Source: a virus. From it: 64,000 bases of DNA. Below, piece after piece: positions 1 through 64,000 of the stretch. How positions within the stretch are numbered: position 1 is the first letter of the stretch; each line of letters begins with the position of its first letter. The translations under genes were made by a program, and so were the position numbers. The notes beneath the pieces are model-generated. The model saw only the letters and a program-made list of their open reading frames with translations, ran no database searches and was not told where the DNA came from. Location: positions 1-64,000 of IMG/VR virus record IMGVR_UViG_3300050821_003463. One strand, written 5' to 3'.

Positions 1-71
1 ACATGTACCGATAATCACGCATCAGAAGTGCAAAGGCTCCTCTAGTTGGGAGCCGACAATTTGGAGGAGCC

Positions 72-776
72 TTGAGCACAAATCAAGAATATTTTGACCG
101 CTGGGAAGCGTCTGCACCGACAGCCGTCGCAGGCACGCTTACCCCTGAAGAGATTGCACGGCACCAGGGTACACGTAACGCGGAGATCGCTCCCTGGGAA
201 TCCTACGCACAAGATTTACAGCAGGACGACCCTGCGCTGCTCGAAGCCATCGCGGAGTACGCGGGGCGGGTGAGCGATGCGTCGCCGTCTAACGAGTCGT
301 TAGAGACTCTTGCAGAACGCAAAGAGTTTAACGACAAGACCGCGCAAGAGTATCAGTTCGTCACCCCTGATGAGTACGCCGACGCTGGCGCACGCGTGGG
401 GCAGGTCAAACATAGCTCTACCTTCATCCTCTCGCTTCAACGCGCGGGCGTGAAGTGCTGGTATCGTAGGCACCCTCAACCGGGGAAGATCACGCTGGTA
501 GTTCAGCGAGAAGATTTGCCCGCCGAAGTCGGATGCTGGGTACAGCATGGGTTTATGCCTGAGTTAACCGTGATGCGGTTTGATGAACACGGCGTGCCTA
601 CTACTGAGAAATATCGTGGGTGGCGCACCTGTCTCCTTCAGTTGATCCTCAAGGGAGTGATCACAGAGAAGAAGGCGAATGAAGTTTTCGGAAAGCCTGC
701 AACGACTGAGGCGTTCCACAGATACAATGCCACGTTGCAGAACTTTCGCAACCAGGGCAGCAGACTGGATGATTAG
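72..776 (+). CDS. hypothetical protein
   Basis: 234 aa, TTG start with GGAGGAG RBS. Confidence 0.75.
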   Translation: MSTNQEYFDRWEASAPTAVAGTLTPEEIARHQGTRNAEIAPWESYAQDLQQDDPALLEAIAEYAGRVSDASPSNESLETLAERKEFNDKTAQEYQFVTPDEYADAGARVGQVKHSSTFILSLQRAGVKCWYRRHPQPGKITLVVQREDLPAEVGCWVQHGFMPELTVMRFDEHGVPTTEKYRGWRTCLLQLILKGVITEKKANEVFGKPATTEAFHRYNATLQNFRNQGSRLDD

Positions 777-785
777 GAGGAAGTC

Positions 786-1469
786 ATGAAGGAAACGAGC
801 ACAACTGCGATCCCGCCCGCAACGGCAGTACCGGTGGAAGATCAGATCAAACAGATTGAGTTGCAAGAGAGGATGTTGTCTCTCGAACTCAAGAAAGCGG
901 AACTCGAAGCGAAGCTGCTTGAAAAGCAGGAACGCGAATATCACATCAAGGACTTGAGGGCTCGACTAGCTGATCGAGATATCTCAGAGAAACAGACCCA
1001 AGAAGATCGCGAACAGCAAGGCAGGACCTTCGCCCAGCAAGACGCGACCGACGCGTATCGGTACAGAATCTGCACACACAAGAAGGGCGGGATTGTCACA
1101 CCTCGCGACATGCGAGTGCTGACCACGGGCGGCAACAACGTCCAATACGCCATCATGAAGCACCAGATGATTAACGGCGATATCTGGGTTCGTTGTCTTC
1201 GATGCGGCAAGACGTGGGCACCTCCGGTCGAGAAGAACTTCTTCTTTGACGCGAAGGGGCGTAACACGGCTCCGCAGGACGGACAGTTCGATAAGCCACG
1301 TTTCGACCGCGCAGTCGAAGAGTACACTCGCGCAACAATGTTCGAGACGAACAACTCCATGTCAGGCTCCGTACAGTGCCGCTTCTCCACGTTTGATGTG
1401 GAATCCGGACGTATGGTTGACGCCGCAGACAAGTATCGAGAGAGCATCGCCTCAACTACATTGAGGTAA
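786..1469 (+). CDS. hypothetical protein with N-terminal coiled coil and probable Zn-binding motif
   Basis: AGGAGG RBS; heptad-like E/K/L-rich N-terminus; CxH...CLRC. Confidence 0.75.
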   Translation: MKETSTTAIPPATAVPVEDQIKQIELQERMLSLELKKAELEAKLLEKQEREYHIKDLRARLADRDISEKQTQEDREQQGRTFAQQDATDAYRYRICTHKKGGIVTPRDMRVLTTGGNNVQYAIMKHQMINGDIWVRCLRCGKTWAPPVEKNFFFDAKGRNTAPQDGQFDKPRFDRAVEEYTRATMFETNNSMSGSVQCRFSTFDVESGRMVDAADKYRESIASTTLR

Positions 1470-1475
1470 AACATC

Positions 1476-1510
1476 AAGGGCAGACGGGCAACCGATCTGC
1501 CCTTTATTTT
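1476..1510 (+). terminator. intrinsic terminator
   Basis: AAGGGCAGA...TCTGCCCTT stem followed by TATTTT. Confidence 0.7.
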
Positions 1511-1523
1511 CATAGGGAGACTC

Positions 1524-2603
1524 ATGGGCAACTCATCGTACACGCTTCAAAATCTGGTAGATATCACCCGCTCGCTGGGTGATCTTGCGCCCACGCTACC
1601 CGTAGGTGGGTCGTACGAGATCGTAGCGACCTCTGCGATCAATGACTGCATGACCGCGATGCTGGCGGGAAGTTCCCACGGCTCTCCGTTCAACTGGAAG
1701 TTCAACCGGATCAACATCGTTCCGTTCTTCATCAACTCTTGGCAGCAAGACTACGCAGCGAACTACATCACGCTCGGCTGGCTCGAAAGTTGCGGCGCGT
1801 ATAACACGTCCTCTACTCAATTCCCCAAGCCCTTCTGCATCGTTGAAGTGAAGCGAGACATCCTGCTGACCAGCCCCAACGCGATCAGTACGAACTACGC
1901 GAAGATCGAGACACTCTCTAATGAGACGCTGACTTACGGTGTCTGGGGCCAGTCCACTATCGACAGTCTGTCTGGACTAGTAAACCCTGGTCCCGGCGCA
2001 GTGTACCTCAATCCGCTCGGAGCTATCTCGCTCCCTCCGAATCCCATCACCCAGGTCGTCGATTCATTCGGCAACTTCTGGATGTTAACGACATACGGCA
2101 CATGCGGATCGGTCAACCCATTTCTCACCAATCAAAACCCTAACAACGTCTATCCATCAGTCTCAAATCCATCCGCCGTTGCTGTCACAGTGCCAGATGG
2201 ATCAGTTGTGTGGACCGCTGTCAACCCGAAGGGACAGGGATTTCGTATCAATCCGATGCCGTGCCAAACAGGACCGGTGTGGCAGATCGCGCCTATCGGA
2301 CAGTTGAAACCTCGGAAGTTCTCGTCGCTATCGCAGTTCCTTGAGCCAATCCCAGACGATTACTTCACGTACATCCAGAACGGGTTCTTCGCTCAGTGCT
2401 ATCGGCGTTCGCCTGACTCGAAGCTGCGCGCAAAGTTTGAGGACGAGTACAAAATCTGGATGAACTCTCTCGACGCCGCAGTGCGCCAGGGGAGCAGAGA
2501 AGCAGACGACTACGGATTTGTGCCGACAAGCAATGTCATGGAAACAGGATGGGGCTGGAACCCAGTTAGCCCTGCCAATCCATACGGCGCGTGGTCGTGG
2601 TAA
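1524..2603 (+). CDS. putative head-tail adaptor / tail tubular protein A-like, paralog 1
   Basis: Position before tail genes; shares SPFNWKFN, QQDY and PIPDDY motifs with 3133-4104. Confidence 0.55.
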   Translation: MGNSSYTLQNLVDITRSLGDLAPTLPVGGSYEIVATSAINDCMTAMLAGSSHGSPFNWKFNRINIVPFFINSWQQDYAANYITLGWLESCGAYNTSSTQFPKPFCIVEVKRDILLTSPNAISTNYAKIETLSNETLTYGVWGQSTIDSLSGLVNPGPGAVYLNPLGAISLPPNPITQVVDSFGNFWMLTTYGTCGSVNPFLTNQNPNNVYPSVSNPSAVAVTVPDGSVVWTAVNPKGQGFRINPMPCQTGPVWQIAPIGQLKPRKFSSLSQFLEPIPDDYFTYIQNGFFAQCYRRSPDSKLRAKFEDEYKIWMNSLDAAVRQGSREADDYGFVPTSNVMETGWGWNPVSPANPYGAWSW

Positions 2604-2693
2604 TAAACGTCGAGCAGAGGAACGTCAATATAGTGTCATTATGGAACTATGTTGACGTACGACGAAAATCGGATGCTCTGTTTAGGAAGCCTC

Positions 2694-3125
2694 ATGTTTC
2701 AATTTTTACGTAAGACCGCCCTCTGGATTTTACTTACGCCCGCCGCAATTTGGGGCGCTGGACTTCTCTCCAATCAAGCCGTACTTATCGCCAATCACGA
2801 TCAGTTTCCGGTGATGTGGAACAGTTACAAAGTCGCTAGCTACGTTCTGAAGATTGAAAAGACTATCGAGACATCCAAGGACAAGGATGCTGTTCTTCAA
2901 GCCCAGTTCGACTTAGAAGCTTTGAAAGACGGTGGATATCTCGACGATACTCACACGGTCATGTCATCAGAGACGCATTTGAATTTCCTCGGGGATTGGA
3001 TTGACTTACGCGAAGCCACTTATAGTCCCGGGGACGAACTTCTTTATCTCGGGGGATGGCTTGCGAACTTTGCACCTTTCGTTTGGGGATGGGAAGTCAT
3101 CGGGCGCTTGAGAAAGAAAGAATAG
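2694..3125 (+). CDS. DUF5317-like membrane protein
   Basis: TM segments; AN...FPV, HTVMSSETHLNFLGDWI and SPGD motifs; start chosen after AGGA RBS. Confidence 0.6.
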   Translation: MFQFLRKTALWILLTPAAIWGAGLLSNQAVLIANHDQFPVMWNSYKVASYVLKIEKTIETSKDKDAVLQAQFDLEALKDGGYLDDTHTVMSSETHLNFLGDWIDLREATYSPGDELLYLGGWLANFAPFVWGWEVIGRLRKKE

Positions 3126-3132
3126 GGCTATC

Positions 3133-4104
3133 ATGGCACTGACAACGAAAACAATTCGCGACACGATCAACTGGGCGAAGCGGTTCAGCTTTGAGCGCAA
3201 CCCTGTCATTGGGAATTCGCTAGAGCCTGCGTTGACCAGTGCCAACATGGTTCTTCAAACGCTGTTGAGTCCGCCTCTGAACTGGTGGTGGAACTCGCAG
3301 GAACTCGTCTTCACCTGTAACCCCACGCCGAACTCTGCTACGTCAACCGTAATCTCTATCAGCGGGGGAGTTCTGACGGTTACCGCAGCAAACACGTTTG
3401 CTGTTGGCAACCTTCTGTTACCATCAGCAGTCGCAACTTTGACTACTCTAAACGGACAGATTATCGAAGTCGCGTCACTGATCGGTTCAGCGCCCACGTT
3501 TTCTGGGTTCACTGCGAACGTCACCCTCGCGGATGGGAGTGATACGGTCGGTACATTTACCAATGTCACCACGCAGGACTATACGCTCGCTGTTCCGAAC
3601 TTCTCGCACATTGAGCACGCGTCTGTCCTTGACCTCACACCGACCCTTACTTCAGGAGTTTTCGTACCCGCTAAGTGGTGGGAGTTGACAGTAAAGAATA
3701 ACCTCTCGTTGGAGTCCAGCGCGAATCGCCCAAACTTTATCGGACCTCACGTCGAAGATGCGAACGGTAACATCACCTTCCGACTCGCCTCTGCGCCCGA
3801 TAAGCCGTACCCTGTCTCTCTTCACATTCAAAACGCAGCCCCGGCTATCGTCAGTATGAATCAAACCTGGGCACCGCTTCCGGATTTCATGGAGTATATC
3901 TATGAGTGGGGCTTCCTTGCGCTGATGTGGCAGTTTGCGGACGATCCGCGCGCCGCTGACGCAAATAACAAATTCAAAGCAGGCATCCTCGCCCGAGCGG
4001 AAGGTCTGACTGAGGAGGAACGAAACATATTCCTCAATAACTGGGAAGCTCTGTACATGAACCCACAGACGAAGCAGATGGGAACACAAGCGCGCGCAAT
4101 GTAA
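3133..4104 (+). CDS. putative head-tail adaptor / tail tubular protein A-like, paralog 2
   Basis: SPPLNWWWN, TQDY and PLPDF motifs; internal beta-rich insert. Confidence 0.55.
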   Translation: MALTTKTIRDTINWAKRFSFERNPVIGNSLEPALTSANMVLQTLLSPPLNWWWNSQELVFTCNPTPNSATSTVISISGGVLTVTAANTFAVGNLLLPSAVATLTTLNGQIIEVASLIGSAPTFSGFTANVTLADGSDTVGTFTNVTTQDYTLAVPNFSHIEHASVLDLTPTLTSGVFVPAKWWELTVKNNLSLESSANRPNFIGPHVEDANGNITFRLASAPDKPYPVSLHIQNAAPAIVSMNQTWAPLPDFMEYIYEWGFLALMWQFADDPRAADANNKFKAGILARAEGLTEEERNIFLNNWEALYMNPQTKQMGTQARAM

Positions 4105-4114
4105 GGAGCTTTTG

Positions 4115-4420
4115 ATGCCAACCCAGACAGTACATCTCACCTTCCAGGACCCAAGCGGTAATCCGCTGGCGAATGGGTTGGCGACGTTTCGACTGAGTGC
4201 GGATGGCTCGCTTGGCACTTCGGGTGGACCCTCTGTTTTCGCGACTCTCACGAACGCGACACTAGACGGTGCGGGATCATGCACAGTTCATCTCTGGGCT
4301 ACGGACCAACTCTTGCCTGCGGGCTCTGTATATTTTGTAAACGCTTTCAGCTCACTCGGTGAGCCCGCCTGGAGCGGTCAGATGACCGTTATACACAGCG
4401 GTGGCGGGTCGAGTAGCTAG
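4115..4420 (+). CDS. stand-alone tail-fibre N-terminal anchor-like protein
   Basis: Aligns by eye to the N-terminus of 4432-5514 (FQDxxGN, LDxxG, WxxDxLLP). Confidence 0.55.
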   Translation: MPTQTVHLTFQDPSGNPLANGLATFRLSADGSLGTSGGPSVFATLTNATLDGAGSCTVHLWATDQLLPAGSVYFVNAFSSLGEPAWSGQMTVIHSGGGSSS

Positions 4421-4431
4421 GAAGGATTCCA

Positions 4432-5514
4432 ATGCCAGCAACCAAGGTACAACTAATCGGCGGTCACTTTCAGGATAGCGAAGGTAACGTACTTGTGAAC
4501 GGTTATCTGAAGATGCTTCTGAGCCAGGATGAGACGGTTCCTAGCGTTGGGAATATCTGTTCAGGAATTGAGATAACTATACAACTCGATGCGAGCGGAG
4601 ATGTCGTCACTTCCCCCGCGCAATCAGTTTGGGGCAATGACGTTCTTCTCCCCGTCAACAGCTATTACAAAGTCACTGGCTACTCTGCGGTGGGTCAGCC
4701 GTGCTGGGGTCCAAACATTCAGCAGGTAATCGGTGGACCGACCTTTGACGTAGGTACGTGGATTCCGAACCAAGTCATAAGTTGGGTGAATCCTAACTCT
4801 GGGGCAATCTCTTTACTCACTAACGGAACGCTGAACGCCAGTCAACAACGCCTCAACCTAGAGTCAACCGATTCGTCGATCACTATCACCGACTTGGGTG
4901 GGGGAAATGTCAACTTTGAATCGGCGTCTAGTGGAGCCGCCCTCGCGGATTACATGCTTGGTGCGGGGGGATTTCAGTTACCCGTTACCAACTCCTCGTT
5001 CAACGTTGGCACGCACACCGATCTGAACTCTAGGGTTTACTTCCACCGGTTCAATACGGCTATGGCATTGAGCTTCAGCAAGATGTCTTTCACTGGTGGC
5101 AGCAACTTGGGTGGCGGGGGAAACGTCAACGTCGCGCTGTATAGTGACGGTGGAAATTTGATGTTTCAGACGGGATCACAAAACATTCCGAACTCCAGTA
5201 GCACTGACGTAGACCTTACTCTCAGTCCGGTATGGGCAGCGAATCCTGGGACGTACATTTTAGCGTGGGCTCTATCCGATGCACACGTAGAACTTTGGGG
5301 TTGGGATTTATCACAGATAATGAACGACAGCGGTTCGTCCAATGCATGGAACGTTGTGAACCGAAACGGCGTTGTAAACTTTGGATACGCCGCGAACTTG
5401 GCGACGGGTGGAGGGGGAGTAGCAGCGATGCCCTCGACTCTAGGGGCGTTGACCGCAGCGACGGTAGCCGCAAACAACAATACGTACACGCCAGCAATCA
5501 TGTTACAGAAATAA
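4432..5514 (+). CDS. putative tail fibre / receptor-binding protein
   Basis: Anchor-like N-terminus; G/S/N/T-rich beta C-terminus. Confidence 0.6.
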   Translation: MPATKVQLIGGHFQDSEGNVLVNGYLKMLLSQDETVPSVGNICSGIEITIQLDASGDVVTSPAQSVWGNDVLLPVNSYYKVTGYSAVGQPCWGPNIQQVIGGPTFDVGTWIPNQVISWVNPNSGAISLLTNGTLNASQQRLNLESTDSSITITDLGGGNVNFESASSGAALADYMLGAGGFQLPVTNSSFNVGTHTDLNSRVYFHRFNTAMALSFSKMSFTGGSNLGGGGNVNVALYSDGGNLMFQTGSQNIPNSSSTDVDLTLSPVWAANPGTYILAWALSDAHVELWGWDLSQIMNDSGSSNAWNVVNRNGVVNFGYAANLATGGGGVAAMPSTLGALTAATVAANNNTYTPAIMLQK

Positions 5515-5523
5515 AGGAGCACT

Positions 5524-8500
5524 ATGAGTCAGATTGGCGCAGCAGGTGGACAGCCGCAGAAACAACCGAAGTACGCCCCGATCTACACGGGACGTTTCTT
5601 CAACGGTATTAACACAAACCGATCCCCGCTGCGCGCTGCGTCTTCCAGCCACATTGCTGAGAAATTTTATTCTGACTCATCGGGCGATGCGCTTATCGCG
5701 GGCTCGAATCTTGAAGTCACTAATCGGTTGACCTTGGCACGTCGTCCCGGTAATCCGATCTACGACACGGTACACACGCACGCGCTGTCCAACGGGTACA
5801 ATAATCCGGATGCGTTCAGTGATTTCCGAGTCAACAAATCTGCCAGTGACGTCTTTGGAACCACTCTCGAATCGATCTACACTATGATCGACGAGACAAC
5901 GACGCCGACCTATCAGGGGAATCTGTACTCCCTAACCGGAGGTGTAAACCCCTTCGCACCTGCGCTCACGCGCGGCGGCGACGCTGGCTACTTCACCGGA
6001 TTGAAGTTTCAAAAAGCGATAGGATCGGGCGAAGCCTTTACTCAACCTGTCGGCAACACGCTTTACTTCTCCGACGGAGTAGACAATAAGAAGTGGCTGA
6101 CTTCTCTCTTCACGCGTACAGCCGCAGGCGACAGCACCAATCTTCAAGGCGCAGATGGTCTAGCGGGAACATACCCGTTCGGCACGTACCTTATCGATCC
6201 AGCGACGGGCAACCCCCAGCAATTCATCGGAATCACCATCGGTAAGGTCGACACGGTCACAGTAGCTCAAAACACCTTGACTCTGGTTGTGACGCTTACG
6301 AATGACGTGAATGACTATGCAGTCGGCACGGCATTTCAGCTCTGGGGGATGCAGACGAACGCATTCTTGAACGGCGCGACGATCATTCTTGAAGACGCGT
6401 ACACCCACGCCTCTTCGACCACCTTTGTAGCCGCGTTTAATCATCCCGATATGGGACCTACGGCTGAGAGTGGACCCGGGTATATCATCCAGGCGGGAAC
6501 AACTCCCGTCATCGCCATCACCGGCGCGAGTGTTCCGACATGGGATACGACTGTACCTGTTGCGGGCAATGACTTCGCAGGTGGGCTCACCTTAGACGGC
6601 AACACCGTCTGGGTGAATCGAGGCACCCCTTCAACGGGTGGCGCGAGTGTGGAGAATTGGGGAATCAAAGCCCCAACTACCGCTCCGACTTTCTCTGTAG
6701 CGGGACAGGAAAATTCCTGGGCACCGAACACGTATTACTCTCCAGCGTCTATTTTCCTAGACCCGAACGGCAATCTGTGGCAGATAACAACCGCAGGTAA
6801 GACGGGGGCGACAGAGCCGACGTGGAACGCGACACCTACCCCTCAACAGAAGATCGTCATATCCTCGGTTGGGATTGTCTCTAACTTAGCAACCTTCGTT
6901 ACAGACGTGCAGTCTCCTGCGCTGGTCGCGGGCGATACGGTGGTTGTTCAAGACTTGGCAGTGGCTGACTTCCTTGATGGAAAGACACTTACGGTTCTCT
7001 CGTCAGGATTGTCGACGACAGGATTTCAGGCGACTTTCGCTCACACAGGAACCTACGCAACCGCCACGGATTATGGCGTTGCGGTAAAGACGGCTGGCAC
7101 TAACCCGCCCTCTATCGAGAATGACGGCGCGGCTGTCTGGACCTCTATTCAGCTCGCAGCGACCTTGACATGGAGCGCACACACGCACTATAACCAAGGC
7201 GACTTCATCGTCGCTACCGTTGGGGGCGTGAAACAGTTCTTTTTCTTAGGTCCTCCGACAGTTCCGTTCCTAATTAGCGGATCGATAGGTAGTCGAGGGT
7301 GGAATAAGAACCCCTCCTTCGCAGGACAGTTTGACAAATCATTCCCTGCACCCGCACAGGACTTCGCGATTTCCCCCACTTCTTTGAATTGGGGTAACGC
7401 GGTACTGCAGAACACTCAGTTCTTTCCGGTAAACGGAGCGGGAGAACTTCAGGGTTCATCTATTGATAGCGGTCACTACGAGAACTGGGAAGCGGGCGTC
7501 ACCTTCAACGTCTTCATCCCGGCAGCAGGCGTGTATACCTTCACCATCGTTCATGATGACGGCGCGTTCTTCTCGTTCGATACCTCAACAGGCGCAACGT
7601 TGGTATCCGGTACGGGGAACAATATCATCGGGAATAAGACCGCCATCCAGGGATACACCGGGGTGGTTGGAAATAACGTTTCGGGATTAAACACTGATTC
7701 CGCGACGTGGTCATTCCCAGCCGCAGGGTCTTATGGGTGTGAAGTCGATTGGTGCAACTTCGAGCACAAATCCACCTTGCAATTTCTTGTCCCGGGACCT
7801 TCGGCATCGCAGAATCTTCCTATCGGACGGGACGAGAGCGGCGCGACAATGCCGGTCTTCCCGACGTTCACTTCAACCGGCGCACATTACGATCCGATCA
7901 ATCAGGTCATCGTGTGGGGCGCGAGCGTAAAAGATAACTCCACGTCAAAAGTTTATACGTGGAATAACATTGGACCCGTGACTGATTTCTTGTGGCAAGC
8001 TTTTACAGATTACACCTTGCCGGGAACTCGGATCATTGACTCCAACTCGAACCAGGAAGCTGCGTACGAGACAGGCGTTTCAGGAAAGACCGCCCCCGTG
8101 TGGTCAACCGCACAGGATACGGGAATCACAGCAGACACTAATCCTCCGCTGACTTATCTCAACGAAGGCGCGGTACCCGCACTTACCCAGACGGGCAATA
8201 CGATAACGGCAACCAGCGTTCAGGGTTTCCTTTACTGGATTGCGTTGGTCAACACGCTTGACCAGACTGTCTCGAATCTAAGCCCAGTCAGTCAATCGAC
8301 AGGACCATTCGTTAAAGGGCAAGTCACCTTCGCCCCAGGCGCGGGATTGAACAAGGCGACTATCGACCCGCAGGCGGACTATGTGGCAATCTTCCGCTCG
8401 GTGGATGGGTTTTCGACTCCGCTTCTTATCCCGGGCTTTGTCAACTCACCGTATACGGTTCCGCTGACACAGTATCTCGAATACGGATTTGTCGACACAG

Positions 8501-9657
8501 TTCCGGATGTTCAACTGAACAACTTGGTTCAAGGTCCGCTCGGCTTGGAGAACACTCCTCCCGTAGCAGGCACAGTCAACCTCACGTATCACCTGAACCG
8601 CATTTGGTACAGCGTCGGCAACGTCGTTCACTGGACGACCGGACCCCTCGCGCCTATCGGTAACGGCGACGGAACCGCACCGGGGAACTTCGCAGCCTGC
8701 CCCTCAACAGTCAGGCGGCTAGTACCCACAGCCATCGGCATGATCGTACTCACCCAGTCGGACGTGTACATCATCGCAGGAAACGGCACGACAGGAAGCC
8801 CTATCCTTCCAGCCATCCCGTACCTAATCGGAGTAGGTCTGGGGAGTCACAACGCATTGGACATCAATGGCGGACTTATCGGGTTCTTCACGACCGACAA
8901 GCAGTTCGTTATCTTTGACCCAAGCGCTGGACTCAACTACGTCGGATTCAACATCGGTGACCAATTCCGTCTTAACAACGGAACTCCTGGTCAGTCATGG
9001 GATACCACGAAGGCTTACGTCGCGTGGTATGTCAACGGTGAAGATACCGGCTGGTATATCGCAGACGGAGTCAACGGATGGTATAGAATGATCTACACAC
9101 CCGCGCCCGAACAGGGTAGCGTGTCGTGGAGCCCCTTCGCTACGATCCAGGGAACCTGTGGCGCTATTGCCAGCATTGAGACTAGCCCGGGCGTTCATCA
9201 GTTGCTCATTGGACAGACGGTTACGGATGGAGACATCCTATCCCGAGATATCAATGCGACAACGGATGACGGCTTGAGCGGGTCAACCGGCACGAAGTAT
9301 AGCGCGTTTGCAGTGATCGGGTCTATCGTTCTCGCGAACCCTGGCCAGATCGCCAAGATCGCGCACATCACCACGGTCTGTGTGAGGACAGGATCACCGC
9401 TTATCATGGGTGTCATCTTGAATGAAGCTCTCCCGTACTTCCAGGGCAGCTTCGATATCCTTAAGCGGTCGGTGAGTGATCCACCTGGATTGCCTGAGAG
9501 CAAATCGTTCTACCGTCAAAGGTTTTATCTTGACCAGAACGAGGACGTCTCAGCTTATTGCATGGACCTGCAGATTTTGGTGCAGTTCCCCGCAGAAGCC
9601 GCCCAGAACGAACTTCAAGCACTGACAATCTTCGGTGCGTACGAAGTCGAACAGTAA
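5524..9657 (+). CDS. tail tubular protein B / nozzle-like protein with inserted carbohydrate-binding-like and PA14-like domains
   Basis: 1377 aa; propeller-like N- and C-terminal parts; repeated WxxxTxY...G.SG...P.W...DG..VW modules; FIPAAGVYTFTIVHDDG PA14-like motif. Confidence 0.6.
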   Translation: MSQIGAAGGQPQKQPKYAPIYTGRFFNGINTNRSPLRAASSSHIAEKFYSDSSGDALIAGSNLEVTNRLTLARRPGNPIYDTVHTHALSNGYNNPDAFSDFRVNKSASDVFGTTLESIYTMIDETTTPTYQGNLYSLTGGVNPFAPALTRGGDAGYFTGLKFQKAIGSGEAFTQPVGNTLYFSDGVDNKKWLTSLFTRTAAGDSTNLQGADGLAGTYPFGTYLIDPATGNPQQFIGITIGKVDTVTVAQNTLTLVVTLTNDVNDYAVGTAFQLWGMQTNAFLNGATIILEDAYTHASSTTFVAAFNHPDMGPTAESGPGYIIQAGTTPVIAITGASVPTWDTTVPVAGNDFAGGLTLDGNTVWVNRGTPSTGGASVENWGIKAPTTAPTFSVAGQENSWAPNTYYSPASIFLDPNGNLWQITTAGKTGATEPTWNATPTPQQKIVISSVGIVSNLATFVTDVQSPALVAGDTVVVQDLAVADFLDGKTLTVLSSGLSTTGFQATFAHTGTYATATDYGVAVKTAGTNPPSIENDGAAVWTSIQLAATLTWSAHTHYNQGDFIVATVGGVKQFFFLGPPTVPFLISGSIGSRGWNKNPSFAGQFDKSFPAPAQDFAISPTSLNWGNAVLQNTQFFPVNGAGELQGSSIDSGHYENWEAGVTFNVFIPAAGVYTFTIVHDDGAFFSFDTSTGATLVSGTGNNIIGNKTAIQGYTGVVGNNVSGLNTDSATWSFPAAGSYGCEVDWCNFEHKSTLQFLVPGPSASQNLPIGRDESGATMPVFPTFTSTGAHYDPINQVIVWGASVKDNSTSKVYTWNNIGPVTDFLWQAFTDYTLPGTRIIDSNSNQEAAYETGVSGKTAPVWSTAQDTGITADTNPPLTYLNEGAVPALTQTGNTITATSVQGFLYWIALVNTLDQTVSNLSPVSQSTGPFVKGQVTFAPGAGLNKATIDPQADYVAIFRSVDGFSTPLLIPGFVNSPYTVPLTQYLEYGFVDTVPDVQLNNLVQGPLGLENTPPVAGTVNLTYHLNRIWYSVGNVVHWTTGPLAPIGNGDGTAPGNFAACPSTVRRLVPTAIGMIVLTQSDVYIIAGNGTTGSPILPAIPYLIGVGLGSHNALDINGGLIGFFTTDKQFVIFDPSAGLNYVGFNIGDQFRLNNGTPGQSWDTTKAYVAWYVNGEDTGWYIADGVNGWYRMIYTPAPEQGSVSWSPFATIQGTCGAIASIETSPGVHQLLIGQTVTDGDILSRDINATTDDGLSGSTGTKYSAFAVIGSIVLANPGQIAKIAHITTVCVRTGSPLIMGVILNEALPYFQGSFDILKRSVSDPPGLPESKSFYRQRFYLDQNEDVSAYCMDLQILVQFPAEAAQNELQALTIFGAYEVEQ

Positions 9658-9665
9658 TGTACAAA

Positions 9666-9734
9666 GTACACCTCCGAGCGCGCTTTAGGACGAAACTTTT
9701 ATCCTTGCGCTCGGGGGCACGTACTGAGTATAAT
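9666..9734 (+). promoter_or_regulatory. intergenic long hairpin overlapping a sigma70-like promoter
   Basis: CCTCCGAGCGC...GCGCTCGGGGG stem; TTGCGC(9705)-18 nt-TATAAT(9729). Confidence 0.5.
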
Positions 9735-9753
9735 AAAGAAAGGGAAGGTACAG

Positions 9754-10461
9754 ATGCCGCCTCTTAGTTCTATGCTAAGGACGCAGAGTCTTCCTGGCTT
9801 TGAGGGAATAGAAAATCCCCCGACTGCCCCAGCGTTGCCCGCGTCCGATATCGCGTCGGGTCTGAACCCCTACCTTCGCTGTCCGCTGCCGCCGTTCTCG
9901 ACAACAGTTGATACGATCCGCCAGTGGAATATGACTGGTAAAAACCCTGTGATGCGCGTCATCCCACTGCCCAATCAACAGGGTGCTGGCGGCGGCGCGA
10001 CTACCACAGTCAATAACACCACGACCACATCTTCGGGCGGCGGCACTGTAACGCCAGCCGCGCCGACAACTCTCTTGCCACTCACAGCTTTTTTTAACTT
10101 CCCCCCGCTGTCACCGGCAGGAACGTTTACGCTAACGTTGAAGTTGAGTGAATCATTCCAGCTACTCCAACTCAACAGCAGTCAGCCCGTCGAAGTTCGG
10201 ATGTACTCGAACCCGACGTCGCGAACTCAAGACATCGCGCGCCCGACCGACTTCGCAGTGAGCTTCGCTGCTATCGAGGGTTTCATAACAGACGTGACGT
10301 TTGACGTAGAGCCGTTCTCTTATGAGTGGCAAAATCGAATCGGGGCAAATGCAGATACCCCACAGACTGTCAACACATACTTCACGGTAGTAAACCCGTC
10401 GCCAACTACGGGCGTAGGCGGGGGAGTGGTCACTGTGATCTACGTACCGCTTGAGAGTTAG
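9754..10461 (+). CDS. putative virion structural protein
   Basis: P/T/G-rich linker and beta-rich C-terminus in the tail module. Confidence 0.55.
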   Translation: MPPLSSMLRTQSLPGFEGIENPPTAPALPASDIASGLNPYLRCPLPPFSTTVDTIRQWNMTGKNPVMRVIPLPNQQGAGGGATTTVNNTTTTSSGGGTVTPAAPTTLLPLTAFFNFPPLSPAGTFTLTLKLSESFQLLQLNSSQPVEVRMYSNPTSRTQDIARPTDFAVSFAAIEGFITDVTFDVEPFSYEWQNRIGANADTPQTVNTYFTVVNPSPTTGVGGGVVTVIYVPLES

Positions 10462-10469
10462 GAGCACGC

Positions 10470-10703
10470 ATGGAGTTCTACACATACCTTTGGCTGCGCG
10501 AAGACGGGACTAAGACAGTGCCCAGAAGCGTAGAGCATCGACGTCATCTGAGTCAAGCAAACACAGGTAAAAGGGCATCAGAAGAGACGCGACGGAAACA
10601 AAGCGAATCTGCTAAAAGAAGATTTCAATCACCTGAGCAGAGATTGAAAGCGTCTACCGCAGGTAAACTTGGTGCAGCCGCTCGGTGGGGTGCGCGTGAA
10701 TAG
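10470..10703 (+). pseudogene. internally deleted GIY-YIG-type/NUMOD3 homing endonuclease remnant
   Basis: FYTYLWLREDGT joined directly to NUMOD3-like repeats (SEETRRKQSESAK); the expected PYYVGKG motif and catalytic core are absent. Confidence 0.65.
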
Positions 10704-11007
10704 AGAAACTTTTCCTGCTTCGCCGGTTAAGTTGACAACGTCCGTCACGTTCTTCAATCCAGATGGACCTGAAGATTCAACAGCGAGCAGCACTATCGCG
10801 GGGTTGAGTTGGATTAACCCCCAGAGCGTTATCGTAATGACTTTCGCCGGGGTCACTCCAGATCATGAGGACCCTGATGATGCGGTGGTCGAGGGCTTGA
10901 CCGTTTACGCGGGTAACATCGTCCCGGGCGTCGGGTTTGACGTTCTAGCATTTGCGCCATCGGGGACGTGGGGACAGTATCAAGTAACAGCCATTATTAT
11001 GGCATAG
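10696..11007 (+). CDS. putative virion structural protein
   Basis: GTG start overlapping the upstream stop; beta-rich. Confidence 0.5.
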   Translation: MNRETFPASPVKLTTSVTFFNPDGPEDSTASSTIAGLSWINPQSVIVMTFAGVTPDHEDPDDAVVEGLTVYAGNIVPGVGFDVLAFAPSGTWGQYQVTAIIMA

Positions 11008-11016
11008 GAGCTATCC

Positions 11017-11535
11017 ATGAGTATCATTTTGAGGGACGCGACTGTATCGTCTCAGCTAGCAGAGATTGACTCCAATGGCAACGTCCACGTAACCGAAGCA
11101 ACGGCATCGACAACTTCTGGGGCGACTGGCTCCGCAGTCCCGGCAGCATCAGTGCAAGTCGCGGGTAGTGACGGCACTGATCTTCGTACGATTAAGACGG
11201 ATGCGACCGGTCGACAGATCGTTCTGTTGAACGGCGCACGCACACAGCTAGGCGTCTTCTCGGTCCAGTCGACATCAGCATCACTGTCTTCCCTCATCGC
11301 AGCGGGCACCGGCTTTAACGATATCGTCACTCTCAATCTAACGAATGAGGGAACTGCGACGCTTGTCACAATCTCTGACGGCACGAACTCTTACGTGTTC
11401 GCGCTGGGCGCGGCAGAAGGACTGAACATCAACTTCTCGTCTACTCTCCCGGCAGCATCGAGCGCCGTAGCGTGGCAGATCAGCAACAGCGCAGCTCAAA
11501 CGGTGGACGCGAACGGCGTCTATGTGAAGAACTAA
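11017..11535 (+). CDS. putative virion structural protein
   Basis: AGGAG RBS; S/T/A/G-rich beta protein. Confidence 0.55.
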   Translation: MSIILRDATVSSQLAEIDSNGNVHVTEATASTTSGATGSAVPAASVQVAGSDGTDLRTIKTDATGRQIVLLNGARTQLGVFSVQSTSASLSSLIAAGTGFNDIVTLNLTNEGTATLVTISDGTNSYVFALGAAEGLNINFSSTLPAASSAVAWQISNSAAQTVDANGVYVKN

Positions 11536-11536
11536 C

Positions 11537-11950
11537 ATGAAGACACGAGCCTTGATCGAGCAGGATCACCCTGCGTTGCAAGCGGCGATTGACTCGGACA
11601 CCTTTCATCCAGGAGAATGGTCGGTCGATGACTTTATCCAAGACTCGCTGAGCGAAAATCCCCAGCATAAAATCCCCAAGGTGTGCACGGTAGTAGAGGA
11701 CTCCCAAGGTCCGATTATCTTCGTTCGATTTACCAAGACGCTGCGTATCTGTTGTGTCTGGAATGATGAAGCAGACAATCATCGCAATGCTCGTGCGCTT
11801 GTCTTTGGCATGCGTGACGCGGTGAAGATGGCGCGAGCGAATGGGTTCACCGAGATCATCGTTCAATCAGACCACAAGAAATTGGCAACGTTCCTAACAG
11901 AAGTACTGAAGATGAAGCAGAGCGGCAGCGAGTTTTTACTCGCAGTGTAA
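11537..11950 (+). CDS. GNAT-fold-like protein preceding the internal virion genes
   Basis: 137 aa; VVEDSQGPIIFVRF and ARANGFTEIIV patterns; same position as T7 gp13-like genes. Confidence 0.4.
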   Translation: MKTRALIEQDHPALQAAIDSDTFHPGEWSVDDFIQDSLSENPQHKIPKVCTVVEDSQGPIIFVRFTKTLRICCVWNDEADNHRNARALVFGMRDAVKMARANGFTEIIVQSDHKKLATFLTEVLKMKQSGSEFLLAV

Positions 11951-11960
11951 AGGATATCAC

Positions 11961-12716
11961 ATGTGCGTCAGTAGCGGGCTTAAGGCTCTAAACAATACGG
12001 TCAAAGGTGCTCTGAGTTCCGCCCAGAGCGAAGCCTCATCAGTCTTCGGTGCAGCCAGCACTGTCTTCAATAACCTGATCAGCGGAATTCAACAGGTTGT
12101 AACGGGCGGACCTAGTCAGGCGGGCTTTGGCGCGGCTGAGCTTAATGCCAAGAACGCAGCGGCAGTCCAGGCGGGCGCGACGATGGCGCGTAACCTCGGC
12201 GGCGCAGCGGCGACGAGCGCGGCGGCACTTGGCGGCGGCAACGCGGTCGAACCGGCAGGCGGGACACAGGCGGCGATTCTCGCGGCTAAGACAGCAGCAG
12301 CAGAACAGACCGCGACGACTGAGAATCAGATTCAAACTGAGAATTTTGAGCAGGGCAATAAGAATTACGAAGCAGCGGTCGGGCAAGAGATGCAGTTGCC
12401 CAACGTGTTTAATCCTGCGACCTCATCCGAAGGACAGGTTAACGCGGCGGCAAATACCGCTACGAACGTCCAGAAAGAAATGGACACTCAATCGAATTGG
12501 TGGCAACCGATGGTCACGGCGGCAATCGGCGGCGCATCCAGCATGTTGACAGGCGGACTGACAAGTGGTATAGGTGGTGGAGGGCTTCCCGCGTCCGATT
12601 CAGGGACGTACGGCGCAGCCCCTTTCGTGGGCAGTGGTCAACCCACTCCGAGTGCAATGCCTGCCCCTAACATGACAGGACAATTCGGTAGTTCCCCGTT
12701 TCCAACAGGCATCTAA
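11961..12716 (+). CDS. internal virion / ejection protein (small)
   Basis: A/G/Q-rich helical sequence with hydrophobic G/A segments; gene order. Confidence 0.6.
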   Translation: MCVSSGLKALNNTVKGALSSAQSEASSVFGAASTVFNNLISGIQQVVTGGPSQAGFGAAELNAKNAAAVQAGATMARNLGGAAATSAAALGGGNAVEPAGGTQAAILAAKTAAAEQTATTENQIQTENFEQGNKNYEAAVGQEMQLPNVFNPATSSEGQVNAAANTATNVQKEMDTQSNWWQPMVTAAIGGASSMLTGGLTSGIGGGGLPASDSGTYGAAPFVGSGQPTPSAMPAPNMTGQFGSSPFPTGI

Positions 12717-12729
12717 AAAAGGAGTTTTA

Positions 12730-15096
12730 ATGTCCGAACCTACAGTGACCACGAACGCACCGCAGAAGCCAAACGCTATGGGCGGCGCACCGACGACCAC
12801 GCAAGACGTGTCGGGACAGATTACTCCTAACCCTACTCCTACCCCTACGCCTAGCGCACAGCCGACGACTCCCGCGCAACCCACCGCGCCTGCTCAGCCA
12901 TCGACCCCGGCGCAACAGCCCCGCCCCGCACAGCCTGCGACACAGCAGCCCACACCTCGTGGTCTGCACGCGTCTATTTTTGAAGGCGTGTTGAAGACTC
13001 TCGGCGGCGGTACACAGTTCATCAACCGTACTGACCCAGTGACGGGCGCGACAACTCGCGAACCGGTCCAACAGTCGAAGGGTCAACTCGGCAAGAGCAT
13101 CCTGGCAGGAGCTATCGCCGGAATGTTCGGCGGCATGGGCGCAAGAGACGCAGAAGGTCGCCACGATCCTCTGAAGGCAGCGCAGGAAGGCTTTGTCGCA
13201 GGACAGAAGCCGGTGCAGGAACGTGTCGCACAGTTACAGGCGACCGCAGACGAAGACACCTCGCGCCGCCAGATGGTCATGAAGAATAACATGGACCTGA
13301 TGCATCAGCAGATTGCGATGACGCATATGCAGCACCAGGAACTCGCCTCGACCGCTGATAATAACAACAAAGGCATCCTCGCGGACGCTGGAGACTTTGA
13401 CAAGAATCTCACCGGCACTGATGTCAATGATCCGACCAAGAAAGCAATTCAGGGTCGCGGGTTGACTTATCAGGAAGCGCTGGCTAAGCTGAAGGGCAAC
13501 TGGTCGAACACACTCGCCATTGTCGATGGATATCAGGACGTCCGTGGTCCGAATGGCGAGATGGAGCCAGAGCCGACTTACGCCGTGCTCAACCCGAACG
13601 TCACGATCAAGATGAGCGAAGATCAGGCGGCTGCGATGGCGAAGTTCAAGCCCGCATACGCAAACGCTTATCAGGCTACCGGAGGGAATCTTAAGATTCC
13701 ATTGAACCGGTATGTCGCGGATACGCACCAGTTGAATTCTCTGAATCAGGTGGAAGCGTATTTTGAGAATATCAAAGATCAAATCCCCGGCATGAAGAAC
13801 GCCCCCGACCTCTCGGCGCTCGCACGCGACCCGAAGGGCGGTAAGCAAGTTCTCAACGCTGTGAATGACGTTGAGAATGCAATCGGTCAAGGCGGCGACC
13901 CAGTCGCAGCACTGCAGCGTCTCGCAGGCACAGGCGGCGGGGCACTGATCCTCAAAGACATGGGGATCACGAACGAACAAGTTCAGACGCTCGTGAACGA
14001 CAAGACTCGCAAGGAAGCACTCGCCAAGGAAGGCGGGATGGGTCCGAAGGCACCAATGCCGGATGACACAGTCGCGGCTCTGCTCACAGCCGCAGATGCA
14101 TCTAACATTCCACAGGAGACGAAGGACGCGATCCACGCGGGCGCAAAGAAAGACGCGCAGGGTCACTACAATCTGAACATGCAGCAAGGTGAAGACCTTC
14201 GCAATCGTGTTCTGACTGCGCAGAACCAGACCAACCAGATCAACGAACGGAACCTCCTGGCAAACGGCGATCCGTCGCAGATGCAGAAGACAGCCCAGAA
14301 CACGATTGAGGGCGACGTCAATGACATCACGAAGGTCGCTTCGATGCGCGGTAACGCCCGTAGCAACGCGGTCAACGCGATGCACGACGCAGCCGCCAAC
14401 CTCGGTTTGGATACGACGAACTACAGTGAGTCGGCTCTCGAATCGCAAGCCAACATGTGGAAGGATTATACGGGCGGGCAGAAGACCCCGACCGGCAAGC
14501 AGCTTGTCTCGTTTGACGGATTTATCGGTCACACAGGAGCGGCGCTGGCAGCACAGCAACGCGTAGCGGATAAGTTCATGGGTCTATACCATCAGCCCAT
14601 CCTCAACATGACCATGAAGGAAATCGGATCGAAATTGACGGATGACGCAGATTGGGCAGCGTATTCCGCATCTCTCGAACCAGTTAAGCATGAGATTGAG
14701 AACTTCCTCGCGGCTGGATTTGCAACTAAGTCTGAAGATGCTCAAGCGATGCGAGCCATCATAAACGACACCTTGCCAATCAACCGCATGAACGCTACCC
14801 TGAAGCAGTTGGCGGAAACGGCTGACGTCCGTCTCGCAGCGCTCGGTAAGGCGTACACGAATAACATGGGACGAAACTTCAACAACCTGCTGTCTCCTGA
14901 TTCACAGAAGACGTTGCAAAAGTTGGGAGTCCCGAGTCAATCAGCAGCGTATACCGCGAAACTTCCTCGCGGCTGGAATAACCACCAGTTGACGCAGTTG
15001 ACAGATAAGAACGTTGCGAAGCAGTTCCTTCAGGCATCAGGTGGAAATATTCCTGCCGCCCGCGAGCTGATGAAGCGCAACGGATGGTCCGAATAG
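12730..15096 (+). CDS. internal virion / ejection protein (medium)
   Basis: 788 aa helical Q/A/N-rich; P/T/Q low-complexity N-terminus; ILAGAIAGMFGGMG segment. Confidence 0.6.
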   Translation: MSEPTVTTNAPQKPNAMGGAPTTTQDVSGQITPNPTPTPTPSAQPTTPAQPTAPAQPSTPAQQPRPAQPATQQPTPRGLHASIFEGVLKTLGGGTQFINRTDPVTGATTREPVQQSKGQLGKSILAGAIAGMFGGMGARDAEGRHDPLKAAQEGFVAGQKPVQERVAQLQATADEDTSRRQMVMKNNMDLMHQQIAMTHMQHQELASTADNNNKGILADAGDFDKNLTGTDVNDPTKKAIQGRGLTYQEALAKLKGNWSNTLAIVDGYQDVRGPNGEMEPEPTYAVLNPNVTIKMSEDQAAAMAKFKPAYANAYQATGGNLKIPLNRYVADTHQLNSLNQVEAYFENIKDQIPGMKNAPDLSALARDPKGGKQVLNAVNDVENAIGQGGDPVAALQRLAGTGGGALILKDMGITNEQVQTLVNDKTRKEALAKEGGMGPKAPMPDDTVAALLTAADASNIPQETKDAIHAGAKKDAQGHYNLNMQQGEDLRNRVLTAQNQTNQINERNLLANGDPSQMQKTAQNTIEGDVNDITKVASMRGNARSNAVNAMHDAAANLGLDTTNYSESALESQANMWKDYTGGQKTPTGKQLVSFDGFIGHTGAALAAQQRVADKFMGLYHQPILNMTMKEIGSKLTDDADWAAYSASLEPVKHEIENFLAAGFATKSEDAQAMRAIINDTLPINRMNATLKQLAETADVRLAALGKAYTNNMGRNFNNLLSPDSQKTLQKLGVPSQSAAYTAKLPRGWNNHQLTQLTDKNVAKQFLQASGGNIPAARELMKRNGWSE

Positions 15097-15105
15097 GAGA
15101 ACACA

Positions 15106-18100
15106 ATGGGTATCCTCGACGACGCAGCTAAAGATCAATCGACTCCGCAGGCTACCCCTGCGACTCCAACCGCTGCGCCGACAGGTGCGACTCAGGGCGG
15201 AAGCATTCTCGAACAGGCAGCGGCTGAGCAACCCTCTACCGCTGCTTCCTCGACTGTGACTCCTCCCCCCGTGGAATCAACTTTAGACCGGTGGAAGCGC
15301 GAAGCGTACGAGACGCTCGGACAGGCTGTGCCGCAAGCAGCCGTCGCTCCGATGCAGGGGCTGAAGACTCACATACTCGATAAGTTCCAGCAGTCCGGTC
15401 GAGAACTCGGAAACATCGCGGAGAACAAAGTCAACAGCTTCATCGCCGCAGCAGACGACATGATGAACGAAGACCTGAACGATAAACGCACGGCTATTCC
15501 GGCGTACGCGAAGGGTCTTGAGAGCGAGTACCTGCGCCAGAAGTTCCAGACCGAAGCCCCCGTCACGGCGGGTGTCACCGGTGGCGTGGCTAACCTCGGA
15601 GGTCAGATTCTAGGCGACCCGACAAATTGGCCCTTCCTCGCGAAAGGGTTAGTTAGCCAAGCCAGCAAGGTATCTGCGAGCGCCTTTAAGCCCTGGGCAG
15701 AGAAGTTAATGTCCAAGGGATTCGGGCTCCAGATGTCTGCAGGCGTAGTGTCTCAACTCGACCAGTTGAAAGACAACTGGGACAAGATGTCGGATTACGA
15801 CAAGTCGCACGCGATCACTCAGGTTATCGCGGGCACGTACATGGCGCAGAGCGCCGTGCGTGAGGGATTCAAGGGCGAACCGAAAGCGAAAGTGGAAACT
15901 CCCGCGACGGTCGGTCCCGAAGCAGGCGGCGAGGGTCCGCGCACCTCTACTCAAACTGGTACGGTTGCGGGCGAAGCGAATGCCCTGCGACCTACGATCC
16001 GCACTACAGCGGGTGTAGAAGCCCCGATCACGGCGAAGTCAGCGGCGACTCTCGAAGGACAGAAGCCAAGCATCCTTCAGCGCGTAGCGGATACGTTCAC
16101 TACCCCAGGCGCAGAGACTACCTTCGGCAAAGAGCGAACTGCGCCCGCAGCAACTAGACAGGCAGTGTCAACTGTCGGTCAAGTCGCGGAGGACCGCATC
16201 GCTCAGCACGAGGCTATCGTCAACGGAGAGACTCCTGAAGAGGGGATCACCGGCACACAACAGACGTCTAAGTTCACGTCCCCCGATGAGGCGTGGCAGG
16301 AGATGCAGCGGACTGCGCAGAATACGACGTTCCGCAAGGCAGATGAAATCTCTCAGCGCGAGCAAGCGGCGTGGGAGGCGAAGCGTGATGAGGCACACCA
16401 GGATTACAAGGACCTCGTCGACCGTCACAATAAGAATATCGACGACTATAATGCGCAGGTTCCGAAAGATCAGCAGATGCCGCATGCGGTAGCTGATCTC
16501 AACGAAGTTGCCGTACCGGATCGTCCGCAGACGTACAACGAATTGCGCTCTGACGTTCAGACCGAACAGGCGAATGCGCGGAGCCAGGACGCAGCCGTGC
16601 GCGAGGAAGCGATCAAGACTGGTCTACCCAAAGCTGAGAAGGCAATGGATAACTGGTTCAAGCAGCACTCGGATGAAGTCTCCCCAGCGGAGTACGACTC
16701 GGTCAGGAAGCTGTGGGCGGACTCTGAGCGCATGAAAGAGATTGCGATGGGTCTGCGTGGTCCCCTGACAAAAGGGAACCTCACCGGCAATCAGATGCGC
16801 CAGATCGAAGTGTCGATGAACAATCGTCAGCTTCGACGCGGTCAATCCCCCGATGCGTTTCAGCGTCTACTTGGTACAGACGGATACAACAACTGGCAGA
16901 ACGTTGCCAAGCTGTTCGACACAGTCAAAGACCCGACGCTTCCCGAGCAATTCCAATCTTGGGGCAAGTACGCAGGCGAGTATCTCGTGTCAGCTCTTAT
17001 CCCGCATATCCTTGGCAGCGGTATCGCCGCTAAGTGGGGGATGGAGAAGCTACTCAACCATGTGATGTTCGATCCTGAGTTCGGCAGTACCTTCGGCAAG
17101 GTTGTCGATTGGCTTAAGTCGCAACACGGGCGAGTAGTCGACAGCATCAAGGAACTGCCTACGACTTTGCGCGACCAGATGACTAACATCATCAAGGCGT
17201 ACAAAGACGCAGGCGAGCAAGGCGCGGTCGGGCGCAACATCAAGAAGCCCGTAAAGCGTCTAGGCGGCGCGAAGCCCGCACCAGCGGTAGCGCCAGCTAC
17301 GCCCGAGGAAACTCAGGTCGCGGCGCACGAAGCGAACGGCGGGTCTACTTTCACACCAGAGGGTCAGAACCTAGCAGGACAGAATACATACTCGGTCGCG
17401 GCATATCCTGGTCGTACGCAACAATTGGATAACCTCACCCCTGATGCGCTTCAAGCGTTCAAGGACCAGAACAAAGATGTTCTGTCACAACCAAATCATG
17501 CGGTCGGCACCTGGAAAGATACCGACACAGGGAAGCACGTTCTCGATGTCGCCAAGCTATACGGTGACAGAGGCGAAGCGGTTAGCGCAGGGCAAGCCGC
17601 AAATCAAAAGGCGATCTATCATCTCGGACGGAACGAACTCATCCCTACTGGCGGAACGGGTGAAGTGCCCTCCGTTAACAACGTGGTGAATGATTACAAC
17701 GCGTCACAGGGAAAGCCCGAAGTGTCCTCCGTGAAGACGCCTGTCGACCCTCGAACCGCAGATAAGATCGCGGACGAATATGACAAGCTGAAGCATAGTC
17801 CGAACAATCCAAAGGTGAAGAAGGCTTACAGCGCTCTCATTAAGGAGACAAAGGACCAATGGCACGCTCTTGAGAAAGCAGGATACCGGTTACAAGTTGA
17901 GAGCCAAGACCCGTATGGGTTAGACTCCTCGAAACCTGCTTACCAGGAGATGTCTGAAGACGTAAAGAATAACAAGCGGATTAAAGTCTGGGACGGCGGA
18001 AAGCCGCCTGCCGATCATCCATTGTCAGGCATTGATCCCGAGACAGGGGTGTCTTACAACACTCTGTTCCGCGCAGTGCATGATGTTATGGGACACGTCG

Positions 18101-20328
18101 CGGGGGACAATGACTTCAGCCAGCAGGGTGAAGAAAATGCCTATCAGCGTCACGCCCAGTCCTATAGCAAGGATGCGATTCCCGCTCTCACGACTGAGAC
18201 TAGGGGACAGACGTCTCACTACTTCAACAACGAGAAGGTCCGCAACGGTGGCGAACATTCTTTTGTTGACCAGCGCGCGGCGCTCTTGCCTGAGAGGTTT
18301 TATGCTAAAGGCACTGAGTCACAGTCAACTCCGATCTCCGACTCGCTAGTCTCGAAGTACGGCACGACCGATGATGCCCGAAAAGCAGCCTTTGTGCTAC
18401 CCGATGGTCGCATGGTCGAACTCAGCGGTGAGCACGATCAGATGGTCACGAATGCGGCAAAAGCTGCAGGCGTGAAAGACCTTCCCAAACCTACCGACGC
18501 TAACGGACAGATCGGTCCACGCGAGCATATCATCGCTAGTGAGAACGCGATCCGGACGCGCTATCGCCAGACTAAGGGTGGTAAAGAGATCGTCTTCTCC
18601 ATTCCTGATAAAATCACTGACGCGCAGGCGCAGCAACTTCGCATGGCGACGGCAAAGATACCTAACGGTAGCGTTGTCATCGAGCAGGGTAAACCTGGAG
18701 GGAGCTACAAGCAGATCGATGCGACCCCCGGCAACGTCCAGGCTGCGCTCGAAGACCTCGGCGCACGTCCGAAGGGCGAAGCGGTAGCAGAGGCGCAAGC
18801 CAAGGCTGACGCAGAGCGGGCACGGCAAGCGGCAGCACCGGCACCTGAACCGATCCCACAACCTGTCTATGTCAACCGTCATAACGGGGTGCATGAGGTG
18901 GTCACGGGACCCGCAGACGACCGCACAGGGTATCTTCTAGCGATGGATGTACCTTCGGAGAAAGAAGGAGAACCTTCTACTGAGGTTCGCGTTACATCTC
19001 ACACAGTTGATCCTGAGAAGCAAGGCAAGGGAGTTGGTTCCTCCCAGATTGAAACCTTAGCGAAGGAACTGCCGTCTGACAAGACAGCAGTGCTTAGCGA
19101 TCTTCCGAATAAGATGACCGACGCTGCGAAGGGCTCGTGGAAACGCCTGATGCGGCAGTACCCCATCGCAGTAACGGAAGAAGCTGATGGCGGCTATCGT
19201 TTTGATCTCGAAAAGCTGAGATCGCCTGCCGTCGAACGCACAACAGTTAGTCCGAAGGGATCGACTGTCCAGTTGATGAGCAATCCGTTACCCGTCAAAA
19301 CTGTCGGGTCGGATACTCCTTCAACGTTGGACGTCGCTATGGCTCTGAACAAGTACACTAAGAGAAATCTCGGTGCGCTGCAACCAGGGTCTGAACCCGC
19401 AGAGATGGTCGAGCGCGCGAAGTCACTCGCAGAAGACGAGGCGCGGTATCAACTAGGCACCAGCAACTCTGGTACTACATGGTACACCGAACAGATGGAC
19501 GAGCACGACGCAGTCGCAAAAGAGATGCGTCCCGAACTGAAAGACGATACAAAGTTATCGATCTTTAAGTTCGCAGAGGCAGTCTTGAGTTCCGGTCAGA
19601 AACCGTACAGGAACTTCACCGCAACGATGGAAGCGTGGGATCACTACGCCAAGGACGGAAAATTTCCGAGCACTAATCCATCAACCGGTAAGTCGTGGGG
19701 TCCACGCGGAATCGCAGCATACGGCAACGCGTTCGAGTCTATAAACCGTCTCATCGAAGAGAAAGGTGAGAAGGGCGCGGTTGACTGGATGATGGGCGAT
19801 CATCCGACGACCGAACTCAAAGAGTACAACAAGAACGTCTCGGGCAAGAAGACCGACCTGCAACCTGGAGTCATGATCCTGGGAGCAAAGCGCGGACCCT
19901 TCGCCCAGAACTTGCACGGCATGGAGACAGCCTTCACCGCCGACATGTGGGTGAGCCGAACCTGGAACCGGTGGATGGGCACGATTGAAGTCGCGGACGA
20001 TGGCGAGATATCATCCGATGCCCCCCGCAACCAACAGGAACGCTCTCTGATGAAGCAGTCGTTCTCGGAAGTCGCTCAGAAATTGGGGCTGACAACCAGC
20101 TCACTGCAAGCCGTTCTCTGGTACTACGAACAAGCCCTGTACACCGCGCACGGAACGCCGAAAGAGAGCTGGTCTTTCTCGGACGCTGCCCGACGCGCAC
20201 AAGCCGAAGCGAAGGCAAAAGCCCCCGCAGCGGCTGAACCTGAGACTCCCGCGACCGGATTCGGACCACGCGAGAGAGCAGGACAGTACAAGGACAAAGA
20301 GACGGAGTTCAATCCAGACGAACTTTAA
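15106..20328 (+). CDS. large multi-domain (polyvalent-type) ejection protein
   Basis: 1740 aa; domains with FRAVHDVMGH, GNAT-like VDPEKQGKGVGS and FTADMWVSR...LQAVLW motifs. Confidence 0.65.
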   Translation: MGILDDAAKDQSTPQATPATPTAAPTGATQGGSILEQAAAEQPSTAASSTVTPPPVESTLDRWKREAYETLGQAVPQAAVAPMQGLKTHILDKFQQSGRELGNIAENKVNSFIAAADDMMNEDLNDKRTAIPAYAKGLESEYLRQKFQTEAPVTAGVTGGVANLGGQILGDPTNWPFLAKGLVSQASKVSASAFKPWAEKLMSKGFGLQMSAGVVSQLDQLKDNWDKMSDYDKSHAITQVIAGTYMAQSAVREGFKGEPKAKVETPATVGPEAGGEGPRTSTQTGTVAGEANALRPTIRTTAGVEAPITAKSAATLEGQKPSILQRVADTFTTPGAETTFGKERTAPAATRQAVSTVGQVAEDRIAQHEAIVNGETPEEGITGTQQTSKFTSPDEAWQEMQRTAQNTTFRKADEISQREQAAWEAKRDEAHQDYKDLVDRHNKNIDDYNAQVPKDQQMPHAVADLNEVAVPDRPQTYNELRSDVQTEQANARSQDAAVREEAIKTGLPKAEKAMDNWFKQHSDEVSPAEYDSVRKLWADSERMKEIAMGLRGPLTKGNLTGNQMRQIEVSMNNRQLRRGQSPDAFQRLLGTDGYNNWQNVAKLFDTVKDPTLPEQFQSWGKYAGEYLVSALIPHILGSGIAAKWGMEKLLNHVMFDPEFGSTFGKVVDWLKSQHGRVVDSIKELPTTLRDQMTNIIKAYKDAGEQGAVGRNIKKPVKRLGGAKPAPAVAPATPEETQVAAHEANGGSTFTPEGQNLAGQNTYSVAAYPGRTQQLDNLTPDALQAFKDQNKDVLSQPNHAVGTWKDTDTGKHVLDVAKLYGDRGEAVSAGQAANQKAIYHLGRNELIPTGGTGEVPSVNNVVNDYNASQGKPEVSSVKTPVDPRTADKIADEYDKLKHSPNNPKVKKAYSALIKETKDQWHALEKAGYRLQVESQDPYGLDSSKPAYQEMSEDVKNNKRIKVWDGGKPPADHPLSGIDPETGVSYNTLFRAVHDVMGHVAGDNDFSQQGEENAYQRHAQSYSKDAIPALTTETRGQTSHYFNNEKVRNGGEHSFVDQRAALLPERFYAKGTESQSTPISDSLVSKYGTTDDARKAAFVLPDGRMVELSGEHDQMVTNAAKAAGVKDLPKPTDANGQIGPREHIIASENAIRTRYRQTKGGKEIVFSIPDKITDAQAQQLRMATAKIPNGSVVIEQGKPGGSYKQIDATPGNVQAALEDLGARPKGEAVAEAQAKADAERARQAAAPAPEPIPQPVYVNRHNGVHEVVTGPADDRTGYLLAMDVPSEKEGEPSTEVRVTSHTVDPEKQGKGVGSSQIETLAKELPSDKTAVLSDLPNKMTDAAKGSWKRLMRQYPIAVTEEADGGYRFDLEKLRSPAVERTTVSPKGSTVQLMSNPLPVKTVGSDTPSTLDVAMALNKYTKRNLGALQPGSEPAEMVERAKSLAEDEARYQLGTSNSGTTWYTEQMDEHDAVAKEMRPELKDDTKLSIFKFAEAVLSSGQKPYRNFTATMEAWDHYAKDGKFPSTNPSTGKSWGPRGIAAYGNAFESINRLIEEKGEKGAVDWMMGDHPTTELKEYNKNVSGKKTDLQPGVMILGAKRGPFAQNLHGMETAFTADMWVSRTWNRWMGTIEVADDGEISSDAPRNQQERSLMKQSFSEVAQKLGLTTSSLQAVLWYYEQALYTAHGTPKESWSFSDAARRAQAEAKAKAPAAAEPETPATGFGPRERAGQYKDKETEFNPDEL

Positions 20329-20342
20329 TGCACGCGGGGCAC

Positions 20343-20371
20343 TTGACAAGCAGGTGCCCCCGTGCTACTCT
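20343..20371 (+). promoter_or_regulatory. sigma70-type promoter
   Basis: TTGACA-17 nt-TACTCT with extended -10 TG. Confidence 0.7.
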
Positions 20372-20387
20372 GAAAGTAGGAGAGCAT

Positions 20388-20579
20388 ATGCCTAATAAAG
20401 TCGCAATGTCGGACATCCGTAAGGAAGCCCAGAAGCTGATCGAATCGGGCAAAATGCCGCCTCTGCACCAACTACTCGGCGCAGTCGCCCACACGCGCAA
20501 CCAGTACGCCGCGCGCATCAAGGCAGCACAGGCTAGCGGTCCAGACCCAGTAGATGAGGTCACCCCGCAGTCGGAGTAA
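20388..20579 (+). CDS. hypothetical protein
   Basis: AGGAG RBS downstream of the promoter. Confidence 0.6.
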   Translation: MPNKVAMSDIRKEAQKLIESGKMPPLHQLLGAVAHTRNQYAARIKAAQASGPDPVDEVTPQSE

Positions 20580-20584
20580 GCCAC

Positions 20585-20672
20585 GGGCGTGACTCACAGG
20601 TGGAAGTGAACCAGACTGTAAATCTGGCGTCCCAAGCGGATATTGCAGGTTCGAGCCCTGCCGCGCCCACCA
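20585..20672 (+). tRNA. tRNA-Tyr(GTA)
   Basis: Acceptor GGGCGTG/CGCGCCC; anticodon arm CCAGA-CTGTAAA-TCTGG; long variable arm; T-loop TTCGAGC; encoded CCA. Confidence 0.92.
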
Positions 20673-20688
20673 AATATACAAAGTAAAC

Positions 20689-20768
20689 GCTCCCGTCGTT
20701 AAGCGGCTCAGGACCGCCGTGAGCGCGTTGTCGCGCAGTAGGAGAGGAGGGTTTTTCCTGTATGGGAC
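20689..20768 (+). pseudogene. degenerate tRNA-like sequence with a Glu-like 5' end
   Basis: GCTCCCGTCGTTAAGCGGCTCAGGAC resembles a tRNA-Glu 5' half; no canonical anticodon or T arm follows. Confidence 0.35.
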
Positions 20769-20798
20769 TTCAGGTCATCTTGTACCAGAGCGAGTACG

Positions 20799-20969
20799 GA
20801 TGAATGTGGCTGCGGCGAACAAAGACGCATCTGGACTCCTGAAATGCGGCGACGTTTTGGACTGTTACGTGGTGGAATGAATCACCCAAATTTTGGTAAG
20901 TCTATGCCGCAGGCAACGAGAGATGCTATCAGTTTAGCAAAACGGAGGAAGCGTGCTCAAGCAGGATGA
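20799..20969 (+). pseudogene. NUMOD3-containing homing endonuclease remnant
   Basis: Frame reads ECGCGE...NHPNFGKSMPQATRDAISLAK; first ATG at 20844; no nuclease domain. Confidence 0.5.
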
Positions 20970-21390
20970 TTTTTTGAAAGCCCAATTAGTGGCTATGGCA
21001 TGGCGATTCGGGAAACCGTATGGCGGGTATAAAGCTGGTGTACTTATCATGCACACCTTGATGAATAGGGTGCGTGTTGGCTGGGGGAACCTTTCACAGG
21101 TTCTTGACGGAGTTCCGCGCTTCATGGCAGAGAATGAATTACCGCCGCTCGATCTTCCCCCTCTGTGGGAGCCTGCCTTTGTGAAACTCTTGCACGCAGT
21201 GGAAGGCGTATATGACGGCAGCATCCCCGATGAGTCCACAGGCGGGCTCTACTGGGGTGATCTCAATAACATTCAGCGGGCGTGGTTCAGAGAGAAGATC
21301 ATCGACTCGCGCCAGGACGACGGTAACGGCACGCCTCTACCGGCGCACCGCAGGGTACACGACATGGGCACGCTCTGTTTTTGGGCGTAG
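20953..21390 (+). CDS. SleB/Hydrolase_2-like cell-wall hydrolase homologue, possibly degenerate
   Basis: LIMHTLMNRV and DESTGGLYW resemble Hydrolase_2 motifs; catalytic Glu not evident. Confidence 0.4.
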   Translation: MLKQDDFLKAQLVAMAWRFGKPYGGYKAGVLIMHTLMNRVRVGWGNLSQVLDGVPRFMAENELPPLDLPPLWEPAFVKLLHAVEGVYDGSIPDESTGGLYWGDLNNIQRAWFREKIIDSRQDDGNGTPLPAHRRVHDMGTLCFWA

Positions 21391-21400
21391 GGAGGAACGT

Positions 21401-21631
21401 ATGATATTCAGCTCTATTCTTAGCAAACTCAATAAAGATGGGCACGTCGGAATCGGGCTGTTCATCTTCGCAGTCGGCTCAGCGATTCATATTTTTCATG
21501 GTCTAGACGCTTCGTTCGTCGCATTCACTACTACTGTATTCGGCTTTCTGGGAGGGCATGCCTGGGTACAATCGAAAGGGACATCCAATGATGCACCAGC
21601 TCCTGATAGCTCTCCAGACAATACCAAATAA
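21401..21631 (+). CDS. putative holin
   Basis: 76 aa, two TM segments, polar tail, GGAGG RBS. Confidence 0.5.
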   Translation: MIFSSILSKLNKDGHVGIGLFIFAVGSAIHIFHGLDASFVAFTTTVFGFLGGHAWVQSKGTSNDAPAPDSSPDNTK

Positions 21632-21914
21632 TCTTCCTCCGTACGAGTGGTTCTTTCAACATCTCCAGGTCATCGGCTGGCCCACCCTCTGCTACGCAGT
21701 ATGGCGGGTAACAAGATTCTTCTCGCTCGTAGAGAACAGAGTTCTCGGAGCAGAAGCGCACATCGAAAAGATGGCTACGAATTGCTTCCCGACAATGCAG
21801 ACGAGTCTTCTAAATCAAGACGTGCTGCTCAAGTCAATGGACGGCAGTCTGAAGAGGTTGGCGGACGATATACCAGGAGTAAAACACACCAAGGCACGAC
21901 GAAAGACACGTTGA
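21588..21914 (+). CDS. membrane protein with coiled coil, possibly lysis-associated
   Basis: Hydrophobic segment, coiled coil and basic C-terminus. Confidence 0.45.
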   Translation: MMHQLLIALQTIPNNLPPYEWFFQHLQVIGWPTLCYAVWRVTRFFSLVENRVLGAEAHIEKMATNCFPTMQTSLLNQDVLLKSMDGSLKRLADDIPGVKHTKARRKTR

Positions 21915-21939
21915 CATCACATGAAACAGTTGGTAATCT
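21911..21939 (+). promoter_or_regulatory. sigma70-type promoter
   Basis: TTGACA-17 nt-TAATCT with extended -10 TG. Confidence 0.7.
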
Positions 21940-21958
21940 GTAGATAGGGAGAGAACTC

Positions 21959-23581
21959 ATGGGACAGACGAGCGATCTGCGGGACAAGATTATCGCCAGC
22001 TTCGGTAAGCATTCAGGGAACATCTCGGCAGTCAGCCGGGAGATCGGCTGCAGCCGAAGTTCGGTGAGACGCAACATCGCCAAGGTCGGCATCGGGCGCA
22101 AGCCCCTTGCGGGCGGCAAGCAGCGCGCAGCAGAGCAGAAGGCAGGTCTGCCGGTCGCGGGAAGCATCAAACGATTCATCCTCACCTCCGCTCAAAATAA
22201 TACGCACGTCCACAAGGACTTCTGGGAGAACTTGCAAGCGATGGTTGCACATTATGATGCAACTTTGCTGATTGGCACGTTTTCGTACAACCAGAACAAC
22301 TACGGGCAACTCGCCGTGAAGCGAGGCACGAAGAAACCCGCAGAGCAGACTCTGTGGTTTGACCCAATTCTCAAGCCGTACATCAGTGACAAGAAAATTG
22401 AACTCGCACCCGGGCTCGTGTGGTCTGGGACGATGAATATCCTCCCGACCGAGGACAATCCGATTTCGGGGTTGGAGACTTACGGCGGCGCAAGCAGCGT
22501 GATCTTTCCGCACGCAAAGGTGGAGATGCGGTCTATTGCTACCCCGCCCGATATGCCGGTCAAGATGATTTATACGACCGGTACTGTAACGCAGATGAAC
22601 TATCTGCAAAAGAAACTAGGCATCAAAGCAGAACATCATCACCGCTATTCGTTTCTCGTAGTTGAAGTCAATGATCGAGGCGAGTGGTGGGTACGCCAAG
22701 TCTCCGCTCGAAAGAGTGGCGACAGCATTCAAGATTTGAACGTCCTAGTCGAAGGCGGCAAAGTCATCTCGACGAAGCATCCAGTAGCAGCCATCGCATG
22801 GGGCGATTTGCACGGGACTATCGCGGACCCGCGCGTTGTAGAGTCCTCGCAAGATATGCTGGACACGTTGCGCCCTCCGGTGCAATATCTCCACGATATC
22901 ATGGAAGGCATCTCCGTGAATCCGCACATGCGGAAGTACAAGACCATTCATGAGAGTTACGCTCGCTGGCTTCGCGGGTTGCATAGGGTTGAAGAAGAAC
23001 TCAAGCAGACCCGTCCGGTTATTGAGAGATACCTTCGTCCGTGGGTTAAGACGATCTGTCCTGATGCGAATCATGATCGCTTCTGGCTACAGAGATGGTT
23101 GCGCGAGTACGACTATCGCGTCGACCCGCCAAACACTGAAATCTTTCTTCGCTTGCAACAGTTCATGTACGCAGAACTTAGCGCGGGGAAGATGCCGAAG
23201 AACGTGAACCTGATGGAGTACGCCTTCGTTAGAGAGGCGGGGCTCAAGAAAGGATCAGTCAAGTTCCTGTTGCCAGATGAGAAATCTCTGGTAGGTGACG
23301 TCGCTTATGATTTGCATGGACACCGGGGACCGAACGGCTCCTTTGGCGCGGCGAACAACCTGTCTAAGATTGGTCGGAAGGCGACTACCATGCACACTCA
23401 CTCCGCTGGAATCTACCACGGGCTGTTTGTAGGCGGAACGTCTTCGAAGTTGACCCAGGATTGGGATTACACGGCTGGTCCAAGCAGTTGGACTCACAGT
23501 CATGTGGCTCAGTATCCAAACGGGCAACGGACGATCATCACTATGAAAGTAGTTGACGGGATCGCAAAGTGGCGCGCATAA
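21959..23581 (+). CDS. T5 A1-like protein (N-terminal HTH plus metallophosphoesterase-like nuclease)
   Basis: RFILTSAQNNT, NILPT, TGTVTQMNY...KAEHHH, GDLH, HD, NHD, HGHRGPNGS, HTH and SSWTHSHV.YPNGQRT are collinear with T5 A1 as recalled. Confidence 0.85.
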   Translation: MGQTSDLRDKIIASFGKHSGNISAVSREIGCSRSSVRRNIAKVGIGRKPLAGGKQRAAEQKAGLPVAGSIKRFILTSAQNNTHVHKDFWENLQAMVAHYDATLLIGTFSYNQNNYGQLAVKRGTKKPAEQTLWFDPILKPYISDKKIELAPGLVWSGTMNILPTEDNPISGLETYGGASSVIFPHAKVEMRSIATPPDMPVKMIYTTGTVTQMNYLQKKLGIKAEHHHRYSFLVVEVNDRGEWWVRQVSARKSGDSIQDLNVLVEGGKVISTKHPVAAIAWGDLHGTIADPRVVESSQDMLDTLRPPVQYLHDIMEGISVNPHMRKYKTIHESYARWLRGLHRVEEELKQTRPVIERYLRPWVKTICPDANHDRFWLQRWLREYDYRVDPPNTEIFLRLQQFMYAELSAGKMPKNVNLMEYAFVREAGLKKGSVKFLLPDEKSLVGDVAYDLHGHRGPNGSFGAANNLSKIGRKATTMHTHSAGIYHGLFVGGTSSKLTQDWDYTAGPSSWTHSHVAQYPNGQRTIITMKVVDGIAKWRA

Positions 23582-23592
23582 GTTAACAATAT

Positions 23593-23667
23593 CGCCCTGT
23601 GGTGTAAGTGCAGCACACCAGCCACCCGCAGGCTGGAAGGTCGGCGTTGCTTCCGACGGGGCGACCA
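23593..23667 (+). ncRNA. tRNA-like RNA with non-canonical anticodon arm and T-loop
   Basis: Acceptor CGCCCTG/CGGGGCG plus ACCA; D stem GTGT/GCAC; CCAGCC-ACCCGCA-GGCTGG arm with no U33; TCGG/CCGA arm. Confidence 0.7.
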
Positions 23668-23692
23668 AATTCACATCTTCAGAGGAGGGGAT

Positions 23693-23959
23693 ATGAACGA
23701 AGATCATAACGAGAACGAGAACCCAGACGTCCTGAGAATTAAGTTAGACGGGACGTACGGCGGGGGAGTGATGGCGAAGGTCACCATCTACACCCGCGTG
23801 TCCGCAGATTCAAACGATCTACGTGAGGAAGAGTTTGAATTTCCTTACGCCTTTGTCGACCAGACCCGATTGGTCGGCTACAACGCTGCTCACCTCATCG
23901 CCGGTTTTAGCATAATCAAACTGGAGAAGCCAAACGTGCTTCGGGAGCTGGGACTATGA
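23693..23959 (+). CDS. hypothetical protein
   Basis: GAGGAGG RBS; ATGA overlap with the next gene. Confidence 0.65.
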   Translation: MNEDHNENENPDVLRIKLDGTYGGGVMAKVTIYTRVSADSNDLREEEFEFPYAFVDQTRLVGYNAAHLIAGFSIIKLEKPNVLRELGL

Positions 23960-24465
23960 AGGTGTACATCGCTTCGATGTTCTCCGACAAGGATCGCGTG
24001 AAAGCGCGTGCCGCTGAGCTGCAAACGCTCGGCATTGAATGCACCTCACGCTGGGCGGATGAGAAAGTTCCGCATAACGTCACCCTGCAAGAATGCACAG
24101 ATGAATATCTCCGCGAGACTGCCGTCGCAGACGTCGATGATATTCTCGCCGCAGATATCGTAGTGCTCACGGTACCGGAGCCTAAGATGCTCGTAGATGC
24201 AACAGTCGCATCGTCTTCGCGTGGCGGACGGCACTTCGAATCAGGGTTAGTCTACGGTCTATGCGTAGCCCAGGCACTGGAGTTCGGGCGACCTACTCGG
24301 GAACTCATCGTTCTCGGACCACGAGAGAATGTCTTCCATCACCTCACCGGTGAAGGGGTAGCGTCTCGGTATCCTGAGATTAAAGTGATCGCAACGTGGG
24401 AAGAAGTGAAGCGATACCTCTGGCTGAGGTCCCTGCGCGTCGTACCCAACACAGTCAAATTTTAG
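23956..24465 (+). CDS. nucleoside 2-deoxyribosyltransferase / NMP glycosidase-like protein
   Basis: KVYIAS, DVDDILAADIVV and SRGGRHFESG motifs. Confidence 0.75.
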   Translation: MKVYIASMFSDKDRVKARAAELQTLGIECTSRWADEKVPHNVTLQECTDEYLRETAVADVDDILAADIVVLTVPEPKMLVDATVASSSRGGRHFESGLVYGLCVAQALEFGRPTRELIVLGPRENVFHHLTGEGVASRYPEIKVIATWEEVKRYLWLRSLRVVPNTVKF

Positions 24466-24474
24466 GAGGAGTAA

Positions 24475-24957
24475 ATGAGTGAGATCATCGCTCCGACATC
24501 GAAGGCTCTCGGAGCCAACCCCAAGGACCTTCTGGGTAGCAAGAAGGTCGACTCTACCAAGGTCCCTGCAGTCGCGATAGCGTGGGAATCCTTGGCAATG
24601 ATGGATGGAGCAGGCAAGTACGATCCGTATAACTGGCGGGCGAACAAGGTTGTTGCGTCGATCTATGTCGCCGCAGCTAAGCGTCATCTCGACGCGTGGT
24701 TCGAAGGAGAGGAAGAGGCAGAGGATTCGGGATGTCATCACCTCGGTCACTCTCGGGCGTGTATGGGCATCTTGCTCGATGCACAGGCGACCGGCAATCT
24801 CCTAGACGACCGTCCGGTTACAGAGAACTCAAAGGGCGTCTTAGCGCGCGTCATGGCGCTGATCGCGTCTAAGATACCTGCGATGCAAGAGCGGCATAAG
24901 AAATTCCGCACGGAGCAGGCGGCAAAAGCAGAGAACGCCCAGGGCGGCAAAGCCTAG
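24475..24957 (+). CDS. dATP/dGTP diphosphohydrolase (DUF5664-like)
   Basis: NPKD, GAGKY.PYNWR, AAKRHL and DSGCHHLGH motifs. Confidence 0.85.
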   Translation: MSEIIAPTSKALGANPKDLLGSKKVDSTKVPAVAIAWESLAMMDGAGKYDPYNWRANKVVASIYVAAAKRHLDAWFEGEEEAEDSGCHHLGHSRACMGILLDAQATGNLLDDRPVTENSKGVLARVMALIASKIPAMQERHKKFRTEQAAKAENAQGGKA

Positions 24958-25014
24958 CATGACACTGTTGCTATCGTTCTGAGCCTCTGTCAACCTGGGA
25001 CGCAGAGGCTTTAT

Positions 25015-25094
25015 GGGACTCGTAGCTCAAGGGTAGAGCAAGGGACGGTATAAAACCCGCCCCTGCGTCCCCGTTCAACTCGGGGCGAGTCCCG
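25015..25094 (+). ncRNA. tRNA-like RNA with elongated aberrant anticodon arm
   Basis: GGGACTCG/CGAGTCCC stem; canonical D arm TAGCTCAAGGGTAGAGC; T arm CCCCG-TTCAACT-CGGGG; anticodon arm AGGGACGG-TATAAAAC-CCGCCCCT; no encoded CCA. Confidence 0.75.
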
Positions 25095-25110
25095 CTTAAA
25101 AAAGGAACTT

Positions 25111-25209
25111 ATGTGGATGCGTCGCTGTGGTCAATGTGGACGTGAACTTCACAAGAGGACACTGAAGGAAATTCTTCACTGTCTCTGTGGGTGGGCTTGG
25201 GGAGAATAG
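25111..25209 (+). CDS. 32-aa Zn-ribbon microprotein
   Basis: MWMRRCGQCG...HCLCGWAWGE with AAGGA RBS; below the ORF-track cutoff. Confidence 0.5.
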   Translation: MWMRRCGQCGRELHKRTLKEILHCLCGWAWGE

Positions 25210-25210
25210 T

Positions 25211-25426
25211 ATGAGACAGTCAGGACAGTTTCCAGCAGGCTTGCCCTCGGGCAAGGTCAACGTTGCGCTTCAGCGCCCCACCGTGAATCTAAAAGAGGCA
25301 GAGAACGTAGGCGCGGAGTTGGCGTCGGTCGCACAGAGATCAGCAGCCTCGGGCAACGTCTTCTCTAAGCACGCGACGTTTGGTCCGAAGAAGATCACAC
25401 ATCCAGGGATTGAAACGGAGGACTAA
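25211..25426 (+). CDS. hypothetical protein
   Basis: GGAG RBS; operon packing. Confidence 0.55.
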   Translation: MRQSGQFPAGLPSGKVNVALQRPTVNLKEAENVGAELASVAQRSAASGNVFSKHATFGPKKITHPGIETED

Positions 25427-25557
25427 TGTCATTCCACACCTACTGGCGGCACTGGCATTTCGGAAAGACCTTCCGTATGAACGGGACGATGTGGGGCTAC
25501 AATCCCTACACGAGTTATCGCTTCGGTCCCTTCGAGTTAAGAAAGTATTCGTGGTAA
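25426..25557 (+). CDS. 43-aa aromatic-rich microprotein
   Basis: GGAGG RBS; TAATG overlap; MSFHTYWRHWHFGK... Confidence 0.5.
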   Translation: MSFHTYWRHWHFGKTFRMNGTMWGYNPYTSYRFGPFELRKYSW

Positions 25558-25566
25558 GGGAGTCAC

Positions 25567-25917
25567 ATGAGCAAGCTACCCAACAGAGCAACACAGAGTC
25601 CAGCGGAAGACGCTAAGGACCAGCCGAAACCTCCGCAGGAGAATCCGTGCGGATACAGCCATACCTACGGCGCAGGCAAGACGGCAAACCCACAGGTCTA
25701 CGTGAAGGAACATCAGATGATTCCTTCGCGTCTCGGCGGCAAGTCGAGAGAAGTATCGTTCGGTCCTCTATCGAGCGGTTTAGTGCCTGCAAACCCCTTC
25801 GCATCTTTGGCACAGGCTGGCTACATGCACAGCCATCCAGAAATTCTTGGGAAGAAGGGCTTGGCTGAATGGGATTCCGCAACCAAAAGTAAGAAGTTGC
25901 CGAAGAAAGTGAAATAA
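25567..25917 (+). CDS. hypothetical protein
   Basis: GGAG RBS; basic C-terminus. Confidence 0.6.
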   Translation: MSKLPNRATQSPAEDAKDQPKPPQENPCGYSHTYGAGKTANPQVYVKEHQMIPSRLGGKSREVSFGPLSSGLVPANPFASLAQAGYMHSHPEILGKKGLAEWDSATKSKKLPKKVK

Positions 25918-25919
25918 AC

Positions 25920-26489
25920 ATGCTGCCCTTTGAAGATTCACAAAACAATTTCGTGAAGTATACCGACCAGCAGGGGAATCTTCTCTCCGCTATCGTGCGC
26001 GACGGAACCATCCAGGTCCAGGGCGTCGAGTTTACTGACGGGACTACCCAGACAACCGCAGCTAGTGGCGGGTCGCAACCGGTATCCGTCGTTAACTTGA
26101 CCGCTGCACAGATTCTCGCGCTGTCGACGACTCCTGTAGTTTTAGTTCCGGCTCCTGGTGCGAACCAGTACATCGCGCCAACCGTGGTGATCTTTCAATT
26201 CATCTACGGTGGAACTCCCTTCACCGGAGTTGTTGGGGCGAATCTGCAGGTGGGCGATCCAACCTCCGTGGCAGGAAACGTCTCTTGGTTTTTCTTAACA
26301 CAGGTCGGGTTGTTAGATCAGACAACCAGTCAAGTCTCTCCAGCAATCGTGGAGAATGCTGTCATCCAGGTCGCGAACGCGACTAACGCACCTCTCGTAA
26401 TCAACTCTAGCGCTGCGAGTCCAACTGGAGGGGGCGACGGTAGCATCCTCCGCGTCATCACGTACTACAGCGTTCTGTCGGCAACATAG
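25920..26489 (+). CDS. putative virion decoration protein
   Basis: LTAAQILALSTTPVVLVPAPGA; beta-sandwich-like. Confidence 0.5.
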   Translation: MLPFEDSQNNFVKYTDQQGNLLSAIVRDGTIQVQGVEFTDGTTQTTAASGGSQPVSVVNLTAAQILALSTTPVVLVPAPGANQYIAPTVVIFQFIYGGTPFTGVVGANLQVGDPTSVAGNVSWFFLTQVGLLDQTTSQVSPAIVENAVIQVANATNAPLVINSSAASPTGGGDGSILRVITYYSVLSAT

Positions 26490-26496
26490 GAGACTT

Positions 26497-26805
26497 ATGA
26501 CAGACCCCGTAATCGCATTAAGCACACCGCAGGAAGAGGCGCAAGAGTTACAGGCGTCGCAGGAAGGTTGGGCGCATCGAGTACTCGTTGCGCTCGATCA
26601 GTTTGGAAATGTCTTCCTGTTTCGCGGGCAACCGGGAGAGACGATATCCACGCACGCAGCTCGCGCTGATCGGCTTGGCAAGACGTGGGGACGCTGGATG
26701 TGCATCACGCTCAATCTCTTCCAGGCGGACCACGGGTCTAAGGCACGCGCAGGGGATATACAGCGGGCAAAGAATCTGCTCCGCATCGAGAACGCTTGGA
26801 AGTAG
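26497..26805 (+). CDS. conserved-type phage protein (LDQ...GxPxETIS motif)
   Basis: VLVALDQFGN...GQPGETIST; AGGAG RBS. Confidence 0.6.
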   Translation: MTDPVIALSTPQEEAQELQASQEGWAHRVLVALDQFGNVFLFRGQPGETISTHAARADRLGKTWGRWMCITLNLFQADHGSKARAGDIQRAKNLLRIENAWK

Positions 26806-26813
26806 GAGGGGAT

Positions 26814-27518
26814 ATGCTGGATAGCTACATAAAATTTTTCGCGGCGCACGAGAAGGTGATACTAGCTCTCGTCGCAGCGGGCGCTCTCTTAGGGGGAGTC
26901 AGCAAGATCGACAGCCTAATCGTCAACCACGACAAGGCAAATCTGGCTGCGCAGGCACTCGTGGTCAACGCAGACCTCGCTAAGAACGCAGCGATTGCCC
27001 AGCAAGTTCTATCCGATAACGCTACGATGAAGCAGATGCAGGCGGCGAGTGACGCAAAGCAGGCGGCGCTCCAGGCGCAGGTCCTGTCACTAATCGCTAC
27101 GCTCGCCTCACAGCAAAAGAAAGATGCTACGATGACACCGACCGAACTGACGGCGCGTTGGAACACTCTAGTTCCGAACGCCAGCGCTTCGGTTACGCCA
27201 AGCGGCGTTACGCTACCCAGCGCCGGTGCGGTCGCGACCGTGCAACAGTTGGAGATCATCCCGGTACAGGCGAAAGAGTTGGACGCATCCAATCAGAGGC
27301 TTGTCATTGAAGACGGACTGCTCGTGCAGGCACAGAAGACGAACGGGGACCTCACCACGCAGGTCACGGGGCTGAAGGTCCTGAACGTAGACGCAGCAAA
27401 GAAGTGCGAAGACGAGAAGAGTGTAATCAAGGCTGAGGCGCGCAAGAGCAAATTGCGCTATATGCTCGGCGGGGTGATTGCAACAGTCATCACACTCGCA
27501 AAGTTTGGAGCACTGTAG
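26814..27518 (+). CDS. spanin-like membrane coiled-coil protein
   Basis: N-terminal TM, long coiled coil, C-terminal hydrophobic segment. Confidence 0.45.
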   Translation: MLDSYIKFFAAHEKVILALVAAGALLGGVSKIDSLIVNHDKANLAAQALVVNADLAKNAAIAQQVLSDNATMKQMQAASDAKQAALQAQVLSLIATLASQQKKDATMTPTELTARWNTLVPNASASVTPSGVTLPSAGAVATVQQLEIIPVQAKELDASNQRLVIEDGLLVQAQKTNGDLTTQVTGLKVLNVDAAKKCEDEKSVIKAEARKSKLRYMLGGVIATVITLAKFGAL

Positions 27519-27524
27519 ATTTGA

Positions 27525-27599
27525 TGGCATGTGGGCTAACGGTAAGTTGTCACCCTGTTAAGGTGAAAGATGGAGGTTCGATTCCTCCCGTGCCAGCCA
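27525..27599 (+). tRNA. tRNA-Asn(GTT)
   Basis: Acceptor TGGCATG/CGTGCCA; TCACC-CTGTTAA-GGTGA; GGAGG-TTCGATT-CCTCC; G73 and CCA. Confidence 0.92.
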
Positions 27600-27653
27600 T
27601 ATCGCCGTTACATCCGAGACGCTGGAACTCTCTTGCGGCAAAAACCAGTCTTT

Positions 27654-27727
27654 GGGCGGTTAGTTAAACGGGATAACCCCTGCCTTGCACGCAGGAATTG
27701 AGAGTTCGATTCTCTCACTGTCCACCA
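27654..27727 (+). tRNA. tRNA-Ala(TGC)
   Basis: G3:U70 in acceptor GGGCGGT/ACTGTCC; CCTGC-CTTGCAC-GCAGG; T arm; ACCA. Confidence 0.92.
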
Positions 27728-27743
27728 AATTTGAAAGGTCACC

Positions 27744-28922
27744 ATGCCAGAAGGCTTAGTTCGCTCGGGCGATTTCCGCAACGGAACGCCCATCATCCTC
27801 CCCCACCAGTTCGGCAATCCAGTTGGCGGTTCCAGCGAGCCCTTTGGGAGCCCGCAGCCTCAATCAAACATACGCATGGCGGGGAACCCTGTGCGCTGGC
27901 TCCCTAGCCCCGCGCACTTCGGCAATCAGGTGTCTTTCCTTACGCAAGTCGTCCCTCCCAGCGTAGTAATCGCCCCGGGCAAGACTGGCACAGTTAACAT
28001 CAACGTCACTAATCTCCTCGGCACTAACAGTGTTGAGTTGACCTCCTTCGGGGAACCGGCAGGCGTCACCGTTACCTTCGCTCCGAACCCTGATACCGGC
28101 ACCGCCGTCGCGACGATCACAGTAGCCTCATCTGTCCCAGGCGGGCGGTACACGATCACGGTCGTAGGCACAGTCACAAGCCCGAACATCGAGTACACAC
28201 AGCTCCACCTTGTAGTCGCTGCGGGCGGCTCTGCTCCACCTCCCCCGACTCCCCCGACGTTCATCGCCTCCATAGCGGCGTTCTCCACCGCTTTCGGCGG
28301 CACCAACTCAACTACCGGCGCGGCGGGCGGGGCAAGCTCAATCGACACGACGGGCGCAACTCTGTTTGTCGCTTTCATTCGCGCGCACGCGAACGACACA
28401 TCCGTAACTGTGACGGACAGCCAAAACAATACGTGGAGTCTAGGACCCATCTCGACGCCCAACTTTGTCCCCCAGGCACGACTGGCTTGGGTATCCAACC
28501 CGATCACCAGCACAGCGCACCAGTTCCATACGAACGGTTCTGATAATGAGAACGCAGTAGAGGTCTTTGCATTTAGTTCTTCCGCAGGAACCTGGGTTAT
28601 GGATACTCACGCGGAGAGTACTGGATCAGTTTCAGGCGCGGCGGTTACGACGGACAGTATCACGCCCTCCAGCGCAGGAGAGGTCATCGTAGCAGGAACA
28701 TCCTCTAATCAGGGCGCAGCGCCCGCCACGGTCAACAACGGATTCAATGGCGGGCAGGGTGTCCCCCCAGGGTCTGCGTTGTCTCAACTACAGAACGGGA
28801 ACTGTGAATCTGGATCATCCGCGTATCTGATCGATTCGTCGGCTGCGCCAATCAACGTCACTATCACATCTTCCGCAAATACCGATTGGAGTTGGGCTAT
28901 CGCATCCTTCTCTAAATCCTAA
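27744..28922 (+). CDS. Ig-like domain-containing putative virion protein
   Basis: Ig-like segment (PAGVTVTFAP...GRYTITVVGT), poly-Pro linker, S/T/G-rich C-terminal domain. Confidence 0.55.
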   Translation: MPEGLVRSGDFRNGTPIILPHQFGNPVGGSSEPFGSPQPQSNIRMAGNPVRWLPSPAHFGNQVSFLTQVVPPSVVIAPGKTGTVNINVTNLLGTNSVELTSFGEPAGVTVTFAPNPDTGTAVATITVASSVPGGRYTITVVGTVTSPNIEYTQLHLVVAAGGSAPPPPTPPTFIASIAAFSTAFGGTNSTTGAAGGASSIDTTGATLFVAFIRAHANDTSVTVTDSQNNTWSLGPISTPNFVPQARLAWVSNPITSTAHQFHTNGSDNENAVEVFAFSSSAGTWVMDTHAESTGSVSGAAVTTDSITPSSAGEVIVAGTSSNQGAAPATVNNGFNGGQGVPPGSALSQLQNGNCESGSSAYLIDSSAAPINVTITSSANTDWSWAIASFSKS

Positions 28923-28927
28923 ACACC

Positions 28928-28968
28928 AAGCCCCCACCACTCTCCGGAGTCGGCGGGGGCTTATTTTT
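28928..28968. terminator. terminator at the convergence of the two transcription blocks
   Basis: AAGCCCCC...GGGGGCTT stem followed by ATTTTT. Confidence 0.75.
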
Positions 28969-29164
28969 ATTTAGAGTCTGATCGTTCCAACCGGATACAG
29001 TCGAGGCACTTGCCACAGCTCCCACACGGCAACGGCTCCGCTTCGGTACAAGCGTGTTTGCCTGTGGCGTCGTGATACCATCCGTGGTAATAACTGTTCT
29101 TCACGCCCTCGGTGTGAATTGGCTTGGAGCAATGACGACAGAAGCTACGTGCTAAGATTGCCAT
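28967..29164 (-). CDS. small Cys/His-rich protein
   Basis: Several CxxC motifs. Confidence 0.55.
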   Translation of the reverse strand: MAILARSFCRHCSKPIHTEGVKNSYYHGWYHDATGKHACTEAEPLPCGSCGKCLDCIRLERSDSK

Positions 29165-29167
29165 TGG

Positions 29168-29671
29168 TCAGTACCCCAGGTCAGTGAAGACAGGAACCTG
29201 CCAATCACTTCTCTTCTGTCGGATGTTGTCATCATGTATGTCACTCATCGTCACGCCCGCAAGTTTTGAGACGAGCGACTTGATGACCCTCCCCAGCAAC
29301 TCGACCTTCTTATTGGCGGGGATCGCAGGATAAAACTTCATGACTATGATGCCGTATTTCGCGTCATAGTAGTGAACGGTCGGAAGGTAGGGCTTAAGCA
29401 CGTCGATCTTCGCGAGCCGTGCCAGACGATTCATCTCACTCTTTGAATGTTGAATGCCTTGACTGTAGTCTAGTTTGGCTCCGCGCCCTTCGCTCAGGGG
29501 AGACTTCACCACAAGGTCAGTCCCGACAATGCGACATACTTCCCTGAAGACTCCTGCGCCGATAAAGCGAAACTTTAACCTCAAAGCTTTCCACTGTGCA
29601 GGAGTGACCGGCTTATGTTGACGGATGAGACGGAGCGCCTGCGCTGTGGTCATCGGACGGGTTTGTCGCAT
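29168..29671 (-). CDS. minimal protein-kinase-like protein
   Basis: IGAGVF (Gly loop), VVK, helix Glu, DIHDDN (catalytic loop), DLG. Confidence 0.7.
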   Translation of the reverse strand: MRQTRPMTTAQALRLIRQHKPVTPAQWKALRLKFRFIGAGVFREVCRIVGTDLVVKSPLSEGRGAKLDYSQGIQHSKSEMNRLARLAKIDVLKPYLPTVHYYDAKYGIIVMKFYPAIPANKKVELLGRVIKSLVSKLAGVTMSDIHDDNIRQKRSDWQVPVFTDLGY

Positions 29672-29963
29672 CTTCGTTCTCCTTTTTTAATTTCCGGAAG
29701 AGGTTATCCACGTCGCCGTCCACAACCCCCCGCAGCTTACTACCGTAGGTCGTCTGGGCCATGTAATCTGCGAGCAGGTTAATCCGCCCGTCGATCATCT
29801 CGACCGCATTCTCCAGTTTCTTCTGCTTGTCGCTATCATGACTGTTGCGGATGGTGAGGTGCTTGAGGATTTCAATTCCGATGGCGAACAGTTCGCGCAA
29901 CTCTGCGTAATGCTCCCATCTCGTACCCGTCTCTAGCAGGTCCAGCTTGTTCGGCTCCATCAT
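29613..29963 (-). CDS. hypothetical protein
   Basis: AGGAG RBS; operon packing. Confidence 0.6.
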   Translation of the reverse strand: MMEPNKLDLLETGTRWEHYAELRELFAIGIEILKHLTIRNSHDSDKQKKLENAVEMIDGRINLLADYMAQTTYGSKLRGVVDGDVDNLFRKLKKENEDATNPSDDHSAGAPSHPST

Positions 29964-30151
29964 CTCGGCTCCTTCACCACATGCTGTAGTCAGTGATATC
30001 TAGCTCCACTCCACACCTGCAGGTGACGACTGTGCGCGTTCCGATCCCGCCGCCCGAGCGATGCTCAATTTTCACGTCGCCTTGATTTCGACAGTCTCTC
30101 CAGTGGAACTCCCAGAGGTTTGCCAGCTTCGTCATCTCGCTCGGGTAGAGT

Positions 30152-30628
30152 CTAATTCCGGTCATACGCCCTCGCGAGCCACCCGTTCAGGAACTTCTGC
30201 CGCTCCGGATTTGCCGCGACCAAGTCGCGATAGAACTTCGCTTGTGTATTTTGTAGACTCAGGATGACTTCAAGCGAGTTCCGAGTATTTAGCTCGTGCA
30301 GGGTAGCGGCACCAATGACACCGTCCTGGTCGACCTCAACAGCCTGCTGCACTAGCTTATGCGCGCGGGACGCTCCGAGGTTCACTGACATGTCCAGCAC
30401 CTTCGTAGCCACAGCCTGCGGGATAATCAATCCATATCCATACCGATCCCACCAGTCGCGCAGGTAGATCGCGCTAGCGCTAGCGATAGTCAGCCCCTTG
30501 ATGTCCACACTGGGATAGCTGCGCTTGGAGATGCCGAAGTTCGTTTCGCCGCCCGGGTCTGACGGATCGTTCACGTAGCCGCCCTCGTGCCGCAGGACGG
30601 TCGGAATTGCCAACTCAAACATTGCCAT
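30152..30628 (-). CDS. endolysin, glycoside hydrolase family 108 with peptidoglycan-binding domain
   Basis: HEGGYVNDPSDPGGETNFGIS; DGVIG; FLNGWLAR. Confidence 0.92.
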   Translation of the reverse strand: MAMFELAIPTVLRHEGGYVNDPSDPGGETNFGISKRSYPSVDIKGLTIASASAIYLRDWWDRYGYGLIIPQAVATKVLDMSVNLGASRAHKLVQQAVEVDQDGVIGAATLHELNTRNSLEVILSLQNTQAKFYRDLVAANPERQKFLNGWLARAYDRN

Positions 30629-30984
30629 AGTAAAACCTCCAGGTCTTCGCTCTCCAACCCCACCCTTCGCGCATACCGCTGCTTCGACGCCATTTCCAGG
30701 GGATGACCACTGTCAGTGCCCACGAAGGAACAGGGTCCTGCAAACGCGAGCAGTGCTCGATCTCTATACCGATTCTCATACGCCCTCATTCGTGAAACCG
30801 ACGGCGCTCCCGCGCACGGTGACGAGGTAAGTGTGCCATTGGATTCGCTCGTCGTACGCATAGGGTTTGACTTCAATATCCTCGACAGGCTCTTTGAGAT
30901 GAACAGCCAATGCGTGCTTCGTATCGTCGAGCCTGACCGCTTTACCCATCGCTTCAACTAACCCACCGCATGCCGGTCTGTATT

Positions 30985-31407
30985 TCATCGCATTCGCTCT
31001 TTCTTAAGGACTACTGTGTCCACCCGCACGAGATTGTGGCATCCGACACCCTGCACGTTGTGGTGCGAGACTCGCTCGTAAGTCAAGAGAAACGGCTCCT
31101 TGACTCCCTCGAACTTGTCGGTCGGATACCCACAGAACAGGATGGACTCATCATACAGCATGTAGGTCCCAACGGGTTTCAGTCTGAGGTTCAGATTGCC
31201 GTCGATCTCATCCACCGCGTTTCCGTTGGTCGAGAGACTGGCTGCGAGGTACATCAGCGGGTTCGACTTGTAGGAGATGGTGCCCAGGGAGTTCTCACGG
31301 CTGGACGTGGTTGAGCAGTGCCCGAACTGAGATAGAAGAAGGACTCCTGTGATCAGAGTGCCCCACACCAAAGCCTCAACCAGCGCGTTCAGAGTTTTAT
31401 TTGTCAT
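30985..31407 (-). CDS. secreted / membrane-anchored protein
   Basis: N-terminal hydrophobic segment. Confidence 0.5.
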   Translation of the reverse strand: MTNKTLNALVEALVWGTLITGVLLLSQFGHCSTTSSRENSLGTISYKSNPLMYLAASLSTNGNAVDEIDGNLNLRLKPVGTYMLYDESILFCGYPTDKFEGVKEPFLLTYERVSHHNVQGVGCHNLVRVDTVVLKKERMR

Positions 31408-31523
31408 GCCGCTTTGCCTCTTTCTGAGTGAGATCGAGCACTTCGTCCTCAATGCGATCTTCGCGCCAGAGGATGTAGAGGGAGAGGAAGAGTCCGAGGA
31501 TCGACGCCACGGACCCAACCGTA

Positions 31524-31793
31524 CTAAGAACCGCTGTCATCGCCAGAAACCACGAGATGCTCGACGCATCCCTTTCCGCAAGAGCGATCCCACGACGTCT
31601 GGATTTGCACCCCGCAGTGCGTGTAGTAGATGTTCTCGTCCGCATCTACGAATCGGTAGACGCGGCACCCTTCGTTCTCGAAGAGAAAGTCGACTTTGAA
31701 GTTCGAGTTGCTGGTTGGCACGGTCTTTAGCGGAGCGGAGTCACAACCCAGCAAGCCGGTCAGCAGAACTGGGATTAAAAATAGAGTTTTCAT
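31524..31793 (-). CDS. DUF4884-like lipoprotein
   Basis: Lipobox LLGC; NFKVDFLFENEGCRVYRFVD. Confidence 0.7.
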   Translation of the reverse strand: MKTLFLIPVLLTGLLGCDSAPLKTVPTSNSNFKVDFLFENEGCRVYRFVDADENIYYTHCGVQIQTSWDRSCGKGCVEHLVVSGDDSGS

Positions 31794-32068
31794 CGCCCCT
31801 CCAGACTGGTTTCAAGGATGCGCAATTCTTCGCTGTTGCTGAGCACGGGTTCGAATTCACTGGTTGCTTCCAGCAGAGTCTCCCCGAACATCGGACCCAT
31901 GAGGTCATCAACAGCCCGTGCTGAGTCACGGTAGTAATTTCCCTTGATCTTCGGGTTGACATACTTCGCCTCGTACCTCTCGCGCAGCGCGCGGAGCGAC
32001 TTCAACCCATCGCTTTCTTCATCAACCTCGATCAGCCGTTCGAGCGGGAAATTACGAAGCTGGTTCAT
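31790..32068 (-). CDS. hypothetical protein
   Basis: GGAGG RBS; overlap with neighbours. Confidence 0.6.
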   Translation of the reverse strand: MNQLRNFPLERLIEVDEESDGLKSLRALRERYEAKYVNPKIKGNYYRDSARAVDDLMGPMFGETLLEATSEFEPVLSNSEELRILETSLEGR

Positions 32069-32315
32069 TGGTGACCTCCACGTTGCGGACGTTGCGCGTG
32101 CATTTGCACGACTTGGAACATCCAGAGCAGCGCCACGAGCCGAGTGAGCCCTCAGCCTCTGGATGCGCTCCCAGGTGAGCCTGGGTCAGTTTGTTCGCTG
32201 CGACGCAAGGCGTCTTCTTCGCTACCGTGTTGCAGCAAACCGAGAAGTACGCAAACTTGGCATCTGCCAAGGGATCGCGCACAGGAACAGGCTTCGACTT
32301 GAACGGCTTTTTCAT
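32052..32315 (-). CDS. Cys-rich hypothetical protein
   Basis: GAGGAG RBS; CC...C...CxxCxxxCxC. Confidence 0.6.
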   Translation of the reverse strand: MKKPFKSKPVPVRDPLADAKFAYFSVCCNTVAKKTPCVAANKLTQAHLGAHPEAEGSLGSWRCSGCSKSCKCTRNVRNVEVTNEPAS

Positions 32316-32332
32316 AGTGTCTCCTCAAAAAA

Positions 32333-32991
32333 TCTGGGTGTTAGAAACTGCTCTCTACCGCCCCTCCGCGACGAGGATTGGTGAAGGTGTTCGCGTTACC
32401 TCCGACCCTGCGTGAGAGCCGAGAGCAGTCACTAACGACCAGAAATTACATGCGTGTTATGTGGTTTCAACGCATGGAACAGGGTAAGTCAGAACTCGAA
32501 CCGCGTTTTTATTACGCGATTGCCTGCTTCTCAAACCCACCCCTGCTTCGAATTCTATTTACCCTTGGGCTCTTGATCCTTCTCAAAACCCCATAAAGTC
32601 GGTCATAGGTTCCTCCAAAGATTTAGTGGGCGAGTGAGCCGTCCTCGCCCCAGGGCACAGCAGCATTATGACCGTGTTCGGCGGGGGCTACCCGCTTCTC
32701 CGTGTTCTGCGGTATCTGCCTATCAATTAGGTGCCCAAAATCAAACTTAACACCGGGAGATTCGAACTCCGGTTCGGAGGGATGACTGGGAGTGACGTCC
32801 CACTTTTGCATCTCCGAACTACGCTCACCTACGTTTAAGCCTCTCACGCACAGTGCCAAGATCAAGAAAGTACCGGGAGAGGTACGGCGAAAAGGTCGGG
32901 GGATCGTGCCCAAGTCGACCTTGGCTAATCCTCTCCCTTCAAGTGGCTGACGTAGGGTCTAGAATGCGCTTCGTCTCCACCGGATGTTAAG
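32333..32991 (-). ncRNA. candidate large structured non-coding RNA with a T-loop
   Basis: ~660-nt gap between recA and the next gene, containing more than 12 nested helices and GGAG-TTCGAAT-CTCC adjacent to a terminal helix. Confidence 0.65.
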
Positions 32992-33013
32992 AGCAGAAAC
33001 TTCCTGCATTTCG

Positions 33014-34186
33014 CTAAATGGCTTCCAGGGCAGCGGCAACTTGTTCATCGTTCAACCTCTCCGTCGTTATCTTCTCGGCTTCTGATTTAATAGTATCGAA
33101 GAGAGGTTCCTGTGTCAAGTCCAATCTTCGATAATTTTCGTTCTTGAAACCGTACCAGCCTTTCGGAACTCCGTTGCCCGTTCCTGCCTTGACGTCTTCC
33201 TTCGTCTGGTCGCCTTCGATCACCGCGCCGATTTTGATCGCGTACGCAACGACATCGCTCTTGAGATCGAACCCAGTCTCGTACAGCAGGTTGACTATCG
33301 TCTCGCGGAACGGAGGACCCACTTTGTTCTTCACGTTTTTGATCCGCATCTTATGCCCGATGTGGACTGCCTGATCATCTCTGATCTCGCCCCCATCTGT
33401 CTTCGACAACCGACGCACTTCCAGTCGTACAGATGACCAGAACTTCAGCGCGCGCCCACCAGTAGTGACTTCCGGATTTCCGAACGTCACGCCGATCTTC
33501 TCGCGCACCTGATTGATGAAGATCACCAGGACTCCTGCCCTGTGCGCCTTCGCTACGATCTTACGCATCGCCTGGGACATTAGCCGCGCGTGCAGACCCA
33601 TGTGACTATCGCCCATGTCGCCTTCGAGTTCGGCTTTAGGAACGAGAGCCGAGACAGAGTCAACGACGATGATGCGAAACGCTCGCGTGTCGATCAAGCC
33701 ATCGAGAACTTCCAATGCCTGCTCGCCGTAATCCGGCTGGCTGATCAGCAAGTTGTCGACGTCAACACCCAGCTTCTTCGCATAGTTCGGATCGAGTGCG
33801 TGCTCTGCGTCAATGAATGCTGCGAAGCCGCCCGCGCGCTGCGCCATCGCGATGAAGTGCAGGCTGAGCGTGGTCTTACCGGATGATTCCGGTCCATAGA
33901 TTTCAACTACGCGACCATCCGGTAGACCGCCGCAAGACATTAAAATCTCGTCAAACGTTGGCATGCCTGAAGCAAGGCAAGGTAGACGGACTCCCGTCTT
34001 CTTGCCCAGCTTCTGGATGAGTTGCGTCTCGTACTCGGCGTTGAACGAGCGGATGACACCGTCAATCGCCTTTAGCTTATCAGCCTTCGAGAGTTCCGGC
34101 AGCTTGACTAACTTCTCCGCTTTCTTCGACGGGGGTGCCGTCACCGAGGACTCCTGGTTGGGACTGACCTTGACCTGTAGAGACAT
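33014..34186 (-). CDS. recA: RecA recombinase
   Basis: EIYGPESSGKTT, FIDAEHALD, VVDSV, IFINQVREKIGV.FGNPEVTTGGRALKF, KNKVGPPF. Confidence 0.97.
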   Translation of the reverse strand: MSLQVKVSPNQESSVTAPPSKKAEKLVKLPELSKADKLKAIDGVIRSFNAEYETQLIQKLGKKTGVRLPCLASGMPTFDEILMSCGGLPDGRVVEIYGPESSGKTTLSLHFIAMAQRAGGFAAFIDAEHALDPNYAKKLGVDVDNLLISQPDYGEQALEVLDGLIDTRAFRIIVVDSVSALVPKAELEGDMGDSHMGLHARLMSQAMRKIVAKAHRAGVLVIFINQVREKIGVTFGNPEVTTGGRALKFWSSVRLEVRRLSKTDGGEIRDDQAVHIGHKMRIKNVKNKVGPPFRETIVNLLYETGFDLKSDVVAYAIKIGAVIEGDQTKEDVKAGTGNGVPKGWYGFKNENYRRLDLTQEPLFDTIKSEAEKITTERLNDEQVAAALEAI

Positions 34187-34595
34187 TTGCCTGCTCCTGT
34201 GCTTTCAGTGCCGCCTCTTCCTTCGCCAGTCGAATGTAGGTCGACATGAAACGAAAGAACATAGTAGCGTACTTCTTCCCGCGCATCGCGATGAGCGGCT
34301 GCTTGCCCTGCGTGCGATAGAACTGGTCGGTCGTCTCGACCAACTGTGGGTGATGCAAGAACCACTGCCACCAGCAGTTCTCACAATTGGTTCGCGGCTC
34401 TGTGATCATATCGAGCCTATGCCCGCACTGTTCGAGCAGGACGTGCTTGACCGTGAAGTAGTGACCGCGCATCTGGCGCAGTAACTTCTCCGTCATTACG
34501 GGCGGTTTGCCGTCCGGTCCTGGACGAAGCTCGGGCGGGAGCCGCTGTAGTTCTTCGGCTGTGAGCCCCGGTTGTTCAGTTATTGGTTCTGACAT
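34080..34595 (-). CDS. hypothetical protein with Zn-binding motif
   Basis: H...CGH...CENC. Confidence 0.6.
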   Translation of the reverse strand: MSEPITEQPGLTAEELQRLPPELRPGPDGKPPVMTEKLLRQMRGHYFTVKHVLLEQCGHRLDMITEPRTNCENCWWQWFLHHPQLVETTDQFYRTQGKQPLIAMRGKKYATMFFRFMSTYIRLAKEEAALKAQEQANVSTGQGQSQPGVLGDGTPVEESGEVSQAAGTLEG

Positions 34596-35122
34596 TTAAT
34601 CCTCCTGAACCACGAAGTCATGTTATACCACTCGTCGTACGTGAAGTCCTCCCGCTTGCTTAGATTACACCTAGGACAGCAGGCAACACAGTTTTCGTAG
34701 GAATACCCGAGCGCTGAATTTTTGCGATCTAAGTTATACCGCTGTTTTGAACGAGTGCTTCCGCCATGTTGGTGCGGTTCCCACACAAGCTGTGCTAAGC
34801 AGTAGTGACATTGAGGGTGACGCGTGAAACGTAGAAACTCTTCGTAGGTCAAAGTATTCTCTCGTTTCAACCGTGTAGCCCAATAGCACAATGCCTTGTA
34901 TAGCCATTCATAAGGGCGAAGGGTACGTCGAGTGTGACAGGCGTCGCAGCCTTGATGCGCGTTGTCATTTGCAAGGCTGCGCTTGAGGTTTTCTCCTGTT
35001 CGCAAAAAGATATTTCCACAAGCGCATTTGCAATCCCACAAGCTGCGTCCTGCTTTGTTAGTACCGTTTCGTTGAAGGACGATGACTTGTCCTATCTGAC
35101 GTCCGATTAGATCGAGGGTCAT
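34580..35122 (-). CDS. HNH-like homing endonuclease
   Basis: WDCKCACG, CHYC, LDRKNSALGY, NCVACCPRCNLSK. Confidence 0.8.
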   Translation of the reverse strand: MTLDLIGRQIGQVIVLQRNGTNKAGRSLWDCKCACGNIFLRTGENLKRSLANDNAHQGCDACHTRRTLRPYEWLYKALCYWATRLKRENTLTYEEFLRFTRHPQCHYCLAQLVWEPHQHGGSTRSKQRYNLDRKNSALGYSYENCVACCPRCNLSKREDFTYDEWYNMTSWFRRIKCQNQ

Positions 35123-35310
35123 GTTGAGTCTTTCGTCGAAACTGATCTTTCGCGACCAGATTTTTTGTCGCTTGGTAGAATTCCGCTTTCAATGTCCGCC
35201 ATCTTCCCTCGGACATCCATCCCGGCTTCGTTACCGCGCGATCAATGCGAGCCGCCGCGACCCCGTACTTCTGGAGCACCTGGAACTTCTGCTCGCTCGT
35301 GGGCTCGCCG

Positions 35311-35883
35311 TTAGGTCCGAGTTCGTACGCGACCTGTCGTCGTACGGCTAGGTCTACCGTCGCCGCTGTTACTCTCTTGCGTTTGAACGTAGGACGCTCT
35401 CGCTTCTCCCGTTTCTGCGCCAGCTCCTCCGGACTGTGTGGACAGACCTTGCAGTCCAGCCAGCTTCCGTTGTGAATCCGTGTTCCCATCTGTTGCCTCA
35501 TTCTTGCTGCTTTGATTTGACTCCAAAAACTCTATGTGACTCCTGAACGATGCGATGCGGTCTACCAGATAAGAGAGGTGATATGCAACCATCTCGTTAT
35601 CCAGCTCCGCGCCCGCCCACTCGAACATGCGGAACACCGCGTGCCACGCCTCGTGCGCTATGATGCCCTCGCTATTGTCCAGCTTGAAGAAGAGGTGACC
35701 GTGCCCGCCTACTGCTACAGAAGACAGCGCCGCCGCGCCCTCTGCCGCCCCCTCCGTTCCGTATCGCGCCTTACGCGAGCGGGCGATGCTGTCAGTAAAT
35801 ATGACGTGGACAAAGTAATTTGAGAGGACGGGGAACTTCACGATGTGCTCGTAATCTCCCCACTTCGTCAGTTTGATCTTCAT
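35311..35883 (-). CDS. zincin-like metallopeptidase
   Basis: IIAHEAWH (HExxH) with downstream NEMVAY. Confidence 0.6.
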   Translation of the reverse strand: MKIKLTKWGDYEHIVKFPVLSNYFVHVIFTDSIARSRKARYGTEGAAEGAAALSSVAVGGHGHLFFKLDNSEGIIAHEAWHAVFRMFEWAGAELDNEMVAYHLSYLVDRIASFRSHIEFLESNQSSKNEATDGNTDSQRKLAGLQGLSTQSGGAGAETGEARASYVQTQESNSGDGRPSRTTTGRVRTRT

Positions 35884-36284
35884 CAGACCCTCTTGTGCGA
35901 AAAGTATGCCGCTGGGGTGAACAGACCGACCTCTATGAACTTCCCGCCGAGTCGCTGCTCCCAGGAGTGCCGCCGATCTCCAACTAGTCGTTGGGCAAAC
36001 AGCTCGCGCTCAATTGCGTCGTCACTGTCGAACCAACTGTACGCTGCCCAGAACCACGGATGATATTTCTTGGCGACCAACTTCTCGACCGTGTTCTCAA
36101 CGTCAGCTCGGAATTCCGACATGTTAGGTTTCGCGGGGTCCTGCGCCGTCGCTCCCTTTGAGGCACTCCAGCTTGCTGCGCCGAGTCCGTTGCTGCTTCT
36201 CGACCTTCGGTACGCTGCGAGCACTTGATCGAACGCGCTTTTTTGTTTTGCGTAGTTTGGAGCCTTCTTCTTTTTTTGGTTCAT
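35883..36284 (-). CDS. hypothetical protein
   Basis: ORF with RBS in operon. Confidence 0.6.
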   Translation of the reverse strand: MNQKKKKAPNYAKQKSAFDQVLAAYRRSRSSNGLGAASWSASKGATAQDPAKPNMSEFRADVENTVEKLVAKKYHPWFWAAYSWFDSDDAIERELFAQRLVGDRRHSWEQRLGGKFIEVGLFTPAAYFSHKRV

Positions 36285-36639
36285 AGCCCCCTCGTGCTGC
36301 GATCTTCTCGTGCCACTCCTTCAGATAGATGAATGCCTTCTCTGCAGGGATGTTAACTTTTGCCATGAACTCCAGGGCACCTATCGCCCACTTGTTGCAT
36401 AAGTAGCAAAGCCAGCCTCGGTTGCACTTGCCGCAGAACACTGCGTTGTTGCCCTTCTTGCCTCGGGGTCGCTTGCAGCATGCGTGGTCGTGATCTTGGT
36501 TGAGAATGTACTGTGGGTACGGTCGCCCGCAGATCGCACAGCCGCCACCCTGGTCCGCGATCTCCTGCAGCTTATCCGCGAGGGTCTTCTTATAGACGCG
36601 CCGTAGGCGGGCATCCTGCGCCTTCTCCTTCGTAGTCAT
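36124..36639 (-). CDS. endonuclease VII-like nuclease
   Basis: QGGGCAICG, DHDH, RGWLCYLCN. Confidence 0.85.
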   Translation of the reverse strand: MTTKEKAQDARLRRVYKKTLADKLQEIADQGGGCAICGRPYPQYILNQDHDHACCKRPRGKKGNNAVFCGKCNRGWLCYLCNKWAIGALEFMAKVNIPAEKAFIYLKEWHEKIAARGGYEPKKEEGSKLRKTKKRVRSSARSVPKVEKQQRTRRSKLECLKGSDGAGPRET

Positions 36640-37043
36640 TAGATGCAGCCGCCACTTGGACTGTCACCTTCAAACTCTGCCTTGCGATGTTTATTATAGA
36701 CCGCACAGGCTATCGAATGTCTGAAGTCGTTCGGCTTCGGGATACACAGGCATTCATACTGGTAACCGACGCGCTGTGTCTCGACGTCGGTGTCTATAGT
36801 GTACATGATCGCTTTCACGCACATCGCCGCGAGATGGATCAGCTCCTTACGCATGTGCGGGCGCGTATCCTTCCCCTTGCGGAGATTGAAGGCGAACACG
36901 TCATCCTCATACTCGATGTACTCCTCGCGTATGACACCTAGCGCCTCATGCACGCTGTGCATCGGGACCGGGAAGAGTTCCATCGTTCGGGCGACCTCAG
37001 CCGAAATTTCACTTGTGATCTTTGCTACGCGTGAATCGATCAT
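36639..37043 (-). CDS. MazG-like NTP pyrophosphohydrolase
   Basis: EEYIE...KELIHLAAM all-alpha motif. Confidence 0.55.
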   Translation of the reverse strand: MIDSRVAKITSEISAEVARTMELFPVPMHSVHEALGVIREEYIEYEDDVFAFNLRKGKDTRPHMRKELIHLAAMCVKAIMYTIDTDVETQRVGYQYECLCIPKPNDFRHSIACAVYNKHRKAEFEGDSPSGGCI

Positions 37044-37227
37044 CGGTCCCCCATTGCTTTCGAGATTGCCTTATCAGTGTGCGCCTTTAGCGCATGACGA
37101 AACATCTTCGCTACGAATCTTGCGTCTTCCTGATCTCTCTCAACTCCGAGATAGAAGGTCTGGTTATTCTGGGTGAGTCGCACTCGATAACTTCCGCGCT
37201 GTAACAGAGAAGGTTCGACAATGACTT

Positions 37228-38892
37228 TCATGCTTTCCTCGCTAGCCTTTCGCTTATGACTTTGCTCGCTTGTCCGCTGGTCATCAGATCAAACGCAAAT
37301 GCCTTGTGCGGGAATAACCGCTTGAGCATCGCCTTCTGTCCACCGGTGACCGGCTTGCCGTGCCAAGTCGCCTCGCGCAGTATCTTCGTGAGCGTCATCT
37401 TCGTTACGCGCTTGCGGACCTGCTCATCGCTCACCTTGAAGATTTCTTCTATGCTCGGGCGAGTGCCGTGGAACTCATCCTCGTTGATGCGCCCGACCAA
37501 CTCCCACTTACCGAGTGCGTTTTCGAAGACGCGCACAAAGCCAGCGCGCGAGTCTTCCTTCGGGATAAGCATCTTGTAGCCGCCGTCAACAGCGCGGAAC
37601 CACATCAACTCGCTATTTGATTCTACCTCAGCCGGGAAGCGTACCTGGAACAAGTCAACCTGCTCAATAAGCCACTTCGCTTTATCGAGCGATTCTAGTT
37701 TAGAGAAGTCAACGCTCGGATGTTCTTCCTTCAGCGCTTCCAACTCTTCGACGGCTTCCAGAAGACCGCGCCCCTGGAGATCGAGCGACGCCTGCATGCC
37801 CATCAGCGTTGGTAGCGTGAGCAGACTATGCTTGCTCGTGCCGTCAACGACGTCTATGACGATCAAGTCCTGCTTGCCCGCGAATAGTCGCGTGCCGCGT
37901 CCTACCATCTGGGTAAATAGGACACCAGACGTGGTAGGACGAGCAAGTACCACGCACGCAATACCCGGATCATCGTATCCTTCAGTGAGCACATTGCAAT
38001 TAGTAAGAACGTTAAGACTACCCGTACGGAAAGCATCGAGTTTCTCCTGTCTGAGAGGATCATCGCCCCACACCGCTTCGGCGGCAATACCGCGATCCTT
38101 AAACGCCTGCGCCTGATCCTTCGCGTGCTGGATGTCCACCGTGAAGACCAGCGTCCGCCGATCTTCGCCTAGCTTCTTCCAGACGTCTACGATCTGTCGG
38201 TTGCGCTTCTCCTGGTTAACAGCAGCGGAGAGTTCGCTCTTGACGAAGTCCCCATCGCTCTTGCTGACTTCGTCTAGCTTCGTGTCTGTGACGGTGCGAA
38301 ACCCACGGACGGGCACGAGCCACTGCTCTTTGATCGCCTGTCGGATGCTGTAGACGTATGCGACCTTCTCGAAGAGATCACTGAGTGGTGTCCCGTCGGG
38401 TCTGTTGGGAGTAGCGGTAACACCCAGTAGCAACTTGCGAGTATCATCGCGAAGAGAGCCAGCAGCATCAAGGATGCGACGGTAGCCGTCAGTAACGCCA
38501 TGATGAGCTTCATCGATAACGATCTTGTCGATCTTGTCCCAGTTGAATTTGTCAACACGTTTAGTATCCTTCCGACCGAGAGTCTGTACGCTGGTGCTGA
38601 CGACGTCATCAAAAAGAGGGTCGCACTGCGTTCCCGCCATCTCAATCCCGACGCTGAGCGCAGGGTTGACCGCTTGCATCTTATCCGCGTTCTGTTTGAC
38701 CAACTCTTCAGTATGCGCGATCACGAGCATCTGCCCGGGTAGGCGCGACTTCATAGCATCGTACAGCTTCGAGAACACGATAGTCTTGCCCGTGCCGGTC
38801 GCCATCACATGCATCATGCGACGTATGCCCTTATCGTACTCAGAGAGCGTCGCAGCGATAGCTTCAGTTTGATACGGTCGATCTTGCATCAT
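37228..38892 (-). CDS. superfamily 2 DEAH helicase (ResIII/IRC3-like)
   Basis: ATGTGKT, DEAHH, TATP, LTEGYD, QMVGRGTR. Confidence 0.93.
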   Translation of the reverse strand: MMQDRPYQTEAIAATLSEYDKGIRRMMHVMATGTGKTIVFSKLYDAMKSRLPGQMLVIAHTEELVKQNADKMQAVNPALSVGIEMAGTQCDPLFDDVVSTSVQTLGRKDTKRVDKFNWDKIDKIVIDEAHHGVTDGYRRILDAAGSLRDDTRKLLLGVTATPNRPDGTPLSDLFEKVAYVYSIRQAIKEQWLVPVRGFRTVTDTKLDEVSKSDGDFVKSELSAAVNQEKRNRQIVDVWKKLGEDRRTLVFTVDIQHAKDQAQAFKDRGIAAEAVWGDDPLRQEKLDAFRTGSLNVLTNCNVLTEGYDDPGIACVVLARPTTSGVLFTQMVGRGTRLFAGKQDLIVIDVVDGTSKHSLLTLPTLMGMQASLDLQGRGLLEAVEELEALKEEHPSVDFSKLESLDKAKWLIEQVDLFQVRFPAEVESNSELMWFRAVDGGYKMLIPKEDSRAGFVRVFENALGKWELVGRINEDEFHGTRPSIEEIFKVSDEQVRKRVTKMTLTKILREATWHGKPVTGGQKAMLKRLFPHKAFAFDLMTSGQASKVISERLARKA

Positions 38893-39046
38893 TCGTCTCC
38901 TCGTACACCCACCACATCAGAACGGAATCTACACATTGCTCCAGATAAACGCGCCCTGCAGGAGTAGTCTTAAAGCGCATGGGAAAGTCTACGAGGGGGT
39001 CGTCATCAATTGCCGCCGACCAACGAAACTTCTGGATGCGAAGCAT

Positions 39047-39424
39047 TTACGCTTTCTCAAAGAACAGCGTTGGCTCACGATCACCGTCCTGTAACCGAAT
39101 GATGGAGTGCCCTTCGCGCCGCCGATCACTGCCAAGGATAGCCTGCAGCGCGATGCGCTCCAAGGGAGTGATTTTGTTGTAGAGAATTACGACGATATGT
39201 TTCCCTTCAGGCTTCGAGCGAGAGGGCGTTGTAAAGACGTTCTGGATGCCTGCGAACCGGTCTACGATGTCGTAGTTTCGCACGAACTGGTCAAACTCCA
39301 GGCTGTTGTCGATGTCAATAAACAATTCGTTGTCGGCTGGGGTCCTGACGGTGAGCCCTTCCTTCGTCGCCCACTCGCGCGCTTCTGCTGAGGTGTTGCC
39401 GCCCGCTGTGATAAATTCGCTCAT
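39047..39424 (-). CDS. hypothetical protein with AEP (primase-polymerase)-like motifs
   Basis: FIDID and SRSKPEGKH followed by a distal Asp (GSD). Confidence 0.4.
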   Translation of the reverse strand: MSEFITAGGNTSAEAREWATKEGLTVRTPADNELFIDIDNSLEFDQFVRNYDIVDRFAGIQNVFTTPSRSKPEGKHIVVILYNKITPLERIALQAILGSDRRREGHSIIRLQDGDREPTLFFEKA

Positions 39425-39690
39425 GGTTTCCATCCCTCCAGGTGCCAGAATTTTACTTCCAGATCGCGAGCCGTGGTCCGGAGAACCTCGATTCGCAACT
39501 TCCCGCCGTGAACTCCATCGATATGACAGTGCCTGCAAAGCGTCAGGAGATTTGACATCTCATCAGAGCCGCCCGCGCTCCGGTAGATCACATGGTGCGG
39601 ATCGAGCGTCTGTCGGTTCCCGCAGTGTCGGCACTTCCAGCTATCCCGCTGATACACCGCGTTGCTGATCGCTCTTGGCAGGCTCGGCAT
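39421..39690 (-). CDS. small HNH endonuclease
   Basis: RDSWKCRHCG, HHVIYRSAGGSDEMSNLLTLCRHCH. Confidence 0.85.
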   Translation of the reverse strand: MPSLPRAISNAVYQRDSWKCRHCGNRQTLDPHHVIYRSAGGSDEMSNLLTLCRHCHIDGVHGGKLRIEVLRTTARDLEVKFWHLEGWKP

Positions 39691-40693
39691 AATACTCCCA
39701 TATCCCGTTTGCGTAGTCAACGATAATCGTATCGCTCGGCAAGACTTGCCCAGTCGCAACGAGTCTGCCCAGGGGTGTTGCGACGTGCTGGTCAATCGTC
39801 CGTTTCAGGTTACGGGCGTTATATCTCCGGTCGTACCCTTCCTTCAAGATTTGCCGCAAGCCCGAAGGGGAGACTTGAAACTCAAACTGTACGGGTGAGT
39901 GCGATGCGATCCGGTCCCACAGTTTCTCCAGCTCCAGGCTAAGGATCGAGTCGAGGTCGCTCGGCGTCAAAGTCTTGAACATGATGACCTTGTCGAGCCG
40001 GTTCAAGAACTCAGGCTTGAACTTGCTGCGTGCCGCAGCCATAGCGATCTCTTTCATCTGTGATTCGCTACGTTCCTTGGTGCTGCCAGTAAAACCAATT
40101 GCACTTTCATCGGCTAACTCAGCGGAGCCGACGTTGCTGGTCATGATGATGACGGTAGAGGTCAAGTCGACGACCTCGTTCGCGCCCGTAGTCAGGGTAC
40201 CCTTATCGAGAATGCCCAGCAAGAGATTCCACAGAGAGTCGCTCGCCTTCTCGATCTCATCGAACATGATAATCGTGAAGGGCATTAGCTCGCTGTGGGC
40301 AGTCCCTGAGCGTGCCGCGAGGACGCTTGCGTTCGTGAAGAACGGGTGCGTCTCACGGTGTCCCAGGTAGCCTGGGGGAGAGCCGACCAACTTTGCGATC
40401 TCGTGGCTGTGTTGGAACTCCGCACAGTCCACCTTCAACATCTTCTTCGGGTCGCCAAATAGACCTTCAGCAAAAGCTTCCCCGACACCGGTCTTGCCGA
40501 CTCCGGTAGGTCCGAGAAACAGCAGACTCGCTATCGGCTTCGTCCGGTCGTAAAATCCGCTCTGGAACTTCTCCAGAACGGAGGAGAGGGCTGTGGTCGC
40601 TTCAGTCTGTCCCACTATACGGAGAGAGAACCGCGACGCGAGTGCCTGTGCCTTGTAGCTCTGTCGATTCAGGTCTAGCTGTCGAACTGTCAT
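39641..40693 (-). CDS. stand-alone ClpA/ClpB D2-type AAA+ ATPase
   Basis: IVGQ, FLGPTGVGKT, GSPPGY, FDEIEKA, IMTSNVG, PEFLNRLD, YNARNLKR; no N or D1 domain. Confidence 0.9.
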   Translation of the reverse strand: MTVRQLDLNRQSYKAQALASRFSLRIVGQTEATTALSSVLEKFQSGFYDRTKPIASLLFLGPTGVGKTGVGEAFAEGLFGDPKKMLKVDCAEFQHSHEIAKLVGSPPGYLGHRETHPFFTNASVLAARSGTAHSELMPFTIIMFDEIEKASDSLWNLLLGILDKGTLTTGANEVVDLTSTVIIMTSNVGSAELADESAIGFTGSTKERSESQMKEIAMAAARSKFKPEFLNRLDKVIMFKTLTPSDLDSILSLELEKLWDRIASHSPVQFEFQVSPSGLRQILKEGYDRRYNARNLKRTIDQHVATPLGRLVATGQVLPSDTIIVDYANGIWEYYAEPAKSDQQRGVSAG

Positions 40694-40703
40694 GCAACGC
40701 ACC

Positions 40704-41459
40704 TCACTGGTCTTGAAGTTTTTGTTCGAGTTCTGCGATCTGTTGGTTGATGTCTTCAATCGGGTCGTCGTCGACGTCCGAAAGGTCAGGAGCGCCCATC
40801 TCTGCGGGTTCCGTGGGGTTGAAGTTCTCATCCGCCAGGAAGTTCGCACAGATCATCTCCAGCGCTGCGCCGTCGCTCGGATCGACGAAGTTTCCGTCAT
40901 CATCCTTCGTCTGGGACTCAGGCATGTGCTTCTTCGCCAGAGCCAGAGCGGGCTTAACGCAGTTCTCACGCGCGAGTTTCTTCAGGTGGATGTTGAGCCA
41001 CACCATTGATTCGTCTTCAGTAAGCCCAAGGATCGTTTCGACCTCAAACGTTACCTCTTCCAGGGACATACCGCTAGCTTTCTCGGTGAGTTCCTTGATG
41101 ATGAGCGGCATTGGAACGCCTTTAAACTCACCCTCTAAATTCAGCCGAGAGATCACACGCAGCTTGCCCATCCCAACGGGCTCATACACATCGCGCCCCA
41201 GACCGACGCCCTTCATAAGTTCGATGACCTTGACGTAGTAGTAGGCACGGCTGTACTTAATGCTCAAACTCTTTGCGAACTTTGAGAAAGACTCGAAGTC
41301 AGGTGAGTAGTAGTGATTCGACTTCGCCTCGTGCAGCAAGTCAGCGATGTCAAATTCACTGCTGTTAAGACCTTTGATCAGCTTGTTGATATCCCTGCGC
41401 ACCTTCGCGGCGCGCCCAGCTTCGATCTCTCCAACTACAGCAGGAATGTTTGGTTCCAT
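40704..41459 (-). CDS. hypothetical protein, possibly DNA-binding
   Basis: GGAGG RBS; HTH-like FSKFAKSLSIKYSRAYYY; acidic tail. Confidence 0.6.
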   Translation of the reverse strand: MEPNIPAVVGEIEAGRAAKVRRDINKLIKGLNSSEFDIADLLHEAKSNHYYSPDFESFSKFAKSLSIKYSRAYYYVKVIELMKGVGLGRDVYEPVGMGKLRVISRLNLEGEFKGVPMPLIIKELTEKASGMSLEEVTFEVETILGLTEDESMVWLNIHLKKLARENCVKPALALAKKHMPESQTKDDDGNFVDPSDGAALEMICANFLADENFNPTEPAEMGAPDLSDVDDDPIEDINQQIAELEQKLQDQ

Positions 41460-41632
41460 TTACTTCCTCCCAAAGATGCGATTCAGATGACTCTCCTATT
41501 TCTTTGCTGGTTTTAGTCCGACATTCTCCATGCTGCATTCGAGAAACAAGTCAATGATCTTGACGTATGCAGCCGTAACATCACCCAACGCTTTGCGTAG
41601 CCGTCGATTTTCCTTAGCTAGGTCTTTCATTT

Positions 41633-41779
41633 TCACCCTTTCAGATGCACTATCATGAATGCGATGACGTTGATGATCGAGAACAAGAACACGCCAGCGG
41701 CAACGCTGTGCAACGCGAACCCCAGAGAGATCGACGCAGCAAGCAGCCACGCCAGAGCCGATACCTGTGTGTTCGACAT
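41633..41779 (-). CDS. 48-aa two-TM membrane protein
   Basis: MSNTQVSALAWLLAASISLGFALHSVAAGVFLFSIINVIAFMIV; TAATG overlap with the groES stop. Confidence 0.5.
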   Translation of the reverse strand: MSNTQVSALAWLLAASISLGFALHSVAAGVFLFSIINVIAFMIVHLKG

Positions 41780-42264
41780 TACGCCCGCCCAACGTAGCTA
41801 ACGAACCGGCTGGGGTCTGATAGCGGGTCATCTGCAGGACGTTCGTTCTCGACCGTGCCCTTGATATCTTCTTCGATAATGAGAAGAAGGATTTCACCGT
41901 TCAGCTTGAACTCGGTCCCGCTGTACTTTCCAAATACTACACGGTCGCCCGGGTTCACGTCAACAACTTTCGGTCCAATGGCGATCACGGTTCCTTCGGC
42001 GGGCTTCTCTTTCTCCATGTTCTCGGTGATCACGATGTTGGACAACTCTTCAAGGGTGACGCGACGCACGAGGATTGTCGTTCCACGCGGACGGAAGGTT
42101 TGTTTAACGACGGGGGCGTGCTCAACGACGATGTCCGTCTCGTCGCGGGTCCCTTCGGGTGCGACGTTGCGGAAGATATCAGTATTTGCGTCGGGCACTT
42201 CGGTACCGCCCACTGCGAACTTAGCGCTGCGCGCGCCTGCTGCGAGATAATCTTTACGTGACAT
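41779..42264 (-). CDS. groES: co-chaperonin GroES with terminal extensions
   Basis: RPRGTTILVRR, KEKPAEGTVIAIGP, VNPGDRVVFGKYSGTEFKLNGE, EEDI. Confidence 0.88.
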   Translation of the reverse strand: MSRKDYLAAGARSAKFAVGGTEVPDANTDIFRNVAPEGTRDETDIVVEHAPVVKQTFRPRGTTILVRRVTLEELSNIVITENMEKEKPAEGTVIAIGPKVVDVNPGDRVVFGKYSGTEFKLNGEILLLIIEEDIKGTVENERPADDPLSDPSRFVSYVGRA

Positions 42265-42464
42265 GATCCCTCCCTAAATTCCTAACCAGTCTTTTCGAAA
42301 CTCAATCCCGGCTCGATTCGCCACCTCTACGATGCGGTCCCCCAGCTTCGGATCGATGCACGTCTCGGATGACATGCCCAGGGGCTCTTGACCAGAAGCA
42401 GCCAAGAAGTGCTCCATGAACACTCGCCCGTAATACGCCTTTGCGGAATCAAACATGCGCCCTC

Positions 42465-42788
42465 CTAAAAAATGAGATTCTGCGGGATGTCGGCTGGTTC
42501 GTCCACGAAGATGAAGTCGAGCCGCCCACCGTTATCCGCACCAAACGTGTTGATCTGGATATTCTTACCCAGGCGCTTCGCAGTGCCGACGATAGCCAAC
42601 AGTTCGGGCGCTGAGATGGTGCTCGGTTTCAACTTGCCGTCGACCTTCTCATACCCAACGACTGAGAAAAACGACTGGGTTGCGGGGTTGCGCAGGGTGC
42701 GAATATACTGCAGCGCTGCGGTCTTATACGCCTCGAACTTCTGCTTCGCGCTGATGCGCGTGACTGTCTCTTTGACTTGCTTCGCCAT
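42465..42788 (-). CDS. hypothetical protein
   Basis: GGAGG RBS. Confidence 0.65.
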   Translation of the reverse strand: MAKQVKETVTRISAKQKFEAYKTAALQYIRTLRNPATQSFFSVVGYEKVDGKLKPSTISAPELLAIVGTAKRLGKNIQINTFGADNGGRLDFIFVDEPADIPQNLIF

Positions 42789-42797
42789 GACTTCCTC

Positions 42798-43964
42798 CTA
42801 TGTGTGCGCGTCGACCATCGGGTTCTTTCCCGAGGTCATCTGCTTGACCATCTTCCAGATGATAGCACGTTCGTCCTTGCCGTCCAACCTCGCGAACAGA
42901 ATACCTGAATACTTTACAAACTCTGGTCGCTTTATGATCAGCGCCCAGTCCTTGCGAACCGGAATGTTGCCCGATTCTTTCCACTGCTGATTGAGCACTC
43001 CTTGGATTACGCTGTAAGAGGCAGCGGCTCCGTGCTCGATCTCTTTGTACTCGGCGGTCAGCGCACGCATCCACTTCTGTACGAATGCGCTGAACCACGG
43101 AGTGCTTTGCTTGAGATATTCGTCCAACTCTGATGACTGATTGGTCGCCAGAACTTCCCAGATTCGTTTGGGTGACACGCCTGTGACCATGCGGTGCAGT
43201 CTCAGGTATTCGATGAACTTCAGTTTCAAGCGGAAGGGCGGTTTGCCCTTCTGATACCATGTGGTGACATATCCCTCTTCGTCGAGCCCGCAGTAGATCA
43301 TCGTCTCGTCGTGAACTGTCTTCAGAGTGGCGTTCTTCAGCTTTGGAGTCGCCAGCCCCCGCGAGTCTGCGAACGCGATCAGAGCCCCCGGTGAATACTC
43401 TTCGCCCGTCTCGTTATTGATCAGAGCTAGCAGGACCAGTTCCTTGCGCTCTTTGTAGTCTACGACGATACGTAGGTCGGGGTGTAGCCCTTCGAACACT
43501 GCAGTATAGCCAGGGAGCACTCCCAGAGATTCACCAAAACTCTTACGCAGCCATGCGGTCGCCCACTTCGCGTGAACGGAGTGAAACGAACCCTTGGACG
43601 CGAGGTAGTCAACTCCGTCCCAGGTGTATAACGTACACATGAACCCATCCATCTTCTCCCACACAACGGGAGCCTGGAACGCCTCAGTACCGAGAACCCC
43701 CAGAACGTCTGTCGCCATCGGGTTCCCGTAGTTGTGGAACTTCTCGAACGGGCGCGAGACGATGTCGCCGGTCAACCAGTTAATAACAATGCCACGGCAC
43801 TTGCTCGTGACCCCGTCCCACCTCTGCTCTTGCACAGTCTTGCGCGAGTAGGCGAAGATCGAAAGCGGGAACTCGCTATGGTTCTGCTGCGATACGTACC
43901 CCGTCTCGATATACTTCTCGCTGAACTCTGCGGGAGACATGCCGATATAGGTGAAGAAGTTCAT
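42798..43964 (-). CDS. T4 Rnl1-like RNA ligase
   Basis: KCRG, RPFEKFHNY, EKMDG (motif I), FE, EEGYV, LKLK..EYLRLH. Confidence 0.88.
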   Translation of the reverse strand: MNFFTYIGMSPAEFSEKYIETGYVSQQNHSEFPLSIFAYSRKTVQEQRWDGVTSKCRGIVINWLTGDIVSRPFEKFHNYGNPMATDVLGVLGTEAFQAPVVWEKMDGFMCTLYTWDGVDYLASKGSFHSVHAKWATAWLRKSFGESLGVLPGYTAVFEGLHPDLRIVVDYKERKELVLLALINNETGEEYSPGALIAFADSRGLATPKLKNATLKTVHDETMIYCGLDEEGYVTTWYQKGKPPFRLKLKFIEYLRLHRMVTGVSPKRIWEVLATNQSSELDEYLKQSTPWFSAFVQKWMRALTAEYKEIEHGAAASYSVIQGVLNQQWKESGNIPVRKDWALIIKRPEFVKYSGILFARLDGKDERAIIWKMVKQMTSGKNPMVDAHT

Positions 43965-44187
43965 TTTCCATCCGTGAGCAGCACTGGCGTAGGCTGGGAC
44001 TCGATGTGCGCGAGTACGTTAGCCGCCAGCAGAAAGTTGATCTTGTTCGCAGCCGCATGCTCCATCGCGTTGCCGGGGCGGTTGCGCCGACTGAGTCCTT
44101 GCTGTGGGTAAGTCTTGCCACCAAGCCACGAAAGCCTGGGGACGTCGTGCCCAAATGGTTGCGCCATGTGTGATCTCCTCTATGTAC

Positions 44188-44217
44188 AGAATAGACGATT
44201 CAGTTGATGCTTGTCAA
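44188..44217 (-). promoter_or_regulatory. sigma70-type promoter
   Basis: TTGACA-18 nt-TATTCT on the minus strand, followed by a GAGGAG RBS. Confidence 0.6.
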
Positions 44218-45287
44218 GGTTTTTCCGGATGAACCTCGAAATATTTTTTCAGGCACGACAGACAGCCCGTGCCCGTGGGTCCGCACTTCGGAACCCTTAT
44301 CCCCTTGTACTTTTTCGAGCCCTCACACGCTAGCGCCAAGCGCTCGGCGCGCGCCGCCTCTGCCGCTGCCTTGCGCACCTCCCGCCGCGCGTCCCGTATG
44401 ACCCCGATGCGCCCGTCTATCGCCTTGAGCGACCGTGTCAACGCTAGCGCCTGCAGAAAGGCGTCGAAGTCCTGGGTGAACGCCTCGCGCCCCTCCGCGT
44501 GCCAGGGGTCGAAGTCGCCCGTCTCTTTGTCCAGTCGGAGGACCCAGCGATCCTCAACCTGCTCGCCCGTCTCGCACTCGTACGCTGCCTGATACGCAGC
44601 CACCTGCATGAGATAAGTCACGTACAGGTAGTTGCTCGTCTTCCAGTCGGAGATGGTCAGCCGATCCTTAAACTCACTGGGACAGCAGAGTCGATCACTG
44701 CATGAGTCGACGATACATAGACCGTCCATCGTGCCCGCATAAAGGTGCTCCCGGTGAAAGACCTTCCGCTCGGTACTGCGCCACCGGACGTTGTGCGCGA
44801 CCATCCACTCCACGGCTCCAATACAGCAGGAAGCGGCGCGCTCGTCCGTAGGTAGCTTCGCAAGTACTTCCAGTTCTCGATTGCGATTGTCCGAGAGGTT
44901 GCTCTTGATGAGTTCTTCGATCCACGAGTGCGCGTCATGCCCCGTCTCCCCCGCAGATTCGAGTTCCTCCCGATCTGCCTTCTTTGCCTCTGCGATGATT
45001 GCGTCTAGCTCAGCCTCGAACACCTGGATGCAGTCATCCGGTCCCAGGTGCCCCTCGACCAGCAGACGGCGCAACTTCTCCATTGCCTTTCGAACTGCCC
45101 ACGGCATCAGCGCTGCTGACTTGTCGATGATCTTGACAACGCCAGTGACGCCCGCGAGTTCCTGAAGCTTGCCTTCGACTTCGCGCACCCACAGCCACTT
45201 GCTCGGACTAAAGCGCAGCCGTTCCGTGTCGCCGTAGAAGAAGTGAATCGCGCTTAGGTCATTGTACTTCTTGATGATCAGACTCAC
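44214..45287 (-). CDS. PD-(D/E)XK (RecB/Cas4-like) exonuclease
   Basis: G..AH, ERKV, YAGTMD, DWKTS, QVAAY. Confidence 0.85.
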   Translation of the reverse strand: MSLIIKKYNDLSAIHFFYGDTERLRFSPSKWLWVREVEGKLQELAGVTGVVKIIDKSAALMPWAVRKAMEKLRRLLVEGHLGPDDCIQVFEAELDAIIAEAKKADREELESAGETGHDAHSWIEELIKSNLSDNRNRELEVLAKLPTDERAASCCIGAVEWMVAHNVRWRSTERKVFHREHLYAGTMDGLCIVDSCSDRLCCPSEFKDRLTISDWKTSNYLYVTYLMQVAAYQAAYECETGEQVEDRWVLRLDKETGDFDPWHAEGREAFTQDFDAFLQALALTRSLKAIDGRIGVIRDARREVRKAAAEAARAERLALACEGSKKYKGIRVPKCGPTGTGCLSCLKKYFEVHPEKP

Positions 45288-46588
45288 GCGATCCTCCGGA
45301 TGTTTCGTGCTGCGACCCAGAGCCTGCCTGTCAGAGCGTGGAGGATTCGCACCTCGCCGTATCTAGGCTCGTCCGCTGCTGGCAGCGTTTCAATCTTGCC
45401 GTACCGCCAGCCGTCGTGAAAGTACTGAACGGCTTCCCCCTCAGTGAGCAGGTCCGCTGCCGCCTCATTCTGCTTCTGGTACCCGTCGATGATATCTCGC
45501 CCGACCACCGCGTCAGTCTGTGCTACAGGTTCCGCCTTCGTGCGCCGAGTCATTCGACCCATGATTCACCTGATCTCTCTATACGTCGGTTTTGCGATTG
45601 CCTTGTGACACGCTATGCGCCCTTCATTCTCGTAGCAGAGCCACCCATCAGCGAAGGCACCGATGACTACGACGTGATCCCTCACAATGAGCGTCATGCC
45701 CTGGTCACCTTTGACGTGCGTGTGGACGTGAAACGCTAACAGCATATTCAAAACTGCGAGCGCTGCTCTGCATGTCATCTGTTTTTCCCCTAGTTGGTGA
45801 ACTCGATGTTGCGCTGGATATCAGCGAAGATGCGCGCCCGGGCAGAGGCTTCGTCCACGGTGATGTAGAAGACGCCGCGCAGACCGTTAGACTCTTCGCG
45901 CGTGGCGATATCATCACTGTGAACGTGGTCGAGTAGAGATTTCACGGGCGGGCTAACTCGCGGAACGTACACGAACGGCTCCGTCACCGGCATGCGAAAT
46001 CCTGTATCTTCCGCAGGTGTGTTGTCTTGCGCGAGGAGTCTCATCGAAGGTCCCCGTTATTGCGGCGCAACAGGTCCGCGAAGGATTTACTGGCTTGGTC
46101 GTACCCGATGTCCCACAGCTTGCGCTCGCCTTCAGTCTTGCGCGGGTTATTGCGCTTCTCGATTCCCATCTTGTATCCGAGTGCGCCCAGTGCGATGATT
46201 TCCTCGCGATTGGTGAACTTGATTCCAGCGACAGCTTCTTTCAGACCCTTCATTGTGCGACCTCCGGTAAATTCTTGTAGCCGATCAACTTTGCAACCGC
46301 GAGTATGACCGCAGCGTCAGCCGTGCCCTGAAGGAACGAACCGATGTTGTAGCGATTCTTACTCGCCCACTGTGCTAGGGCTTGATCCGCCTGGGTGCCG
46401 AAGATATATCCCTTCCCTGACTTTGGCAACTTCCTAGCGTAGCGGTCAAGAGCTGTCTTTTGCCAGCCAGCCGCTCCGACAGGGAGAACTAGCCAGCTAC
46501 GCGACGTCTCTCCCACAACTTCGTATCCTGCGTAGGTCACTTGGTACTCGTTTCGGACGTAGATGACCTCGCCCACTTTTGGTTTCAT
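45284..46588 (-). other. run of five small hypothetical ORFs (45284-45562, 45566-45778, 45790-46044, 46041-46253, 46250-46588)
   Basis: Tightly packed ORFs with RBSs and stop/start overlaps. Confidence 0.6.
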
Positions 46589-46597
46589 TCAATCCTC

Positions 46598-47422
46598 CTA
46601 GTTGTCGTTACACACTGCGTAATAGTGTTCTTCGTACATCTCCACCAGCAACTTGTCGACCTTAGCATAGTCGGGCTTCGACTGCAAGGGAGAACTTTTA
46701 TGCGCCTCTTCGAGCACCTTCAGACGCGCGCTCACGACGGAGCAAACCGTATCGAGTGACCACTTGCCCTGTCGAACTTCAAGCAACAGAGGCTTGTCGG
46801 GTCGAGGGTAGGTGATAGTGCCGGTCTGCAGTAGCTCAAAGCCTTCACTGCACAATCGGATCGCGTGCATCGCCGCCTTGGTGTCATACCCGTGCGTCTC
46901 CGTGAGTTCAGGGCGCTGTCCGTGCCTGCCCAGCCCCTTCTCTCCCAGGAGCCGCTTCATCTGCCCAGTTACGAAACCAGTGAAGTGCCCCGCCGCCGAC
47001 TTCGCGACGATAGCGCCGCGCAGCTCACTCGCGTACGAGCCCCAGAGGGAGATATCCTGCATATCCCAGTTAAGCGCTAGCGCGTTCTCTGCGAAGAGAA
47101 AACTTAACGCAGTCGGGTTCCCCTGACACGCAAGCCGCGCCCACCGACGCAGAGTGTACAATGTAATATCTGTATCCTCCGCGTTGTTGCGCCTGCTCAT
47201 GTCACTAGTGCTCGTGACGCAGTGCTCGAACGGATGGAGCCCGAAGACGTGTTCCTTCGGCTCGATGAAGATGCCGTAGATATCTAGATCAGACTTCTCG
47301 GTCAGCCGCGCGCCGTGCAACGCAGAGCCGCCCTCGAAGAGATGGAGCACATCTCTCGCCTCGCACGTTTGGCTAAACGCTGACTCGGTCACTGCATGCA
47401 GTAGCTGTTCTTTAGTTGCCAT
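46598..47422 (-). CDS. RlaP-like DNA polymerase beta-superfamily nucleotidyltransferase
   Basis: GGSALHG..SDLDIYGIF, GNP, GYDTKAAMHAIRL, VRQG. Confidence 0.85.
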   Translation of the reverse strand: MATKEQLLHAVTESAFSQTCEARDVLHLFEGGSALHGARLTEKSDLDIYGIFIEPKEHVFGLHPFEHCVTSTSDMSRRNNAEDTDITLYTLRRWARLACQGNPTALSFLFAENALALNWDMQDISLWGSYASELRGAIVAKSAAGHFTGFVTGQMKRLLGEKGLGRHGQRPELTETHGYDTKAAMHAIRLCSEGFELLQTGTITYPRPDKPLLLEVRQGKWSLDTVCSVVSARLKVLEEAHKSSPLQSKPDYAKVDKLLVEMYEEHYYAVCNDN

Positions 47423-47880
47423 GCGATCCTCACTTTCGGTGCGAGTTCAAAGTACTCTTCCAGCGTTGTGCTCGGCGTGACGCCCAGATTGCGCGCGACG
47501 TTCTTCGCCCAGCGCTGCCAGTTGCCCGCATACCATTTTGCTACCTGATTCAGCGTCATGTCCTGGCGATAATAGCGAGACTCCCCTATTAGCGCCTTCG
47601 CAATTTGGTGATCGAGCGCAGCCCAGCCCGCCGCGTCACTCTTGAAGATCACATGGTTCGCCTTGCCGATTCCGATCTGTCCTGGGTAGCGCTCACCGCG
47701 TCGCACCTTCAGGTCGCCCGGGTTGTGGTAGCGGTTAGGGATCGATCTGTATGTGTAAAAGCCCTCCGCGCGAGCAATCGCGTGTGCGAATAGATCAACT
47801 CTGTCCTGCGCCCAGCACGTACCCACCATACAGAAGCCGACCAACTTCAGGATGACCAGCCGTAAGAGTGTGCGCGTCAT
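47389..47880 (-). CDS. secreted lysozyme-like protein
   Basis: Signal-like N-terminus; AIARAEG, RYHNPGDL, F....G..AL, TL..V..WYA. Confidence 0.6.
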   Translation of the reverse strand: MTRTLLRLVILKLVGFCMVGTCWAQDRVDLFAHAIARAEGFYTYRSIPNRYHNPGDLKVRRGERYPGQIGIGKANHVIFKSDAAGWAALDHQIAKALIGESRYYRQDMTLNQVAKWYAGNWQRWAKNVARNLGVTPSTTLEEYFELAPKVRIAWQLKNSYCMQ

Positions 47881-48281
47881 TCGCACCCCGCATTCTCCGG
47901 ATTCCCCCTGCTGAAGTCCCACATGGTTAGTTCTTTCGTTACCTGCTCGAACCTGTCGCACAAAAGATTCCCGGCGCTGCGTCGTGTCTTGAAGTCAATC
48001 GCACCTTCCAGGTATAGCTTCTCGATGAACCGAAACGCGTTGCCGAGATGCAGCAAGCCCTGCGCGCCTTGCGCGCCAGTTGTCGGTGGATTCTGAGCGC
48101 GCCGCGCCGCGTACGCGACTTCTAGATCGTACTCGCGCATCGCTTCGGAAAAGATCATCCTCGTGCCTGATGCCGTGCGCTCCGCAGTGAACCGGGGGAT
48201 CGGGCGCAACGTCTCGATGTCCAGAGTGATATTCTCAGGTTCAGTGATACCAGATGGTTCAGGGTTATGCATTGTATCCTC

Positions 48282-48764
48282 CTATTTGCCGACCGCTGCT
48301 GCGAATGCACTGCATGCTTCTGATTCGTCCGCTTCCATGTAGATCAGTGAGTTGCCCGGGTTCTTGTGTCCCAGGTACGCGACCAATTCCGCTACTCCCA
48401 TGCCGCCTTTGTAGCCCAGCCGCCCGCAGGTGTGTTTCAGAGAGTGCGGATGGAGCAGGTGCTTCGGGATTCCGACCTTCGCGCCGTAAGCCTGCATCCT
48501 GCGCCATACTGTCATGCGACACAGGGGGAAGAACTGTCCTTTCATCCCGACCAGCGCCAGCTCATCTGGCAGCAACTTCTGGGTCGTCTTCTTGCTACCC
48601 TTCAGCCGCTGCACTACGAGGTGCCCGTCTATCACGTTCGCATCCGTCAACGCAATTACTTCGCTGACGCGCAGACCGTGATTAAACATCACCGTGAACA
48701 TCAGCCGGTCACTGCCCGTGACATCGAGAAACCGTCCCAGTTCGTCCTTCGTGAGTGATTTCAT
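48282..48764 (-). CDS. minimal FimB/FimE-like tyrosine recombinase
   Basis: HGLRVSE, RLKG, HPHSLKH, YLGHK, LIY; catalytic domain only. Confidence 0.85.
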   Translation of the reverse strand: MKSLTKDELGRFLDVTGSDRLMFTVMFNHGLRVSEVIALTDANVIDGHLVVQRLKGSKKTTQKLLPDELALVGMKGQFFPLCRMTVWRRMQAYGAKVGIPKHLLHPHSLKHTCGRLGYKGGMGVAELVAYLGHKNPGNSLIYMEADESEACSAFAAAVGK

Positions 48765-48769
48765 GTTTC

Positions 48770-48798
48770 GATACTACACGGTCGGGTCGACCTTGTCA
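48770..48798 (-). promoter_or_regulatory. sigma70-type promoter giving a leaderless recombinase mRNA
   Basis: TTGACA-17 nt-TAGTAT, 6 nt upstream of the ATG; no RBS. Confidence 0.7.
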
Positions 48799-49671
48799 AC
48801 CCCCTTGAAGAGAATCGCTAGCCGCAGTACGTTCGCCTTTTGTTCGACCTCTGCTTTTGGCTTACGTTCGAGGACCACCTCGCCCTCAAGTAGCAGCGTC
48901 TGCGTGCCGTCCCACTCGTCTCGGATTGTGATTTCATTCGCCATCGCGCGTAGCCCTCTCCTGGCACTGTTTGCACAGATGCGTCTCAGTGACCTTGGGC
49001 GTGCCCTTGCCCACGCCGTACGTTAGCTTCGTACCGCAGGGCAGTGCGCCGCCGCTCACGACCTTGCCGTTATTGTCCAGCTTTCCGCATCCTGTCATGA
49101 TGTCCTCTGATTCGGATATGTCATCCGAGGAAAACGCATCTTCCCATATTGTCCCGGGCTTGTGCGGTTGTCGCTATCCTCATCTACCACTACCGCGCCA
49201 CAGTCGATGCACCAGCGCACGACGGCATCGCTCGCGGCACCGTGCCGTCGATAGATTTCAATGAGCATGTGATCATGCCCATCGCACTTATCTTTGACGG
49301 AGTCCATCCCCCTCATCGCTTGCCAGCCTTGCCCGACTCTGGGTCCATGACACTACTTGCGTACGCAGTCTTCACGGTCCAGACGCGCCGGTCGCCCTTG
49401 AACGCGATGACCATACCCGCCTTCGGCTTGAGCGATTCATCCACCCAGTCGACCTTGTTGATCTCGCCCTGAGACGCGGGCGTTGTGAGGTGGCACTGCA
49501 TCTGTAGACTCATCGCGCACCGCCACGTTGCGTGAACAGCCCGCTCTGGTGTCGGGGACCGATCTGCTGGATCGCCGCGCGCATACGCACGATAGTCCAG
49601 TCCTGCGACGGGTCCGACTTCTGAAGCAGCTTCTCGATTAGCTTTCGCATGATGTTCTCCTATCCTCGAAA

Positions 49672-49700
49672 ATACTATCAGCACCCCAGGTCGCTGTCAA
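49672..49700 (-). promoter_or_regulatory. sigma70-type promoter
   Basis: TTGACA-17 nt-TAGTAT with extended -10 TG. Confidence 0.7.
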
Positions 49701-49711
49701 GAGATAAAATC

Positions 49712-49924
49712 TCACCGGAAGTGCCTTCCTGTCTTCGGCGCGGAGGGGATTGGCTTCTTCGCCGTCAGACGATACGTAAGATAGTTAGACGGCTGAGGCA
49801 CGACGATTGAGAAAACTTCCCAACCATCCTGTGCCCACTCGTTGCACGCTTGCTGTATCTTGTCGGGTTGCGTCCAACTGTCGACATTGTTTACGACTAT
49901 GCGCGAACGGAATTCATATGTCAT
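49712..49924 (-). CDS. DUF4177-like protein ending TGRHFR
   Basis: YEFR...NEWAQDGWEVFSIV pattern. Confidence 0.6.
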   Translation of the reverse strand: MTYEFRSRIVVNNVDSWTQPDKIQQACNEWAQDGWEVFSIVVPQPSNYLTYRLTAKKPIPSAPKTGRHFR

Positions 49925-50952
49925 CGAAATTTTCTCCCAGTGGTAAAAAGGGGCTTGCTCGCACCAGCCGGTAACGCTGGCGTGCCCGCCGCTGCCTGCT
50001 GTCGAAGGAACTTCTGGAACGCTTCCTGCTGATCTTCCGGCATCAGCGCGACCGGCGCAGCGCTCGGCTTGACGCCTTCTGATAGCATGACCTTCAGGAT
50101 GTGCTTACACTCTGTACGTGGGGAGTGCTGCGTAAAGTTAGGGCACGAGCAAGCCCAGCCCTCAGCCGTTGTCGAGCCCTTCGGATTCACAGTGCGACTG
50201 ACCACGTAGGGTGCCTTCGCCGTGCCTTGCACAGTCCACTGCGTTGTCCACATCGGGGAGTTCGACTTCGGCAGTTTTCGCACCTCACCGTTCTTCATCG
50301 GAGGTGTGACCTTCTTTACCTTCACGAAAGACGGCTTTACGTGATCTTCGATATTCACAGTTCCCTTTCCGCTGCAGGCAGGGCAATGCGTGCCCGACCA
50401 GTCTGCCTGATTGTGATACAGATTGCAACCGAGACAGCGCACGACAGCGTACTCTATCTTCGGTCCAAAGACTTGCGCCCAGCTTTTAATTTTCTGAGAA
50501 ACCTGCTCCACCGTAGTCGGCGCAGTGATCGTGTCGCCCCACTTCTCGTACTTCCACATCGGCTTGCCGTCTTCGAGCACTCCACCTGAAGTGTCATTGA
50601 GCGCGCGCCGATAGTAGCCCTTCAGGTTGCTGTGGATGGGAACTGTAGGTTTTTCTTCCATCGCGTCCGCGTTATCCCAGATACCGGTTATGTCTTTCTG
50701 GAACGGAGACGCATAGTGGATGGGGTGTTTCGACAGCGGTATCCTGGGCGTCTCGTTCGTTATGGTCTTGACCTTCTTGCCGCACTTCGTGCAAGTGAAA
50801 ACTATCTTGGTGCCCGCCCAGTCTGCTGCGCCCACCGTGTTGAAGTGCGCGCACTTTGCCTGCTCAACGCGACAGGATGAGCATAGCCCGTCCCCGTGGG
50901 GAAAGTCTTCCGTATGGGTCGCGCACTTCGAGCAGTTGACTTTTGCCATCAC
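49921..50952 (-). CDS. multi-Zn-finger protein with SWIM domain, ending TGRKFR
   Basis: Several CxxC motifs; WACSCPNF...CKHI. Confidence 0.75.
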   Translation of the reverse strand: MMAKVNCSKCATHTEDFPHGDGLCSSCRVEQAKCAHFNTVGAADWAGTKIVFTCTKCGKKVKTITNETPRIPLSKHPIHYASPFQKDITGIWDNADAMEEKPTVPIHSNLKGYYRRALNDTSGGVLEDGKPMWKYEKWGDTITAPTTVEQVSQKIKSWAQVFGPKIEYAVVRCLGCNLYHNQADWSGTHCPACSGKGTVNIEDHVKPSFVKVKKVTPPMKNGEVRKLPKSNSPMWTTQWTVQGTAKAPYVVSRTVNPKGSTTAEGWACSCPNFTQHSPRTECKHILKVMLSEGVKPSAAPVALMPEDQQEAFQKFLRQQAAAGTPALPAGASKPLFTTGRKFR

Positions 50953-51019
50953 ATCCTCCGGTTAAAAATGAGGCTGGCTACCCGACGGATCGGACCAGCC
51001 CCTGCCAACAACAAAAACT

Positions 51020-51112
51020 TTACGCCCGTACCCAGGCTTCCAGCTTCGCGACGATCCACATCACTTCAAGCAGGATAAACATGCCCAGCCCTTCGGTCAC
51101 CCATGCGCGCAT
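51020..51112 (-). CDS. 30-aa single-TM microprotein
   Basis: GGGAGG RBS; MRAWVTEGLGMFILLEVMWIVAKLEAWVRA. Confidence 0.5.
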   Translation of the reverse strand: MRAWVTEGLGMFILLEVMWIVAKLEAWVRA

Positions 51113-51134
51113 AGAACCCTCCCGTGTACTTTGT

Positions 51135-51362
51135 ATACTGATGCTCCAATCCCGTTAGACTGGAGCACCAATTTGGCGTCATGCCCGTTCTTTGCGTTTA
51201 CAGCCCGTTTAAGCGCCCCAGGTTTCGTGGGGTGCCTGAGACTCACCTTTGCCCTCCGACCCCCTGTTTTCGGGCGGGAAAGTGGGTACGTTTGCGGGTA
51301 CAGTGAGCCCGCAGCACCCACATCGCCAGGACACCCCGTACTTTTGGGGTCGGGGGAGTCCG
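51135..51362 (-). ncRNA. candidate structured RNA
   Basis: Nested GACTC/GAGTC, CCGACCCC/GGGGTCGG, GTGGGT/ACCCAC and TGCGGG/CCCGCA helices plus two hairpins. Confidence 0.5.
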
Positions 51363-51562
51363 CAGCGAGGACAGCTCATCGAGTCCTCCGCGCCTGCTCG
51401 CCCTCATCCTCCCACCCCGTGTACGGCTCAGGGGTAGGCTGCTGGCGACAGTCGGCGCATAGGAGTTCCGTCTCGCTCACGGTCACGCCACACGCACCGC
51501 ACAGGTTAACCCGTGGCTTGCGCTGTTGGTTGATGCGGGCTTCCTTCGCTCCGTACGACATG

Positions 51563-51982
51563 TCAATTTCCTCCTGCGGCTGCTGCCGCTGCTAGATTCA
51601 AGCTGATGATATGCGGAAAGCAGGCATCAGTATGGTACTGCTTCGCTGTGAAGTCAACATAAAAATACGATGTCTTGACGATGGCGTGCCAGGATGACTT
51701 GTTATAGGCAGCGCTGTCGTGCTTGCCGAGGGAGTAGAGCGTTGGATCGGGGTTATGCTGTCCAAAGGCGTAGTCGACTCCATGCGGATAGATGCTGAAG
51801 TCGTAGCGAGATAGTTCTCCCTGGTAGCCCTCTGTGCGTGCAAAGCGGATGAAGGCGTCGCTCGTGCTATCGCACATGCAGTACGCACCGTCGGGAGTGT
51901 CGAGCCCGTACAGCCCGGGCTCGCAGTTCTTGCTATGCCGAGACTCCGCGAACTTCTCGATGAGTTTCATGAGTTCATCCAT
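51563..51982 (-). CDS. papain/transglutaminase-like Cys-His-Asp protein
   Basis: C(DSTS)...WHAIV...VDFTAKQY. Confidence 0.55.
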   Translation of the reverse strand: MDELMKLIEKFAESRHSKNCEPGLYGLDTPDGAYCMCDSTSDAFIRFARTEGYQGELSRYDFSIYPHGVDYAFGQHNPDPTLYSLGKHDSAAYNKSSWHAIVKTSYFYVDFTAKQYHTDACFPHIISLNLAAAAAAGGN

Positions 51983-53329
51983 CGCTAGTTGCCCTCGAAG
52001 AACAGATTGTTGTGTTCGTGTTCACGCTCCAATGCCACAATGAGCACACGTATCGCAGCCTTCCCTCGTTCCGTCAGAGGGTCGTTGATCATCCAGAACT
52101 TCAGGCGTCGTGCCACTTCGTCGAAGTTAAGCCTGTGGTCCCTGGTGTACAAGCGACCGTCACCGCTGTAGTAGATATCTTCCTGTGGCATAGTTTCCTC
52201 CGAGTGAAATGATCGAGCGGGTTGGTGGTCCCCGCCCGATTTTACTGAGACGACTTAGCGCGCCTCGTTGCTCCACGCCTCAGCGGGAATCGTTGCATTA
52301 GCTTCCGGTGCATTTTATATGAGTGCCATCGTGCAACGTCCAGAGAGTCCGACAAAGCGACCCCCTGGGAAGAGGTTTGCCACATGAGGAGCAGCGATCC
52401 TCGCGTGCGATCTTGCCGATGGCGGACTGTATGACATCAGTGAGCGGGATTGACTTGCTGACCGGCGCGCGTAGCCCTTTGATGATCGATAGCGCGCCGC
52501 GTCTATCGCTCACATGCATGCCGCCCAGCTTCGAGCGTTTCAGCATGAGTTGTGCGAGCAGTATAACGGGGGAGTCCGGTACGCCGACGCCCCAGTTATC
52601 CATTCTTAGCTCCTAACTGCTGCTGCTTGTGAGCGTCGAGCCGTTTTCCAACTGCGTCGCCCAGGTCATTTACATTTGATTTCACAGCCAGCGTACTGTT
52701 TGACGGTGCGTTGAAGAGGACGAGATCGTACACACAACCCTCGCACTCTTGGATGCCGACGTACTTCGCGCCAGCCTTCTCGACTTGCTGCTTGAGATAC
52801 TGCTCGTAGACATCATCCAGCATTCGCTTCATTGATTCCTTCCGTAGATACAGCCTATGCCGTACATCGCAGCGTCGATTACCTTCTTCGCCGCCCGCAG
52901 CGTCATGCTACGGGGGCGAAGCACAAGGCGAGCGACGCGTCGCCAGTAGACGTCACGCTCCGCTGCTGTGTAGAGTAGCGCGTCCCTCATCGTTTGCCTC
53001 GATTCAGTTCCGCGTTCAACCTCTGGAACGGAGTCTCGGCGCGGGGAGGTGGAGTCGCGAGGACGCAGAGTACAGGGAAGCCACAGATGGTCTGTTCAAC
53101 CAGCCGTGTCTTGAACCCGACAGAGCGCAGGCTGAGCGCTCTCGCGATAGCTTGATTCAACCCTGCGACTGTTAAAGGAAGCGTACAACTGATCTCTTCC
53201 ATAAGATTCTCCTCAAGAGTTTGGTTGCGACGTGGACAGCGACAGCGATAAAGTTGATGGTTGACAGAAGAATAGCATACCACATCAGCCATAGATCGGG
53301 GTGCGTGAAGTGCCCGTGATAGAACATGC

Positions 53330-53839
53330 TCACCTCGTGCAGTAAAAACCCTGTTCGATGAGCAGCCACACGAACCCGATTCGATTGATAAATCCAGGTC
53401 GCTGCACCATCAGTGACTTGATTGGCGTAGGGAGTTCAAAAGGCGGCATCACGAAGGTCACACAGCCCTCGCAGCCTGTCTTGTTGGAGCGCGACGGTGC
53501 GACGTGGTAGCCCTCGCCCTCTTTGAGTTCTGCCCCACAGGTCAGCTTGCGGTACTGCTGGCGCACTGCGAAGTCCATCTCAGGGCACTGCGCTTCTAGG
53601 TGCAGGCTGGTCTGCGCTTCAGGAGTGCGCAGGTAGTCTATGAACCGGTCGAACTCTGCGACCTCTGAGTCGTGGGGAGAGAGCACAGTGAGGGAACGCG
53701 GGACGCGTGAAGCGGGGACAGGTTTCAGCGAGTTGGTCTTGACGGTGAACTCGTTGTCGTTATCATCCCGTATCTTTGAGAGGGTGCCGGATTGCTCCAG
53801 CACCTCCACAGTTGACTTGCGATAGATCATGAGTGACAT
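53330..53839 (-). CDS. hypothetical protein
   Basis: 169 aa; TAATG overlap with the upstream gene. Confidence 0.6.
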   Translation of the reverse strand: MSLMIYRKSTVEVLEQSGTLSKIRDDNDNEFTVKTNSLKPVPASRVPRSLTVLSPHDSEVAEFDRFIDYLRTPEAQTSLHLEAQCPEMDFAVRQQYRKLTCGAELKEGEGYHVAPSRSNKTGCEGCVTFVMPPFELPTPIKSLMVQRPGFINRIGFVWLLIEQGFYCTR

Positions 53840-54017
53840 TATCGGCTCCCTACAGGCAGAACGCGAGCCGCGCCTGTGGCGGTATCAAATTCTACGGATA
53901 TGTATTCATCATATTCGATGAACTTATCTTTCAGCGCAACAGTAGCGCTCGCGGCATTCATATACTCGCCTTCTGTTGCGTAGTCGGGGTCCTTGAACGT
54001 GCAGATGAATTTTGCCA

Positions 54018-54449
54018 TCACCGCACCTCCTGATCGAGCAGATGGTTGACGATGATTGCCTTGCCCTTCGCGATGCAGCCAGGGCACGTCACAACCCAGG
54101 TATCCAAGTAGCAGCGGGTCACTGCGCCAGCCTTAGCACAGAGCGTGCTGCCTTCCTGGATAACGTGGCTGTTGGTTTCGACATCGTACGCGCTGGTGTT
54201 CAGGATGTGAAAGTGATGCTCCCCTGCGACCAGCACCGTATTGAACGGCAGAAGCTTCTGCACGTCTCCGTCTGCGATGCTGCGTTTGAGTACCTCGCGC
54301 TCCAGCCGATCAAAGTCAAGTATGATTAGCGTTGCCGTGGGTGTGAGTAAGTCGACGCTTGGGTCGACAACGTCAAACGTGGTGGATGCCTTGGCGAGCG
54401 CTGCTCGAAGTTCAGACTGGCGCAAAGCTTGATATTGAAATTCGTTCAT
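54018..54449 (-). CDS. hypothetical protein with C-terminal Zn motif
   Basis: H...LC...VTCPGC. Confidence 0.6.
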   Translation of the reverse strand: MNEFQYQALRQSELRAALAKASTTFDVVDPSVDLLTPTATLIILDFDRLEREVLKRSIADGDVQKLLPFNTVLVAGEHHFHILNTSAYDVETNSHVIQEGSTLCAKAGAVTRCYLDTWVVTCPGCIAKGKAIIVNHLLDQEVR

Positions 54450-54790
54450 AGGGTTACCTTTCGCTTGGCGAGTTCCGCCAAAAGTTCGAACGTTGAAAAA
54501 TTTTTCAGAGTCTTTCGTCCCTTCGGATGCCTCTGGTTTTTAATGCTCTGCCTGCGGGTTGCCCACCGTACGTTGCCTACAGCATAATGCCCATCGTTTT
54601 CAATTCGGTCAAGCATGCGACGTGAGGGGCGTTTGCCGAGTTCTGCGAAGAACTCCTCGAATGAGGTGAACAGGAATTTTATTCCCCGTCCACCATAATT
54701 CGGGAAGTCTGTGCAATTCGGATTCGTGCAACGATTACGAGCATCGTAGTAAGCCCGCCATTCGACGGGGTGTGTCTTGTAGGGTTTCAT
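54446..54790 (-). CDS. HNH-like endonuclease
   Basis: RC.NP...NYGGRGI, LDRIENDGHY..GNVRWAT. Confidence 0.8.
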   Translation of the reverse strand: MKPYKTHPVEWRAYYDARNRCTNPNCTDFPNYGGRGIKFLFTSFEEFFAELGKRPSRRMLDRIENDGHYAVGNVRWATRRQSIKNQRHPKGRKTLKNFSTFELLAELAKRKVTL

Positions 54791-54792
54791 GT

Positions 54793-55008
54793 TTACTGCT
54801 TCAGCGTGTTCTTGTGCTGAGCAGGCTTGTTGAATTCACCCTTGTGTGTGACCTTCACGGTTTGCCCGATTGCATTCCCGAAAGCCTGTGCGACTGCGTC
54901 GCAGCCTTTGCCCTGGTACCCATTCAGGTCTACCGTTTGGTCGCCGGTGGCGATGTCAATGTTGATGGTGATTATCTTAGCCAAAGTGCCCTCACTTTCG
55001 GTTGTCAA
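54793..55008 (-). CDS. DUF2997-like protein
   Basis: ITINID..G...VDLNGYQGKGC....F..AIG. Confidence 0.75.
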   Translation of the reverse strand: MTTESEGTLAKIITINIDIATGDQTVDLNGYQGKGCDAVAQAFGNAIGQTVKVTHKGEFNKPAQHKNTLKQ

Positions 55009-55399
55009 TGAATTGGAGTTGAACTTTCCCGTTGACGATCTTCTTGCCGAGGAACTGCAGACCGTTCTTGCGCGCGGTCTTCATGTCCACCTTCTCGGTA
55101 TACGCGACCTTCAGTTTCGTCATCCAGGTAGCGTCGTGCTTGTTGCTATCGTAGTCGCTGACGATTGCGCTGTAGGTCCCGTCCGCTGCTTTGACAAAGC
55201 CGAGATCGTTCGCTGCGCTACCTATGTGCTGGCGGCGCACGATGACGTTGGCTGTCTGTGCTCGCTTGTCGCCGTGATAGCCGAACAAGTTCTGTGCGAC
55301 TTCGTTCACTTCCACGTTCTTGTAGCCCATCTCACCAAGGGCTTCGACAAGACAGTCGCGATCTTTGTACTGTGTCTTCTGTGTGTGGTATGCGCTCAT
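54992..55399 (-). CDS. DUF1257 (Ycf35)-like protein
   Basis: MSAY...T..KD...LVEAL.EMG, DLGF....DG.Y..IVSDYD. Confidence 0.8.
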   Translation of the reverse strand: MSAYHTQKTQYKDRDCLVEALGEMGYKNVEVNEVAQNLFGYHGDKRAQTANVIVRRQHIGSAANDLGFVKAADGTYSAIVSDYDSNKHDATWMTKLKVAYTEKVDMKTARKNGLQFLGKKIVNGKVQLQFIDNRK

Positions 55400-55674
55400 G
55401 CTATTCGTTCTCCCTTCGAATTTGTTTGCCCGCGTTGACGAGAATGTCGATTACGTTAACGGCGTCTTGCTGTGAAAGTTTGCCCGCGTTCATCGACCAG
55501 CCGACATACAATAGCGCGTGGGATATCTTGAGATACCCGGGTGTGTGCCACGGTTGCTTCATCGTGTTCCCCTCTCATAATAGTTGGCGCGCGCTTCGAG
55601 TGCTGCGCGCTTTGCCTGTGATCCGCGCCGCCACATGTAGACCAGCGCGACGATTGCGAGACTGAAGATAACTT

Positions 55675-56133
55675 TCATAGTGTCCTCTCAGCAAAGAATT
55701 TATTGAGGAAGGCGATCTCCGCACTGATAGCTGCTTGTCTGTCGTGCGTCGTGAACGTCCGGTGATCCATCCACGCAGCGACGGGCGACGGTGCGACATG
55801 CTCCCAGGTTAGAACAGGTCCGCCGACAGGGGACGTATCGACTCGCCACTCGCATGCCCACGTTCGTGTCCACGCTGCGACCTTGCTCGTGTCGCTGGAG
55901 AGTATACGAAGTAGATTGAAGGCGAGACGCAGTAGCCAGCCTGCGGGTTCTACGTGCGACGCGCGCTTCGTGATCACCTCTCCGAGTTCGAGGAAGCAAT
56001 CTGCGCTGTCGGTCTTCAGGAAGACTTGGTCACCATTCTCATCTATCGTGACGGTGATAATCTTGTGCGCTGGAATCGGGAACGTCTTGGGATATCGCGC
56101 GTCGTACCCTTCAGGTTTTGAGATGTGCTTCAC
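55675..56133 (-). CDS. conserved-type protein with RASHVEP and WxVDxSPVGGP motifs
   Basis: Motifs recalled from small proteins that accompany DUF1257/DUF2997 operons. Confidence 0.6.
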   Translation of the reverse strand: MKHISKPEGYDARYPKTFPIPAHKIITVTIDENGDQVFLKTDSADCFLELGEVITKRASHVEPAGWLLRLAFNLLRILSSDTSKVAAWTRTWACEWRVDTSPVGGPVLTWEHVAPSPVAAWMDHRTFTTHDRQAAISAEIAFLNKFFAERTL

Positions 56134-56192
56134 AGATGTTCTCCAGTGTTATAGAGGTGAGGGGCGGCTGTGTGAGCCCGCCCCTGTTGAGT

Positions 56193-57104
56193 CTAGCGAA
56201 ACTTTCTGCCAGAGGTGATAACCATCGTCTTCAGTTCAGCGCGTACGCCTTCGAGTTGAGAGATGACGTACTGTTGAAGGTTGCCCGACTCTTTCAGGCG
56301 TTCGACCGTGACACCCTGCATCGCGTTCTTCACGACTTGCATGTTCTTCATGAAGTCCACGTCGTTCGCGAGATCACGATCAGGCAGCGTGTCGAGGAAC
56401 TCTTGCAGGTGCTCGACGTGACAGCCGTACATCTTCTTCGTCTTGCCCGCTTCAGGCTTGAGCATCGCGAAGAGTGCGTCGACCATCTCAGCACCAGCCA
56501 AGCGCATCGCATCGCGCCACTCGATAACAGCCTGCATGCGGATGCTGCGTTCCTTCTCCTGCTCACGGGCGATAATGATATCGCTCATGCCGGTGAGGTT
56601 CACGCTGCCGACGTTGCGGTAGTTGAACTCCAGAACGAAGCCAGCCTCTACTGTGTCGCTCGCTGGATAGTCGCTCCGGTCAAAGTTCTCAGCAAGAACC
56701 TCGCGCAGCGGTTGAAAGTCTACCGCTTCGAGTTCCCTGTACTTCGTCATGAACGCCTCGACTAACTTGGGGCGTCGAATCGTCTGGTATGCGACGATGG
56801 CGCGGTCCACTTCGTTCAGCCACTTGCGCGGAAGGAAGCGCGTTGCCTCGCGATACCAGCATGACTTGGACTCGACGTAGCGCTTCAGGAAGCCGTCCTG
56901 TGAGCGAATCTCTTCGAGTTCGGGTGAGTCCATCAGGCGTTTCTGGTGACGCAGTTCACTCGCCTGTGTAGCGGTTTCGACTTTCAGATTCTTGATCTGG
57001 CGCATGCGACCGATGCCCATGCGGAAGTTGATGGTGATTGAGACGCAGCTTTCAGTCTTGCTCAGGTCAACGTTCGCGACGGGTGCCACTGCGGGTGATG
57101 CCAT
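56193..57104 (-). CDS. DUF3150-like protein ending SGRKFR
   Basis: K.L.D...L, FLP, FDRSDYP, F...F pattern; operon context; GGGAG RBS. Confidence 0.6.
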   Translation of the reverse strand: MASPAVAPVANVDLSKTESCVSITINFRMGIGRMRQIKNLKVETATQASELRHQKRLMDSPELEEIRSQDGFLKRYVESKSCWYREATRFLPRKWLNEVDRAIVAYQTIRRPKLVEAFMTKYRELEAVDFQPLREVLAENFDRSDYPASDTVEAGFVLEFNYRNVGSVNLTGMSDIIIAREQEKERSIRMQAVIEWRDAMRLAGAEMVDALFAMLKPEAGKTKKMYGCHVEHLQEFLDTLPDRDLANDVDFMKNMQVVKNAMQGVTVERLKESGNLQQYVISQLEGVRAELKTMVITSGRKFR

Positions 57105-57246
57105 TTTATTTTCTCCCATAAGAAGTTTGTGGCGCGATTTATTTTGTGACTACGTCGCGCCGTCGGTCAGCCTGAGCCGCCGTGCTTACTGCGACTTCAG
57201 TTCACTACAGTTTAACGTCATGGAGTGAGCGTATGGACGGTTGCTA

Positions 57247-58797
57247 CTACCGCATCTTGCGTCCTTCCGTTATCTTCACGGTCGGCGCGTGCTTGGTTGC
57301 GGGTGGAGTGTACTTGTAGACGCCCTGGTTAGATGCCGACAGGAAGCGGTCGGTAGCTCCAGCGCGTAGCACCTCCATCTCTTCTTTATGACTGGTCATC
57401 AGAGGGATGATGTATTGACCAGCATCTTCCAGCGTGACGCGCATCTTCCGCGCCTTGTTAGCGCAGTTCTTGATGTCGCGCCCAGTCCAGCCCGTCATGT
57501 CGGGGTAGGTCTGTGCGGGGAGTTTGTTCGCTGTAACTTTCAGGTCCATGATGCCCTTCTTCTCTTCGTCGTTCGGCGCATCAAAGAAGAAGATGTCAGC
57601 GAAGCGGGAGAGCAGTTCGGGCGGTAGACCGTCCAGTTTGTTTGCGGTTGCGATGAGCCACACGCGACCGTCGCTAATGGATTGCACGGTGTGATTCGCG
57701 CTCACCATGTTTTTGTTCGAGTTGCCAACCAGTGAGTCTTGCATTTTTGAGATGCTGTAGTCGATGACTGGCTTGTCGAACTCACCAGCGATGCAGTCGA
57801 TGCTGTGCGACTTAGACGAGCCCGGTACACCCAGGAACAACGAGCAGTAGATGTCGTTATCGTTCACCCAGGTCAGCCACTCGCCAAGTAGGTCACCCTT
57901 GACGCCGCTGCTGTCGGTGTCGTTCCCTGAGAACTGGCGTTGTATCTCATCCATCCTCAGAATCACGGTGGGTGATTGCTCACCAGTCATCAGCTTGCGA
58001 CCGTATGCCTTGATCGATTCAACCCCGTACAGGTCCTTCAACTTCAGACCACCTGCGCGGTAGGTCAAACCTTTCTGCTGGGAGACGATAGTCTTCTTGC
58101 GAAGCCACAGCGTCTCGATATCCAAAATGCCCTTCGCTTTGTCCAAGCACATCGCAGTCGCCTGCTCTGCTGGGAAGAGAGGGATTCCGATGAGTGCGTC
58201 AACAGCGTTCAAGACTACCGCTTCACTCGGTCCAGCCTTGCACGCTGCGTACTTCACTTTGTCACTCGCGTATGCGTACGCGTATGTCTCGCGGACGATT
58301 GCTGCGAGTTCAGCGCGCGTCGGCAGTGGATGCTCTAGCACCAGCGTGTCTTGCTGCAACACGACTGGGATGCTGTCACCGATTCCGAGGAGTAGCACGC
58401 ACATGTTACCGCGCGCCTTGTAATCGTTGCGCAGATTGGCAACACCCTGGATGACTTTCTTGTCATCGTCCCAGGTGAGCTGCGGATTGAGGATGAATGC
58501 GAGGACATCTTCCTGCGCTGCTTCGAGGATGCCAAGCGCGATGGGCAGGTCAACCGATGCGCCGACTTCCATGCCGCTCTCGCTCGCCATCTTCTGTAGA
58601 GCGCTCGTGCCAGCGTCTGTAAGCCCGCGTAGCCCGTGGATGCTGTCCCAGGCTATGAAGGGGGTGACCTCTGCGAGTTCAGCGCCCAGCGAAGCCTGTA
58701 TCGTCGTAATGGTCGACGTAGGATCGAAGGTGCGGATAGCGACGGTCGGGGTCGATACCGCGCGTGCGTCAGTGAACATCTCAATGAATGACTTCAT
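57247..58797 (-). CDS. Ycf46-like AAA+ ATPase with permuted Walker B/Walker A order, ending EGRKMR
   Basis: Ycf46-like N domain (WD...GL, LP...EL); ILRMDEI upstream of FLGVPGSSKS; then LIATAN, LPPELLSRF, FFFDAP, GWTGRDI. Confidence 0.85.
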   Translation of the reverse strand: MKSFIEMFTDARAVSTPTVAIRTFDPTSTITTIQASLGAELAEVTPFIAWDSIHGLRGLTDAGTSALQKMASESGMEVGASVDLPIALGILEAAQEDVLAFILNPQLTWDDDKKVIQGVANLRNDYKARGNMCVLLLGIGDSIPVVLQQDTLVLEHPLPTRAELAAIVRETYAYAYASDKVKYAACKAGPSEAVVLNAVDALIGIPLFPAEQATAMCLDKAKGILDIETLWLRKKTIVSQQKGLTYRAGGLKLKDLYGVESIKAYGRKLMTGEQSPTVILRMDEIQRQFSGNDTDSSGVKGDLLGEWLTWVNDNDIYCSLFLGVPGSSKSHSIDCIAGEFDKPVIDYSISKMQDSLVGNSNKNMVSANHTVQSISDGRVWLIATANKLDGLPPELLSRFADIFFFDAPNDEEKKGIMDLKVTANKLPAQTYPDMTGWTGRDIKNCANKARKMRVTLEDAGQYIIPLMTSHKEEMEVLRAGATDRFLSASNQGVYKYTPPATKHAPTVKITEGRKMR

Positions 58798-58999
58798 GTT
58801 ATTTTCTCCTCCGAGTAGGCCAGTAGTGATCCGCGAGTCCGTTCAAGGAACTCACCGTGAGATACAGTACCGCCAGAAATCCTATCGTGTGCATGGTGTG
58901 CTCCTGTTGACGTAGTCGCTTCGCGCAACACTCGGCTCAGGATTTTCGCAGGAGCAATAATTGCACGAGTGCTGCGCGAGGCAACTGCCTCGCTGTCGG

Positions 59000-59248
59000 T
59001 TAGAGTTCTTCGAGTCGAGGTGCGGTGCGATACACCAGACCGGGGGTGAGCCGTTCTTTGAACGCGGCATCATCCAGCGCACTCTGCCAGCGCGACCAGT
59101 CATCAGGCCACGCGCCCCACAGTGTCCAGCGCGTGACTGCGTTCTTGCAAGCGGTGAGCACTGCGCCGTAGCCTTTTTTCTCGGCGCGGGTGAGTGCTGC
59201 CTTTAATTTCGGTCCCTCTTGTTTCGCGAGTGCGTAGTCGATTGGCAT
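59000..59248 (-). CDS. hypothetical protein
   Basis: AGGAG RBS; WGAWPDDWSRW. Confidence 0.65.
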   Translation of the reverse strand: MPIDYALAKQEGPKLKAALTRAEKKGYGAVLTACKNAVTRWTLWGAWPDDWSRWQSALDDAAFKERLTPGLVYRTAPRLEEL

Positions 59249-59531
59249 GTTGTCTCCTAGATGAAGCGGGTTCTAATCTTAGCGCCCAACGTCCAGCATG
59301 GACGCGGCGCGCCAAGGTTCTGTGAGCTGAAGGGGTAGTTCACGAAGGGGTCGTGTATATTCAGTGCCTGCTCGAAGCTTATCGAGCGCTCACGAGTAGT
59401 GCGGAACGCGCGTCCACTCTCGTGTACCGTGATTGATATTTTCATGATGCCCTCTCTACGTTGCTGCTCACAGTGCCGCAGCGCATTCAGAAGCCGCTTG
59501 GTGCGGCGCGTACTTCGTTGCATAGACCCTC

Positions 59532-60068
59532 CTACTGATGGCACAAGCCTGATTGGATGAGCGATACTGCAGTGCGCCCGTAGCTGCCCTGCAGCGACCA
59601 CGCCATGCCGTTGTCGATGAGGTGCTGGAAGAGGATCACCAAGTCATCCTGTTCGAGTTCACCGTTTTCAAACGCGATGATGTTGCCAGTGATATCATAC
59701 TGCGCTCGCACGTTCTTCTGTGCGAAGTTCGTAATGATATACGCGATGCCCTGCTCGAAGGTGCCGTCACTGTTCTTGCTACCCAACCCGCCGAATGACT
59801 TCGAGCCGGTGGGCAGTGAGACGTGGATGCTAGCAGAGCCAAAGCACTCGCCGTTCGATGCGTGTGAGACGCCGTACTTGATATTGAAACCACCAGGGAG
59901 AGTCGGTTTAGCGAACGCCTGCTCCCTGTAGCAGAGCGAAGCGTATGAGTAAGCGGTGCCTTTCACGTAAGCGACCGATACGCCAGCGCGTTCAAGCTGT
60001 GCTTGGATTGACTTCAAGCGACTGTAGATGCGTGAGGTGATCTGCTTACTGCTCAGTCCTGCGCCCAT
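59532..60068 (-). CDS. hypothetical protein with conserved-type C-terminal domain
   Basis: AGGAG RBS; FQHLIDNGMAWSLQGSYGR. Confidence 0.65.
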   Translation of the reverse strand: MGAGLSSKQITSRIYSRLKSIQAQLERAGVSVAYVKGTAYSYASLCYREQAFAKPTLPGGFNIKYGVSHASNGECFGSASIHVSLPTGSKSFGGLGSKNSDGTFEQGIAYIITNFAQKNVRAQYDITGNIIAFENGELEQDDLVILFQHLIDNGMAWSLQGSYGRTAVSLIQSGLCHQ

Positions 60069-60559
60069 GATGTGCTCCTAAAAGAGAGATTGAATAGCCT
60101 GCACAGCACCTCGCTCGCCCTTCTGTCATCTAGCGGACAGTCCAAGGCAACCACGGGGCACTGTGCAGAGCACTCAGCCCTGTTCGCGCGGCCTATATAC
60201 TCTTGTGCGCGATTGTGAAGTCGAGCAGGTTGAAGTCATGCTTGACGCGTTTGAATGCTTGGTGAAGGATGTCCGCTGTATCGAGCAGCGCCTGTCCCTC
60301 TGCAGTCTTCCACGTCGTAGTGCTGTAGGCTTCGCGCAAATACAAGTACGCGTTGCCCAGGGTATCGAGCGCCAGGACAGTCTGAAGGCCCTTGTTGTTT
60401 CGCTTGTAGCTCACTGTTTGATCTCCTTTGCCGTGTGCTTAGGACACGGTGTGTAATCGCCCTTCGTACGCCAGAGGCAATTCGGAACCGGACAGAACTG
60501 CTCAGGATGTTTTTCTTTCGAGAGACGAACTGCTTTTGCAACGCTACCGTGTGTCATGG

Positions 60560-61140
60560 TGCTCCTAGTGATAAAGTCGAGGTGAAAAAGGTGGGGACCG
60601 AGTTCACTAGGCTCAGTCCCCGATGCGTAAAGTGGGGGAGTATCTTGTGTTCGATTCAACGAACTCGCACAGCATGCCGGTCGACCCTGCGAGCGCACTC
60701 TCAGATTGTGAAGGCCCGCATGCTGTACACGTTTTTGAATCGGCTGTCGTTCTTTGCGCCGTGCCCGTCAGGAGCACCGCTTGGTAGTCAGGATATTTAC
60801 CAGCGAGGCGATTGTGTCTCAATCGTATAGGGAGTCTTTACCGTGCATCGTCGCCTGTCCGCTTGTGTGGACTCAGGTCTGATTACCTTCGCTGTCGCAT
60901 CCTCGTTTGCGTCGGCTGTATTACTCTGCTGTGGCGATTAGTGCGGCATCACAGCGCGACTGGATTAGTGCGACGGGCTAGGCAACGATGGTTTGGAACC
61001 CTTACTCGTCTTCTATTCGGCTACTACCCGCTAGTCTCAGGGGCTTTTGCTTTGCCTCTCCCCTGTGGGCGGTTGCTCTAACTTTTCACGCCTGCTTTGT
61101 TTCGGTTCGGGTGAGTGTCTTGCACTTCCGAACTGAAACA
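60560..61140 (-). ncRNA. long structured leader or candidate ncRNA downstream of a strong promoter
   Basis: ~580 nt without a convincing ORF; multiple hairpins; ends in a GGGGACTGAG/CTCGGTCCCC stem plus T-run. Confidence 0.5.
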
Positions 61141-61190
61141 ATCTTAGCTGGTGGTCTAGAACCTGTCAACAACAAAATAAAATTATTTTC
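61141..61190 (-). promoter_or_regulatory. strong sigma70-type promoter with UP element
   Basis: TTGACA-17 nt-TAAGAT preceded by an AT-rich tract. Confidence 0.75.
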
Positions 61191-61210
61191 AAGCCTTTGT
61201 TATCAAACGT

Positions 61211-61624
61211 TTACGGGCGATAGTCTGCAAGCACTGCCGGATCATAGCCCACGCGTCGCATGATCTCCTGCGCAGCGTTAGAAGGCGTTTCGCCTGTTAG
61301 GAACCCGCAACCCTTCGCGAGTCTATAAGGTATACGGACGCGCCCGAACTGTGCCGCTGTGATATCGAGCACCTCACCCTGGTATTGCCCCAGCCAATCA
61401 CGCCGCAGAAACCAGTGGCTATAGCGCACGCCATTGCCGGTATGCACGTACATCTGCGCAGGCTTGAAACCTCGCACGCTCGCCCACAGGTGATACAGCG
61501 CTTCAGACGCGACATAACAATAGCCGTTCAAAGGTTTTTCTCGCGCCTGATCCTGCCAGGATCGATCAATTAGATCGGGCGATAGTGAGTCTTGAATGCG
61601 CTGGATTAGTTTGTCGCGATTCAT
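61211..61624 (-). CDS. YunG/papain-like Cys-His-Asp protein
   Basis: GYCYVASEALY, SHWFL, LDITAAQF. Confidence 0.65.
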   Translation of the reverse strand: MNRDKLIQRIQDSLSPDLIDRSWQDQAREKPLNGYCYVASEALYHLWASVRGFKPAQMYVHTGNGVRYSHWFLRRDWLGQYQGEVLDITAAQFGRVRIPYRLAKGCGFLTGETPSNAAQEIMRRVGYDPAVLADYRP

Positions 61625-62298
61625 AGGTCAGCCGTGCCTCTCTTGAGCCATTGATACGTGACATACGCCAGGGGCACGAGATCAGCCGGTTGCCACGCGT
61701 ACCAGATGACATAGCGCAGCGCGTGCATCATCGCCCCTCCCTGTGCCCCATTGGTTCGTTCGCAGGACCGACCACAATGCACGATGCGCCTGTGTACCGG
61801 TTGCGCCCGCAGTGCGCGCAGACAGAGACGCGTTCACACGCACGCTCAAGTACGGGAATGATACGAGACAAGATCATCTCAGCGAATTGCATCAGTTGAA
61901 TTCTCACTGCATCCTCCTCACGCGATGCAACAGCTCTGCGTCGCGACATGCCCTGCTAACGTGGTCGTAAGCCGCCTCTGCCTGCTCGCGCGTTGTCGTG
62001 ATACCCTCGCGCGCCTGCGATGCGATGATGCAGCGCACGAGCAGCGCGCGCCGTTTGATTGGATCACGCAGTATCGCGCGGATGTCGACTCGCTTAGTCA
62101 AGTTCCCCTCCCTTGGCATTATCCCACGCCATCTGAATCACCTGCTCTGTCTCTGCGATGCGCCGCTTGATGATGACGCGAGCCGCAGCGCGCGCCTTAT
62201 AGCAGCCATCGTGAACTCGATACCGTGGCTGCTTGCCTTGTTCTTCTTCGCTGAGATGATGCAACACGCGTCCCAGCGCGTAGATCGTGACTGCAAGG

Positions 62299-62580
62299 TT
62301 AGTTGACATATGCCACCACCTCATAGCGACCAGAGTCATACTTATGCCACGACAGGGAGAGATAGGTATACGTGCCGACGCGCATGGGAGAGCAGTTGCC
62401 ATCGCGCCCGCAGTAGATCGCGGGCTCAGTCTCCTCGAAGCCATTCGCTGCAAGTGCAGCATCTATCTCAGCGATAGGCAGCGAGTCATGCCGCAATAGC
62501 CCCAGCGCATGCAGCGCATTGTTGACGCGTCTGCGTGCGACGCGTTCCTGCTGTGCTGTCATCTGCGTTAGCTTATCCAT
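62299..62580 (-). CDS. hypothetical protein
   Basis: TAATG overlap; SWHKYDSGRYEVVAYV. Confidence 0.65.
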   Translation of the reverse strand: MDKLTQMTAQQERVARRRVNNALHALGLLRHDSLPIAEIDAALAANGFEETEPAIYCGRDGNCSPMRVGTYTYLSLSWHKYDSGRYEVVAYVN

Positions 62581-63179
62581 TAGAAACCCCTTTGATTGAC
62601 TGTGAGGTGCGCCACTGCCGCCGACGCCTTCTCCTGTGCCTCGACTTCACTGGAAGCGATGATCCGATTGACGCCAGTCACCTGCGTGCGCGCGCCAGCC
62701 GCACCGTTATCATACACAACACCGTCAACCATAGCAAACGCGTGATTGTTCGACCAGAGCAGCCAACGGCCCGTGCGATGTGTCCTGACGAATTCTGCGA
62801 GCGTCGCATAGCGTGCGCGAGTGTAGCGCGTGCGCTGTCCGTATGAGTTCACAGAGACGCGCGACGTTGTGCCCACCTGCGACGCGGGCTGAACGAAGGC
62901 GCGGAAGCCGAAGATGCACTCGCCTGTCGTGGCGATATCGCGCATGATTAAATTGACACTCATCGTCGCCTTTTTCGGCTTGCGACCGAAGCGCTTGGCA
63001 ACGTAGGTATGCGCGTCCCTGTATGGCACGCCTGTCACTGCCTGCACTGCCTTGACAAAGCAGTCGTTCGTCTCATACTCGAAGCCCTCGTCTCTGGTCT
63101 TCATCGCGACGGCCTTGACGCCCGACCTGCTCAGCTTCGTGTGCTCTGTCTTGATCCGTTCGTACTCTGCGTTTGGCAT
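62580..63179 (-). CDS. peptidase C39-like (papain-fold) protein
   Basis: NDCFVKA...G.PY, NHAFAMVDG..YD; leaderless promoter TTGCGC-17 nt-TATCCT upstream. Confidence 0.6.
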   Translation of the reverse strand: MPNAEYERIKTEHTKLSRSGVKAVAMKTRDEGFEYETNDCFVKAVQAVTGVPYRDAHTYVAKRFGRKPKKATMSVNLIMRDIATTGECIFGFRAFVQPASQVGTTSRVSVNSYGQRTRYTRARYATLAEFVRTHRTGRWLLWSNNHAFAMVDGVVYDNGAAGARTQVTGVNRIIASSEVEAQEKASAAVAHLTVNQRGF

Positions 63180-63227
63180 GTACCCAGGATAGGTGAGCGC
63201 GCGAGATAGCGCAAGAGCACTAAGGTG

Positions 63228-63527
63228 CTATGCCTTTCGTTCTAGTAGCGGATGGCAATTTAGGCAGACCCACAACAGGTTGTTAAGTCCATTGAAATCA
63301 TCAACATCTAAGCGACGGTGATGTACGTGCCCTGGTCCTTCGATTATCTTGAAACACGATTGACACATGCCGTCCGCGCGTCCGACCACTTTTGCATACA
63401 CTAACGGCTGTGGCTTAATCAACTGTTGAGCGCGTTGACGTGATATACCGAGTTGCTCTCCAATCTGCGTGTATGTAAAACCGGTCTTTTTCAACCTTAC
63501 TGCTCGCTGCCTTTGCGTTTCGTCCAT
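63228..63527 (-). CDS. HTH-HNH protein
   Basis: TYTQIGEQLGISRQRAQQL; CQSC, HVHH, NLLWVCLNCH; GGGAGG RBS. Confidence 0.8.
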   Translation of the reverse strand: MDETQRQRAVRLKKTGFTYTQIGEQLGISRQRAQQLIKPQPLVYAKVVGRADGMCQSCFKIIEGPGHVHHRRLDVDDFNGLNNLLWVCLNCHPLLERKA

Positions 63528-63545
63528 GATATCCTCCCAACTATT

Positions 63546-63574
63546 ACAATAGCACAACTGTGCCATAGAGTCAA
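63546..63574 (-). promoter_or_regulatory. sigma70-type promoter
   Basis: TTGACT-17 nt-TATTGT with extended -10 TG. Confidence 0.6.
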
Positions 63575-63575
63575 C

Positions 63576-63628
63576 CGATAGGCTGTGACCTATCGCGCAC
63601 GGCGCGCACGATAGACTGTGACCTTTCG
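63576..63628. repeat. two 20-bp palindromic direct repeats
   Basis: CGATAGG-CTGTGA-CCTATCG and CGATAGA-CTGTGA-CCTTTCG, 33 bp apart. Confidence 0.7.
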
Positions 63629-64000
63629 GTGCCATTTACATTGTACACGGGCTGTGAACCAATTCGGGCGTTCACTACCTGCGCCTCCATGATGCATGAA
63701 CAAGGGGTACTCACAGTGAGCACAGGCGTACAGATTGAGCACAGCGTCGTGGCCTGGATAACTATCATGGACACGACTAGCGCAGCGAATACAAGGCGAA
63801 AGCCAGTCACCACGCGTAGCACAGTCGGTGACATGGCACAGCGAATCAAAGGCGAAAGTGTCACCGTACGCAGTACACTGCAATCCCAGGGTCGGGACGT
63901 TAAGGCGAATGCGGGGCAATTCGGGCAAACCGTGCCTGAGCCAGTGAGCATGATAGGGAGACACTCAAGAGAGAATAGGAAGCGAAGGACAGCGAAGGAC

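Follow-up and report, generated by a model that had tools for sequence, protein, structure and literature searches.

The 698-nt spacer between recA and orf87 in a soil virus genome is probably a mosaic of at least five structured RNA modules, located on the minus strand and having separate evolutionary histories. In 5' to 3' order, these modules are a long hairpin (D1a), a tRNA-like cloverleaf, the D2 motif, D3 with a small hairpin, and the four-way junction D4. The genome (G000) is a 94.5-kb IMG/VR virus record of soil origin, rated complete, and the window, i.e. the whole stretch of DNA analysed, comprises its first 64 kb. The evidence for the modules is drawn from two or three genomes.

The spacer is bounded by recA upstream and by the gene of a Cys-rich protein, orf87, downstream (Table 1). 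The orf87 protein belongs to a small family of about 19-20 sequences with 64-80% identity, characterized by invariant cysteines (Cys27, Cys28, Cys63, Cys66, Cys70 and Cys72) and a PEAEGxLGSW motif, and could not be assigned to a Pfam family. Within this phage group, the orf87 gene is always found directly downstream of recA. A sigma-70-like promoter match is located within the last 100 nt of recA and is directed into the spacer; the consensus scan returned 1 site where 0.6 were expected, which is not significant by count.

RecA-anchored scans of IMG/VR and metagenome contigs identified two close relatives only, the sister phage G001 and L098, and orf87-anchored scans added G002 and G003. G001 is the closest genome (RecA 79%), being syntenic throughout with 65-82% nucleotide identity, and L098 is the closest RecA relative (84%). 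The length of the recA-orf87 gap varies from 698 nt in G000 to 372 nt in L098, about 216 nt in G003, 210 nt in G001 and about 11 nt in G002. The gap of G001 holds only a D4-like element, its D2 being located elsewhere, and the gap of L098, which includes an ORF of about 50 aa, holds only a D3-like piece. A DNA search with the whole gap found nothing in G002-G008 (seven phage records). In the metagenome of the source soil, a 585-nt variant contig of about 90% identity aligns to 32333-32486 and 32621-32853, with 32487-32620 (Domain III) replaced by 58 other bases. In this contig, recA is reached after about 83 nt vs 235 nt, which suggests that 32860-32991, the 5' half of Domain I, is missing as well, with only 30 nt on that side of the joint. 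The domains were seen all together in no relative examined. These comparisons show each module being acquired, dropped or relocated on its own. An array of several RNAs, which the sequence-only reading had kept as its fallback, therefore fits the evidence best, as the modules come and go separately. As a side observation, the ORF of L098 (4383-4535, MKLPNWRLLRAERF...) has its own Shine-Dalgarno sequence between recA and the orf87 homologue and sits where G000 and G001 carry the four-way junction.

Table 1. Positions of the features discussed. Positions without a prefix are those of the window; prefixes name other records or parts of G000 outside the window.
Feature	Position	Strand	Description and evidence
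recA	33014-34186	minus	390 aa; Pfam RecA PF00154, 5.5e-107; upstream neighbour of spacer
Sigma-70-like promoter match	33090-33118	minus	TTGACA-17-TACTAT; consensus scan, 10/12 matches
Spacer recA-orf87	32316-33013		from recA stop to orf87 ATG
D1a	32860-32991	minus	long irregular hairpin; helices and predicted fold; terminator-like site
tRNA-like cloverleaf	32746-32859	minus	114 nt; MFE fold; T-arm; tRNA-like CM
D2 motif	32626-32748	minus	about 123 nt; homology to G001:24977-25108 and covariation
D3 (Domain III)	32482-32565	minus	stem-closed three-way module; z -3.46; weak similarity to L098
Isolated hairpin	32446-32479	minus	CAUGCGU/ACGCAUG, 14-nt loop; inverted repeat I7; z -1.69, not significant
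D4 (Domain IV)	32333-32443	minus	four-way junction, three hairpins and closing stem of about 20 bp; z -3.15; sister-phage counterpart
orf87	32052-32315	minus	87-aa Cys-rich protein; downstream neighbour of spacer
Complementary segments	32409-32418/32841-32850; 32373-32388/32918-32933; 32399-32413/32766-32780		D4 loops vs Domain I
Permuted tmRNA	G000:71748-72053		75.5 bits
LAGLIDADG-type ORF	G000:72024-72458 (locus L084)	minus	144 aa (LSYAAGLFDGEGTV...)
X	G000:72551-72709 (L193); G001:24745-24896; G003:20222-20370; G002:6694-6839	minus (G000)	CM matches of 61-179 bits

The coordinates of the spacer and all helices listed by the sequence-only reading proved correct when checked against the sequence, and several of the helices were also detected as inverted repeats. 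For Domain I, these are 32746-57/32980-91, 32772-79/32812-19, 32828-34/32950-56, 32875-82/32930-37 and 32892-98/32916-22; the others are GGTCATA/TATGACC, GGGCGAG/CTCGCCC, GCGGG/CCCGC, AGGGTAA/TTACCCT, CATGCGT/ACGCATG and CTGCTCTC/GAGAGCAG. Folding compared to shuffled sequences gives a mixed picture: it speaks to some degree for the whole gap, more clearly for Domain III and Domain IV, and not for Domain I as originally drawn (z -1.54) nor for Domain II (z -0.21), whose support is covariation and not folding energy. With 60 shuffles, the whole gap has an MFE z of -2.2 (minus strand) or -3.2 (plus strand), with 20 shuffles these values are -2.6 and -3.6, and ten 698-nt control windows from the same genome have a mean z of -0.5 (sd 1.2, minimum -1.6).

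The spacer had been said to carry no RNase P, tmRNA or intron signature, and indeed Rfam gave no match to these or any other family. A cmscan of the spacer had no match at the gathering threshold, with the GOLLD and ROOL models included, and at E<=10 sub-regions of 901, 266 and 201 nt returned noise only (snoTBR6, CC0196, ZNFX1-AS1). ARAGORN in default mode reported nothing within the spacer and a blastn search of 50,697 phage records gave no match. A group I or group II intron was rejected: there is no Rfam core match, and recA and orf87 are uninterrupted, with the full length seen in their relatives. The absence of conserved protein coding was equally upheld. ORFs of 72-96 aa are mechanically present in the spacer, without Pfam match; the largest, of 96 aa, finds only itself among 5.8 billion proteins, and the reading frame across D2 differs between the phages.

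D2 is the only part of the spacer with a clear homologue (E 1e-5), and this copy lies directly upstream of the permuted tmRNA of G001, 40 kb away. The fold common to both copies consists of P1 (6 bp), a 10-nt bulge, P2 (GGCAG/CUGCU), AU/AU and P3, followed by a variable GC hairpin and the GGGCGAG/CUCGCCC hairpin. The bulge (YYAAUUGAUA) and P2 are invariant while the flanks diverge, and the P1 of one copy, GGGCAC/GUGCCC, corresponds to UGACCC/GGGUCA in the second. Each of the 17 pairs is formed in both copies, all four variable pairs being compensatory with both sides changed, and sliding the register leaves 0 covariation. This covariation comes from two sequences only, and because there are only two per motif the shuffle control saturates at 32/500 and cannot go lower. 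The G.U pairs of D2 are compatible with the minus (gene) strand only. Furthermore, G000 and G001 differ in the frame in which the conserved bases are read, so their conservation is not at the protein level.

Within G000-G004, a D2 covariance model detected no additional copy. In IMG/VR, exact and gapped patterns of D2 retrieved G001 only, besides chance matches in AT-rich coding sequence, and the D2 pattern gave four chance matches without extended similarity in 185,579 prokaryote genomes. At the equivalent spot of the tmRNA locus, D2 is absent from G003. On comparative grounds, D2 is predicted to be a discrete transferable module. Two other identities were considered for it and rejected. An HDV-like (theta) ribozyme, mapped by eye, would have P1/P2 pseudoknot partners that are not common to both copies, and a promoter reading of the invariant 17-mer conflicts with a -35/-10 spacing that differs between the copies and with the motif occurring only once in each genome.

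Upstream of D2, Domain I divides into two elements. The 3' strand of its terminal helix (CGGUGUUAAG) has two equally long 5' partners, namely 32983-32991, as in the sequence-only reading, and 32851-32859. The latter pairing closes the cloverleaf, which is the unconstrained MFE fold of its segment, with a weak z of -1.88 (minus strand; -0.08 for the plus strand). It is composed of a 9-bp acceptor-like stem UUGGCACUG/CGGUGUUAA (or CUUAACAUC/...), then GUUUGA, with two arms and a T-arm. The canonical T-arm GGAG-UUCGAAU-CUCC (32756-32770, minus) adjoins the 3' strand of the acceptor-like stem and is 16/17 identical to the T-arm of the phage's own tmRNA; the tmRNA T-arms of G001, G002 and G003 have GCGGG/CCCGC instead. 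The T-stem has one C.C mismatch, CCA, G3:U70 and an anticodon loop are lacking, and no alanine-rich tag frame is found in the translation. The similarity of the variant contig ends at 32853, within this element.

The cloverleaf has no match with tmRNA models, Rfam tRNA or default ARAGORN, and the same tmRNA searches do find the real tmRNA of this phage (Table 1). Relaxed ARAGORN calls it with a 32-nt insert, at a threshold that yields many false calls. A genuine tRNA was thus rejected, with no tRNA-finder call at default and no 7-nt anticodon loop in the MFE cloverleaf. Using a model made from two sequences of the RNA X described below, the best match near the gap in a 4-kb search was 32742-32858 (12.2 bits, E 0.006). 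The better, four-sequence model scores the cloverleaf at 9.3 bits, fifth across the whole window and below genuine tRNAs; therefore, it is named tRNA-like and membership of family X is not supported.

The 5' part of Domain I forms D1a, in which GGGAGAGG/CCUCUCCC encloses AAGGUCG/CGACCUU, followed by GUACC..GGUAC and UUUCUU. A terminator-like site lies at 32885-32870 (minus), one of 3 pattern matches in the region vs 1.4 expected. D1a is a candidate terminator or stabiliser of the recA 3' end.

Outside the window, X is a conserved tRNA-like RNA of about 150 nt which adjoins the tmRNA in G000-G003. Its acceptor stem of 6 bp is accompanied by two enlarged arms and a T-arm, its 3' end reads GCCC-ACC, and 12 of the 36 pairs in its two-sequence fold are compensatory. 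Neither Rfam nor default ARAGORN calls it. X is always within about 300 nt of the permuted tmRNA, upstream in G000 and G001 and downstream in G002 and G003. A second, weak match to the X model lies away from the tmRNA at G003:25434-25571 (locus L197; 15.4 bits, E 0.02). The permuted tmRNA of G001 (RF04321, 73.7 bits) is called by ARAGORN too, and the order there is X, an 80-nt spacer, D2 and tmRNA; in the window, the cloverleaf is directly followed by D2. In G000, the place of D2 at this locus is taken by a LAGLIDADG-type ORF, located between a conserved upstream hairpin and the T-arm of the permuted tmRNA, its 3' end overlapping the acceptor piece. No remnant of the LAGLIDADG gene was found in the spacer. 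HNH-type ORFs flank the tmRNA loci of G002 and G003.

D4 ends 6 nt (U6) before the Shine-Dalgarno sequence GAGGAG of orf87 (32321-32326). Its counterpart in G001 (L002:5257-5392, z -4.98) has the same architecture in the same place, with a 21-bp closing stem and three hairpins, and the whole element adjoins the Shine-Dalgarno sequence. Both share a single A before the 3' strand, a first hairpin beginning with GGCU and the hexaloop GUYGCG of hairpin 3. Of 22 pairs compared with the junction as anchor, 10 are double changes, 3 single changes and 0 are broken, as counted on two sequences aligned manually by the author. The G.U pairs fit the gene strand. A four-way junction likewise precedes the Shine-Dalgarno sequence in G003. 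Parts of the stretch, D2 and D4, thus carry compensatory changes; in these alignments, the pairing of both is kept through such changes, which points to selection for pairing.

D3 has a weak collinear similarity to L098:4286-4335 (E 0.04), within the L098 gap. An alternative fold is common to both, with the core AAGCRGGGG..GGUUUGA..AGCAGG..hairpin..CUGACUUAC, in which 14 pairs show 0 broken and 1 double change. In G000, at most 1 kcal/mol separates this shared fold from the MFE, which is the fold of the sequence-only reading.

Read together with the flanking genes, the composite spacer may serve as cis-acting RNA punctuation of an early polycistronic transcript, a function which we infer and favour tentatively. 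The D1a hairpin and its U-tract would end or stabilise the recA message. Cleavage at the tRNA-like element would be by the host tRNA-processing enzymes RNase P and RNase Z, and cleavage in the long stem that closes D4 by a double-strand-specific nuclease of the RNase III type; at 20-21 bp in G000 and G001 (about two helical turns), this stem is a candidate RNase III site. These cuts would separate the recA and orf87 messages, each left with a protective structured end. The roles given to nucleases here are purely conjectural.

Several known systems are comparable. Mitochondrial t-elements and the species 1/2 RNAs of T4 are tRNA-like punctuation or stable phage RNAs. Like the cloverleaf, they have a T-arm, are intergenic, have no decoding capacity and are plausible RNase P or RNase Z substrates; however, they are unrelated in sequence. 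RNase III processing stems lie between early genes of T7-like and lambda-like phages. D4 resembles them in its closing stem of about 20 bp, which separates co-oriented genes and immediately precedes a ribosome-binding site, but is a four-way junction and not a simple bulged hairpin. Large comparative screens have yielded many phage tRNA-like and gene-upstream structured RNA candidates (PMC10690425); as short intergenic motifs with covariation, often gene-upstream or tRNA-like, these are similar to D2 and D4. No description of D2 or D4 was found in the literature, a comparison outside which the 10,006 candidates of PMC10690425 lie.

Should the punctuation reading be correct, the leading claim, a new giant ornate phage RNA, would have to be dropped. 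Two small motifs of soil phages would stand instead, D2 and D4, which belong to no known family and whose pairing is kept by compensatory change. D2 would clearly illustrate the movement of an RNA module between tmRNA locus and mRNA spacer, alternating with a homing endonuclease gene at the former. Long ORF-free 'structured' gaps in phages could then arise by accretion of independent pieces, which matters for large-ncRNA screens that rely on gap size and fold density alone.

The main rival, which we consider unlikely, is that the spacer is an array of discrete, stable, trans-acting small RNAs, in which the cloverleaf and D2 could form a two-domain RNA tied to the tmRNA/X locus. The gene order is alike, X-spacer-D2-tmRNA in G001 and cloverleaf-D2 in the window, and the near identity of the window T-arm with that of the G000 tmRNA, where G001-G003 differ, agrees with such a tie. 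Similarly, the invariant bulge of D2 is what is expected of a binding site, and a promoter-like site is present upstream. However, with 9.3 bits the window element is no clear member of family X, it lacks both ACC(A) and G3:U70, and D2 is absent from G002 and G003, although both carry tmRNA and X.

The spacer might also be evolutionary debris of a recombination hotspot, with fragments such as a decayed tRNA/tmRNA copy, a piece of the tmRNA locus and palindromic insertions that are functionless now. The extreme length variation at the recA-orf87 junction, the homing endonuclease traffic at the donor locus, the degenerate tRNA-like element (T-stem with a C.C mismatch, anticodon loop absent) and the rarity of homologues would all be in line with this. 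Yet every pair of D2 and D4 is intact via compensatory changes at 20-30% nucleotide divergence, unlike in decaying sequence, and the bulge and P2 of D2 stay invariant where the flanks diverge, making debris an improbable explanation.

A bolder proposal, to which we give quite low credence, is that the cloverleaf and D2 constitute an undescribed two-domain phage RNA linked to trans-translation, with D2 as a portable part and the excess complementarity of the tRNA-like region to D4 as an RNA-RNA regulatory contact. D2 would be placed on the 5' end of the permuted tmRNA acceptor piece in the sister phage or behind the tRNA-like body in G000, and would compete with the LAGLIDADG homing endonuclease for the site at the tmRNA locus. 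PMC11915505 places introns in the T-loop only among known tmRNA gene forms and calls the protruding ends of the permuted ones idiosyncratic. The tRNA-like domain of tmRNA (PMC11915505) resembles the cloverleaf in its acceptor-like stem stacked on a canonical T-arm, and the only homologue of D2 abuts a permuted tmRNA acceptor piece. Unlike tmRNA, the cloverleaf lacks G3:U70, CCA and a tag reading frame, and neither the tmRNA models nor default ARAGORN match it.

The sequence-only reading had preferred one large RNA of about 660 nt resembling GOLLD/ROOL; its domains would fold together by long-range contacts. As in GOLLD/ROOL (cryo-EM in PMC12286853), the spacer is phage-borne, several hundred nt long, ORF-free and rich in helices, with a tRNA-like element nearby. 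The 698 nt without a conserved ORF are tiled with helices on one strand, no known family matches and the whole gap is more stable than the ten control windows. In addition, loops of D4 are complementary to Domain I over 10/10, 13/16 and 12/15 nt (Table 1), a top-3 score reached in 1/300 shuffles, which could reflect interacting modules. However, the complementary strands are already used in local helices, and purine- or pyrimidine-rich runs, which shuffling destroys, may explain the excess. In contrast to GOLLD/ROOL, no covariance-model match is found at E<=10, and the domains are independently present or absent, so that the architecture is not kept as a unit. Since the spacer is not conserved as a unit, the Domain II homologue is 40 kb away and the variant of about 90% identity swaps Domain III (and seems to be without D1a), a single RNA is unsupported and must be regarded as very improbable; the domains co-occur in no relative, being scattered or swapped instead.

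Least credible is a DNA-level element (a replication origin, packaging or recombination site) or a set of unannotated small protein genes, for although the spacer sits in a replication/recombination gene block beside recA, has many inverted repeats and contains the ORFs mentioned above, the G.U pairs in covarying helices point to RNA, there are no iterons, no AT-rich tract (GC 0.54) and no skew turn, direct repeats are <=13 nt in two copies, and the ORFs have no Pfam match, no homologue and no conserved frame across D2. A replication origin was rejected on the absence of iterons, AT tract and skew turn. Elsewhere in the window, a locus that the Rfam tRNA model leaves unreported at gathering score is called by ARAGORN as a tRNA-Ile(TAT), at 25015-25095 on the plus strand.

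Follow-up and report, generated by a model that had tools for sequence, protein, structure and literature searches.

The source of the DNA is a soil phage with a genome of 94.5 kb, and the window (the whole stretch analysed, 64,000 nucleotides) covers its positions 1-64,000. Within the window, four genes on the minus strand encode proteins that end in GR[KH][FM]R (Table 1). The first-pass annotation had reported this ending on four unrelated proteins, and its ORFs, positions, tails and codons all proved correct; we add a fifth carrier, a 116-aa protein encoded outside the window. Across the genome, five ORFs of at least 60 aa end in GR[KRH][hydrophobic]R, compared with a mean of 0.04 and a maximum of 1 in 100 shuffles, so chance does not explain the shared tails. 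The ending also recurs in related phages: when three related genomes, complete or nearly so, were scanned with a back-translated pattern, each gave 4-6 hits, compared with 0-1 per strand for a control pattern. A blastn search of the phage collection did not find a close relative. Comparison of orthologues speaks clearly against the loss of the tails in homologues that would have refuted the first-pass annotation: in every family that has a tail, it ranks with the best-conserved segments of the protein.

Table 1. Tail-bearing genes and associated features (window positions unless marked as genome positions)
Feature	Position	Strand	Remarks
Second ATPase, ClpB-D2-type	39641-40849		Pfam scan
70-aa protein	49712-49924	minus	ends KTGRHFR*; TGRHFR encoded at 49715-49732
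343-aa SWIM-like protein	49921-50952	minus	ends TTGRKFR*; TGRKFR encoded at 49924-49941
DUF2997-like 71-aa protein, invariant GKGC motif, no tail	54793-55008	minus	alignment A4; candidate receptor
DUF1257 protein, no tail	54992-55399	minus	PF06868, E 3.9e-9; alignment A3; candidate receptor
152-aa module protein, RASHVEP motif, no tail	55675-56133	minus	present in each of the 13 longer related loci (Tunturi_3 among them); candidate receptor
308-aa helical DUF3150-like protein	56193-57119	minus	ends TSGRKFR*; SGRKFR encoded at 56196-56213
516-aa tandem AAA+ ATPase	57247-58797	minus	ends TEGRKMR*; EGRKMR encoded at 57250-57267
Internal SGRAFR in small protein	59401-59418	minus	not a C-terminal tail
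116-aa protein, fifth tail carrier, outside window	genome 70018-70368 (L001:6018-6368)	minus	ends ITQGRRFR*

The 516-aa protein matches the AAA+ family PF00004 over residues 320-365 in Pfam, and its AF2 model has a pLDDT of 92.7, with residues 500-516 disordered and the tail itself below 55. Foldseek aligns the model over its full length to Cdc48/p97/Rix7/NVL (E 1e-11 to 1e-10, probability 1.0, identity ~12%), and the P-loop is absent from the D1 half of the sequence as read. By this similarity, which is at the level of the fold only, the protein is predicted to be a Cdc48/p97-type (type II, tandem), Ycf46-like ATPase with a degenerate D1 and an active D2. Among its homologues, 118/120 carry xR[KR]ΦR at the end or at most four residues from it, and only 2/120 tails contain Tyr. 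A planctomycete homologue that ends GRKFRLN is named ycf46-like by UniRef; a scan of genome contigs with the planctomycete AAA+ (P0303) gave no match.

The 308-aa protein has no match in Pfam at E≤0.01, and in its nearest ESM Atlas clusters (score 0.95-0.96) PF11348/DUF3150 is found in 31-43% of the members. Fold searches with its model gave only generic four-helix-bundle matches, both in Foldseek (E>0.5) and in VIA, where Z values of up to 9.2 are within the noise for helical proteins, and a scan of genome contigs with its alignment gave no match. Here too the tail is disordered in the AF2 model (pLDDT <55), and in both proteins it follows a disordered linker; the first-pass annotation had noted a flexible linker in most cases. 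Homologues do keep it: [GST]R[KR][FI]R ends 116 of the 120 compared, down to 43% identity. The amino acids are conserved while synonymous codons change freely, with all six Arg codons in use (Arg-2 is CGN 23 times and AGR 7 times) and with either TAG or TAA as the stop.

In the 343-aa protein, a SWIM-like CxCx12CxH motif can be read as CSCPNFTQHSPRTECKH, although the Pfam SWIM model gives no match at E≤0.01, and the protein contains a Pro/Ala/Gly-rich linker. [GT]R[KR][FI]R is retained in every one of the 11 orthologues found, which represent 9 distinct DNA sequences; it stands at the very end in 10/11 and is followed by one extra residue (GRKFRV) in the L038 copy. In L011 and L020/L021, the orthologues of the 70-aa protein, which occupy the corresponding position, have GRKFR as their ending. 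The 70-aa protein had been labelled DUF4177-like, but its match to that family (20.7 bits, E 4.9e-4, residues 19-43 only) does not reach the gathering score of 25. Among the other family labels first assigned, AAA+ is borne out by both Pfam and Foldseek, whereas DUF3150 and SWIM are without a Pfam match.

Three neighbours in the same module, the DUF1257, DUF2997-like and 152-aa proteins, have no tail; the DUF2997-like protein has no Pfam match at E≤0.01. Searches of NCBIfam and PADLOC returned nothing useful, and sequence searches of the PDB gave no match. An SGRAFR that the first-pass annotation had likened to the tails is internal to a small protein. Homologues of this protein read GRSFR (L003, L015, where it lies near the N-terminus) or LRGFR (L016) there, and the resemblance is probably unrelated to the C-terminal tails.

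The module is present in many contigs of the public metagenome and virus collections that we searched, and the only cultured relative found infects an acidobacterium. In 80 diverse viral IMG/VR loci, the AAA+ gene occurs in 79 and the DUF3150-like gene in 76, adjacent to it; DUF1257 was found in 45/80 after HMM iteration and the DUF2997-like protein in 40/80. Most of the AAA+ and DUF3150-like proteins in these loci end in a related peptide, and few are without one in the last 18 residues. Variants include GRKFRDE, GRKFKEV, RAISFEDE and RKIDLDD, and up to ~12 residues, mostly acidic, may follow the motif; Tunturi_3 has GRIIR on the AAA+ and DRKFHLEGEEF on the DUF3150-like protein. As judged from these sequences, the motif, in the form of related RxΦxΦ-type peptides on both proteins, is ancestral to the AAA+/DUF3150-like gene pair and not peculiar to the source phage. 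The first-pass annotation knew of no description of it, and the literature searched (on the motif, DUF1257/DUF2997, DUF3150, Ycf46 and Tunturiibacter phages) contains no description of a shared C-terminal motif.

Tails on non-homologous proteins match within a genome. For example, all six tails of the L006 genome have I or V, encoded by differing codons, and in accessory ORFs of L046, L053, L049, L044, L068, L082 and L104 the tail is the variant of the genome concerned, with both CGN and AGR codons. Across 58 accessory tails, 5.19 of 8 positions are shared with the DUF3150-like tail of the same genome, compared with 3.17 under random pairing (maximum 4.03 in 2000 permutations); the genomes are related, which makes the p-value optimistic. 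The carriers include a YqaJ-type exonuclease in the distant locus L082, and one locus has a weak WGR match among its seen or suspected clients.

We interpret the tail as a protein-level C-terminal docking motif that is read by one shared, probably phage-encoded receptor, and give this interpretation a probability of about one half. The tail is a short linear motif that closes a disordered linker; it reads Φ-x-Φ-x-x-G-R-[KR]-Φ-R-COOH in the source clade, and distant relatives have R-x-Φ-x-Φ and then acidic residues. It is ancestral to the two-gene core of a very large group of soil phages, the Cdc48/Ycf46-like tandem AAA+ and the adjacent DUF3150-like protein. Further proteins in each lineage, among them the SWIM, 70-aa and 116-aa proteins and the L082 exonuclease, would then have acquired the local version and joined the hub as clients or adaptors. 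A single receptor site, most probably encoded by the module, would read the motif, with the AAA+ ring as the first candidate, followed by the DUF3150-like core or the DUF1257, DUF2997 and 152-aa proteins. Disordered C-terminal tails are known docking elements in AAA+ proteins of the Cdc48/p97 class; that the AAA+ itself bears the tail is awkward for its candidacy as the receptor.

The conserved tails, the disordered linkers and the variant shared within each genome favour the earlier proposal of a docking or sorting signal to a common hub; which protein is the hub did not emerge from the searches. In the AAA+, charge changes with tail class at columns 97 (D vs K/R), 353 (E/Q vs K) and 131 (N vs R), but significance is lost at all three once relatedness is controlled (4-7 independent changes on the tree), and clade-specific columns in DUF1257, DUF2997 and the 152-aa protein are equally strong. 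A tree-controlled co-variation test of the AAA+ against the DUF3150-like tails, with 4 independent changes, was not significant either. With so few independent changes, co-variation did not locate the receptor. Structure prediction for a complex of AAA+ 1-500, 308-aa 1-300 and the SWIM tail fragment 306-343 scored 0.09 and 0.00 (mark 0.32), which is neither support nor counter-evidence.

More tentatively, the tail may act as a client code for a phage machine not described before, with the Cdc48/Ycf46-like AAA+ and its DUF3150-like partner at its centre and DUF1257, DUF2997 and the 152-aa protein as further parts; each genome's own version of the peptide would recruit proteins to it. We would sooner doubt than accept this extension. 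If it is true, the client list of each of hundreds of uncultured phages could be read from sequence; these lists differ by lineage, and one locus includes a recombination exonuclease.

An unlikely though credible alternative is that the tail docks on a host hub, for instance the N-domain of a protease-associated unfoldase, the sliding clamp, RNA polymerase or the ribosome, to which the AAA+, DUF3150-like and accessory proteins would all be brought. This readily explains the tail on the AAA+ itself, and binding to a host or phage hub through a common C-terminal tail has firm precedents (clamp-binding motifs, the SspB XB tail). Adaptation to different hosts would likewise yield tails that agree within a genome and vary from phage to phage, which weakens the within-genome matching as an argument for a phage-encoded receptor. 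However, the AAA+/DUF3150-like pair has retained the motif in very diverse phages, and conserved host hubs usually impose one fixed motif, whereas the tails range from GRKFR-COOH to RAISFEDE.

We consider it improbable that the tail acts as a degron or engagement tag, by which an AAA+ unfoldase or a protease, of phage or host origin, would grip the free C-terminal peptide and remodel or remove the tagged proteins at a set time. ClpX grips C-termini of the ssrA or MuA type, the latter being basic, and the phage tail, which lies at or close to the terminus, is disordered and has a basic-hydrophobic-basic pattern; the phage also encodes both the Cdc48-like AAA+ and the ClpB-D2-type ATPase. On the other hand, the putative unfoldase bears the same tag, the mostly acidic residues that follow the distant motifs imply that a free carboxylate adjoining the motif is not required, and no protease partner was evident in the part of the genome's genes scanned against Pfam.

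Some of the tail codons serve a second function. The tail DNA of the SWIM gene (GGG AGA AAA TTT CGA TGA) and of the 116-aa gene (GGC AGG AGA TTT CGA TGA) also provides the next gene with its Shine-Dalgarno sequence, its spacer and its start, which overlaps the stop as ATGA. ATGA or GTGA overlaps occur at 9/9 distinct SWIM-family gene ends and 3/3 ends in the 116-aa family, and the first tail Arg is AGR in 8/9 and 3/3, respectively. Near-identical tail DNA of 15-18 nt is common to non-homologous genes in L006 and L020. In these genes the codons are constrained as ribosome-binding sites, which argues against a purely peptide-level reading. The first-pass annotation had taken the differing codons as a sign of selection on the protein and not of a DNA repeat; this is upheld for the 308-aa and AAA+ genes, with their free codon choice, and is compromised for the SWIM and 116-aa genes. 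It is nevertheless very improbable that the tail as a whole is a by-product of DNA or RNA, either a Shine-Dalgarno, A/T spacer and ATGA coupling read in frame or a short boundary cassette distributed through recombination. The 308-aa and AAA+ genes end 60 and 128 nt, respectively, upstream of the next start, no gene of the 308-aa family overlaps a downstream start, and a pure ribosome-binding-site artefact is largely refuted for these two core families, which are not at gene junctions. Moreover, ~25 other ATGA junctions in the source genome encode unrelated tails, the Shine-Dalgarno register differs between the SWIM (G-R codons) and 116-aa (R-R codons) genes, and distant accessory tails use CGN, some with a real Shine-Dalgarno sequence 3' of the stop. 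The overlap thus explains the codon choice in the SWIM and 116-aa genes, not the peptide. Such overlapping constraints call for caution when motifs are sought in compact genomes.

Cargo-loading peptides direct proteins into HK97-fold encapsulins, and a C-terminal peptide on a flexible linker, basic in the source clade, could resemble a packaging or ejection signal for the capsid or a nucleic-acid-binding patch; this is highly unlikely, given that the tail-bearing genes all lie among replication and recombination genes with none in the structural block, and nucleic-acid binding is rejected on account of the overall acidic character of distant variants such as RAISFEDE and RKIDLDD.

Docking peptides shared at the C-terminus organise some well-understood hubs, such as sliding clamps, proteasome activators and Clp adaptors, and the docking interpretation would extend the same logic to a five-gene phage module for which we found no described function. 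Clamp-binding peptides, such as the bacterial QL[SD]LF motif and the gp45-binding tails of T4 gp43, gp33 and gp55, are alike in that unrelated proteins of one genome end in the same short peptide after a flexible linker and dock on one hub. The phage clients seen or suspected (YqaJ exonuclease, SWIM-like, weak WGR) also come from families usually linked to nucleic acids. The phage tails differ in being basic GRKΦR, or RxΦxΦ with acidic residues, and they lack a conserved Gln or aromatic pair; GR[KR]ΦR does not conform to QL[SD]LF-like or SLDFLF-like motifs. No clamp family was detected among ~40 phage proteins scanned against Pfam, and no clamp loader among the genes scanned.

Another parallel is offered by the HbYX and related C-terminal tail motifs of Cdc48/p97, PAN/Mpa and non-ATPase proteasome activators. 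In the phage too, a Cdc48-like tandem AAA+ has a disordered C-terminal tail motif that is also found on non-ATPase proteins, which would imply that the carriers compete for one docking pocket or share it. The phage tails have Arg in the last place and F, M, I or V before it, so that the final three residues read K/R-Φ-R and not hydrophobic-Tyr-X; a 20S-like or PUB/PUL-like partner was not detected. Short basic or hydrophobic peptides at the extreme C-terminus also serve to link adaptors with an AAA+ unfoldase or to label proteins as its clients, as in the SspB XB tail (LRVVK-COOH), which binds the ClpX N-domain, and in ClpX C-motif-2 signals such as MuA RRKKAI-COOH. The phage AAA+ differs in being Ycf46-like, with a degenerate D1 instead of a zinc-binding N-domain, in bearing the tag itself and in having no known peptidase partner. 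ClpX-type degron or adaptor tails resemble the phage tails in composition only.

The module proteins belong to or resemble Ycf46 (AAA+), Ycf35/DUF1257 and DUF2997 of cyanobacteria and plastids, and DUF3150. No described mechanism is known for any of these families, and the literature searched mentions no shared C-terminal motif for them. The tag may shed light on Ycf46, Ycf35 and DUF2997 in cyanobacteria and plastids, where these proteins are unexplained. It also provides an experimental handle, with a 10-residue peptide as bait for the receptor and a genome scan that predicts the clients of the module.

We scanned the whole 94,543-bp virus contig, of which the window is a part, for ORFs (≥60 aa) with a GR[KRH][hydrophobic]R C-terminus. 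Five ORFs have this ending; the shuffle control gave a mean of 0.04 and a maximum of 1 (100 shuffles). The first-pass annotation had listed four window ORFs ending in GR[K/H][F/M]R, and all are present on the minus strand with the codons it quoted. The scan adds a fifth case outside the window, thus bringing the tail-bearing ORFs in this genome to five.

Tail-bearing ORFs and two neighboring genes (window coordinates unless marked genome)
Feature	Position	Strand	C-terminus or domain match
70-aa ORF, weakly DUF4177-like	49712-49924	-	…KTGRHFR
343-aa ORF (SWIM gene)	49921-50952	-	…TTGRKFR
308-aa ORF, DUF3150-like	56193-57119	-	…TSGRKFR
516-aa ORF (AAA+)	57247-58797	-	…TEGRKMR
116-aa ORF, fifth carrier, beyond the window	genome 70018-70368 (L001:6018-6368, same contig)	-	…ITQGRRFR
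Single-ring ClpB-D2-type ATPase	39641-40849	-	AAA_2 + ClpB_D2-small
Full RecA	33014-34186	-	PF00154, E 5e-107

The AAA+ and 308-aa genes belong to a five-gene module, completed by a 152-aa protein, DUF1257 and a DUF2997-like protein, that is kept in 13/13 longer related loci, including the cultured Tunturiibacter phage Tunturi_3, whose host is an acidobacterium. Neighboring genes encode RecA, family-A DNA polymerase, primase-helicase, SF2 helicase, endonuclease VII, RNA-repair enzymes and the ClpB-D2-type ATPase; thus, the tail carriers lie in a replication and recombination block, not in the structural block.

The 516-aa protein matches PF00004. Its AF2 model (pLDDT 92.7) has two α/β domains with residues 500-516 disordered, and Foldseek matches Cdc48/p97, Rix7 and NVL across the whole chain (E about 1e-11). 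On these grounds, we class it as a tandem AAA+ ATPase with a degenerate D1. In D2, an invariant D283-E284 ends strand 278-282, ~40 residues before Walker A (323-330), and the region from strand 344-347 to the sensor-1 strand 379-385 (WLIATAN) shows no Walker-B strand. The 308-aa protein has no Pfam match, and DUF3150 is found in 31-43% of the members of its nearest ESM Atlas clusters. AF2 models the protein as helical, with the tail disordered (pLDDT 80.5), and fold searches returned no informative structural neighbor. Tunturi_3 gp96 (L007:23621-24649; PP885686.1 67395-68354) is a homologue (23% identity over 308 aa, E 5e-11); its existing annotation as an HNH endonuclease is probably wrong.

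Homologues keep the tails; the first-pass annotation had named their loss in homologues as a refuting outcome. In the 308-aa family, 116/120 homologues (43-100% identity) end in [GST]R[KR][FI]R; of the remaining four, three are apparently truncated and in one the motif is extended by two residues. Conservation is near-complete for AAA+ (52-100% identity), with an exact xR[KR]ΦR ending (Φ, hydrophobic) in 86/120 homologues and the motif followed by 1-4 residues in 32/120. Clustering the tail-bearing ORFs of 4 IMG/VR and 34 metagenome loci gave orthologous tail families of 38/38 (308-aa), 32/32 (AAA+), 11 (SWIM), 4 (70-aa) and 3 (116-aa) members, along with a few singletons. A further family, encoded directly upstream of SWIM, has nine members, in which S or G-E-G-E comes after the motif. 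Conservation extends beyond the five residues, with a hydrophobic position at -8 and often also at -10 (roughly Φ-x-Φ-x-x-G-R-[KR]-Φ-R). A back-translated pattern scan of three related genomes gave 4-6 matches each on the module's strand, of which 5, 4 and 5 fall at real ORF ends and the few others are spurious, vs 0-1 for a control pattern; the extra matches are orthologues of the 116-aa family.

The motif also reaches well beyond close relatives. A full-library search with the AAA+ protein recovered 862 cluster representatives (one per 50%-identity cluster) at E<1e-30. Many of those with 32-45% identity have GR[KR]Φ near the C-terminus, in most cases with a short, variable and often acidic extension after it; a planctomycete homologue (UniRef name ycf46-like) ends GRKFRLN. 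Among 80 diverse IMG/VR loci chosen as carrying this AAA+, the DUF3150-like gene adjoins it in 76 and, after HMM iteration, DUF1257 is found in 45, DUF2997 in 40 and the 152-aa family in 31. Both core proteins have a related end peptide in most of these loci, and a few lack one within the last 18 residues. Examples of AAA+/DUF3150-like tail pairs are GRKMRD/GRKFRDE, GRRMKA/GRKFKEV, RRAIAVPDDED/GRAIDLDDEDDE, SRAISLED/LRAIEVD and HRKIDLN/IRKFDLEA. In Tunturi_3 the AAA+ ends GRIIR and gp96 ends DRKFHLEGEEF, and no further genes of that genome have the tail. On these sequences, the motif is ancestral to the AAA+/DUF3150-like pair, and the window's clade therefore carries a shortened form (GRKΦR-COOH) of an older RxΦxΦ-acidic motif.

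Tails of non-homologous proteins are alike inside one genome and unlike between genomes. The L006 genome has I or V in 6/6 tails where other genomes have F or M, and its DUF3150-like (ATT) and AAA+ (GTC) genes use codons at this position that the four remaining tails do not. In a more distant clade, every tail family of the same genome has 1-3 extra residues after the motif. Accessory ORFs follow local variants: three end GRKFR[DN]E in L046, two end GRKFKxxL in L053, and the endings are GRKFKEA in L049, R-x-I-[EQ]-I in L068 and RRIEL[ED] in L082 and L104. Compared with the DUF3150-like tail of their own genome, 58 accessory tails match at a mean of 5.19 of 8 positions vs 3.17 (maximum 4.03) under random pairing (2000 permutations), a significance that is overstated because the genomes are related. 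A tree-controlled comparison of AAA+ and DUF3150-like tail classes had four independent changes only, two concordant and none opposite, and was not significant. Most accessory tail proteins have no Pfam family, and one has a weak WGR match. A distant relative encodes a YqaJ-type recombination exonuclease (L082:9417-10499) with the local tail ARRIELE, a hint that the module's clients can include a recombination enzyme.

The evidence supports a reading in which the tail would be a protein-level short linear motif on a flexible C-terminal end, recognized at a single site co-evolving with the tail. We infer that this site probably lies within the module, because the motif constantly accompanies the AAA+/DUF3150-like pair and because docking of this kind has precedent. 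Disordered C-terminal tails serve Cdc48/p97 and proteasomal ATPases as docking elements, and a basic-hydrophobic extreme C-terminus lets adaptors (SspB, for example) dock on AAA+ proteins. AAA+ columns 97, 131 and 353 show charge swaps in the direction expected for tail contact; this signal vanishes when relatedness is controlled, and clade-specific columns are equally strong in other module proteins. Rival readings place recognition in a host hub, or take the tail to be a degron or engagement tag.

Another rival, that the peptide is a by-product of a ribosome-binding site, holds for codon choice alone. The tail DNA of the SWIM gene, GGG AGA AAA TTT CGA TGA, comprises a Shine-Dalgarno sequence followed by an A/T-rich spacer and an ATGA overlap, where the TGA stop and the ATG of the following gene have bases in common. 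The 116-aa gene uses its tail DNA (GGC AGG AGA TTT CGA TGA) in the same way. Window 49921-49941 and genome 70018-70038 are thus doubly constrained, encoding both the peptide motif and a translation-initiation signal for the downstream gene. An ATGA/GTGA-type overlap occurs at 9/9 distinct SWIM-family and 3/3 116-aa-family gene ends, and the first tail Arg is AGR in 8/9 and 3/3, respectively; L006 and L020 contain non-homologous genes with nearly identical tail DNA. The first-pass argument from differing codons overlooked this overlap. In the 308-aa and AAA+ genes, the stop codon (TAG or TAA) is separated from the downstream start by 60 and 128 nt, respectively, and the tails use all six Arg codons (308-aa Arg-2: CGN 23, AGR 7). 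Ribosome binding does not explain the peptide, because these core codons are free, the tails encoded at ~25 other ATGA junctions of this genome are very different, the Shine-Dalgarno register shifts from the G-R codons (SWIM) to the R-R codons (116-aa), and accessory tails of distant phages use CGN codons, the true Shine-Dalgarno of some lying downstream of the stop. In our reading, the peptide is under selection, with codons chosen to double as a ribosome-binding site where a gene directly follows. A packaging or nucleic-acid-binding signal is unlikely, given the gene position and the acidic distant variants, respectively.

Full-text literature searches (motif strings, DUF1257/DUF2997, DUF3150, Ycf46, Tunturiibacter phages) found no description of the motif or module. 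Shared docking tails are a well-known principle; the same cannot be said of this motif, its carriers and their putative machine.

A small protein at window 59257-59601 (minus strand; likely start MKISITVH…) has homologues in loci L003/L015 and L016. Its GRAFR, already noted as internal in the first-pass annotation, is indeed not C-terminal; the corresponding residues are GRSFR in L003/L015 and LRGFR in L016. The stretch after it, RERSISFEQ, is similar to the RxISFE variant of distant tails.

Follow-up and report, generated by a model that had tools for sequence, protein, structure and literature searches.

A five-gene AAA+ locus of phages and plasmids, with an ATPase core permuted in a phage clade and a shared basic C-terminal peptide

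We identified a conserved five-gene locus, present in phages and on plasmids, that encodes an AAA+ ATPase, a DUF3150-like helical protein, a protein designated RASHVEP after its sequence motif, a DUF1257 (Ycf35-like) protein and a DUF2997-like protein. In the phage clade analyzed, the Walker B segment of the ATPase is located upstream of Walker A, and a short basic peptide forms the C-terminus of the ATPase as well as of the DUF3150-like protein. In our judgment, the odds are slightly better than even (probability of roughly 0.55) that the products of the five genes work as a single conserved machine carried by mobile DNA, a Cdc48/p97-like AAA+ remodeler in which the peptide tail acts as a docking handle.

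The virus that carries this locus is a soil phage, and the window analyzed here is a stretch of 64,000 nucleotides of its DNA. All seven ORFs at positions 54793–58797 are on the minus strand, as are the motifs within them described below. The gene ends agreed exactly with those of the original prediction, and gene boundaries and strand confirmed its description of five co-oriented genes broken only by two small ORFs. The ATPase (516 aa, 57247–58797) and the DUF3150-like protein (308 aa, or 303 aa if translation starts at MASPAV, 56193–57119) are accompanied by the RASHVEP protein (152 aa, outside any named family, 55675–56133), the DUF1257 protein (135 aa, 54992–55399) and the DUF2997-like protein (71 aa, 54793–55008). 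The small ORFs encode 39 aa with a hydrophobic N-terminus (55559–55678) and 53 aa (55401–55562). Both have 4-base overlaps with neighboring genes, had no homolog in any related locus and were missing from the closest relative (L010); they are lineage-specific and probably outside the machine. Predicted promoters and terminators were no more numerous than in shuffled sequence, and it is only the position of the five genes in a non-structural leftward block that suggests early expression. RNA evidence for the module consisted of two short contigs from one metatranscriptome, which could be DNA carry-over.

A lack of co-occurrence elsewhere would have counted against the original prediction; neighborhood analyses instead revealed a conserved co-oriented unit. 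Among 12 independent informative loci, i.e., those reaching past the ATPase gene, 11 contained all five genes, and the twelfth was missing only the 152-aa gene; the genes for the ATPase, DUF1257, DUF2997 and DUF3150-like proteins were thus present in 12 of 12 loci and the 152-aa gene in 11. These loci, one of which belongs to the cultured Tunturiibacter phage Tunturi_3, showed three gene orders and ATPase identities down to 37%, with the five genes lying within 4–5 kb. The genes flanking the module in the window recurred in just 0–4 of the related loci. Because most of the phage loci come from a single broad group of phages, some of the linkage may reflect inherited synteny. The five genes were also detected on plasmids of Candidatus Manganitrophus (Nitrospirota), where the ATPase has the normal motif order and the 152-aa protein is truncated. 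A three-gene form was found in bacteria: DUF1257 occurred in 6 of 301 Acidobacteriota genomes, and in all seven loci identified the ATPase gene was upstream and the DUF2997 gene downstream, with no other module gene present. The bacterial co-occurrence of these three families, cited in the original prediction, was thereby corroborated. Aeromonas phage HJ05 likewise contained the ATPase-DUF1257-DUF2997 triad alone. When cultured phages were searched with tblastn, Tunturi_3 was the only match (plus HJ05 for the ATPase), and nothing was found for DUF1257. Single-protein scans of viral contigs gave no match for the ATPase, the 308-aa protein, P0340 or P0264, and a genome-contig scan with alignment A2 gave none either; the divergence of alignments A4 and A5 precluded pattern scans.

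Three parts could be distinguished in the ATPase: a degenerate AAA+-like N-terminal module (residues ~1–250), a classical-clade AAA module whose core is swapped (~251–490), and a flexible linker ending in GRKMR. No separate N-domain was present. The N-terminal module could be aligned with the AAA+ fold, but neither a regular-expression search nor the alignment revealed a P-loop motif in it. In the C-terminal module, the Walker A sequence GVPGSSKS (residues 323–330, 57808–57831; alignment A1) has an invariant K329 and S330, and a Walker B of the hhhhDE type, the sensor-1 Asn and the Arg finger are all present. Among 17 ATPase sequences with 53–85% identity, K329, D283, E284, N386 and R398 were invariant. 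Since all catalytic residues are kept, this module should be active and able to bind and hydrolyze ATP. In pore loop 1 the sequence is S-L-V-G, compared with H-V-G or I-V-G in relatives, and the aromatic residue typical of this loop is missing, which makes substrate threading by the ATPase uncertain. The AF2 model of the ATPase (pLDDT 82; all structure predictions for the module are of single chains) contained five strands and a lid. Foldseek and VIA matched approximately 400 residues of it to p97, Cdc48, Rix7, NVL and VAT (Z 13–14). PADLOC and NCBIfam searches with the five proteins yielded P-loop-level matches only. Against the anti-phage defense models of PADLOC, no full-length match was obtained: the ATPase matched IetA (19 bits, residues 319–364) and TRIP13, and its partners matched nothing.

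The ordinary linear order of Walker A, pore loop, Walker B and sensor 1 is not followed in this ATPase. Walker B (residues 278–285) precedes Walker A by 40 residues and is part of a relocated Walker B/helix-3 block (residues 274–318, 57844–57978) that contains the sequence VILRMDEI with the invariant D283 and E284. All 16 sequences of the phage clade share the swapped order. Only positions 2–47 of the AAA profile (PF00004) were matched (32.8 bits). The block aligned to the usual downstream position in the normal-order relative from HJ05, and the HMMER match to a normal-order relative was split into profile positions 318–375, then 275–313, then 375–490. A profile built from the block found relatives 3′ of their own Walker A with 14.3 bits (compared with 0 of 2000 shuffles), scored 25–33 bits in bacterial relatives and reached an E-value of 9.7e-11 on the plasmid ATPase. 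Against the PDB it recovered the Walker B of ClpA at E-values of 0.2–0.4, the block being too short for significance on its own. The proposal that the ATPase is permuted was thus substantiated by both the HJ05 alignment and the block-profile matches. Literature searches on these protein families and on permuted AAA+ proteins turned up no description of the module or of the core swap.

The 308-aa protein had no direct match to DUF3150 (PF11348) even at an E-value of 10. Support for its assignment to this family is indirect: PF11348 was matched by 20 of 60 relatives (best E-value 1.8e-7), the orthologue in locus L011 (25.8) and the plasmid protein (35.3) passed the cut-off of 24.9, and the best viral fold match of the model in BFVD was a DUF3150 protein (E-value 3.9e-10, TM 0.68/0.70). 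A fold search of the PDB with the same model returned only generic helical bundles (Z ≤9.3). G299, R300 and R303 were invariant in alignment A2. No fusion of a DUF3150-like protein to other module parts was observed among 147 representatives. On proteobacterial plasmids, the DUF3150-like gene adjoins a VWA gene and the gene of another kind of AAA+ ATPase, suggesting that this family partners AAA+ motors repeatedly. In the 152-aa protein, the RASHVEP motif was kept in 11 orthologues, and R57, S59, H60, P63, R69, R76, T89, R90, W96, P102, R132, A135 and E139 were invariant. A sequence search of the PDB with its profile gave no match, and Atlas searches returned unnamed clusters only.

The DUF1257 protein matched positions 1–90 of the 103 in PF06868 with 37.1 bits (cut-off 22.2, E-value 3.9e-9), and its Atlas model had a TM of 0.94 to a DUF1257 cluster. 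Searches for fusions of DUF1257 to other module components found none, which is weak evidence against a single machine. The 71-aa protein scored 16 bits against PF11211 (E-value 0.011), under the cut-off of 24.1, and the orthologues from Tunturi_3 (29.1) and HJ05 (34.9) were above it; a local DUF2997 profile joined the window protein to its orthologues and matched in every locus. This protein has a conserved G-[FY]-x-G-x-G-C motif. A role of the motif as a glycyl-radical-type carrier for a radical SAM enzyme was considered but is unsupported here, as no radical SAM gene occurs in the genome. For cyanobacteria, the literature consulted documents a duf2997-ycf35-fed7 cluster (PMC4284462) and no linkage to ycf46.

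The ATPase and the DUF3150-like protein both end in a peptide of the form G-R-K/R-hydrophobic-R on a flexible linker: GRKMR in the former (residues 512–516, 57250–57264) and GRKFR in the latter (56196–56210). In the ATPase, R513 and R516 were invariant and K514 was conserved in at least 90% of sequences (alignment A1), the tail was kept in related loci, and residues 502–516 had a pLDDT below 50; the tail of the DUF3150-like protein was likewise conserved across loci, and its model also placed it on a low-confidence linker. A tail of this type had been noted on two module members and on two distant genes, and the number of carriers proved larger than first reported. The genome has five genes with the ending GR[KRH][FM]R-stop, the three outside the module being located at 49712–49924, at 49921–50952 and, encoding 116 aa, at genome positions 70018–70368. 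The codons of the tail differ among its carriers, indicating that it is not a DNA repeat. Related forms, QRRLRG and KRKIR, were found on the plasmid ATPase/DUF3150-like pair. The tail was absent from the ATPases of the seven three-gene bacterial loci, and the HJ05 ATPase ends in NRRAIRTQG, which is ambiguous as a tail.

Based on these observations, we propose the following model. The motor has a Cdc48/p97-like two-module layout, an AAA+-like N-terminal module without a P-loop followed by a catalytic classical-clade module, and the phage-clade ATPases have the Walker B strand and the next helix moved ahead of the Walker A strand. It should bind and hydrolyze ATP, probably as a hexameric ring. 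DUF1257 and DUF2997 would be ancient obligate partners of the ATPase because the three-gene form exists in bacteria, and the DUF3150-like and RASHVEP proteins would be a pair added to this triad. Where this pair is present, G/x-R-K/R-hydrophobic-R on a flexible linker terminates both the ATPase and its DUF3150-like partner, and we interpret this peptide as a docking handle by which the subunits are kept together on one receptor. In the lineage of this phage, the tail appears to have been acquired by at least three more proteins that are unrelated, presumably for recruitment to the same site. Shortly after entry of the element into a cell, the complex would then carry out ATP-driven unfolding, extraction or disassembly of its target, either a protein or a nucleoprotein.

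Alternatively, the functional unit may consist of the ATPase, DUF1257 and DUF2997 only, with the DUF3150-like and 152-aa genes being independent neighbors through shared phage ancestry. The loci that have the triad alone, in bacteria and in phage HJ05, point in this direction, as do the DUF3150-like proteins that work with a different AAA+/VWA pair on other plasmids. However, the five genes stay close together over three gene orders despite turnover of their flanks, the set recurs in the quite different context of a Nitrospirota plasmid, and the ATPase bears the shared tail only in loci that also have the DUF3150-like and 152-aa genes. We consider a triad-only unit very unlikely. We give little more weight to the possibility that the module acts on nucleic acid, for example as a loader, a partition factor or a replication-establishment factor, and not as a protein unfoldase. 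The N-terminal module of the ATPase resembles clamp-loader/RFC-type AAA+ domains (VIA Z 8.5–9.9), the pore loop is non-aromatic, the tails are basic, and plasmid DUF3150-like genes occur near ParB, toprim and methyltransferase genes. Yet these N-module matches reflect generic AAA+ similarity, domain searches with the five proteins revealed none that binds DNA, and the catalytic module is nearest to classical-clade protein remodelers, i.e., spastin, Vps4, FtsH, Rix7 and p97 (Z 12–14; residues 240–487 matched spastin, Vps4, FtsH and katanin in VIA).

The tail itself allows other explanations. Being rich in Arg and Lys, it could simply bind nucleic acid, and it may be a nucleic-acid anchor or a tag for a host protease or chaperone, in which case its carriers would be alike only in destination or lifetime. 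C-terminal basic peptides are known to serve as protease-recognition signals, for example that of MuA for ClpX. In addition, the carriers in this genome are up to 20 kb from one another, and the 152-aa protein, with five invariant arginines, is no obvious receptor for a basic peptide. Against such a role, deep divergence has left the tail specifically on the two module proteins, with the other carriers varying by lineage, and the only Tunturi_3 proteins retaining some form of it are the ATPase and the DUF3150-like protein. We regard an anchor or host tag as unlikely. That the ATPase itself bears the tail is more readily explained by a docking handle common to several subunits than by a simple tag for substrates. 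A bolder extension of the docking-handle reading, which we rate as distinctly speculative and rather improbable, is that G-R-K-hydrophobic-R is a portable address tag by which the motor, its DUF3150-like partner and phage proteins of unrelated families all attach to a single receptor, for which the RASHVEP protein and the acidic N-terminal module of the motor are the candidates. If true, the phage would run a private tag-and-remodel system around a rewired AAA+ motor, which would also explain the orphan plastid/cyanobacterial ycf35 and, if linked, ycf46.

For decades, DUF1257 (ycf35) and DUF2997 have been cyanobacterial and plastid genes of unknown function; here they are obligate neighbors of an AAA+ gene in phages, plasmids and bacteria. 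This linkage provides a concrete hypothesis for both families and a cultivable pair, Tunturi_3 on Tunturiibacter psychrotolerans X5P2. The retention of every catalytic residue despite a moved core strand-helix unit bears on the tolerance of the AAA+ fold to rewiring, and the shared C-terminal peptide, if a docking handle, would represent a recruitment code new to phage biology.

Several known systems resemble parts of this module. Like Cdc48/p97/VAT and Rix7/NVL, the phage ATPase has two stacked AAA-type modules with a classical-clade catalytic module. The C-terminal tail of p97 serves cofactor docking, and by analogy the flexible C-terminal peptide of the phage ATPase could do the same. Unlike Cdc48/p97, it has no double-psi-barrel N-domain, its first module contains no P-loop, its Walker B block precedes Walker A and its pore loop is non-aromatic; type II AAA proteins are defined by two nucleotide-binding modules plus an N-domain, and the phage ATPase falls outside this class. 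Its DUF1257, DUF2997, DUF3150-like and RASHVEP partners are also unrelated to known p97 cofactors. The normal-order triads of bacteria, plasmids and HJ05 have an ATPase homologous over its full length, including the N-terminal module, and DUF1257 and DUF2997 follow in the same order; in contrast to the phage ATPase, their ATPases match the whole PF00004 profile, and DUF3150-like or RASHVEP partners are absent except on the Manganitrophus plasmid. The cyanobacterial duf2997-ycf35-fed7 cluster is counted with these triads as a close parallel. Among ClpX adaptors (SspB and others), unrelated proteins share a C-terminal ClpX-binding peptide on a flexible linker that tethers them to one AAA+ machine. 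The phage tail carriers may be analogous in sharing a short C-terminal peptide on a flexible linker, whereas here the sequence differs, the ATPase itself bears the peptide and the receptor is putative. Finally, in the MoxR/CobS-like AAA+ systems with a VWA partner on proteobacterial plasmids, a helical protein of the DUF3150 superfamily adjoins an AAA+ gene on mobile DNA, as in the phage, but the ATPase belongs to another AAA+ clade, its partner is VWA instead of DUF1257/DUF2997, and the basic tail is missing from the DUF3150-like protein.

The evidence supports a single functional module of five genes organized around an AAA+ motor that is predicted to be active. The parent virus record (94.5 kb, judged complete; the window is its first 64 kb) carries structural genes on the plus strand, followed by an extended block of non-structural genes oriented leftward. 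As originally predicted, seven tightly packed and co-oriented minus-strand ORFs occupy positions 54793-58797 inside this block: an ATPase (57247-58797, 516 aa), a DUF3150-like protein (56193-57119, 308 aa), a protein with a conserved RASHVEP motif (55675-56133, 152 aa), a DUF1257 protein (54992-55399, 135 aa) and a DUF2997-like protein (54793-55008, 71 aa), together with two small intervening ORFs (39 and 53 aa). No terminator-like site was found on the minus strand between the module genes; the closest good promoter-like site was upstream (61169-61141), such sites being no more common than in shuffled sequence. Two short soil-metatranscriptome contigs, one within the ATPase gene (58548-58777) and the other overlapping a downstream gene (53854-54069), were identical to the window, a weak hint of transcription that might also reflect DNA carry-over. 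Directly downstream of the DUF2997-like gene is an HNH endonuclease gene (54446-54790, minus strand; PHROG 3377, E 1.7e-22), which had a homolog in the equivalent place in only one related locus (L007) and is probably a mobile homing endonuclease outside the module. A 178-aa protein (59532-60068, minus strand), whose C-terminus matched DUF7417 (E 4e-16), had homologs near the module at varying positions in three related loci (L006, L010 and L013).

We examined the linkage of the five genes in related loci. An alignment-based scan of IMG/VR yielded 13 loci in which the ATPase was 37-73% identical to that of the window, a DNA-level pattern search for the RASHVEP motif gave three further, MAG-binned contigs, and tblastn of cultured phages added Tunturi_3, which infects Tunturiibacter psychrotolerans X5P2, and the Aeromonas phage HJ05. 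Among the 12 independent loci that reached beyond the ATPase, the DUF1257, DUF2997 and DUF3150-like genes were each present in all 12 and the 152-aa gene in 11. The sole locus without a detectable homolog of the latter, L011, had a gap of ~780 bp at the expected spot (12260-13042), which may contain a diverged homolog or a substitute. Three gene orders were observed: that of the window (ATPase, DUF3150-like, 152-aa, DUF1257, DUF2997), a second one (ATPase, DUF1257, DUF2997, 152-aa, DUF3150-like) and a third with the DUF3150-like gene upstream of the ATPase. The genes flanking the module in the window were found again in only 0-4 of the 12 loci, and neither tiny ORF was found in any of them, so the five genes stay linked as their surroundings change. 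Co-occurrence of all five genes was thus seen in 11 of the 12 independent loci, and also on plasmids.

The family assignments proposed from the sequence held in part. The AAA and DUF1257 calls were supported by Pfam, the AAA match of the window ATPase covering only the N-terminal third of the profile. The 71-aa protein scored under the Pfam threshold for DUF2997, which its orthologs in two cultured phages passed. All DUF2997-like orthologs kept a G-[FY]-x-G-x-G-C motif with one single invariant Cys. The Gly-aromatic pair is loosely similar to a glycyl-radical site; this reading is unsupported here, as the genome has no radical SAM gene. The 308-aa protein reached DUF3150 only via relatives and fold, with no direct Pfam match. 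A profile built from 22 orthologs retrieved 4086 representative clusters; of 60 diverse family members, 20 matched PF11348 (DUF3150) and no more than two matched any other family, and the L011 ortholog and a plasmid homolog passed the curated DUF3150 cut-off. The AF2 model (pLDDT 79) gave no informative match to solved structures, and its top match in a viral structure library was a DUF3150 protein (TM 0.68, full length). On this transitive sequence and predicted-fold evidence, we therefore call the protein DUF3150-like. Its Tunturi_3 ortholog, gp96 (L001 10690-11649; A5 profile E 4.6e-93), is labeled "HNH endonuclease" in GenBank; Pfam detected no HNH domain in it. No membership in a named family was found for the 152-aa protein, in which the R-A-S-H-V-E-P motif is sharply conserved together with five invariant arginines.

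A multiple alignment of 17 ATPase homologs (53-85% identity) showed that the Walker A residues K329/S330, D283-E284, sensor-1 N386 and R398 were kept. In the AF2 model (pLDDT 82), ~400 residues aligned with two-module classical AAA proteins (Rix7, NVL, Pex1/6, p97 and VAT, Z 12-14), the C-terminal module with spastin, Vps4, FtsH and katanin (Z 12-14), and residues 1-230 with AAA+ modules (for example, RFC and Rubisco activase; Z 8.5-9.9). A P-loop is absent from the N-terminal module, and pore loop 1 reads S-L-V-G in the window ATPase and H-V-G/I-V-G in relatives, the usual aromatic residue being missing. The predicted permutation of this ATPase was borne out by the order of its motifs. The HJ05 ATPase, with normal order, has "…ALVDEVDKVF…DSGVGARVLGTMLTFMQES" between helix 2 and the sensor-1 strand; the window ATPase and all clade members have nothing there, and a homologous segment, "…VILRMDEIQRQF…DSSGVKGDLLGEWLTWVND", immediately before the Walker A strand. 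A profile from this upstream Walker B segment alone was run on normal-order relatives. It matched the downstream Walker B of HJ05 with 14.3 bits (best of 2000 shuffles, 4.5), the downstream Walker B segment of five bacterial ATPases with 25-33 bits and a plasmid ATPase with an E of 9.7e-11. The plasmid protein matched the full PF00004 profile in normal order, and its full-length HMMER match split into profile positions 318-375, then 275-313, then 375-490; a PDB profile search skipped the Walker B region of VAT. Walker B preceded Walker A in 16/16 phage-clade sequences, and the usual order was found in all six normal-order relatives with both motifs locatable. In the predicted structure of the window ATPase, the five core strands are arranged in a new chain order.

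The ATPase (…ITEGRKMR) and the DUF3150-like protein (…ITSGRKFR) share a basic C-terminal tail, whose G-R-K/R-x-R ending shows little or no variation in both alignments. In both proteins, the residues leading up to it are modeled with very low confidence, which fits a peptide on a tether. Both carry the tail throughout the divergent phage clade, in many cases with a few acidic residues after it. Among 60 diverse DUF3150-like representatives, 25 had the canonical form (GR[KR]-hydrophobic-[RK]) and an additional 17 a looser R-[KR]-x-[RK]. The pair on Ca. Manganitrophus plasmids ends in QRRLRG and KRKIR, and Tunturi_3 has degenerate tails (GRIIR and DRKFH) on the ATPase and DUF3150-like protein only. 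No tail was present on the bacterial ATPases found with DUF1257 and DUF2997, or on DUF3150-like proteins beside MoxR-like AAA and VWA genes of proteobacterial plasmids. The original prediction of two further carriers fell short by one: the genome has three, all on the minus strand and with differing codons, namely a DUF4177-like protein (window 49712-49924, 70 aa, GRHFR), a Cys-rich protein (window 49921-50952, 343 aa, GRKFR; tail also in L007, L008 and the closest relative, L010) and a CxxCH-motif protein (genome 70018-70368, 116 aa, GRRFR). Related phages had their own sets of extra carriers. On this distribution, the motor tail goes with the DUF3150-like/152-aa pair, and the extra carriers are lineage-specific.

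A ring-forming remodeler would be the most economical mechanism, with DUF1257 and DUF2997 as its ancient cofactor pair, the DUF3150-like and RASHVEP proteins as a later one, and the common C-terminal peptide possibly used for docking. We found no paper in the literature describing the module, DUF3150 or an AAA+ protein with this block order, and the Tunturi_3 paper does not discuss these genes.

An association of the ATPase with DUF1257 and DUF2997 was also found in Acidobacteriota. DUF1257 occurred in 6 of 301 sampled genomes, and all seven loci had a homologous ATPase just upstream and DUF2997 downstream; neither the DUF3150-like nor the 152-aa gene was present in them. Phage HJ05 likewise contained only the ATPase, DUF1257 and DUF2997. 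Plasmids of Ca. Manganitrophus (Nitrospirota) carry a run of AAA ATPase, DUF1257, DUF2997, a DUF3150 protein (over the DUF3150 cut-off) and an 84-aa protein matching the RASHVEP profile (E 3.8e-9). We infer a role during establishment of mobile DNA in the cell, because the module is sporadic in bacteria and carried by phages and plasmids, and because DUF3150-like relatives are found among plasmid maintenance and entry genes. For example, on two proteobacterial plasmids (L045 5923-8016 and L046 4779-8009), the DUF3150-like gene adjoins a VWA-domain gene, and toprim, methyltransferase, toxin and ParB genes lie nearby. In L046, an AAA ATPase of 341 aa is encoded directly upstream; in L045, an ATP-binding protein of 347 aa is encoded ~3.6 kb upstream. 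These plasmids place the DUF3150-like family in another AAA+ setting, distinct from that of the module.

Follow-up and report, generated by a model that had tools for sequence, protein, structure and literature searches.

A soil phage gene on the minus strand of the window (the whole 64,000-nucleotide stretch of DNA that was analyzed, positions 1 to 64,000 of the IMG/VR record IMGVR_UViG_3300050821_003463) encodes an AAA+ ATPase in which a 41-residue piece bearing the Walker B motif lies ahead of the piece bearing Walker A, and this arrangement is confirmed. The reading that we favor, with a probability of roughly 85%, is that the product is a two-tier Ycf46-like AAA+ protein with an inactive D1-like N-terminal domain and an active D2 domain in which two neighboring segments have been exchanged, and in which the fold has most likely remained unchanged.

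Gene and Domain Layout

The canonical order of the AAA motifs is Walker A, pore loop 1, Walker B, and sensor 1. The open reading frame at 57247..58797 encodes 516 amino acids, with no internal stop, and its Walker B motif precedes the P-loop lysine by 46 residues, which breaks the collinearity of Walker A, Walker B, and sensor 1. The first-pass annotation had described Walker B as preceding Walker A within a single intact frame, and both the positions of the motifs and the integrity of the 516-residue frame bear this out. The features of the gene are as follows.

57247..58797, minus strand: whole gene, stop codon included, for the two-tier AAA+ protein (P0001), with a family of at least 270 full-length homologues
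58078..58797, minus strand: residues 1–240, degenerate D1-like AAA+ domain with an alpha/beta core and a helical lid, the P-loop lysine being absent
57973..58077, minus strand: residues 241–275, linker and helix alpha0, in which DLYGVESIK is the counterpart of the DIGGLxxLK box, running up to the relocated strand
57850..57972, minus strand: block B, residues 276–316, with strand beta3' (278–282), Walker B, pore loop 2 (DSSG), and helix alpha3 (299–313)
57946..57951, minus strand: Walker B acids D283 and E284, within the strand TVILRMDEI (residues 277–285)
57667..57849, minus strand: block C, residues 317–377, with beta1, the P-loop, alpha1, beta2, pore loop 1, and alpha2
57808..57831, minus strand: Walker A, GVPGSSKS, residues 323–330
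57724..57735, minus strand: core of pore loop 1, S-L-V-G, residues 355–358
57523..57666, minus strand: block D, residues 378–425, with beta4 carrying sensor 1, the second region of homology LPPELLSRF, and beta5
57640..57642, minus strand: N386 of sensor 1, in LIATAN
57604..57606, minus strand: arginine finger R398, in LPPELLSRF
57298..57522, minus strand: residues 426–500, helical lid subdomain, in which R440 occupies the sensor-2 position
57250..57264, minus strand: C-terminal tail, G-R-K-M-R

Block Homology and Profile Matches

Relatives with the normal order include gp65 of the Aeromonas phage HJ05 (OQ594355.1) and an "AAA family ATPase" of a Ca. Manganitrophus plasmid (CP114562.1), in which the motifs run from Walker A through pore loop 1 and Walker B to sensor 1, whereas the 41-residue Walker B block comes first in the present protein. 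Residues 276–316 align to residues 350–389 of HJ05 gp65 (Walker B and the following helix), residues 317–377 align to 297–350 (the P-loop to helix 2), and residue 378 onward aligns to 392 onward. Comparison by BLASTP with the normal-order plasmid homologue leaves two reciprocal gaps of approximately 41 residues, precisely at the positions of the blocks. Two adjacent blocks had been proposed at first pass to be swapped in a non-circular manner, and the homology of the blocks, together with these gaps and the collinear termini, sustains that proposal. In a circular permutation the termini would be displaced, but here both termini, the N-terminal domain, helix 0, the strand 4–strand 5 segment, and the lid are all collinear with the normal-order relatives, and for this reason the alignments identify the permutation as non-circular, with just two internal neighboring blocks exchanged.

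A profile built from 119 normal-order relatives recovers the native protein in four pieces, out of order. The N-terminal domain is collinear (residues 3–185 to profile positions 17–194, the match reaching approximately 274 in other members of the family), and is followed by residues 274–315 at positions 351–392, residues 321–375 at positions 298–352, and residues 376–423 at positions 392–441. The out-of-order partial matches are those foreseen in the first reading of the gene, as is the effect of swapping the two blocks in silico, which yields a single collinear match of residues 279–423 to positions 297–441. This swap improves the score of the normal-order profile in all 270 family members, by a mean of 35.6 bits. 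The control rearrangements give the results that would be predicted: moving block B to other places changes the score by −0.4 or −0.9 bits, deleting it costs 10 bits, and restoring the junction between blocks B and D alone gains 18 bits. Similarly, full-length collinear alignment to the Ycf46-like ATPases of the same gene module fails with the native protein, and is obtained only after the block swap.

The curated profiles recognize the protein only in fragments, again as anticipated. The Pfam AAA profile (PF00004) matches residues 320–365 only, at positions 2–47 of 131, and its score of 32.8 bits passes the gathering cutoff of 21.2 on the Walker A half alone, whereas it covers positions 1–129 of 131 in HJ05 gp65, with 97 bits. 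None of the NCBIfam families matches the permuted protein, whereas a normal-order relative matches 15 of them. Such proteins are thus labeled "hypothetical", or receive partial AAA hits, because the Walker blocks are swapped.

Conservation and Possible Origin of the Permuted Family

The Walker-B-first order is found in all 120 close homologues and in all 270 aligned family members, a set that includes the best 150 representatives of the 50%-identity clusters, as well as gp103 of Tunturi 3, a cultured phage of Tunturiibacter. The order is thus shared across the family far beyond chance. Given that the record is a metagenome-assembled virus genome, the order might in principle have been produced by chimeric assembly, by a rearrangement confined to one metagenome assembly, or by the merging of two genes in annotation, but the reading frame is intact, and the same order recurs in a sequenced phage isolate and across numerous independent assemblies, in 270 proteins altogether. 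A Logan contig is identical over 57000–59000, at a word depth of 17, although it represents a second assembler applied to what is probably the source soil run, and is hence no independent sample. Misassembly, which the first-pass annotation had named as a finding that would overturn its reading, is excluded on these grounds, and an artifact of assembly or annotation is scarcely credible.

The catalytic positions are retained throughout the family. Among the 270 members, E284 is invariant, and position 283 is D in 263 and E in the other seven. Each of the Walker A residues G323, G326, K329, and S/T330 is retained in 269, as are N386 of sensor 1 and the arginine finger R398, while pore loop 1 retains V357 in 251 members and G358 in 268. 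In the linker and helix 0 region, G258 is kept in 267 members, and R513, in the C-terminal tail, in 243. The arginine at the sensor-2 position, R440, alternates with R397 across the family. The description of Walker A (GSSKS) as atypical holds in part. A serine replaces the glycine before the lysine, at a position that varies across the family (S in 130 members, G in 95 members, and A in 36 members), and the lysine and the S/T that follows it are almost always kept.

These data also bear on the possibility that the upstream hydrophobic-D-E sequence is not a working Walker B, in which case the protein would be a pseudo-ATPase, which lost its Walker B by deletion and now binds ATP, without hydrolyzing it, as a scaffold or switch. 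Such a protein would be expected to have no hhhhDE motif between Walker A and sensor 1, and there is none in this protein or its close homologues; the slightly atypical P-loop points the same way. However, the upstream block has its homologue in the canonical Walker B unit, with its pore loop 2 and helix 3, and is worth about 10 bits by itself and about 35 bits once put back in its usual place. The acids that it carries are conserved in every one of the 270 members (allowing D or E at 283), and the sensor-1 asparagine and the arginine finger, which are relevant only to hydrolysis, are kept almost without exception, which makes the loss of catalysis very improbable. The active D2 of the preferred reading would thus have a rewired core which keeps all its catalytic residues family-wide, and which is apparently functional, judging by this conservation.

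A profile of the permuted family gathers 1,235 cluster representatives at E ≤ 1e-30, whereas, with a profile of this kind, the nearest of the available normal-order proteins reach 1.6e-19 at best. In the phylogenetic tree, the 107 permuted sequences lie on one side of a single long branch, which has a support of 1.0, and the 70 normal-order sequences lie on the other. Given the narrow sample of normal-order sequences in this tree, a single origin of the permuted lineage is proposed provisionally. Non-circular permutations are rare, and their formation needs either duplication followed by deletions or the transposition of a segment. A regular expression flagged two sequences for an additional D-E immediately ahead of sensor 1, and these were considered as possible duplication intermediates and rejected, given that the flagged D-E pairs are matches at the junction of helix 2 and strand 4, and that the upstream D-E is present in the alignment of both. 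The species genomes of GTDB provide a single match to the family, on an 8-kb contig of a metagenome-assembled genome, and the search of plasmids recovers normal-order relatives only, with no permuted member.

Predicted Structure and Covariation

The ATPase had been supposed at first reading to be rewired but probably folded, and the AlphaFold2 predictions are in keeping with this. The model of this protein is a confident AAA fold (pLDDT 90.2, pTM 0.82), and that of a member with 36% identity is more confident still (pLDDT 95.3, pTM 0.90). In both, the D2 domain contains exactly five strands, which follow one another along the chain as Walker B, Walker A, strand 2, sensor 1, and strand 5, and block B is modeled at a pLDDT of about 86–95, with the exception of the pore loop.

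The overall fold of both tiers is that of the type II proteins p97/VCP/Cdc48, NVL/Rix7, and Pex1/6 (Z 14.9–17.3 over about 400 residues), with the whole model matching p97/Cdc48 D1–D2 at Z 17.3 over 397 residues. The D2 domain matches p97-type domains and the single-tier Vps4, spastin, and katanin at Z 15–16, with an rmsd of 2.6–3.6 over about 200 residues, including p97 D2 (Z 15.5, rmsd 2.8 over 198 residues), Vps4 (Z 16.1, rmsd 3.6 over 213 residues), and spastin (Z 16.3, rmsd 2.9 over 204 residues). The N-terminal domain alone matches modules of RFC, Rubisco activase, and NSF-D2 (Z 9.8–10.8). Sequential structure aligners cover only about 190–223 of the roughly 250 D2 residues, a partial coverage which is expected for a permutation, and is no proof of one. 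The search of solved structures by sequence finds only marginal matches (E 0.15–0.7), to the sensor-1 and lid part of bacterial Trip13-like ATPases and Msp1. In BFVD, there is no member of the permuted family, the best identity being 15%, and the viral structures that match best belong to phage proteins with the name "ycf46".

Covariation was analyzed by mean-field direct coupling analysis (DCA) of the top 2L couplings, at an effective depth (Neff) of only 187, and is not independent of the AlphaFold2 input. Between strands, there are four couplings for beta3'–beta4, three each for beta1–beta4 and beta1–beta5, and one for beta3'–beta2, with none among the top 2L for beta1–beta2, beta2–beta4, or beta3'–beta5. 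Helix 3 and helix 2 share 17 couplings, and helix 3 with pore loop 2 shares 21 with pore loop 1, whose core covaries with pore loop 2 and with the beginning of helix 3. The register of the couplings L280–L381 and I279–W380 places E284 beside A385 and N386. These counts fit, if indirectly, a sheet in the order 5-1-4-3-2, in which strands 4 and 2 would flank the Walker B strand, an order that is suggested by the secondary structure, the fold matches, and the covariation taken together.

An arrangement in which the relocated strand–helix unit completes the core of a neighboring subunit, as a three-dimensional domain swap, with the ring held together by exchanged Walker B segments, appears improbable. 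The order of the chain alone does not distinguish docking in cis from docking in trans, but the end of helix 3 (residue 313) and the start of strand 1 (residue 317) are separated by three residues, and the length of this junction is constant in 267 of the 270 members (that of the junction of helix 2 to strand 4 being constant in 239). So short and fixed a junction would tether the block at the base of the P-loop strand in the same chain. The monomer models place block B at a pLDDT of about 90–95, and docking in cis predicts the couplings that link it to helix 2, strand 4, and pore loop 1, although, in formal terms, cis and trans cannot be told apart by covariation. The prediction of a homodimer, from two copies of residues 2–498, scored 0.00, which carries no weight for or against.

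Proposed Mechanism

For ATP hydrolysis, the assembly of a ring, the substrate, the biological role, and the three-dimensional positions of the strands, we infer the following, on the preferred reading of a D2 domain with two exchanged segments. The 41-residue unit that runs from strand 3 through Walker B and pore loop 2 to helix 3 is now encoded ahead of the 61-residue unit that runs from strand 1 through the P-loop, helix 1, strand 2, and pore loop 1 to helix 2, and the fold is most likely retained, with only three connections changed. Helix 0 would enter strand 3 rather than strand 1, helix 3 would lead into strand 1 rather than the neighboring strand 4, and helix 2 would lead into strand 4 rather than the neighboring strand 3. 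In these three new connections, the helices are predicted to lie on their usual face of the sheet, with right-handed crossovers kept. K329 and S330 would bind ATP-Mg, and D283 and E284, at the end of the relocated strand and beside N386 of sensor 1, would activate the water. R398 may act in trans from the neighboring subunit of a putative ring, and pore loops 1 and 2 may line the central channel and pull a polypeptide substrate.

Comparison with Known Systems

The protein shares with the classic AAA proteins the Walker A and B motifs, the sensor-1 asparagine, the arginine of the second region of homology, and two pore loops. It differs from the type II unfoldases and from the single-tier Vps4, spastin, and katanin in having only 12–21% identity to them, a D1 without nucleotide-binding motifs, a D2 with rewired connectivity, and no cofactor domains. 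Like the normal-order ATPases of its module, it combines a D1-like N-terminal domain with an active classic AAA module, and has the same C-terminal lid, and every block of its sequence is homologous to theirs. The circularly permuted P-loop GTPases of the YlqF/YjeQ/YqeH type have the motif order G4-G1-G3, and retain their fold and activity, and they provide a precedent in nature for P-loop NTPases with a non-canonical order of motifs. In these GTPases, the N- and C-terminal parts are exchanged, whereas here the termini are unchanged, and the internal blocks are swapped within an AAA+ (ASCE) core.

The search of the literature for permuted AAA or P-loop proteins, or for Walker B preceding Walker A, found no paper, and we know of no earlier non-circular rewiring of the ASCE P-loop core. 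The paper on the Tunturi viruses does not discuss the ATPase. The family is quite probably a mainly phage-borne lineage of about a thousand clusters (at 50% identity), in which a non-circular permutation of the AAA+ core arose once, with full catalytic competence, and which the curated profiles do not see. The connectivity of the AAA+/ASCE core has been held to be invariant in classification, profile models, and mechanistic thinking, and the permuted family would break with this, showing that the AAA+ fold tolerates a non-circular permutation. If the new tether between helix 3 with pore loop 2 and the P-loop strand also alters the coupling of the nucleotide state to the grip on the substrate, the family would represent an experiment of nature in AAA+ allostery. 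With a profile made for this family, more than a thousand clusters would be recovered, and gp103 of Tunturi 3, on Tunturiibacter psychrotolerans, would provide a cultured system for experiments.

Gene Neighborhood

The ATPase gene shares a module of AAA, DUF1257, DUF2997, and DUF3150-like genes with its normal-order relatives. The neighboring genes of the window are as follows.

56193..57119, minus strand: DUF3150-like protein of 308 residues, ending in GRKFR
55675..56133, minus strand: protein of 152 residues, conserved beside the ATPase in seven related loci
54992..55399, minus strand: DUF1257 (Ycf35-like) protein (Pfam PF06868, E 3.9e-9)
54793..55008, minus strand: DUF2997-like protein of 71 residues (weak match to Pfam PF11211, E 0.011, below the threshold)

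The 308-residue protein lies beside the ATPase in nine of the 13 related full-length loci checked, and shows weak similarity to a protein annotated as DUF3150 (E 6e-4); neither it nor the 152-residue protein matches Pfam or PHROGs. DUF1257 also adjoins Tunturi 3 gp103, HJ05 gp65, and the ATPase of the Manganitrophus plasmid, and a clear DUF2997 is found at the equivalent position in all three. The papers found to mention DUF1257 or DUF2997 give no function for them. Membership of a defense system was considered and rejected, the weak partial matches of PADLOC to IetA/TRIP13 (E 1e-4 to 4e-3), in single blocks, being attributable to generic AAA similarity.

Within this module, the ATPase would probably act as a protein remodeler or unfoldase early in infection. 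The occurrence of permuted and normal-order sisters in the same kind of module may provide a natural test of the part played by the helix 3–strand 4 and helix 2–strand 3 connections in the coupling of ATP hydrolysis to the pore loops. The two groups also differ at the C-terminus, the RK[FM]R tail being absent from the 119 HJ05-like proteins. Tails like GRKMR also end three other proteins of the window.

Motif order and block homology

P0001, the 516-aa Ycf46-like AAA+ protein, is encoded by an intact open reading frame on the minus strand (57247-58797) of a complete, uncultivated virus of 94.5 kb; the window has 55% G+C. Its translation reproduces exactly the coordinates and the motif order reported in the first-pass annotation, with Walker B ahead of Walker A.

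Motifs of P0001 (minus strand), in order of translation
aa 255-263: DLYGVESIK box
nt 57946-57951 (D-E): Walker B strand TVILRMDEI, ending in D283-E284
between Walker B and the P-loop: DSSG loop, then a helix ending in LLGEWLTWVND
aa 323-330, nt 57808-57831: P-loop GVPGSSKS
after the P-loop, before sensor 1: short strand, SLVG pore loop, long helix
after the long helix: sensor 1 LIATAN, with N386
after sensor 1: PPELLSRF, with R398

A relative with the normal order (Walker A, pore loop 1, Walker B, sensor 1), gp65 of the Aeromonas phage HJ05, was found in the phage collection. Local alignment pairs P0001 276-316 (block B: Walker B, pore loop 2, and helix 3) with gp65 350-389, P0001 317-377 (P-loop to helix 2) with gp65 297-350, and P0001 378 onward with gp65 392 onward. 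The normal-order homologue of the Ca. Manganitrophus plasmid is collinear with P0001 from residue 17 to 489 in BLASTP, save for two reciprocal gaps of approximately 41 residues each, one facing the upstream block of P0001 and the other facing the Walker B block of the plasmid protein itself, which is the signature of one moved segment.

The profile and block-swap check proposed in the earlier annotation gave the anticipated result when run against a profile of 119 normal-order proteins. Native P0001 matches in four pieces, at the out-of-order profile positions 17-194, 351-392, 298-352, and 392-441, and exchanging the two blocks in silico turns the core into one collinear match of 89.7 bits. 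Several other members of the permuted family (Walker B block before Walker A) give a single full-length match once exchanged, and the swap raises the score in 270/270 family sequences, by a mean of 35.6 bits. In the controls, which behaved as expected, the change was -0.9 bits when block B was placed behind strand 5, -0.4 bits when it was placed ahead of helix 0, -10 bits when it was removed, and +18 bits when only the junction between block B and sensor 1 was restored.

Conservation and extent of the family

A word-indexed search recovered 367 homologues of P0001, of which the best 120 are full length, with 52-85% identity, and all carry the D-E pair approximately 46 residues ahead of the P-loop. 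The 50%-identity cluster representatives matched in an exhaustive profile search number 6,821 at E<=1e-3, of which 1,235 pass E<=1e-30; each of the top 150 is matched full length by a single hit. Because the permuted-family profile, at the same database size, scores even the nearest normal-order proteins compared at E 1.6e-19 at best, most of these 1,235 representatives are probably permuted.

In a joint alignment of 270 family sequences, E284 is invariant (270/270), position 283 holds D in 263 sequences and E in the other seven, and each of K329, S/T330, N386, and R398 is retained in 269. The lengths of the new junctions are nearly fixed, between helix 3 and strand 1 in 267/270 sequences and between helix 2 and strand 4 in 239/270.

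The permuted order is neither an artefact nor a one-off. A soil metagenome is the only sequencing run found to contain the window sequence, and a Logan contig of the probable source run, from another assembler rather than an independent sample, has zero differences over 57000-59000. The same order is present in gp103 of Tunturi 3, a cultured podovirus infecting Tunturiibacter, which is annotated only as 'ATPase' and whose gene is not discussed in the Tunturi 3 paper.

The arrangement is missed by curated libraries. The Pfam AAA profile covers positions 2-47 in P0001, whereas it covers 1-129 in HJ05 gp65, and the NCBIfam families matched number zero and 15, respectively. PHROGs assign P0001 to families of unknown function, and the nearest BFVD structures are only normal-order 'ycf46' phage proteins.

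Predicted fold and position of the moved strand

The AlphaFold2 models of P0001 (mean pLDDT 90.2, pTM 0.82; 49-sequence alignment) and of a 36%-identical member (pLDDT 95.3, pTM 0.90; 78-sequence alignment) share one D2 order, that is, helix 0; the Walker B strand, a short helix, a flexible loop, and helix 3; the P-loop strand, helix 1, strand 2, and helix 2; and the sensor 1 strand, strand 5, and the lid, with exactly five core strands in both. The D2 of P0001 alone aligns with p97 D2 (Z 15.5, rmsd 2.8, 198 residues) and Vps4 (Z 16.1), and an exhaustive comparison of the second model with 48,161 PDB representatives is headed by spastin, Vps4, NVL, Rix7, Pex1/6, and FtsH. Of some 250 residues in D2, sequential aligners place at most ~190-223, as would be predicted for a moved block of 41 residues, although this is not proof.

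The entire P0001 model matches the D1-D2 tandem of p97/Cdc48 (rmsd 4.6 over 397 residues, Z 17.3), and its N-terminal 230 residues alone match other AAA+ modules (Z 9.8-10.8); P0001 is thus predicted to be a two-tier AAA+ protein with a degenerate first tier. Residues 1-240 (window 58078-58797) form an AAA+-like alpha/beta and lid module without the P-loop lysine, and because of this, such 'Ycf46-like' proteins would be p97-like two-tier proteins in which the first tier is dead.

Mean-field direct couplings were derived from 268 usable family sequences (Neff 187), with the top 2L counted; this evidence is modest, given the few sequences and its use of the same signal as AlphaFold2. Strand beta3', the relocated strand, has four couplings with beta4 and one with beta2, and beta1 has three each with beta4 and beta5. 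The next-but-one pairs beta3'-beta1 and beta4-beta5 have two and one, and zero couplings were found in this set for beta1-beta2, beta2-beta4, beta2-beta5, and beta3'-beta5. This pattern modestly favors a 5-1-4-3-2 sheet, the canonical order, in which the moved strand takes position 3. The register is fixed by the couplings L280-L381 and I279-W380, which put E284 beside A385/N386, the usual arrangement of an AAA+ active site. Helix 3 is coupled to helix 2 in 17 pairs, and helix 3 and pore loop 2 to pore loop 1 in 21, which appears to match the canonical fold and agrees with the AlphaFold2 models, at the same modest strength.

Judged from textbook AAA+ topology, helix 3 would now run into strand 1 rather than the adjacent strand 4, and helix 2 into strand 4 rather than the adjacent strand 3. 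The rewiring would be conservative, since neither helix is moved to the other face of the sheet.

The observation is confirmed: motif order, homology, conservation, and predicted fold support the original reading, and P0001 is a classic AAA+ module in which the internal, non-circular permutation is conserved; we infer its activity, its assembly, the placement of the block in cis, and its biological role.

Evolution and precedents

When the blocks are restored before tree building, a single branch of length 1.9 with support 1.0 splits 107 permuted from 70 normal-order proteins, which is consistent with a single origin of the permutation, from a narrow normal-order sample. Intermediates carrying the Walker B block twice were not seen. 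No account of a permuted AAA+ core turned up in phrase searches of the paper library. Circularly permuted GTPases are a known precedent for the reordering of P-loop motifs, but represent another kind of event in another class.

Gene neighborhood and possible role

Genes downstream of the ATPase (minus strand)
56193-57119: 308-aa protein, weakly DUF3150-like (E 6e-4 to annotated DUF3150)
152-aa protein
DUF1257 protein (E 3.9e-9)
DUF2997-like gene (weak)

By tblastn, Tunturi 3 and related viral contigs also carry these neighbors next to the permuted ATPase. The normal-order ATPase module contains DUF1257 and DUF2997 in HJ05, and DUF1257, DUF2997, and DUF3150 in the Manganitrophus plasmid. The permuted protein occupies the slot of its normal-order relatives, which argues for the same job. 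The papers searched treat these domains as uncharacterised, and the best inference is that, early in infection, an ATP-driven ring acting with the small partners of the module would thread or remodel a protein substrate.

In the plasmid (CP114562.1, 2702-8169), the module lies between a JAB-domain protein and a Fic-family protein, which could be a hint to its biology. Directly downstream of the DUF2997-like gene, a 114-aa open reading frame (54446-54790, minus strand) is kept at the same position in two related viral contigs, with 71% identity in L006 and 41% in L011. The tblastn match of the 308-aa protein in Tunturi 3 is gp96 (11690-12649 of that genome; 23% identity, E 3e-11), for which the label 'HNH endonuclease' may be wrong.

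Arginine pattern and C-terminal tail

Position 397, adjoining the arginine finger R398 (aa 397-398, nt 57604-57609), and position 440, which is the sensor-2 site of the lid (nt 57476-57478), form the strongest direct coupling of the family. They are occupied as (S,R) in 140 of the 270 sequences, (R,A) in 102, and (R,R) in none, and this either-or pattern suggests that one phosphate-contacting arginine has switched sides at the active site, between trans and cis.

A G-R-K/H-F/M-R tail ends four otherwise unrelated proteins of the window.

Proteins with the tail (minus strand)
49712-49924: KTGRHFR
49921-50952: TTGRKFR
56193-57119: TSGRKFR
57247-58797: TEGRKMR

The tail is absent from the 119 HJ05-like normal-order proteins, and within the ATPase family 243/270 sequences retain its arginine, R513. 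It may serve these proteins as a common tag for docking or recognition.
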